A stretch of 24,000 nucleotides of DNA. Origin: Ectobacillus antri. GTDB lineage: Bacteria; Bacillota; Bacilli; Bacillales; Bacillaceae_G. Below, in pieces: positions 1-24,000 of the stretch (the stretch's first letter is position 1; the number at the start of each line of letters is the position of its first letter). The DNA lies in assembly GCF_003852715.1 (NCBI RefSeq), contig NZ_RIAV01000002.1, positions 304,296 to 328,295 on the forward strand. The letters run 5' to 3'. The translations under genes and the position numbers were made by a program. The notes beneath the pieces were generated by a model. It ran no database searches and had not been told where the DNA came from. It saw nothing but the letters and a program-made list of their open reading frames with translations.

Positions 1-1477
1 GATCGTTGTACTTTCACATTCCGGCATGGGAGATCCAAAGACTTATAAAGTAGGCGAAGAAAATGTATCTGCTTATTTAGCACAAAATGTACCTGGAATT
101 GATGCTGTTTTAACCGGACATTCACATGATAGAAAAGCAGAAATTATCAACGGAGTAGCCGTGACAATGCCAAGTAGTTTTGGATCTGCTTTAGGTGTAA
201 TTGATCTAGAGTTAAAGCAAGTAGAAGGTAAATGGACAGTGGACAAAACAGCTTCCAAAGCAGAGCTTCGTGATATCACGGCACCTACAGCACCACAAAC
301 ACCAGATCAGACCGTATTAAATGCTATTAAAGACGAGCATGAAGGTACAATTGCTTATGTAAATGAAAAGGTCGGCGAAACAACTACACCAATCAATAGT
401 TATTTTGCCCTTGTGCAAGATGACCCATCTGTACAGCTCGTTACCAATGCGCAAAAAGAATATGTAGAAAAATGGTTGAAGCAACCGGAGAATGCTAAAT
501 ATCGAAATATTCCGGTTTTATCAGCAGGAGCACCATTTAAAGCAGGTGGGCGAAACGGCGCAGATTATTACACAGATATCGCTGCCGGAACGCTTGCAAT
601 TAAAAACATGGCGGATTTATATGTATATCCGAATACGGTGAATGCCGTATTATTAACGGGTGCAGATGTTAAGGAATGGCTGGAAATGTCAGCAGGACAG
701 TTTAATCAATTGGATGTAACAAAGGCAGAGCCACAAAATTTGATTAATAATGAATTCCGTACGTACAACTTTGATATATTAGATGGTGTACAATATGAAA
801 TTGATGTAACGCAACCAGCTAAGTATGATACAAAAGGTAAGACAGTTAACCCGAATGCAAATCGTATTAAGAATCTTACATTTAACGGCAAACCTGTTAC
901 AGCTGATCAAAAATTTATTGTAGCGACCAATAACTATCGCGGGGCAAATGCCGGAAATCCTAGAAACGAAGATAAGTTTCCGGGTGTAAGAAATGCAGAA
1001 CTGATTTTACAAGCGCCAGATGAAAACAGACAAATTATCGTTGATTATATTAAGAAAAAAGGCAAAATTGATCCGGCGGCGGATGGAAACTGGTCATTTG
1101 CTCCAATTGGTACGGATTTGAAAGTAACCTTCCAATCGTCTCCGAACGCACAAAAGTATTTGAGTGCTGCAAAAGGTGTTACGTATATTGGTGAAGATGT
1201 AGACGGATTTGCAAAATATACCTTGACTTTGACAAAAGAAACACCTAAGCCAAGTGAGCCACCAGTTACACCACCGACAACGGAAACACCGAGAGACGGA
1301 AGTGGAGCAGCGCCGATAGTAACAGACCCTGCAAAACCAGTCACAGCACCTGTTACAGGACCAAAATCTACAGGTACTTTGCCTGATACAGCTACAAATA
1401 TGTTTGGTATGCTTGCGGCGGGTGTAGTTGCAGTTGGAGCCGGAGCCTTTGGATTGCTCAGAAGACGTAAAAAGTAA
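1..1477 (+). CDS. Cell-wall-anchored 2',3'-cyclic-nucleotide phosphodiesterase/3'- or 5'-nucleotidase family protein (YfkN/CpdB-like), 5'-truncated at window edge
   Basis: The frame is open from base 2 (IVVLSHSGMG precedes the ORF-track Met at 26), so the gene starts upstream of the window. The body resembles the C-terminal substrate-binding domain of the UshA/CpdB 5'-nucleotidase family (e.g. ATNNYRGANAG). The C-terminus has a Pro/Thr-rich linker, then LPDTA-TN, a hydrophobic stretch (MFGMLAAGVVAVGAGAFGLL) and RRRKK, which is a sortase sorting signal. Confidence 0.8.
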   Translation, partial: IVVLSHSGMGDPKTYKVGEENVSAYLAQNVPGIDAVLTGHSHDRKAEIINGVAVTMPSSFGSALGVIDLELKQVEGKWTVDKTASKAELRDITAPTAPQTPDQTVLNAIKDEHEGTIAYVNEKVGETTTPINSYFALVQDDPSVQLVTNAQKEYVEKWLKQPENAKYRNIPVLSAGAPFKAGGRNGADYYTDIAAGTLAIKNMADLYVYPNTVNAVLLTGADVKEWLEMSAGQFNQLDVTKAEPQNLINNEFRTYNFDILDGVQYEIDVTQPAKYDTKGKTVNPNANRIKNLTFNGKPVTADQKFIVATNNYRGANAGNPRNEDKFPGVRNAELILQAPDENRQIIVDYIKKKGKIDPAADGNWSFAPIGTDLKVTFQSSPNAQKYLSAAKGVTYIGEDVDGFAKYTLTLTKETPKPSEPPVTPPTTETPRDGSGAAPIVTDPAKPVTAPVTGPKSTGTLPDTATNMFGMLAAGVVAVGAGAFGLLRRRKK

Positions 1478-1480
1478 TAT

Positions 1481-1510
1481 AAAAGGTGCAGAGAGAGCTC
1501 TGCACCTTTT
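1481..1510 (+). terminator. Rho-independent terminator after the nucleotidase gene
   Basis: GGTGCAGAG (1485-1493) pairs with CTCTGCACC (1498-1506) around a 4-nt loop and is followed by TTTT. A preceding A-run extends the stem. Confidence 0.6.
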
Positions 1511-1539
1511 ACGGATTGTTAGGGGAGCGTGAAGCTTAG

Positions 1540-2112
1540 ATGAGAACTATCATTGCAGGTTTGTTATTGTTAGTGGGTCTTGTACTGATAGGGTCTAGTG
1601 TATGGGAGATTACAGATGTCGTAAAAGAACAAGACAAAGCTATGGAAGAAGCTACAAAAACAATAAAGGAGACAAAAGAAAAGGTATCTAGAGATACTTT
1701 TCAGCCGCTGGAAAATCAAACAATCGGTATTTTACGTATCCCTAAAATTGATGCACAATTACCGATTGTAGAAGGTACAAGCCCTGAAGACTTAAAAAAA
1801 GGCGTGGGTCATTACAAAACGACAGGGTTTCCGGGTGATGGTAAACAGATTTTGTTATCAGGTCATCGAGACACTGTATTTCGAAAGTTTGGTGAGCTGA
1901 AAAAGGGTGATGAGTTTATTGTGGAACTTCCGTATGGAACGTTTCGTTACAAGATGGATACTGCACGCATTGTACCTGCTGATGACACAAGTGTTATTGG
2001 CAGTGTACAGGACGAGGTGCTCAATCTATCTACTTGTTATCCATTTAGATTTATTGGATCAGCTCCTGACCGATATATCATATATGCTTATCCTTCAGAA
2101 AAGCAGTCCTGA
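1540..2112 (+). CDS. Class D sortase (YhcS-like transpeptidase)
   Basis: 190 aa with an N-terminal TM anchor. Sortase catalytic contexts are LLSGHRD (His), LNLSTCYP (TLxTC-type Cys) and APDRYIIYA (Arg). It lies immediately downstream of an LPDTA substrate. The RBS AGGGGAG precedes the ATG. Confidence 0.85.
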   Translation: MRTIIAGLLLLVGLVLIGSSVWEITDVVKEQDKAMEEATKTIKETKEKVSRDTFQPLENQTIGILRIPKIDAQLPIVEGTSPEDLKKGVGHYKTTGFPGDGKQILLSGHRDTVFRKFGELKKGDEFIVELPYGTFRYKMDTARIVPADDTSVIGSVQDEVLNLSTCYPFRFIGSAPDRYIIYAYPSEKQS

Positions 2113-2131
2113 AAAAATGGACTGCTTTTAT
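2101..2131 (+). terminator. Rho-independent terminator after the sortase gene
   Basis: AAGCAGTCC (2101-2109) pairs with GGACTGCTT (2119-2127), followed by TTTAT. The stem overlaps the TGA stop. Confidence 0.55.
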
Positions 2132-2191
2132 ACATAGTTATATCTTAAAATGTACAAAATGGAAATAAACAAAGGAGAAAAGGGGCATGTG

Positions 2192-3307
2192 ATGAAAGAA
2201 TCAGGAGCGATTCCAGCAGCTAAAACATTTGAAGCGTACTTGGTGATTTTTGCTGTTATTGGTGCCCAAACAGGAATTGGTCTTGCCGTATTCCAAAGGT
2301 TTGTTTATTTACACGCTAGGCAAGATGCAATTTTTGCGGTGGCATTAGCAGGCCTGTATGCGCATCTTACTATGTTTGTCATCATTCGCACCCTTCAGCG
2401 TTTTAAAGATAAGGATATATACGATATTCATCGGTTGGTATTTGGTAAATGGTTTGGTAGTTTTTTGAATCTTGTAGCTATGTTATATTGTTGTTATTCA
2501 GTTCTCATGGTGACTGTCACATACTTTGAGGTTTTAACGACATATATGTTCCCAGAGATTCCAAACTGGTTTGTTAGCGGTATACTTATAATTTTGTCTA
2601 TATATACAATTATAGGAGGAATACGCGTTGTTGTAGGGTTATGTTTTTATAGTGTAATCCTCTCTTCTACCGTCTTATTTGTTTTGTATCAACTTTTTCC
2701 ATATTGTGAGATAGAAAACTTTTTGCCTTTATTTGAAGCGCCGTTTTCTAAAATGCTTCAAGCGGTGTATGAAATGTCCCTTTCGCTAGCAGGATTTGAA
2801 GGGATTTATTTTTACTATCCTTATATACAAAATAAAGAGAAAACACAAAAATACGGACAAATCGGTGTATTGCTAACAAATATAGTATTTCTCTTTTTGA
2901 TTGTTTTGGCAATTGGCTTTTTTGGTGGACAGGAAATTATTAAATCTGCATGGCCTACGCTCAGTATGTATAAAGTAGTAAAGTTTCCTTTTTTTGAGCA
3001 GTATCAAGTCATAGTACTGTGCGTATTTATGTTAGCGATTCTACCAATTATTGCAATATATTTGTGGGGTTTAACAAAGGGCATTAAAAAACATATCCCT
3101 ATGTCACAAAAAACAGCTCTGTATGTCGTTTCGATTATATTGTTTCTGTGCACGTTATGGTTTCAAACTAGAAGTCAAGTCTATACTGCGGGACTATATT
3201 TTAATAAAACTGCTTTTTATATCGTGTTTGTCTATCCTTACATTTTATTTGTATCTACATGGATTGCTGCAAGAAGAAAGCAAAAGAAAGAGCGCGCTAC
3301 ATCGTAG
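2192..3307 (+). CDS. Spore germination protein, GerAB/GerKB (GerxB) permease-like subunit
   Basis: Polytopic membrane protein (~10 TM). It has GerxB-like landmarks recalled from B. subtilis GerKB: ARQDAIF near TM2, NFLPLFE mid-protein, FYYPYIQNKEKTQK, and a basic C-tail. The ORF-track start at 2150 lacks an RBS. GTG 2189 or ATG 2192 follows AGGAG (2173-2177) and AGGGG (2181-2185). Confidence 0.7.
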   Translation: MKESGAIPAAKTFEAYLVIFAVIGAQTGIGLAVFQRFVYLHARQDAIFAVALAGLYAHLTMFVIIRTLQRFKDKDIYDIHRLVFGKWFGSFLNLVAMLYCCYSVLMVTVTYFEVLTTYMFPEIPNWFVSGILIILSIYTIIGGIRVVVGLCFYSVILSSTVLFVLYQLFPYCEIENFLPLFEAPFSKMLQAVYEMSLSLAGFEGIYFYYPYIQNKEKTQKYGQIGVLLTNIVFLFLIVLAIGFFGGQEIIKSAWPTLSMYKVVKFPFFEQYQVIVLCVFMLAILPIIAIYLWGLTKGIKKHIPMSQKTALYVVSIILFLCTLWFQTRSQVYTAGLYFNKTAFYIVFVYPYILFVSTWIAARRKQKKERATS

Positions 3308-3596
3308 CGTGTTCTTTCTTCGTTATCCGTGTAATCCCGATGTTAGTAAAGTCTGTAAGGATAGCAAGGGCCAGACATAATAAGCAGAAAAACACAAAAG
3401 GTGCATATTGTACAGTTGGTACTTGGAGAATACCAGATATACATGGAACAAGTAGGTTGACTACAGTACCGGCATCTTCGAAAACGTGTGATAGGTTTTT
3501 ACGAGCTAAACCAAATCGCTCAAAGTGACCTGCAAACGTTTTACCAGGTAATATAATAGATAAGTATTGCTCACATATACACCGCTCTCCTCTCAT
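3297..3596 (-). CDS. Hypothetical 99-aa ORF downstream of a T-box leader (doubtful, possibly a gene remnant)
   Basis: Open frame with one or two hydrophobic segments (YAPFVFFCLLCLALAILTDF). Its ATG directly abuts the terminator U-tract with no Shine-Dalgarno upstream. The only strong SD (GAGAGGAGAG) lies inside the ORF. The 3' end overlaps the convergent gerxB gene by 11 nt. I recognise no family. Confidence 0.25.
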   Translation of the reverse strand: MRGERCICEQYLSIILPGKTFAGHFERFGLARKNLSHVFEDAGTVVNLLVPCISGILQVPTVQYAPFVFFCLLCLALAILTDFTNIGITRITKKEHATM

Positions 3597-3845
3597 AAAA
3601 AAAGCCCCTGCTCTAAAAGCAGGGGGAAAGTAATCACGGCACCACCATAACGTTATGATTTCAAATGGAAATCATCTTAACATGATAACGGAAAGAATTC
3701 ATTCTTTGTTTCTCAAGAAGAAAACTCAAGGAGTGTAATTTGTTTTTCATCGTGCACTGATTCGCACCAACTATTGGCTCTCTATAGTCATAGATGAGTC
3801 ACTACTGAATTCCTGTCTACGCTCGTTCATTCATTTGTTATTAAA
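3597..3845 (-). promoter_or_regulatory. T-box-type transcription-attenuation leader RNA
   Basis: On the minus strand, in order: AGAGAG bulge (+3778-3783), distal-loop motif GTTGGTGCGAA (+3761-3771) and F-box CCGTTA (+3686-3691). Then the Stem III hairpin ATGATTTC/GAAATCAT (+3655-3675) and the T-box sequence ATGGTGGTGCCGTG (+3635-3648, against consensus AGGGTGGTACCGCG). Last is the terminator CCCCTGC/GCAGGGG plus a 7-U tract (+3597-3626). A possible promoter is TTGACA (+3871-3876) with a weak -10 ATAGAA. Confidence 0.65.
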
Positions 3846-3890
3846 AGTTCTATCACAAAAACTTTTAAGCTGTCAATCTTTTATTTTGTA

Positions 3891-3919
3891 TTGAAAATTT
3901 TGTTAAAAACCAATATGAT
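3891..3919 (+). promoter_or_regulatory. SigA-type promoter for the DUF554 gene
   Basis: TTGAAA (3891-3896), a 17-nt spacer, then TATGAT (3914-3919), about 30 nt upstream of the GTG start. Confidence 0.5.
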
Positions 3920-3950
3920 ATGAAAATATTGAGAAAAGGGGATGTAAAGT

Positions 3951-4652
3951 GTGGCATTGCTCGGAACATTAGTAAACGGAGTTGCAATTATTATTGGTAG
4001 TTTGTTCGGATTGGTATTACGTAATATTTCAGAGCGAATGAAGGCAACTGTTATGCAAGGAATTGGATTGGCTGTTCTCATTTTAGGTGTCGGAATGGGT
4101 CTGAAAAGCGAGCAATTTCTTATCGTTATTAGTAGTATTGCCATTGGCTCTGCCATTGGAGAATGGTGGAATTTAGAAGAGAAATTAAATAAGTTAGGTA
4201 TATGGATTGAAAAGCGCGTGGGTGCGAAAGAAAAAGGAAGTATTGCCCGGGGATTCGTCACAGCAACGCTTGTATATGTAGTGGGAGCTATGGCGATTGT
4301 AGGCGCATTAGATAGTGGTTTACGCCATGATCATACTGTCTTATTTACAAAAGCCATGCTTGATGGCATTTCTGCTATTATTTTTACGTCTGCGCTTGGT
4401 ATCGGTGTTATGCTATCAGCAATTCCTGTGATTTTATATCAAGGTTTCATTGCCTTATTCGCCACACAAATTCAAGCGTTTGTACCAGAGGTGCTAATGG
4501 ATGCAATCATTTTGGAGATTACAGCTGTTGGAGGAATTATGATTGTGGCCATTGGCTTAAATATGTTAGAAGTTGTGAAGGTTCGTGTGGCGAATATGCT
4601 ACCGAGTTTGCTCATTGCGATTCTATTAGTTACAATTGTTAGTTTATTTTAG
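3951..4652 (+). CDS. DUF554 family membrane protein (YdfK/YqgA-like)
   Basis: 233 aa. The N-terminus MALLGTLVNGVAIIIGSLFG is typical of DUF554 (E. coli YqgA, B. subtilis YdfK). Multiple TM segments. GTG start preceded by GAAAAGGGGA. Confidence 0.75.
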   Translation: MALLGTLVNGVAIIIGSLFGLVLRNISERMKATVMQGIGLAVLILGVGMGLKSEQFLIVISSIAIGSAIGEWWNLEEKLNKLGIWIEKRVGAKEKGSIARGFVTATLVYVVGAMAIVGALDSGLRHDHTVLFTKAMLDGISAIIFTSALGIGVMLSAIPVILYQGFIALFATQIQAFVPEVLMDAIILEITAVGGIMIVAIGLNMLEVVKVRVANMLPSLLIAILLVTIVSLF

Positions 4653-4659
4653 AAAGAGG

Positions 4660-4689
4660 GTGTCCCGTAGTACGGGGCATCTTTTTTTG
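4660..4689 (+). terminator. Rho-independent terminator
   Basis: CCCGTA pairs with TACGGG, flanked by G/C and followed by TCTTTTTTT. Confidence 0.7.
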
Positions 4690-4907
4690 CTAACGAGTAA
4701 GCACAAATAAAAAGCAATATTCTTGTGGATGGGATAAACAATGTAGGGCTATATGTACAGTTTAAGAGATGCTCGTTCCGAGTCTGAATACATACATCTT
4801 ACGAGTCACTCTAATCTTTTTGTTCGTTCTGCTGTTTATGTGGAAAACGCAATGAAATTAACCAATACCTTATATAAATTATAGTCTGGGAATTAACATT
4901 ATATGGA

Positions 4908-4957
4908 TTGACATGGTTTTAGTAAAAATGTTAACCTTTTATTATAAAAGGTTAACA
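4908..4957 (+). promoter_or_regulatory. bio promoter with BirA operator (bioO)
   Basis: TTGACA at 4908-4913. A perfect 29-bp palindrome TGTTAACCTTTTAT-t-ATAAAAGGTTAACA occupies 4929-4957, of the TGTTAAC-N15-GTTAACA form known for Firmicute BirA sites. It overlaps the -10 region just upstream of bioA. Confidence 0.8.
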
Positions 4958-4972
4958 AAAGGGGCTGAGATT

Positions 4973-8191
<3,219 letters not shown>

Positions 8192-8195
<4 letters not shown>

Positions 8196-8896
8196 GACCG
8201 ACCTTTCTGATGGTGCCTGGCTGGGGAATGGATACGCCTGTTTGGGGAGAACTATGTTCCTATCTATCACCTTATCAAATTCGCTTCATCAATTGGAATC
8301 ATATGGATGAGGTACATGAATTTGAGCAAAGAGTAATAAAAGCAATGGCAGAGGAAGAGAATGTTATTTTAATTGGATGGTCTCTAGGAGCATTAGTTGC
8401 GCTTCATGTGGCGCAGCAAGAACAAGTGCTAGGTATTGTTCTTCTAGGTGGTACAGCACGGTTTACTAAGGCGGTTGATTATCCAGGATGGCCAGCGTCG
8501 TTTGTGACTCGTATGAAGCGCGGTATATTGACTGACAAAGTGAAGACACTGGCAAGGTTTGATACAAGCATGTTTACCGAGCAAGAGAGTATCTATTACC
8601 AAACGTTTTCGACCCTGCGTGCTAGATTTCAAGACTATGATGTCCATTCTTTATTGGTGGGTCTTTCTTACCTATTGGAAAGAGACATGAGGGACACCTT
8701 AGATGCAATACAAACGCCGTTACTTTTATTGCATGGTGAAGCAGACAATGTATGTCCAGTTGCAGGGGCGTATTATATACAACAAAAAACAGGTGCACGG
8801 CTGTATGTGTGGCCTGAAGTAGGGCATGCACCTCATATAACACAAGCGAGGGAGTGTGCTGATCTAATTAAACAATTTGCAGCGGAGGTTACATAA
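8192..8896 (+). CDS. bioH: Pimeloyl-ACP methyl ester carboxylesterase (BioH-type alpha/beta hydrolase)
   Basis: Alpha/beta hydrolase with nucleophile elbow GWSLG and a C-terminal VGHAPH histidine. It sits between bioF and bioC, as in B. cereus-type bioADFHCB operons. ATG 8192 overlaps the bioF TGA. Confidence 0.65.
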
Positions 8897-9726
8897 TGAT
8901 TGATAAAAGCCTTCTCAAAAAGCGCTTCAATAAAGCTGCCGCAACGTATGATGAATATGCGAATGTACAGAAGAAAATGGGAGATGCACTTATTAATCTG
9001 CTTCAGGTCAACAGTAAGCCGATTTCAATTTTAGAAATCGGTTGTGGAACAGGTTATGTTACAGAAAAATTGCTGAGGTTGTTTCCGCAATCTACCATAA
9101 CTGCCGTAGACCTAGCCCCTGAAATGATTGCTATGGCACGTTCACGTTTAAACAGCAACCGCGTTACATTTATATGTGAGGATGTGGAGCAGCTTCGCTT
9201 GGATACTACATATAACCTCATTATTTCCAATGCTACCTTTCAATGGTTAAATGATGTATCTCAAACACTGCTACGTCTTCATGAAGTACTCCGTCCAGGT
9301 GGGAACTTACTGTTTACAACATTCGGTGAAAAAACGTTTTATGAGTTACACACGGTGTATGAGCAAGCTTGTCAAGGCATTACAAATAAACGGATGGGAC
9401 AGCGTTTTTTTACCAAAAGTGCACTCAAAGAATTATGTGATGCATACGACCATTTATGTATATCTGAAGCGTATTATGTAGAACACTTTCCAACTGTATA
9501 TGAATTTTTTCACTCCGTTCGAAAAGTAGGTGCGACAAACAGTAATACGGGCTCGTATATGCAAAGTCCAAGTCTGTTCCGTCAAGTAATAGCGCTGTAT
9601 GAAAAACAATTTGGGGATTATGGATACATTCCAGCTACATACCATACATTTATTTGTTCTATGAAAAAGGGGGAGAAAAAGAATGGAAACAGAAACAAAA
9701 ACAAATTGGAAGCAACTCGCGCATGA
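8896..9726 (+). CDS. bioC: Malonyl-ACP O-methyltransferase
   Basis: SAM-binding motif ILEIGCGTGYVT and operon context. The 3' end overlaps bioB by 44 nt. Confidence 0.8.
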   Translation: MIDKSLLKKRFNKAAATYDEYANVQKKMGDALINLLQVNSKPISILEIGCGTGYVTEKLLRLFPQSTITAVDLAPEMIAMARSRLNSNRVTFICEDVEQLRLDTTYNLIISNATFQWLNDVSQTLLRLHEVLRPGGNLLFTTFGEKTFYELHTVYEQACQGITNKRMGQRFFTKSALKELCDAYDHLCISEAYYVEHFPTVYEFFHSVRKVGATNSNTGSYMQSPSLFRQVIALYEKQFGDYGYIPATYHTFICSMKKGEKKNGNRNKNKLEATRA

Positions 9727-10678
9727 TGTAATTGAAGGAAAAGGAATTACGAAAGCAGACGCGCTGCACATTCTACAAACGCCGGATGAAGAAGTGTTGG
9801 AAATTATGAATGCCGCTTACATTATTCGTCATCATTACTACGGAAAAAAAGTAAAGCTGAACATGATTATTAATACAAAGTCTGGTTTATGTCCGGAGGA
9901 TTGCGGTTATTGTTCTCAATCGATTGTATCCGAGGCCCCCATTGATAAATACGCATGGCTGACGAAAGAAAAAATCGTGGAGGGCGCGCAGGAAGCTATT
10001 CGCCGTAAAGCTGGTACATACTGCATCGTTGCCTCTGGACGTCGTCCAACGAATAAAGAAGTAGAGCATGTAATCAGTGCTGTACAAGAAATTAGAGACA
10101 CCACAGATCTCAAGATTTGTTGTTGCCTAGGGTTTTTAAACGAAGATCATGCAAAACGGCTAGCTGAGGCGGGCGTACATCGCTACAATCATAATCTGAA
10201 TACGCATGTCAACAATTATGAAAGTATTTGTTCTACACATACGTATGATGATCGTGTAGATACGGTAGAGAAAGCGAAAGGAGCAGGTATTTCTCCTTGT
10301 TCCGGCGCAATTTTTGGCATGGGAGAAACAGAGGAACAGCGTGTTGATATTGCATTTGAGTTGCAACGACTCGATGCCGACTCAATTCCTTGCAACTTTT
10401 TAGTGGCTGTCAATGGTACGCCCTTAGAAGGAAAAAAAGAATTGACGCCAATGATGTGCTTGAAAATATTAGCAATGATGCGCTTTGTTAACCCATCTAA
10501 GGAAATTCGTATTTCAGGTGGGCGTGAAGTGAATCTTCGCTTTGTGCAGCCACTAGGCTTATTTGCGGCCAATTCTATCTTTGTAGGAGACTACTTAACA
10601 ACCGCAGGACAAGAACCTACAGATGATTGGAATATGATTGCTGACCTAGGATTTGAAATTGAAGAATGTGCCTTATAA
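9683..10678 (+). CDS. bioB: Biotin synthase (radical SAM)
   Basis: CPEDCGYCSQS radical-SAM CxxxCxxC motif. Strongly BioB-like throughout. RBS GGGGGAG. Confidence 0.95.
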   Translation: METETKTNWKQLAHDVIEGKGITKADALHILQTPDEEVLEIMNAAYIIRHHYYGKKVKLNMIINTKSGLCPEDCGYCSQSIVSEAPIDKYAWLTKEKIVEGAQEAIRRKAGTYCIVASGRRPTNKEVEHVISAVQEIRDTTDLKICCCLGFLNEDHAKRLAEAGVHRYNHNLNTHVNNYESICSTHTYDDRVDTVEKAKGAGISPCSGAIFGMGETEEQRVDIAFELQRLDADSIPCNFLVAVNGTPLEGKKELTPMMCLKILAMMRFVNPSKEIRISGGREVNLRFVQPLGLFAANSIFVGDYLTTAGQEPTDDWNMIADLGFEIEECAL

Positions 10679-10680
10679 AT

Positions 10681-10717
10681 AAAAAAACTTGCGCTTTTAG
10701 AAGCGCAAGTTTTTTTA
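10681..10717. terminator. Bidirectional terminator shared by the bio and rib operons
   Basis: ACTTGCGCTT (10687-10696) pairs with AAGCGCAAGT (10701-10710). An A-run upstream and a T-run downstream let it serve both convergent operons. Confidence 0.8.
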
Positions 10718-10718
10718 T

Positions 10719-11201
10719 TTATATTGTTACAGCAATTGCTTTAAGTTCTCTGTTTAAGTTAGCCATTTCAATAGCGGCAACAGCTGATTCCCACCCTTTG
10801 TTGCCGGCTTTTGTGCCTGCGCGTTCAATCGCTTGTTCAATTGTCTCCGTTGTGACTACCCCGAAAATAATTGGTATATCCGTTTGCATAGACACGGCGG
10901 CAACGCCTTTTGCAACTTCATTACATACGTAATCATAATGCGTCGTAGCGCCGCGAATGACAGTTCCGAGTGTAATAACCGCATCATATTTGCCGCTCGT
11001 CGCTAATTTTTTCGCGATAAGCGGAATTTCAAATGCCCCAGGTACCCAAGCAATATCAATATCCGTTTCTTCAACGCCGTGACGCTTTAAAGCGTCTGTG
11101 GCGCCGCCAAGTAGCTTGCTAGTAATAAATTCATTAAAGCGAGATACAACAATCGCAACTTTTAAACCTGTTCCAACTAAATGACCTTCAAATATCATCA
11201 T
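10719..11201 (-). CDS. ribH: 6,7-dimethyl-8-ribityllumazine synthase
   Basis: The sequence closely resembles Bacillus RibH (e.g. [29 protein letters not shown]). Confidence 0.95.
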
Positions 11202-11212
11202 ATTCTCTCCTT

Positions 11213-12400
11213 TTATAATTGTAGTAGATGACCAAGCTTTTCGTATTTGGTATGTAAATACGCCTCATTTTCCTTTTTGGCAGGAAATTGAAGTGGAACG
11301 CGTTCTACAACTTCCAAATCATATCCTTGCAAGCCTGCAATTTTGCGTGGATTGTTGGTGAGCAGGCGAATTTTACGAACACCTAAATCTTTTAAAATTT
11401 GAGCGCCAATGCCGTAGTCACGTAAATCAGCAGGGAAGCCAAGTTTATGATTGGCCTCTACCGTGTCATAGCCTTCCTCCTGTAACTTATAGGCACGCAT
11501 TTTATTTAAAAGACCAATGCCACGCCCTTCTTGCCTCATGTACAGAAGCACGCCGCCTTCTTGTTGAACTCGCTCCAACGCAGCATGTAGCTGCGGTCCG
11601 CAATCGCAGCGGAACGAATGAAATACATCGCCGGTTAAGCATTCTGAATGAACCCGAACCAGGACAGGGGTTTCAGAGGTAATCTCGCCTTTAATAATAG
11701 CAATATGCTCTTTATCATCGAGTGAATTAGAATAACCAATGGCGCGAAAGTCACCAAATTGTGTTGGTAGATGAATTTCTACTTCACGTGATACGAATGT
11801 TTCGTGTCGTCTACGATAGGCAATTAAATCTTGTATGGTAATCATTTTCAAGTTAAACGTCTTAGCGATGACTTGCAAGTCAGGAACACGAGCCATCGAG
11901 CCATCTTCGTTTATAATTTCGCATATGACCCCAGCTGGCGATGTACCTGCTAGCACAGCGAGGTCAACGGCAGCTTCGGTATGACCGGCGCGACGCAGAA
12001 CGCCACCTGCTTTTGCGATGAGCGGAAAAATATGCCCCGGACGTTTAAAATCTGCTGGTTTGCTGTCTTGTAGCATGGCGCGAATTGTCACGGCACGCTC
12101 AAAAGCGCTGATGCCCGTTGTTGTAGAGATATGATCAATACTAACAGTAAAGGCTGTACCGTGTGAATCTGTATTATGAGCGACCATGGGTTCAAGCTGC
12201 AGTGCTGCCGCATGCTCCTCAGTAATTGGCACACATACGAGACCGCGTCCATGCGTAATCATGAAGTTAATGGTTTCCGGTGTAATATGTTCTGCCAAGG
12301 CAATAAAATCCCCTTCATTTTCACGATCTTCATCATCGCAAACAATTACCGCTTTACCGGCGCGTAAATCCTCCAACGCTTCTTCAATGCTGTGAAACAT
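11213..12400 (-). CDS. ribBA: Bifunctional 3,4-dihydroxy-2-butanone-4-phosphate synthase / GTP cyclohydrolase II
   Basis: DHBP synthase N-domain ([11 protein letters not shown]) and GCH-II C-domain ([18 protein letters not shown]). Confidence 0.95.
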
Positions 12401-12412
12401 ACGCTATCCCTC

Positions 12413-13051
12413 CTAGTAAAATCCGTTTTCCCGCAAAAAGCTTTCCGTAAGAGAAGATTGAGCGGGAGATATTATGAATTTTTCAATATATTTGCCGACA
12501 AGATCACACTCTATATTGACGATATCACCAATCCCTTTACTCCCAAGAACGGATTTATCCAAGGTGTGTGGAATTAAAGAAACGGTAATAGATGATTCAT
12601 CAACCTTAAACAGCGTTAAACTAGTCCCATCTAGCGCGATAGATCCTTTTGTAATACAATACCGCAATAAATGAACAGGCAGAGAAATGCGATAGTATAC
12701 AGCGTTTGCCAAAGTGCGTTTTTCAAGAATTGTTCCGATGCCGTCTACATGTCCTGATACAAAATGTCCACCAAAGCGTCCGTTCGCTGCCATTGCACGT
12801 TCTAAATTTACGGAAGAACCTACTTGCAAGGTGCGCAGAGAAGTCGCTTTAACTGTTTCTGGCATCATATCTGCCGTGAAATATTGATTGGTAAATGAGG
12901 TAACGGTTAAACAAACACCATTTACAGCGATACTGTCACCAAGTCGTACATCGCTAAGAACACGCTCGGCTTGTATAGTGACTTGAACTGCTAACGTATC
13001 TTTTTGAATACGTACTACTGTTCCGATTTCTTCAATAATGCCTGTAAACAT
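12413..13051 (-). CDS. ribE: Riboflavin synthase alpha chain
   Basis: MFTGIIEEIG N-terminus. Start moved to ATG 13051, preceded by AAGGAGGAG. The ORF-track upstream Met lies inside ribD. Confidence 0.9.
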   Translation of the reverse strand: MFTGIIEEIGTVVRIQKDTLAVQVTIQAERVLSDVRLGDSIAVNGVCLTVTSFTNQYFTADMMPETVKATSLRTLQVGSSVNLERAMAANGRFGGHFVSGHVDGIGTILEKRTLANAVYYRISLPVHLLRYCITKGSIALDGTSLTLFKVDESSITVSLIPHTLDKSVLGSKGIGDIVNIECDLVGKYIEKFIISPAQSSLTESFLRENGFY

Positions 13052-14135
13052 AGTTCTCCTCCTTTCGACGTGCAATAAGCTTTATATCATCTCCCATTTG
13101 CTCAACAGAGGCAATATACAATTTAGGTGCATCCTGCAAGGAAAAACCGGTTCCGCCAAAAAATGTCGGTGCTTGCTGCCCACCTATTAAATGTCCGCTC
13201 ATATAAATGACTAACTGATTATACATATGAGATTCTATAAAACTAGCGTGTATTTGTGATCCACCTTCAACAAATAGAGAAGAAATGCCCTGTTCATACA
13301 GCACTTGTAATAAGTTTGGAACAGAAATTCTCTCTGTGGGCATTGACAGAATTGAAGCGTAGCTTTCATATTGTCTTATTTGTTCTTCAGAGACGCTAGC
13401 CCCGGTTACAAGCCAAGTAGGTGCCGCGTTGTCATGTAGAACTTTAGCCGAAAGGGGCGTCCGTAAATGGGTATCTAGGATAATCCGAATTGGATTTTTA
13501 CCACCATTTGGAAGACGAGTAGTCAAACTAGGATTGTCTGCAATAATCGTATTTACTCCAACCAATATGGCATCATGTTGGTGACGGTATTGATGAACAT
13601 CCATACGTGCTTGTGAACCTGTAATCCATTTACTTTCCCCGGTAGTAGAAGCAATTTTTCCATCTAGGCTCATTGCTGTTTTTAAAGTAACGTAAGGTTT
13701 TTTATGTTGTATGGTATGAAAAAAAATGTTATTTAGCTGTGTGGCCTCTTCGGCTAATAGTCCTGTTTCTACCATAATGCTGGCTTCCTGTAGCTTCTTT
13801 ATACCAGAGCCTGCAACAAGAGGGTTATTATCTTGCGTAGCTATAACAACACGTGCAATGCCACTTTGTATAATTTGTTCTGTGCATGGCGGTGTTTTAC
13901 CAAAGTGATTGCATGGTTCAAGTGTCACATATAATGTGGCTCCCTGCGCTTTTTCACCTGCCATTTGTAGTGCATGAACCTCGGCATGCGCCTCACCTGC
14001 CCGTAAATGGGCCCCCACTCCAACAATTTCACCATTTTTGACTACGACTGCCCCCACCATAGGATTGGGATTCGTTTGTCCATTTGTCGCGGATGCGAGC
14101 TGTAGTGCCAATTTCATGTAAGTTGTATCTGTCAT
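13032..14135 (-). CDS. ribD: Bifunctional diaminohydroxyphosphoribosylaminopyrimidine deaminase / 5-amino-6-(5-phosphoribosylamino)uracil reductase
   Basis: Deaminase zinc motifs HAEVHAL and TLEPCNHFGKTPPC, plus a reductase C-domain. First gene after the FMN riboswitch. Confidence 0.95.
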   Translation of the reverse strand: MTDTTYMKLALQLASATNGQTNPNPMVGAVVVKNGEIVGVGAHLRAGEAHAEVHALQMAGEKAQGATLYVTLEPCNHFGKTPPCTEQIIQSGIARVVIATQDNNPLVAGSGIKKLQEASIMVETGLLAEEATQLNNIFFHTIQHKKPYVTLKTAMSLDGKIASTTGESKWITGSQARMDVHQYRHQHDAILVGVNTIIADNPSLTTRLPNGGKNPIRIILDTHLRTPLSAKVLHDNAAPTWLVTGASVSEEQIRQYESYASILSMPTERISVPNLLQVLYEQGISSLFVEGGSQIHASFIESHMYNQLVIYMSGHLIGGQQAPTFFGGTGFSLQDAPKLYIASVEQMGDDIKLIARRKEENYVYRHY

Positions 14136-14572
14136 AAGACCACCTTCCCGTTAAAATAAAAAGCCCCTAAGGAATGTCCTTAGGGGCTTGAGAAGTGTGT
14201 TTTCAGAAATAGGAGAAAAGCGTACAACAAATAAGCCGATTATATCTGCGTTTTTTTGCAGACAATCAGTGCTGTGTCTCTCTATAAATACAAGTACGAT
14301 GTTCATATAGCAGTCATGACCACACAAAAAGAAACACTGTACAAACATACCCTACTAAAGATAGAAATGTTTAGCTTGTATTTATGTAAAAAGGCAGACT
14401 TCTCCTATAAAATTGAAAACAGAATCCTTCTCCCATCCAGACTATACTGTCGGTCCCGGATTTGCACCAGGTCCACCGCCGAAGCGGGTCACGGACTAAG
14501 AAGCAAAAGCTTCATCACCGCCGGTTGGGAATTTCACCCGACCCCGAAGGATATTGTTTGCTTGTTATTATA
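14136..14572 (-). promoter_or_regulatory. FMN riboswitch (RFN element) leader of the rib operon, with promoter and terminator
   Basis: The minus-strand aptamer (+14423-14554) reads CCTTCGGGGTCGGGTGAAATTCCCAACCGGCGGT...GTCCGTGACCCG...GGACCGACAGTATAGTCTGGATGGGAGAAGG. This is near-identical in its conserved cores to the B. subtilis ribD RFN. An extended -10 TGaTATAAT lies at +14567-14575. The terminator AGCCCCTAAGGA/TCCTTAGGGGCT (+14162-14189) has a U-tract just before the ribD RBS. Confidence 0.93.
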
Positions 14573-14725
14573 TCATAAAAAAATAGAATGAACAGAAAAA
14601 AGTATAATAATCTGAAAGTTTATATGCAGCTGCTCTTATGGAAAAAACTGATAGTATTAATTGACAAATAATAGATGTTTAGGTCATAGTGAATAGCAGA
14701 AAAGTGTGAAGAAAGAGGTAGATTT

Positions 14726-15109
14726 ATGAAATATATGGTAGTTGGTATAGCTGGCGCCGTTGGAGCGTTGCTACGATATGCACTAAGCTTGTATGTACAT
14801 ATACCTTGGCTGTTCGGCTTTCCTGTCGCAACATGGGTTGTGAATATGAGTGGAAGCTTTCTGCTGGCATGGCTTACAGCCCGAATATTTGAGCGACCAG
14901 ATATACATCCATATTTTGCACCCGCTGTTGGAACAGGTCTAGTGGGCTCATTTACAACGTTTTCGACTTTTAGTATGGAAGTAGTTACTTTATGGCAAAA
15001 TCAAGCATATTTATCAATGGGGATATATATGACAATGAGTGCATGGGGCGGGTTTTATATGGCTTGGCTCGGTTTTTATGTCGGGAAAAAAGAGATGGCT
15101 GTGTCATGA
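14726..15109 (+). CDS. crcB: Fluoride ion channel CrcB/FluC, subunit 1
   Basis: 127 aa, 4 TM, with the CrcB signature GSFTTFSTF. RBS AAGAGG. Confidence 0.9.
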   Translation: MKYMVVGIAGAVGALLRYALSLYVHIPWLFGFPVATWVVNMSGSFLLAWLTARIFERPDIHPYFAPAVGTGLVGSFTTFSTFSMEVVTLWQNQAYLSMGIYMTMSAWGGFYMAWLGFYVGKKEMAVS

Positions 15110-15456
15110 ACATACTGTTAGTAGCACTTGGGGGAAGTCTGGGAGCCGTTTTGCGATTTATGATAAGTAACGTAATTCTTGCAAGGTCTCGTTCTCATTT
15201 TCCCTACGGAACTTTAATTGTAAATTTTCTTGGTTCATTTCTACTGGGGATACTATTGTCTTATGGGGTACAAGAAAAGGAGCGCTTATTATTGGCGGTA
15301 GGGTTTATGGGGGCATTTACGACGTTTTCAACGTTTCAAGTTGAGTGTGTTAGGTTGTATCGAGAGAAACAATATAGAGTTGTATCATGGTATATTCTGA
15401 GTAGTTATATACTAGGCATCGGTGCAACATATTTCGGTTTTTATGTCGCGCATTAA
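15106..15456 (+). CDS. crcB: Fluoride ion channel CrcB/FluC, subunit 2
   Basis: MNILLVALGGSLGAVLRF N-terminus and GAFTTFSTF motif. ATG 15106 overlaps the upstream TGA (ATGA). The ORF-track start at 14992 lies inside the first crcB. Confidence 0.9.
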   Translation: MNILLVALGGSLGAVLRFMISNVILARSRSHFPYGTLIVNFLGSFLLGILLSYGVQEKERLLLAVGFMGAFTTFSTFQVECVRLYREKQYRVVSWYILSSYILGIGATYFGFYVAH

Positions 15457-15485
15457 AAAAGGTCTTGCGCGCAAGACCTTTTTTT
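15455..15485. terminator. Bidirectional terminator
   Basis: Perfect palindrome GGTCTTGCGCGCAAGACC (15461-15478), flanked by A6 and T7. It sits between convergent crcB and the CDGSH gene. Confidence 0.8.
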
Positions 15486-15498
15486 AATGCAGCTCTGC

Positions 15499-15711
15499 TT
15501 AGTCAGCTGGCTGATCTGGTGCGCGAACTACAGATTGGAATTTACCTTTATGAGCCCCGTCACAAAATGGCATGTTACTGGAAAGACCACAGCGACACAA
15601 AGAAAAAGCAGGCTTTGCAGGAAATGGATTGCCTGCGCCATCTAATAATTCTACATCACCGGTAATGCGAATAGAGCCGTTGTCGTTTACTTTTATTTGT
15701 ACCTTTGTCAT
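15499..15711 (-). CDS. CDGSH iron-sulfur domain protein (mitoNEET-like [2Fe-2S])
   Basis: The 70-aa protein contains CRCGLSSNMPFCDGAH, matching the C-x-C-x2-(S/T)-x3-P-x-C-D-G-(S/A/T)-H signature. Confidence 0.8.
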   Translation of the reverse strand: MTKVQIKVNDNGSIRITGDVELLDGAGNPFPAKPAFSLCRCGLSSNMPFCDGAHKGKFQSVVRAPDQPAD

Positions 15712-15930
15712 GTTTTCGCTCCTTATCCATTATACGTTATTGTTACATTGCTACTATGTACATATTTGTAAGCTTATGTCTATAGTATCATAATCCAGCT
15801 GATACATGTGTTATAATTTGATATATGTTTAGAATATGGGCTTATCATGTTACAATATATACTATTACGATTTATATTATTGTTGCTGTTGCACATAAGC
15901 ATACAATTTTATTGAACAAGGTGATAAGTC

Positions 15931-16173
15931 ATGAATGAAACAATGCATACACTCAAAAACGTTGCCGCTGAACGGACATGGGTATCTTTTTTACATAATG
16001 ATCATCCGTACAGTTTGTTGCACTGGTCGATTGCGGGCACGCAAACGGAACAAAAAGACATATGGTTATTACAAGATGAAGTATCGTTCGAAACAAAAGA
16101 ATTTCAGAATTTGGACGAAGCAATTTTATGGATTGGCCAAAATATGCATGTAATGGGGGACGAGCTCGCATAA
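15931..16173 (+). CDS. Hypothetical small protein (80 aa)
   Basis: ATG preceded by AAGGTGA. Non-repetitive acidic/aromatic composition. Family not recognised. It occupies a position analogous to B. subtilis yqkE, next to the yqkD-like hydrolase. Confidence 0.5.
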   Translation: MNETMHTLKNVAAERTWVSFLHNDHPYSLLHWSIAGTQTEQKDIWLLQDEVSFETKEFQNLDEAILWIGQNMHVMGDELA

Positions 16174-16181
16174 GCAGTCCC

Positions 16182-17087
16182 TCATTTGTCTATATATGCG
16201 GCTAAAAATCTGTCAATGGCTTCTTCATATGCTTCTGTGTTTTCTTCATACGATAATGCATGCGCACCATTTTCAGCTAAAAAGAGTTGCTTAGGACCTT
16301 GTTTTTGCTGATACAGTTCTTCTGTCATGGCCGCTAAAATGTAGTCGTCAGGTTTGCTGTGAATAAAAAGCACCGGATTTTTAATACAACCTACACAGCG
16401 AATAGGGGAAACCTCATCAATACGATAGCCATCTCTTATTTTTAACAGTGAACTAGCTAAAGGTAGCAAAGGCCAAGATGGAAGCTTAAATTCTACGTGT
16501 AAGCGATAAGAAAGCTGTGCACGAAAATCGGAGAAAGGACAGTCAGCAATATAAAAATCAGCCCCGTCTTCTATATCACCGGCATATTGAAGCAGTGTAG
16601 CGGCTCCCATAGATTCACCATGAATGCCGATAAGTTTATCAGCCCCGAATCTCATTTTTACCCAATCCACTACCGCTTTTAAATCATGTTTTTCGTAGTA
16701 GCCGTAACTGGTAGTCTTACCACCAGAACGCCCGTGTCTGCGATGATCATAGATAATTACATTGAACCCGCGCTTTAAAAACAAATTGCTGTACTTAATT
16801 GAATTGATTTTATTTACCGTCACCCCATGACAAAAAATCATATATTTATCAGCTTGCTTGGCTGGTATATAGTAGGCATGTATATTGTATCCGAATGGGG
16901 AGCTAATTAAAAATTCTTCTTTGGGCAGACTTTCAAAATCCTCTAATGTAAAATGTTTATTGGTTTCCCGTATTAAGATTTCTTCGTCAGTTTTTTTCTT
17001 GATGTACATAATCTTATTAGTGAAAAAATAAATTAATCCAAGCATTCCTCCGGTTAGAACCGCTAAAATGCGTACGATATTTCTCAT
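16182..17087 (-). CDS. Membrane-anchored alpha/beta hydrolase (YqkD-like)
   Basis: N-terminal TM segment, HG oxyanion context (FCHGVT) and nucleophile elbow GESMG. Confidence 0.75.
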   Translation of the reverse strand: MRNIVRILAVLTGGMLGLIYFFTNKIMYIKKKTDEEILIRETNKHFTLEDFESLPKEEFLISSPFGYNIHAYYIPAKQADKYMIFCHGVTVNKINSIKYSNLFLKRGFNVIIYDHRRHGRSGGKTTSYGYYEKHDLKAVVDWVKMRFGADKLIGIHGESMGAATLLQYAGDIEDGADFYIADCPFSDFRAQLSYRLHVEFKLPSWPLLPLASSLLKIRDGYRIDEVSPIRCVGCIKNPVLFIHSKPDDYILAAMTEELYQQKQGPKQLFLAENGAHALSYEENTEAYEEAIDRFLAAYIDK

Positions 17088-17240
17088 GTATCATCCCTCC
17101 GCCCTTATTTTACCAAAATAGACGTATAGAAGCGAACGAAAGTGGGTTAATATCGTGTAATATGTTGCATATATTTTATATGAAGTAGGTACATACTTCG
17201 TAATATAAAGTGCTCTAAAAGGAAAACTATCTATAAAAAC

Positions 17241-17422
17241 TATATAGGTACAACTAGAAAAACAGACATGGGGTGGGAAAGAAGGACAGGCAATGTATGG
17301 GTGCGGTCAGGGCCTAAGAGATACGTGTGTCAAGTAAGAACATACACACGTAGCGAAGCGTTCTGGAGCTGTGACTTTCTTGCTGTTTCTATGTCGAAAA
17401 ACTATGTAGACTTATATAGTAA
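17241..17422 (+). repeat. Non-coding structured repeat, copy 1
   Basis: Aligns by hand to 19881-20072, with about 20 substitutions over about 165 aligned nt plus two indels. Nested helices: P1 GACAT (17265-17269) with ATGTC (17391-17395). P2 AAGAAGGACAG (17279-17289) with CTGT-ga-CTTTCTT (17369-17381). P3 TACGTGTGT (17322-17330) with ACACACGTA (17344-17352). Confidence 0.8.
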
Positions 17423-17537
17423 CTCCTATGAAAGGGTGAGTCGTAATAGACTGTGTTAAAGCTAGATAGAGGTTATTAACAGGAACCTGTCATAGAAAAA
17501 ATAAATAGCATTTGAACATAGGCAAAGAGGTGAAGCT

Positions 17538-17969
17538 GTGAGGATAGGGGAGATTATTGAAAGGCTAAATAGAAAAGAATCGCTGGCCGTTATTGCGAAA
17601 CAAGTGGGACTCACACCTTACACATTGTCTAGAAGATTAAGGTTGCTTGGCTACGAATATGATCGTACGAAGAAGAAGAGAGTGTTTGTGGGAGAGGGAA
17701 AAGAGCCTCTGGAACATCACTTGTCCGATTTGCTTTCTTACCCGGCTACACCAGTTGACTATCAACGTCTTATGTACGAAGAACTGCAACAGATTCGCCT
17801 ATTACTTACAAAGCCGTTTTCTCCGCCTTCTATATATGAAGAGGTTATAAAGCGAAGAAGAACCTTTTCTATTAGCGAAGAGGTACTTACTAATTTAGAT
17901 AAACGAGCCAAAATGACTGGCAAAACAAAATCTCAGATAGTAGAAGAAGCGCTTAAAGAGTGGTTGTAG
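17538..17969 (+). CDS. DNA-binding protein with an N-terminal HTH and a C-terminal ribbon-helix-helix (CopG-like) domain
   Basis: HTH-like segment SLAVIAKQVGLTPYTLSRRLRLLG. The C-terminal RRRTFSISEEVLTNLDKRAKMTGKTKSQIVEEALKEWL has the strand-helix-helix pattern of RHH proteins. GTG start after AAAGAGGTGA. Confidence 0.6.
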   Translation: MRIGEIIERLNRKESLAVIAKQVGLTPYTLSRRLRLLGYEYDRTKKKRVFVGEGKEPLEHHLSDLLSYPATPVDYQRLMYEELQQIRLLLTKPFSPPSIYEEVIKRRRTFSISEEVLTNLDKRAKMTGKTKSQIVEEALKEWL

Positions 17970-18005
17970 GTATAAATATATAGATACAAAAATTGCTAGC
18001 CAAAG

Positions 18006-18064
18006 AAAAATCCGAACAATTAGTCGGAATTCTCTACACAGAATTCGATTGAGTTCGGATTTTT
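18006..18064. terminator. Compound bidirectional terminator
   Basis: Outer stem AAAAATCCGAAC (18006-18017) pairs with GTTCGGATTTTT (18053-18064). It encloses an inner stem GGAATTCT/AGAATTCG. It lies between two convergent genes. Confidence 0.6.
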
Positions 18065-18141
18065 CCTTTATGAGTGTTCGTTATTCTCTATTCTTTCGGC
18101 TTTAGAGTTACATGATGCAGTTATGTCCCGGCCTCTTTTTC

Positions 18142-19731
18142 TTAGTTTTTCACTTGAATACGTCCTTCAATTTGAGCGGAAACAGGTTCCTTGGATGCTT
18201 TTACATAGTTTACAAGTGCATCTAAATCCACTGGACCTGGCACGATGTTTGTTGCCCTTGTGAATGGTGTAAATCCGTCACCACCGGCAGCGATAAACGC
18301 GTTTGCCACAACCGTATATGTTTTCTCGTCAGTTACCAACTCGCCGTTTGATAGTTTAATATCCAGAATGCGAGAACCTATTGGTGCGGCAGCATCCCAA
18401 GTATAGGTCATACCTGAAATTTGAAGCATACGTGTTTTACCTACTTGCCATTGCATATTTAAAATGTCACGAATATCTTTACCTGTTAACGTGAGCTTAC
18501 GCAGCTCGTTACCAAACGGTTGAATGTTGTATAATTCACCCCACGTGATGTCGCCTGCATCTAAGTCATTACGGATACCACCTGGATTCATCAAGGCGAT
18601 ATCACCATTCATCGCAAGGCGCTGTGCATCAGCAATTAGATTACCTAGAGCAGATTCTCCTGCCACGCTTTGCGTACGATTCATAGCAGTCGCCGATTTA
18701 CCTACAACTTCGTTTACAAGTGGAGCAACCTGTTGTGCATATTGATCTACCATAGCTTTAATCTGCGGGTCGGGTTGAATCGCATCGCGATATGTGGTAA
18801 CGACTTCGCCTTTTTTCGCTACAACATCCTTTGTTTTGCGATCAATCGTTAAATCAACATCTACAAAAGCAGAGCCGTAAGAATTACCCTGAACCAAAAG
18901 CTTTCCGTTAACTGTACCGTTTACGTAGGCGTGATTATGACCGCCGAAGATTACGTCAACTTCTTCATCTGTTTTATACGCAAGATCAACCATCTCGCCA
19001 GTCGTATTGCCTGATGCATCTGTTACGCCCGGATTGTGAGCGAGCACCACAATGGTTTCAACTCCCATACGCTTTAATACTTTCGCGTATTTGTTAATTG
19101 CTTCCGCTTCATCTGTAAATGTCACGTTTTCAATCATTGTTGGCATAACAATATTTTGTGTATCTTTTGTTACAACCCCAATAAAGCCGATTTTTACGCC
19201 ATTTACATTCTTTACAGCGAACGGAGGCAATAGAGGTTGACCTGTTTTCTTATCCACTGCGTTTGCTGCAATATATGGGAAGTTTGCACCTTCAAAGTTT
19301 CCAGTTTTCTCGTGATATCCACCATAAATAAGTCGTTTTAATTCTGTTACACCTTCATCAAATTCATGATTACCCAATGTTCCAATATCAAAGCCTAGTG
19401 TGTTTAAAATATTGATCGTTGGTTCATCTTGTAACAAAGCTGAAATAGGAGGGCTACCTCCAACCATATCGCCAGCATGTACTAATAGAGTATTAGGGTT
19501 TTGTTTTTCGCGTTCACGTATGTAAGCTGCTAGATAGTCTACACCACCTGCTTCTCTACCATTTACTTTTGTAACTGTAGTCAATTGACCATGAAAATCG
19601 TTAATTCCCAATAATTGAACGTCAATGTTACGATGATCGGATTGGCTATTTTGATTGGCTGGCGCGGCCGTTACTGTGGAGACAGCTAATGCACTCGTTA
19701 ATGCGGCAACCGGAATGACCTTTTTCCACAT
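18142..19731 (-). CDS. Secreted bifunctional metallophosphatase/5'-nucleotidase
   Basis: Signal peptide (MWKKVIPVAALTSALAVSTVTAAPA). Calcineurin-like motifs INDFHG, GDMVGG and GNHEFD, plus a 5'-nucleotidase C-terminal domain. RBS AGGGGGAA. Confidence 0.85.
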   Translation of the reverse strand: MWKKVIPVAALTSALAVSTVTAAPANQNSQSDHRNIDVQLLGINDFHGQLTTVTKVNGREAGGVDYLAAYIREREKQNPNTLLVHAGDMVGGSPPISALLQDEPTINILNTLGFDIGTLGNHEFDEGVTELKRLIYGGYHEKTGNFEGANFPYIAANAVDKKTGQPLLPPFAVKNVNGVKIGFIGVVTKDTQNIVMPTMIENVTFTDEAEAINKYAKVLKRMGVETIVVLAHNPGVTDASGNTTGEMVDLAYKTDEEVDVIFGGHNHAYVNGTVNGKLLVQGNSYGSAFVDVDLTIDRKTKDVVAKKGEVVTTYRDAIQPDPQIKAMVDQYAQQVAPLVNEVVGKSATAMNRTQSVAGESALGNLIADAQRLAMNGDIALMNPGGIRNDLDAGDITWGELYNIQPFGNELRKLTLTGKDIRDILNMQWQVGKTRMLQISGMTYTWDAAAPIGSRILDIKLSNGELVTDEKTYTVVANAFIAAGGDGFTPFTRATNIVPGPVDLDALVNYVKASKEPVSAQIEGRIQVKN

Positions 19732-19880
19732 GTAGTATATTCCCCCTACTTATTAGTTTGACATTATACGACATTTATTTTAATAGATTTATAGAGATTA
19801 AACCACATAATTTTCATTCTTTTTTAAATATTTACAAAAAATTTTCTAATAGTTAACAAAACTTATAGAAGATATTTTAG

Positions 19881-20072
19881 ATATATTAAGTGCAACTAGA
19901 AAAAACGACATTCTTTATTGGGTGGGAAAGAAGAATAGGGAATATATGGTTATGGTCAGGGCTTAAGAGATACGCGTGTCAAGTAAGAGCATACACACGT
20001 AGCGAGGTGTTTGAGAGCTATGATTTTCTTGCTGTTTATATGTCGAAAAAATTATGTAGACTTATATAGTAA
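19881..20072 (+). repeat. Non-coding structured repeat, copy 2
   Basis: Direct-orientation homolog of 17241-17422. P1 CGACAT (19906-19911) with ATGTCG (20040-20045). P2 AAGAAGAATAG (19928-19938) with CTAT-ga-TTTTCTT (20018-20030). P3 TACGCGTGT (19971-19979) with ACACACGTA (19993-20001), with one C-A mismatch. Confidence 0.8.
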
Positions 20073-20178
20073 TGTATAGGGAGAAAAGGTGTGTGACATA
20101 TGTTGTACCTGTATCGTTTGATATTCGAGTAGGGATATGGGAAAATGAACATTGATTTGCATAGGGAGAGTGAATAAA

Positions 20179-20430
20179 GTGAAAAAGAAAAAACAACAGA
20201 AGTTACCGACAACTTATGATGAATCGCAAGCAATGCATGTAAAGGACAGATTAAATAATGATTTGATTCAAAAGCTAAAAGAAAAACAAAAAGGGCTAAC
20301 GGAGAAATTAGAACAAGAACGCCTTGCTGAAATTGAGCGCAAAAAGCGTGAAGCGAAAGAAAAAGAAAAGAATAAAACATTTGAAGAATTATTGGAAGAA
20401 AGTAACTTGTCTTGGAAAGATTTTAAGTAA
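20179..20430 (+). CDS. Small Lys/Glu-rich protein (83 aa), predicted coiled/charged
   Basis: GTG 20179 lies 8 nt after AGGGAGAG. The ORF-track start at 20152 lacks an RBS. Highly charged sequence ending in NKTFEELLEESNLSWKDFK. It may correspond to small conserved Bacillus proteins of the yqk region, but I could not verify this. Confidence 0.55.
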   Translation: MKKKKQQKLPTTYDESQAMHVKDRLNNDLIQKLKEKQKGLTEKLEQERLAEIERKKREAKEKEKNKTFEELLEESNLSWKDFK

Positions 20431-20448
20431 AGGTAAAGTTCACTTTCG

Positions 20449-20478
20449 TTGACTTTGTGTTTTAAATATTGATTAAAT
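20449..20478 (+). promoter_or_regulatory. Candidate SigA promoter for the aldo/keto reductase
   Basis: TTGACT (20449-20454), an 18-nt spacer, then TGaTTAAAT (-10 at 20473-20478, with an extended TG). Confidence 0.4.
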
Positions 20479-20512
20479 GACAAAAAGGGGTTTTATTTTT
20501 AGGAGGGATATC

Positions 20513-21340
20513 ATGATTCCAACAGTAACATTACATAATGGTGTAAGGATGCCGATTTTGGGTTTAGGTGTTTGGAAGGTTACCGAAAAAGAACAATTAA
20601 AGAACGCTATTAAAGCGGCATTAGATGCCGGATACCGAGCAATTGATACAGCCGCAGTATATGGAAACGAAACCGAGGTTGGGGAAGCCATTCGTGAATC
20701 TGGCGTACCACGTGAGGAATTATTTATTACAACGAAAGTCTGGAATAGTGATCAAGGCTATGAAACCACATTAGCCGCATTTGAAGTGAGTTTACAAAAA
20801 CTTGGTTTGGATTATGTAGATTTATATTTGGTACACTGGCCTGTAAAAGGGAAGTATGTGGATACATATCGTGCTCTTGAAAAGTTATATGAAGATGGAC
20901 GAGTGCGGGCAATCGGAGTGTCGAACTTCCATATTCATCATTTAGAAGATGTAATGACTAATGCAAAAGTGAAACCGATGGTGAATCAAATTGAGTTACA
21001 TCCAAAACTTGCACAAACAGAAATTCGTGCGTTTTGCCGTGAGCATGGTATTGCTGTGGAGGCATGGAGTCCGCTTATGCAGGGCGGTGAAATCTTTGAA
21101 AATGAAGTGATTGCACAGCTTGCCGAAAAATACGGTAAAACACCAGCACAAATCGTACTGCGCTGGGATGTGCAAAGCGGTATCATTACCATTCCAAAAT
21201 CTGTGACACCAGAGCGGATACTAGAAAATAGTCAAATTTTTGACTTTATGATCTCTGATCAAGATATGAAACGAATTGACGCATTAAATGAAAATAAACG
21301 TGTAGGAACAAATCCTGAAAAATATGACACAATGGAATAA
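20513..21340 (+). CDS. Aldo/keto reductase (YtbE/YvgN-like glyoxal/methylglyoxal reductase type)
   Basis: The [23 protein letters not shown]-terminus, the [10 protein letters not shown] and LVHWP motifs and the 275-aa size are typical of the AKR5-like family. ATG 20513 follows AGGAGGG. Confidence 0.85.
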
Positions 21341-21367
21341 AGCTTGCCATTTGGCAAGCTTTATTCC
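21334..21367. terminator. Bidirectional terminator between convergent reductase genes
   Basis: Perfect 15-bp stem GGAATAAAGCTTGCC (21334-21348) with GGCAAGCTTTATTCC (21353-21367) and a 4-nt loop. It overlaps the TAA stop. Confidence 0.7.
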
Positions 21368-21406
21368 ATTAGAGGCGAGTCCTTTCTCCAACGTCTTGAA
21401 TAGAGC

Positions 21407-22309
21407 TTAATCTCTGTGTGCAGTATATATATCTTGCTTCGTAAGCTGCTGTAGTTGTTCGTATTCTGTGGATGTCAACGGGGTACCTAAAAGAACGTTT
21501 TCTTGCACCTGCATCACTGAGCTTGCACCTGGAATCACGGAAGCTACAACAGGTTGATGAAGACAATAGCGTAAAGCTACTTCTCCAACTGATCGATTTC
21601 CAGTTAGGTTGTTGATGTGAGATAGTGTTTCTTGTAATTCTTCAGCGCTATATGATAAATAGCCGGATTCCTTGATTCTTTGCGTACCGCTATTTGTTAA
21701 CAAGCCTTTCGCCAGAGAACCTCGTGCGATTACACTGATGTTATGTTCGGCCAATAGAGGGAACAGTTCTTCAGGGCGGCGGTTGAGCAGGCTGTATTCC
21801 ATTAATACGCTGACAATATTTGAACGCGATACGTATTCTTTTATCACATTTGGACGAATGGAAGAAATACCGTAATAACGAATCCATCCTTCTTCTTGTA
21901 ACTCTTCAAACGCTTCAATCGTTTCATCTATGTAATCTTCAACTGTTCCACCGTGTAGCTGATATAAATCAATATAATCTGTACCTAATCGTTGTAAGCT
22001 ACTCTTCACTTGCTCTTTTATATATGTTTTAGATGGATCCCAGAACCACCCGTTTTTATTTGCAGTCCACCGGTTTCCCACTTTTGTTGCCAATATGATT
22101 TGATCTCGTCTCCCCTTCAAAGCTGTGCCTATAAACTCTTCATTCATGCCGTAATCATATAAATCAGCTGTATCTAAAAAGTTAATGCCTTGTTCAATCG
22201 CCGTATCTATAATACGGATCGCTTTCTGCTTCTCTGTGCCAAGCGACATACAGCCTAATCCAACTTCACTAACCCATAATTCTGATGTGCCGAGCTGTCG
22301 TTTTTGCAT
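21407..22309 (-). CDS. Aldo/keto reductase (YqkF-like oxidoreductase)
   Basis: MQKRQLGTSELWVSEVGLGCMSLG N-terminus, FLDTADLY and YQLH motifs. 300 aa. RBS AAGGAGGA. Confidence 0.85.
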   Translation of the reverse strand: MQKRQLGTSELWVSEVGLGCMSLGTEKQKAIRIIDTAIEQGINFLDTADLYDYGMNEEFIGTALKGRRDQIILATKVGNRWTANKNGWFWDPSKTYIKEQVKSSLQRLGTDYIDLYQLHGGTVEDYIDETIEAFEELQEEGWIRYYGISSIRPNVIKEYVSRSNIVSVLMEYSLLNRRPEELFPLLAEHNISVIARGSLAKGLLTNSGTQRIKESGYLSYSAEELQETLSHINNLTGNRSVGEVALRYCLHQPVVASVIPGASSVMQVQENVLLGTPLTSTEYEQLQQLTKQDIYTAHRD

Positions 22310-22550
22310 TCTAAATCCTCCTTACTACTATGACTGGGTTGACGATGTGTATATAGAGTGTTATCTAACCACTCTGTCATCAGTGTATGCTCTCCTTGAC
22401 ATTTTCGCAAGAAGCTACAAATCGCTGTTGCTGTCCCAATCAATATTATTCGTCTTTTATATGAATAGATGTCCATGGTCATCCTCCTAGGTTAAATGTG
22501 GTAAAATGTATGTAGGTTTCGGTTGAACTAGAACAAGGGAGGAAGCAAAT

Positions 22551-23102
22551 ATGAGTAGCTTTGAAGAAAAAACGATACATACAACCCCTATTTACACAGG
22601 GCGTGTAATTTCTGTGCAGGTAGACGATGTAACTCTACCAAACGGTGCGGTAAGTAAACGAGAATTGGTCAAACATCCGGGGGCAGTAGCTGTAATTGCT
22701 GTAACAGAGGAAGGGAAAATCATTTTAGTAGAGCAGTATCGAAAAGCGATGGAAAAACACCTAGTAGAGATTCCAGCAGGAAAGCTAGAAGCAGGGGAAG
22801 TGCCTGTCGATACAGCAGTAAGAGAATTAGAAGAAGAAACCGGATACGCTTGTGATAGGATGGAACTGTTGGTTTCCTTTTACACGTCACCAGGGTTTGC
22901 AGATGAAATAGTATACTTATATGAAGCGAAAGGTCTAAAAAAACTTGAGGAAAAAGCGGCACTAGACGAAGATGAGTTCGTTACATTAATTGAGCTTACG
23001 ATAGAGGAAGCATTGGCGCTTATTCGTGAAGAACGCATTCATGATGCTAAAACAATTCTTGCCATTCAATATTTGCAATTAAAAGAATTAAAAAAGATAT
23101 AA
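22551..23102 (+). CDS. nudF: ADP-ribose pyrophosphatase (Nudix hydrolase)
   Basis: Nudix box GKLEAGEVPVDTAVRELEEETG. Size and N-terminal ADP-ribose pyrophosphatase-like region fit. Synteny next to spoIIM as in B. subtilis. RBS AAGGGAGGA. Confidence 0.85.
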   Translation: MSSFEEKTIHTTPIYTGRVISVQVDDVTLPNGAVSKRELVKHPGAVAVIAVTEEGKIILVEQYRKAMEKHLVEIPAGKLEAGEVPVDTAVRELEEETGYACDRMELLVSFYTSPGFADEIVYLYEAKGLKKLEEKAALDEDEFVTLIELTIEEALALIREERIHDAKTILAIQYLQLKELKKI

Positions 23103-23155
23103 AGCCAAAAATAATTGTGTGCAAGTTTATCTATTCTTCTAAATAGAAGTTTGTA

Positions 23156-23185
23156 TCATATTTTGCAAGGTCTGTCTCATATACT
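23156..23185 (+). promoter_or_regulatory. SigE-type sporulation promoter upstream of spoIIM
   Basis: TCATATT (23156-23162), 15 nt, then CATATACT (23178-23185). This resembles the SigE consensus (-35 ATATT-like, -10 CATACAnT). B. subtilis spoIIM is SigE-dependent. Confidence 0.5.
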
Positions 23186-23241
23186 CTATAAGAATCTCTT
23201 AGAAGTTAAAAGTGATAGAGATAAAAGAGAGAGAGGGATTG

Positions 23242-23889
23242 ATGTTGCATAAAACTTGGCAAGATAAGGTAGCTGCACATGTACAGGAGCATTCGTCTTT
23301 ATACGTATTTGTTTCCGTTTTATTGTTAATGGGAGTAATATTTGGCGCTATACTGGTGAACAGTCTGCAGGAAGGTCAAAAGCAAGATCTTTACTTTTAT
23401 TTAAGTCGTTTCTTTGGACAAGTCTCAGAAGGAAAATTTGTAAGTGCAGTTGAAGTATTTAAAGAGAGTTATTTTTCACATTTAAAATATATTGGCTTTA
23501 TATGGCTACTTGGTGTATCAGTCATTGGCCTTCCTCTTATCTTTATTTTGTTGTTTTTAAAAGGTGTGGTAGTTGGGTTTACGGTTGGCTTTTTGGTTAG
23601 TCAGTTAGGTTGGAATGGTTTTTTATTAGCTTTTGTAGCAGTACTACCTCAAAACTTAGTTATTATGCCCGTATTTTTATTTATGACGGTTACGGCTGCT
23701 GGTTTTTCTCTTCGTATGATTAGACATCAATTTATTAGAAGAATGCACGAGCCGCTTTTGCCGGTGCTAGTGAAATATACAGGTATTTTTTTAGTTATAG
23801 GTTGCATTTTAGTGGGGGCATCTGCTGTGGAAGCTTATGTTTCCCCTATGTTTATGAAGGGAATTATAGAAGGTATTCAAAAGAAATAA
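23242..23889 (+). CDS. spoIIM: Stage II sporulation protein M
   Basis: Membrane protein with SLYVFVSVLLLMGVIFGAILVNSL and QKQDLYFYLSRFFG, as in SpoIIM. ATG 23242 follows GAGAGGGA. The ORF-track start at 23212 is 30 nt upstream without an RBS. Confidence 0.85.
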   Translation: MLHKTWQDKVAAHVQEHSSLYVFVSVLLLMGVIFGAILVNSLQEGQKQDLYFYLSRFFGQVSEGKFVSAVEVFKESYFSHLKYIGFIWLLGVSVIGLPLIFILLFLKGVVVGFTVGFLVSQLGWNGFLLAFVAVLPQNLVIMPVFLFMTVTAAGFSLRMIRHQFIRRMHEPLLPVLVKYTGIFLVIGCILVGASAVEAYVSPMFMKGIIEGIQKK

Positions 23890-23941
23890 CGAATGAAAAT
23901 GAAGAAGAAGTAACAAACGCTTGCTACTTGTATATTTTCTT

Positions 23942-23969
23942 TTGACACCCCCTCTTCTTTTGATATAAT
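23942..23969 (+). promoter_or_regulatory. Strong SigA promoter reading out of the window
   Basis: TTGACA (23942-23947), a 16-nt spacer, then TGaTATAAT (-10 at 23964-23969). An RBS GAGGAGGG lies near 23984-23991. The gene start is beyond the window. By B. subtilis synteny fur would be expected there, but that is not visible. Confidence 0.65.
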
Positions 23970-24000
23970 GGTGTAAGAGTGGCGAGGAGGGAAGTACGGA

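Follow-up and report, generated by a model that had tools for sequence, protein, structure and literature searches.

A probable MITE-like family of small foldback insertions in two sister species, Ectobacillus antri and Ectobacillus sp. JY-23

Bacterial MITEs are described in general terms as small intergenic elements that lack a transposase gene, carry terminal inverted repeats and can form an RNA stem-loop (PMC3184786). In the Bacillus cereus group, the bcr1-3 repeats are MITE-like sequences of ~150 nt with an intergenic and non-conserved genomic distribution; they form an extended RNA hairpin or cruciform, display compensatory changes together with a variable loss of stability between copies, and are often co-transcribed within UTRs (PMC3184786, PMC6542083, PMC3446304). 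The bcr1 repeat is flanked by 5-bp direct repeats with a TTTAT motif (PMC3184786, PMC6542083) and folds into two independent stem-loops (PMC3184786), and plasmid copies exist for bcr1, 4, 6, 10, 13, 16 and 18 (PMC6542083). The bcr elements have been described as confined to the B. cereus group. The PATEs derived from IS200/IS605 are not known to generate a target-site duplication, insert beside a short motif and rely on single-strand hairpins, and IS608 targets TTAC without duplication.

Here we analyze a repeated intergenic element in a stretch of 24,000 nt of Ectobacillus antri DNA (hereafter, the window), for which a preliminary description, made from the letters alone, had put forward a structured RNA or foldback element in two copies whose helices are kept by compensatory substitutions. 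A single sister genome, that of Ectobacillus sp. JY-23, corrects the apparent "compensatory" riboswitch candidate to a piece of inserted DNA. Our results indicate that the element probably belongs to a small family of non-autonomous, MITE-like foldback insertions of ~165-190 nt shared by E. antri and JY-23. The foldback half of the original proposal is thereby upheld by the insertions, the shared termini and the complementary arms of the element, whereas an RNA of the riboswitch or sRNA kind is left unsupported because the orthologous loci are empty, the downstream genes are unrelated, the old copy decays neutrally and the proposed structure brings no gain in covariance model (CM) score.

The two direct repeats reported in the preliminary description, here copies 1 and 2, are present in the window (Table 1), with the correction that the final 4 nt assigned to each of them (GTAA) are a shared flank lying outside the element. 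The copies are 86% identical over 134 nt without gaps and 83% identical over 187-191 nt (E ~1e-50). Their alignment contains 24 substitutions, 17 of which are transitions, and three indels, one of 7 nt and two of 1 nt; an earlier hand count had given the same 7-nt indel, about 20 substitutions and one 1-nt indel. The 7-nt segment, TCTTTAT, is also found in the terminus of a member specific to JY-23 (see below), and we therefore consider it ancestral and deleted from copy 1. Copy 2 is polymorphic at position 20038, which is A in the window and in two JGI metagenome contigs and C in the NCBI E. antri genome, where G-C pairing at this point of the P2 stem is regained with the C.

The element is non-coding. 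Copies 1 and 2 differ by a frameshift, and the majority of their substitutions alter an amino acid in the open frame. A word-indexed search of 5.8 billion proteins returned no homologue of the element ORFs, and a HMMER search of 1.84 billion representative proteins returned one marginal and irrelevant match to an element ORF. We also considered and rejected a small-protein reading of the element, the sole open frame of which lacks an RBS, is not kept between copies and has no homologue.

Table 1. Coordinates of the element copies, their parts and adjacent features. Positions are those of the window unless a JY-23 locus is named.
Feature	Position	Strand	Remarks
Copy 1 of the foldback element	17241..17418	+	178 nt; 7-nt deletion after GACAT is derived
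Copy 2 of the foldback element	19882..20068	+	187 nt; ancestral TCTTTAT segment retained
Copy 3, old and strongly diverged	4694..4876	+	Recognizable from 4698; ends in CTTATATA at 4876
5' terminus	17241..17257	+	TATATAGGTACAACTAG; imperfect pairing with 17402-17418; most widely shared part of the family
3' terminus	17402..17418	+	CTATGTAGACTTATATA
5' arm of P2	17270..17289	+	Purine-rich GGGGTGGGAAAGAAGGACAG; pairs with 17369-17390; contains G17285 and C17287
3' arm of P2	17369..17390	+	CTGTGACTTTCTTGCTGTTTCT; carries the GA bulge
P3 hairpin, apex	17322..17351	+	ACGTGTGT / ACACACGT
GTAA flank, target site and not element	17419..17422	+	Directly 3' of copy 1; again at 20069-20072 after copy 2
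Outward sigma-A-like match, 3' end of copy 2 and flank	20043-20070	+	TCGAAA-N16-TATAGT; consensus match only
Outward sigma-A-like match, JY-23-specific member	L002 ~4440-4475	-	TTGAAC-N16-TATAGT; consensus match only
Promoter-like site	20118..20146	+	TTGATA-N17-GAAAAT with TG; downstream of copy 2; kept in the JY-23 empty site; consensus match only
Intrinsic terminator of the DUF554 gene	4657..4688	+	Directly 5' of copy 3; 97.5% conserved in JY-23

A JGI metagenome contig matches the window without any difference, and 6 of the 6,432 window bases compared at locus L001 differ from the E. antri assembly GCA_029623795.1. In JY-23, the gene order is the same as in the window and the RHH protein is 92% identical. 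The spacer between the hydrolase and RHH genes, which harbors copy 1, spans 268 bp in JY-23 versus 450 bp in the window, and the spacer between the nucleotidase and DUF3886 genes, which harbors copy 2, spans 262 bp versus 447 bp. The flanks at both sites are 81-90% identical between JY-23 and the window, the alignment gaps coincide with the element, and the empty-site junctions GTAACTCA and GTAGTGTA are retained in JY-23. Both sites are likewise empty in E. ponti, in strain sgz5001026 and in two metagenomic relatives. Since the sites are empty in JY-23 and in these relatives, parsimony places the entry of both copies in the E. antri lineage. The comparison shows that copies 1 and 2 were inserted in this lineage into two distinct intergenic regions, each located between divergently transcribed genes.

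Copies 1 and 2 lie only 2.6 kb apart and in the same orientation, as would be expected if a local segmental duplication, or gene conversion between adjacent intergenic regions, had generated them with no mobile element involved. We find this explanation scarcely credible: the similarity ends exactly at the limits of the element, beyond which the flanks are unrelated, further members are found at a distance of 12.5 kb and in non-orthologous positions of JY-23, and both sites are precisely empty in the latter.

The element had been said to occur twice, which turns out to be an undercount. A third, diverged copy (copy 3; Table 1) was detected with nhmmer using a model of the two copies (E 4.9e-5) and with a sequence-only CM (27.5 bits, E 2.6e-7), and shares with copies 1 and 2 the segments ATTCTT, TGGATGGGA, AATGTAGGG, TTTAAGAGAT and CTGCTGTTTATGTGGAAAA, as well as the terminal CTTATATA. 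An ortholog of copy 3 is found in the same DUF554-bioA spacer of JY-23 (L012 ~10748-10914), where an independent two-copy profile recovers it with E 1.8e-7, and copy 3 hence predates the split between E. antri and JY-23, the only two genomes among the relatives compared in which it is found. Since its arrival before the species split, copy 3 has been decaying. The two orthologs are 80.8% identical; the 5' half, with a 7-nt indel inside P2, is 71.3% identical, and the 3' half 89.5%. The intergenic flanks neighboring copy 3 are 80.6-97.5% identical between E. antri and JY-23, and the ortholog pair is thus no better conserved than neutral flanks, showing no purifying selection. The apparent core of the element, TTTAAGAGATGC, reads CTCAAAAGACAC in the JY-23 ortholog, and the fold z-scores for copy 3 are +0.5 and +1.5.

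A further member is specific to JY-23 (L002 4440-4603, minus strand). It is located between the convergent nucleotidase and RHH genes and begins at the T-run of a terminator. Its first 29-35 nt (TATATAAGTACAACTAGAAAAACAGACATTCTTT; L002 4570-4603, minus strand) are 96% identical to the terminus of the window copies, its interior is no closer to copies 1 and 2 than shuffled sequences are, and yet no other member forms so stable a foldback (z -4.6). In the window, only its last ~35 nt can be aligned (17970-18005). A possible relic of ~75 nt, weakly resembling the 5' arm (E ~0.03), lies upstream of crcB in JY-23 alone (L002 1221-1282, plus strand) and is absent from the equivalent region of the window (~14620-14660). 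We found no family member in ~73 kb from four more distant relatives, and no further copy in 8 kb of added host sequence. Overall, the 32 kb of E. antri sequence covered contain three copies and the 29 kb of JY-23 contain two or three; the family is known from 4-5 loci in ~60 kb of the two genomes. Its members measure 164-190 nt, within the limit of ~400 bp in the generic definition of a MITE.

All members end in CTTATATA or TTTATATA. The terminal inverted repeats are imperfect, with the 5' terminus matching the reverse complement of the 3' terminus at 12 of 17 positions (TATATAGGTACAACTAG and CTATGTAGACTTATATA, respectively) and GACAT pairing with ATGTC. Presence of the element varies between the two genomes in both directions: copies 1 and 2 are missing in JY-23, and the JY-23-specific member is not in E. 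antri. The insertions are flanked by AAAAAC and GTAACT (copy 1), TTTAGA and GTAATG (copy 2), AACGAG and AATTAT (copy 3) and GTTTTT and GTTATA (JY-23-specific member). No direct repeat of at least 3 bp is apparent at any of these four independent junction pairs; the TATATA ends would mask a 2-bp duplication of TA, and the empty-site junctions of JY-23 read GG and AAAA, not TA. The motif directly abutting the insertion is GTAA in copies 1 and 2, GTTA in the JY-23-specific member and AATT in copy 3, which on the minus strand read TTAC, TTAC, TAAC and AATT across the four junctions. The gene tables of the examined loci list no transposase, and no parent IS with termini like those of the element was encountered.

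The short motifs next to the two young insertions (GTAA, or TTAC on the minus strand) and next to the JY-23-specific member (GTTA, or TAAC), together with the lack of a visible target-site duplication, bring to mind a non-autonomous derivative of the IS200/IS605 type, akin to PATEs, which would move as single-stranded DNA and insert by a short motif without duplication; the strand-specific hairpin potential of the element, discussed below, would also suit a single-stranded intermediate. We nonetheless judge a derivation of this sort to be quite unlikely. Copy 3 abuts AATT, and the motif is drawn from only four junctions; a TTAC target would imply that the minus strand is the active one, yet it is the plus strand that folds; and the folds contain no local subterminal hairpins separate from one another, the two ends of the element pairing instead with each other, while neither tnpA nor tnpB is present in the loci examined. 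A foldback insertion family, as favored here, would be mobilized in trans by an enzyme recognizing the shared termini and/or the single-stranded hairpin.

Every pairing detail listed in the preliminary description is confirmed in the sequence. The two double changes in P2, which turn G17285-C17375 into A-T and C17287-G17371 into T-A, are found where they had been reported, copies 1 and 2 have the same GA bulge, the sixth P1 pair of copy 2 (CGACAT/ATGTCG) can be read directly, and G.T appositions are visible in both copies. Owing to these appositions, the plus strand folds far better than the minus strand, with minimum free energies (MFE) of -47.5 versus -30.4 kcal/mol for copy 1 and -32.6 versus -21.1 kcal/mol for copy 2. 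As evidence of structure, the compensatory substitutions fall within chance expectation. When the 24 observed substitutions are scattered at random along the element, the probability of obtaining at least two compensated pairs is P=0.12 for the helices originally proposed and P=0.23 for the full fold. On a fold containing the proposed helices, the changes in copy 2 compensate each other in 2 pairs, are one-sided but compatible in 7 and leave 3-6 pairs broken, among them a C.A mismatch in P3. The stability of copy 1 relative to shuffled sequences is moderate (z -2.2 to -2.6) and that of copy 2 is no better than that of shuffles (z +0.3 to +0.5). The nested architecture attributed to both copies is not shared either, for the MFE structure of copy 2 is a different one. 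The structural evidence from copies 1 and 2 alone is therefore weak.

To assess pairing across the family, four members were aligned by sequence only, and slid partners and shuffles were used as controls. In this alignment, 81.5% of the cells in the originally proposed helices are standard pairs, versus 32-55% when the partners are slid. Two-sided changes with pairing kept are observed at six pairs, all of them in P2, where 86% of the cells are paired; shuffles yield 2.4 +/- 1.2 two-sided pairs, and six are reached in 3 of 500. A structure-fitted alignment of five members, which is biased by construction, gives 83.9% paired cells and 19 such pairs. The terminal stem is paired in 86-94% of the cells across members. 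Preservation is poor in P3 (73%) and in the inner terminal stem, at 65-73% for the two. In the sequence-only alignment, no helix other than P2 retains its pairing across members by means of two-sided changes.

Folding is also strand-biased throughout the family. In each of the five members, the plus strand has the more stable fold, with an advantage of 4-17 kcal/mol, and contains 6-11 G.U pairs versus 3-5 on the minus strand. We considered local GC skew as the sole cause of the G.U asymmetry and discarded it; the skew of the element is +0.29 to +0.39, versus 0.07-0.17 in the background. Local mutational skew is not the whole explanation, because the JY-23-specific member, oriented the other way on the chromosome, is biased in the same manner. 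The asymmetry was perhaps inherited from one founder, in which case it should be counted as one or a few events, and not as five. The family thus conserves a foldback, manifested in arm-to-arm pairing in P2 and in a folding advantage of the plus strand.

Several lines of evidence bear on whether this foldback is a matter of RNA. A covariance model built from copies 1 and 2 with the originally proposed structure was compared with the same model devoid of structure, and on the diverged members it scored 35.3 versus 37.8, 34.8 versus 34.4 and 10.7 versus 27.5 bits. The P1/P2/P3 structure adds no CM score on these members. The RNAalifold consensus of four members reaches only -2.5 kcal/mol, and three of the five members fold no better than their shuffles. 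Between copies 1 and 2, substitutions affect 6 of 67 unpaired and 18 of 120 paired positions, so that the unpaired segments are the more conserved ones. The latter pattern would be in keeping with a family of structured non-coding RNAs, acting as sRNAs or in cis, in which a plus-strand hairpin is selected at the RNA level and the spread of the DNA is secondary; the same could be said of the plus-strand bias, which extends to the oppositely oriented member of JY-23, and of P2 pairing being kept through two-sided changes to an extent that few shuffles attain. We consider such an RNA family unlikely. None of its members possesses a promoter and a terminator of its own, and both copy 3 and the JY-23-specific member are placed just after terminators. 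The copy 3 orthologs are conserved no better than neutral flanks, and the apparent core has diverged between them. Structure adds nothing to the CM score, the consensus fold is weak, and a single founder sequence could have passed on the strand asymmetry, which would then count as one event. A related and doubtful possibility is that the G.U-rich hairpin is selected as a single-stranded form, either because a functional plus-strand RNA is carried on selfish DNA or because the element is a foldback of a novel kind, transposed as single-stranded DNA without duplication and by no known transposase family.

Copies 1, 2 and 3 are each upstream of a co-directional gene, copies 1 and 2 at 110-120 nt from the start codon, a position from which a riboswitch or leader could act in cis on the downstream gene. 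A cis-acting role of this type is very improbable. The genes in question encode an RHH regulator (copy 1), a DUF3886 protein and an aldo/keto reductase (copy 2) and BioA (copy 3), which are functionally unrelated, and the JY-23 orthologs do without the element at the sites of copies 1 and 2. Within a divergent spacer, moreover, an insertion in either orientation is "upstream of a gene", and the JY-23-specific member is enclosed by convergent genes. Downstream of copy 2 there is a conserved promoter-like site (Table 1), so that this copy would precede the DUF3886 promoter and not form part of the leader. Copy 3 is in turn located between the DUF554 terminator and the bio promoter with its putative BirA-type operator (4908-4957). 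No expression platform, in the form of a terminator or an RBS-sequestering stem, is associated with the element. The earlier assertion that it contains no known riboswitch or sRNA core agrees with the Rfam search of copies 1 and 2, which is empty even at E<=10.

Other features of the window were recorded in the course of this analysis. The segment at 4908-4957 (plus strand), just upstream of bioA, comprises a TTGACA -35-like hexamer and, after it, the perfect inverted repeat TGTTAACC-N13-GGTTAACA, which resembles a biotin operator of the BirA type in its sequence and has been conserved in JY-23 too; the true start of the ORF annotated at 4913-6340 is probably further downstream. An FMN riboswitch (RF00050, 112.7 bits) at 14421-14555 (minus strand) precedes the ribD-ribE-ribBA-ribH operon and is the sole Rfam match in the window. 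A pair of crcB genes (fluoride channels) is found at 14726-15456, and the upstream 14556-14725 segment (plus strand) contains no detectable fluoride riboswitch, there being no Rfam match at E<=1. Finally, a 48-nt inverted repeat with 73% complementarity (20789-20836 and 21953-22000) is contained in two convergent aldo/keto reductase genes; it is explained by the paralogy of their coding sequences and is no structural element.

Database searches revealed no relatives of the element. Rfam returned no match at any member, whether the whole window was scanned at the gathering score or four sub-regions were scanned at E<=1-10, and the weak matches beside the JY-23-specific member derive from the terminator hairpin. 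Exact 20-nt patterns for the core (GGTCAGGGCNTAAGAGATACG) and the terminus (GTRCAACTAGAAAAANNGACAT) had zero occurrences in 185,579 species genomes, a collection without E. antri and JY-23, and the core, the terminus and a third exact pattern had no matches in viral contigs. In metagenomes, the exact patterns produced two TARA matches that extend over only 22-30 nt and are attributable to chance. Since the collections lack E. antri and JY-23, where the pattern does occur (loci L002 and L010), these zeros mean that the element is not found elsewhere in them, and not that it is single-copy in its host. A blastn search in distant mode yielded no match to the element in 72,556 PLSDB plasmids, including carriers of seven bcr families. 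The preliminary description had contemplated a match to a described MITE or bcr-type repeat; the behavior of the element is indeed of the MITE/bcr type, whereas these searches show no sequence similarity to a described family. Given that no similarity to described families is detectable, we take the family to be new, and it is probably undescribed and restricted to a small clade, that of Ectobacillus.

Taken as a foldback insertion, each element has the form of an imperfect long hairpin in which the termini, beginning and ending in TATATA, pair together; the 5' arm, rich in purines, is complementary to a 3' arm rich in pyrimidines, and one strand has many G.T contacts. Read-through from neighboring promoters may lead to co-transcription of the element, which would then form a hairpin in the RNA. 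Effects on neighboring genes, be it through outward promoter-like sequences (TCGAAA/TTGAAC-N15-16-TATAGT) or through transcript stability, would be incidental and not a form of conserved regulation; the total number of outward promoter-like sites in the region is not above chance. With copies inserted into the promoter regions of an RHH regulator, an aldo/keto reductase operon and the biotin operon, the element may alter expression between strains, and it could serve as a strain marker. If the family is undescribed, as it appears to be, this is the first repeat of its kind reported for Ectobacillus. The lack of a visible target-site duplication, combined with the single-strand folding bias, is the one feature that might lead to a new mechanism of transposition.

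The comparison with described systems places the element among small non-autonomous repeats. In common with PATEs, it exhibits no visible target-site duplication. It departs from them in that its ends pair mutually, with no separate subterminal hairpins, in that the flanking motif varies (GTAA, GTAA, GTTA, AATT) and in that the folding strand is opposite to the one predicted by the TTAC motif. Like the Correia/NEMIS elements of Neisseria, the pneumococcal RUP and the enterobacterial ERIC sequences, it is shorter than 200 bp and intergenic, has terminal inverted repeats and no transposase gene, can fold into a long stem-loop, and varies in presence between relatives. Those families have clear target-site duplications, and several have a parent IS, neither of which was found for the Ectobacillus element, known here from only 4-5 loci. 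With respect to the bcr repeats, the comparison by way of plasmids covered the seven families with plasmid copies and revealed no similarity. The Ectobacillus element differs from bcr1 in having no 5-bp TTTAT direct repeats at any junction and in forming one long nested hairpin, as opposed to two stem-loops. Of the systems considered, bcr1-3 are nevertheless its nearest analogues: the Ectobacillus element, too, is intergenic, non-coding, variably located and hairpin-forming, and it resides in a related lineage of the Bacillaceae.
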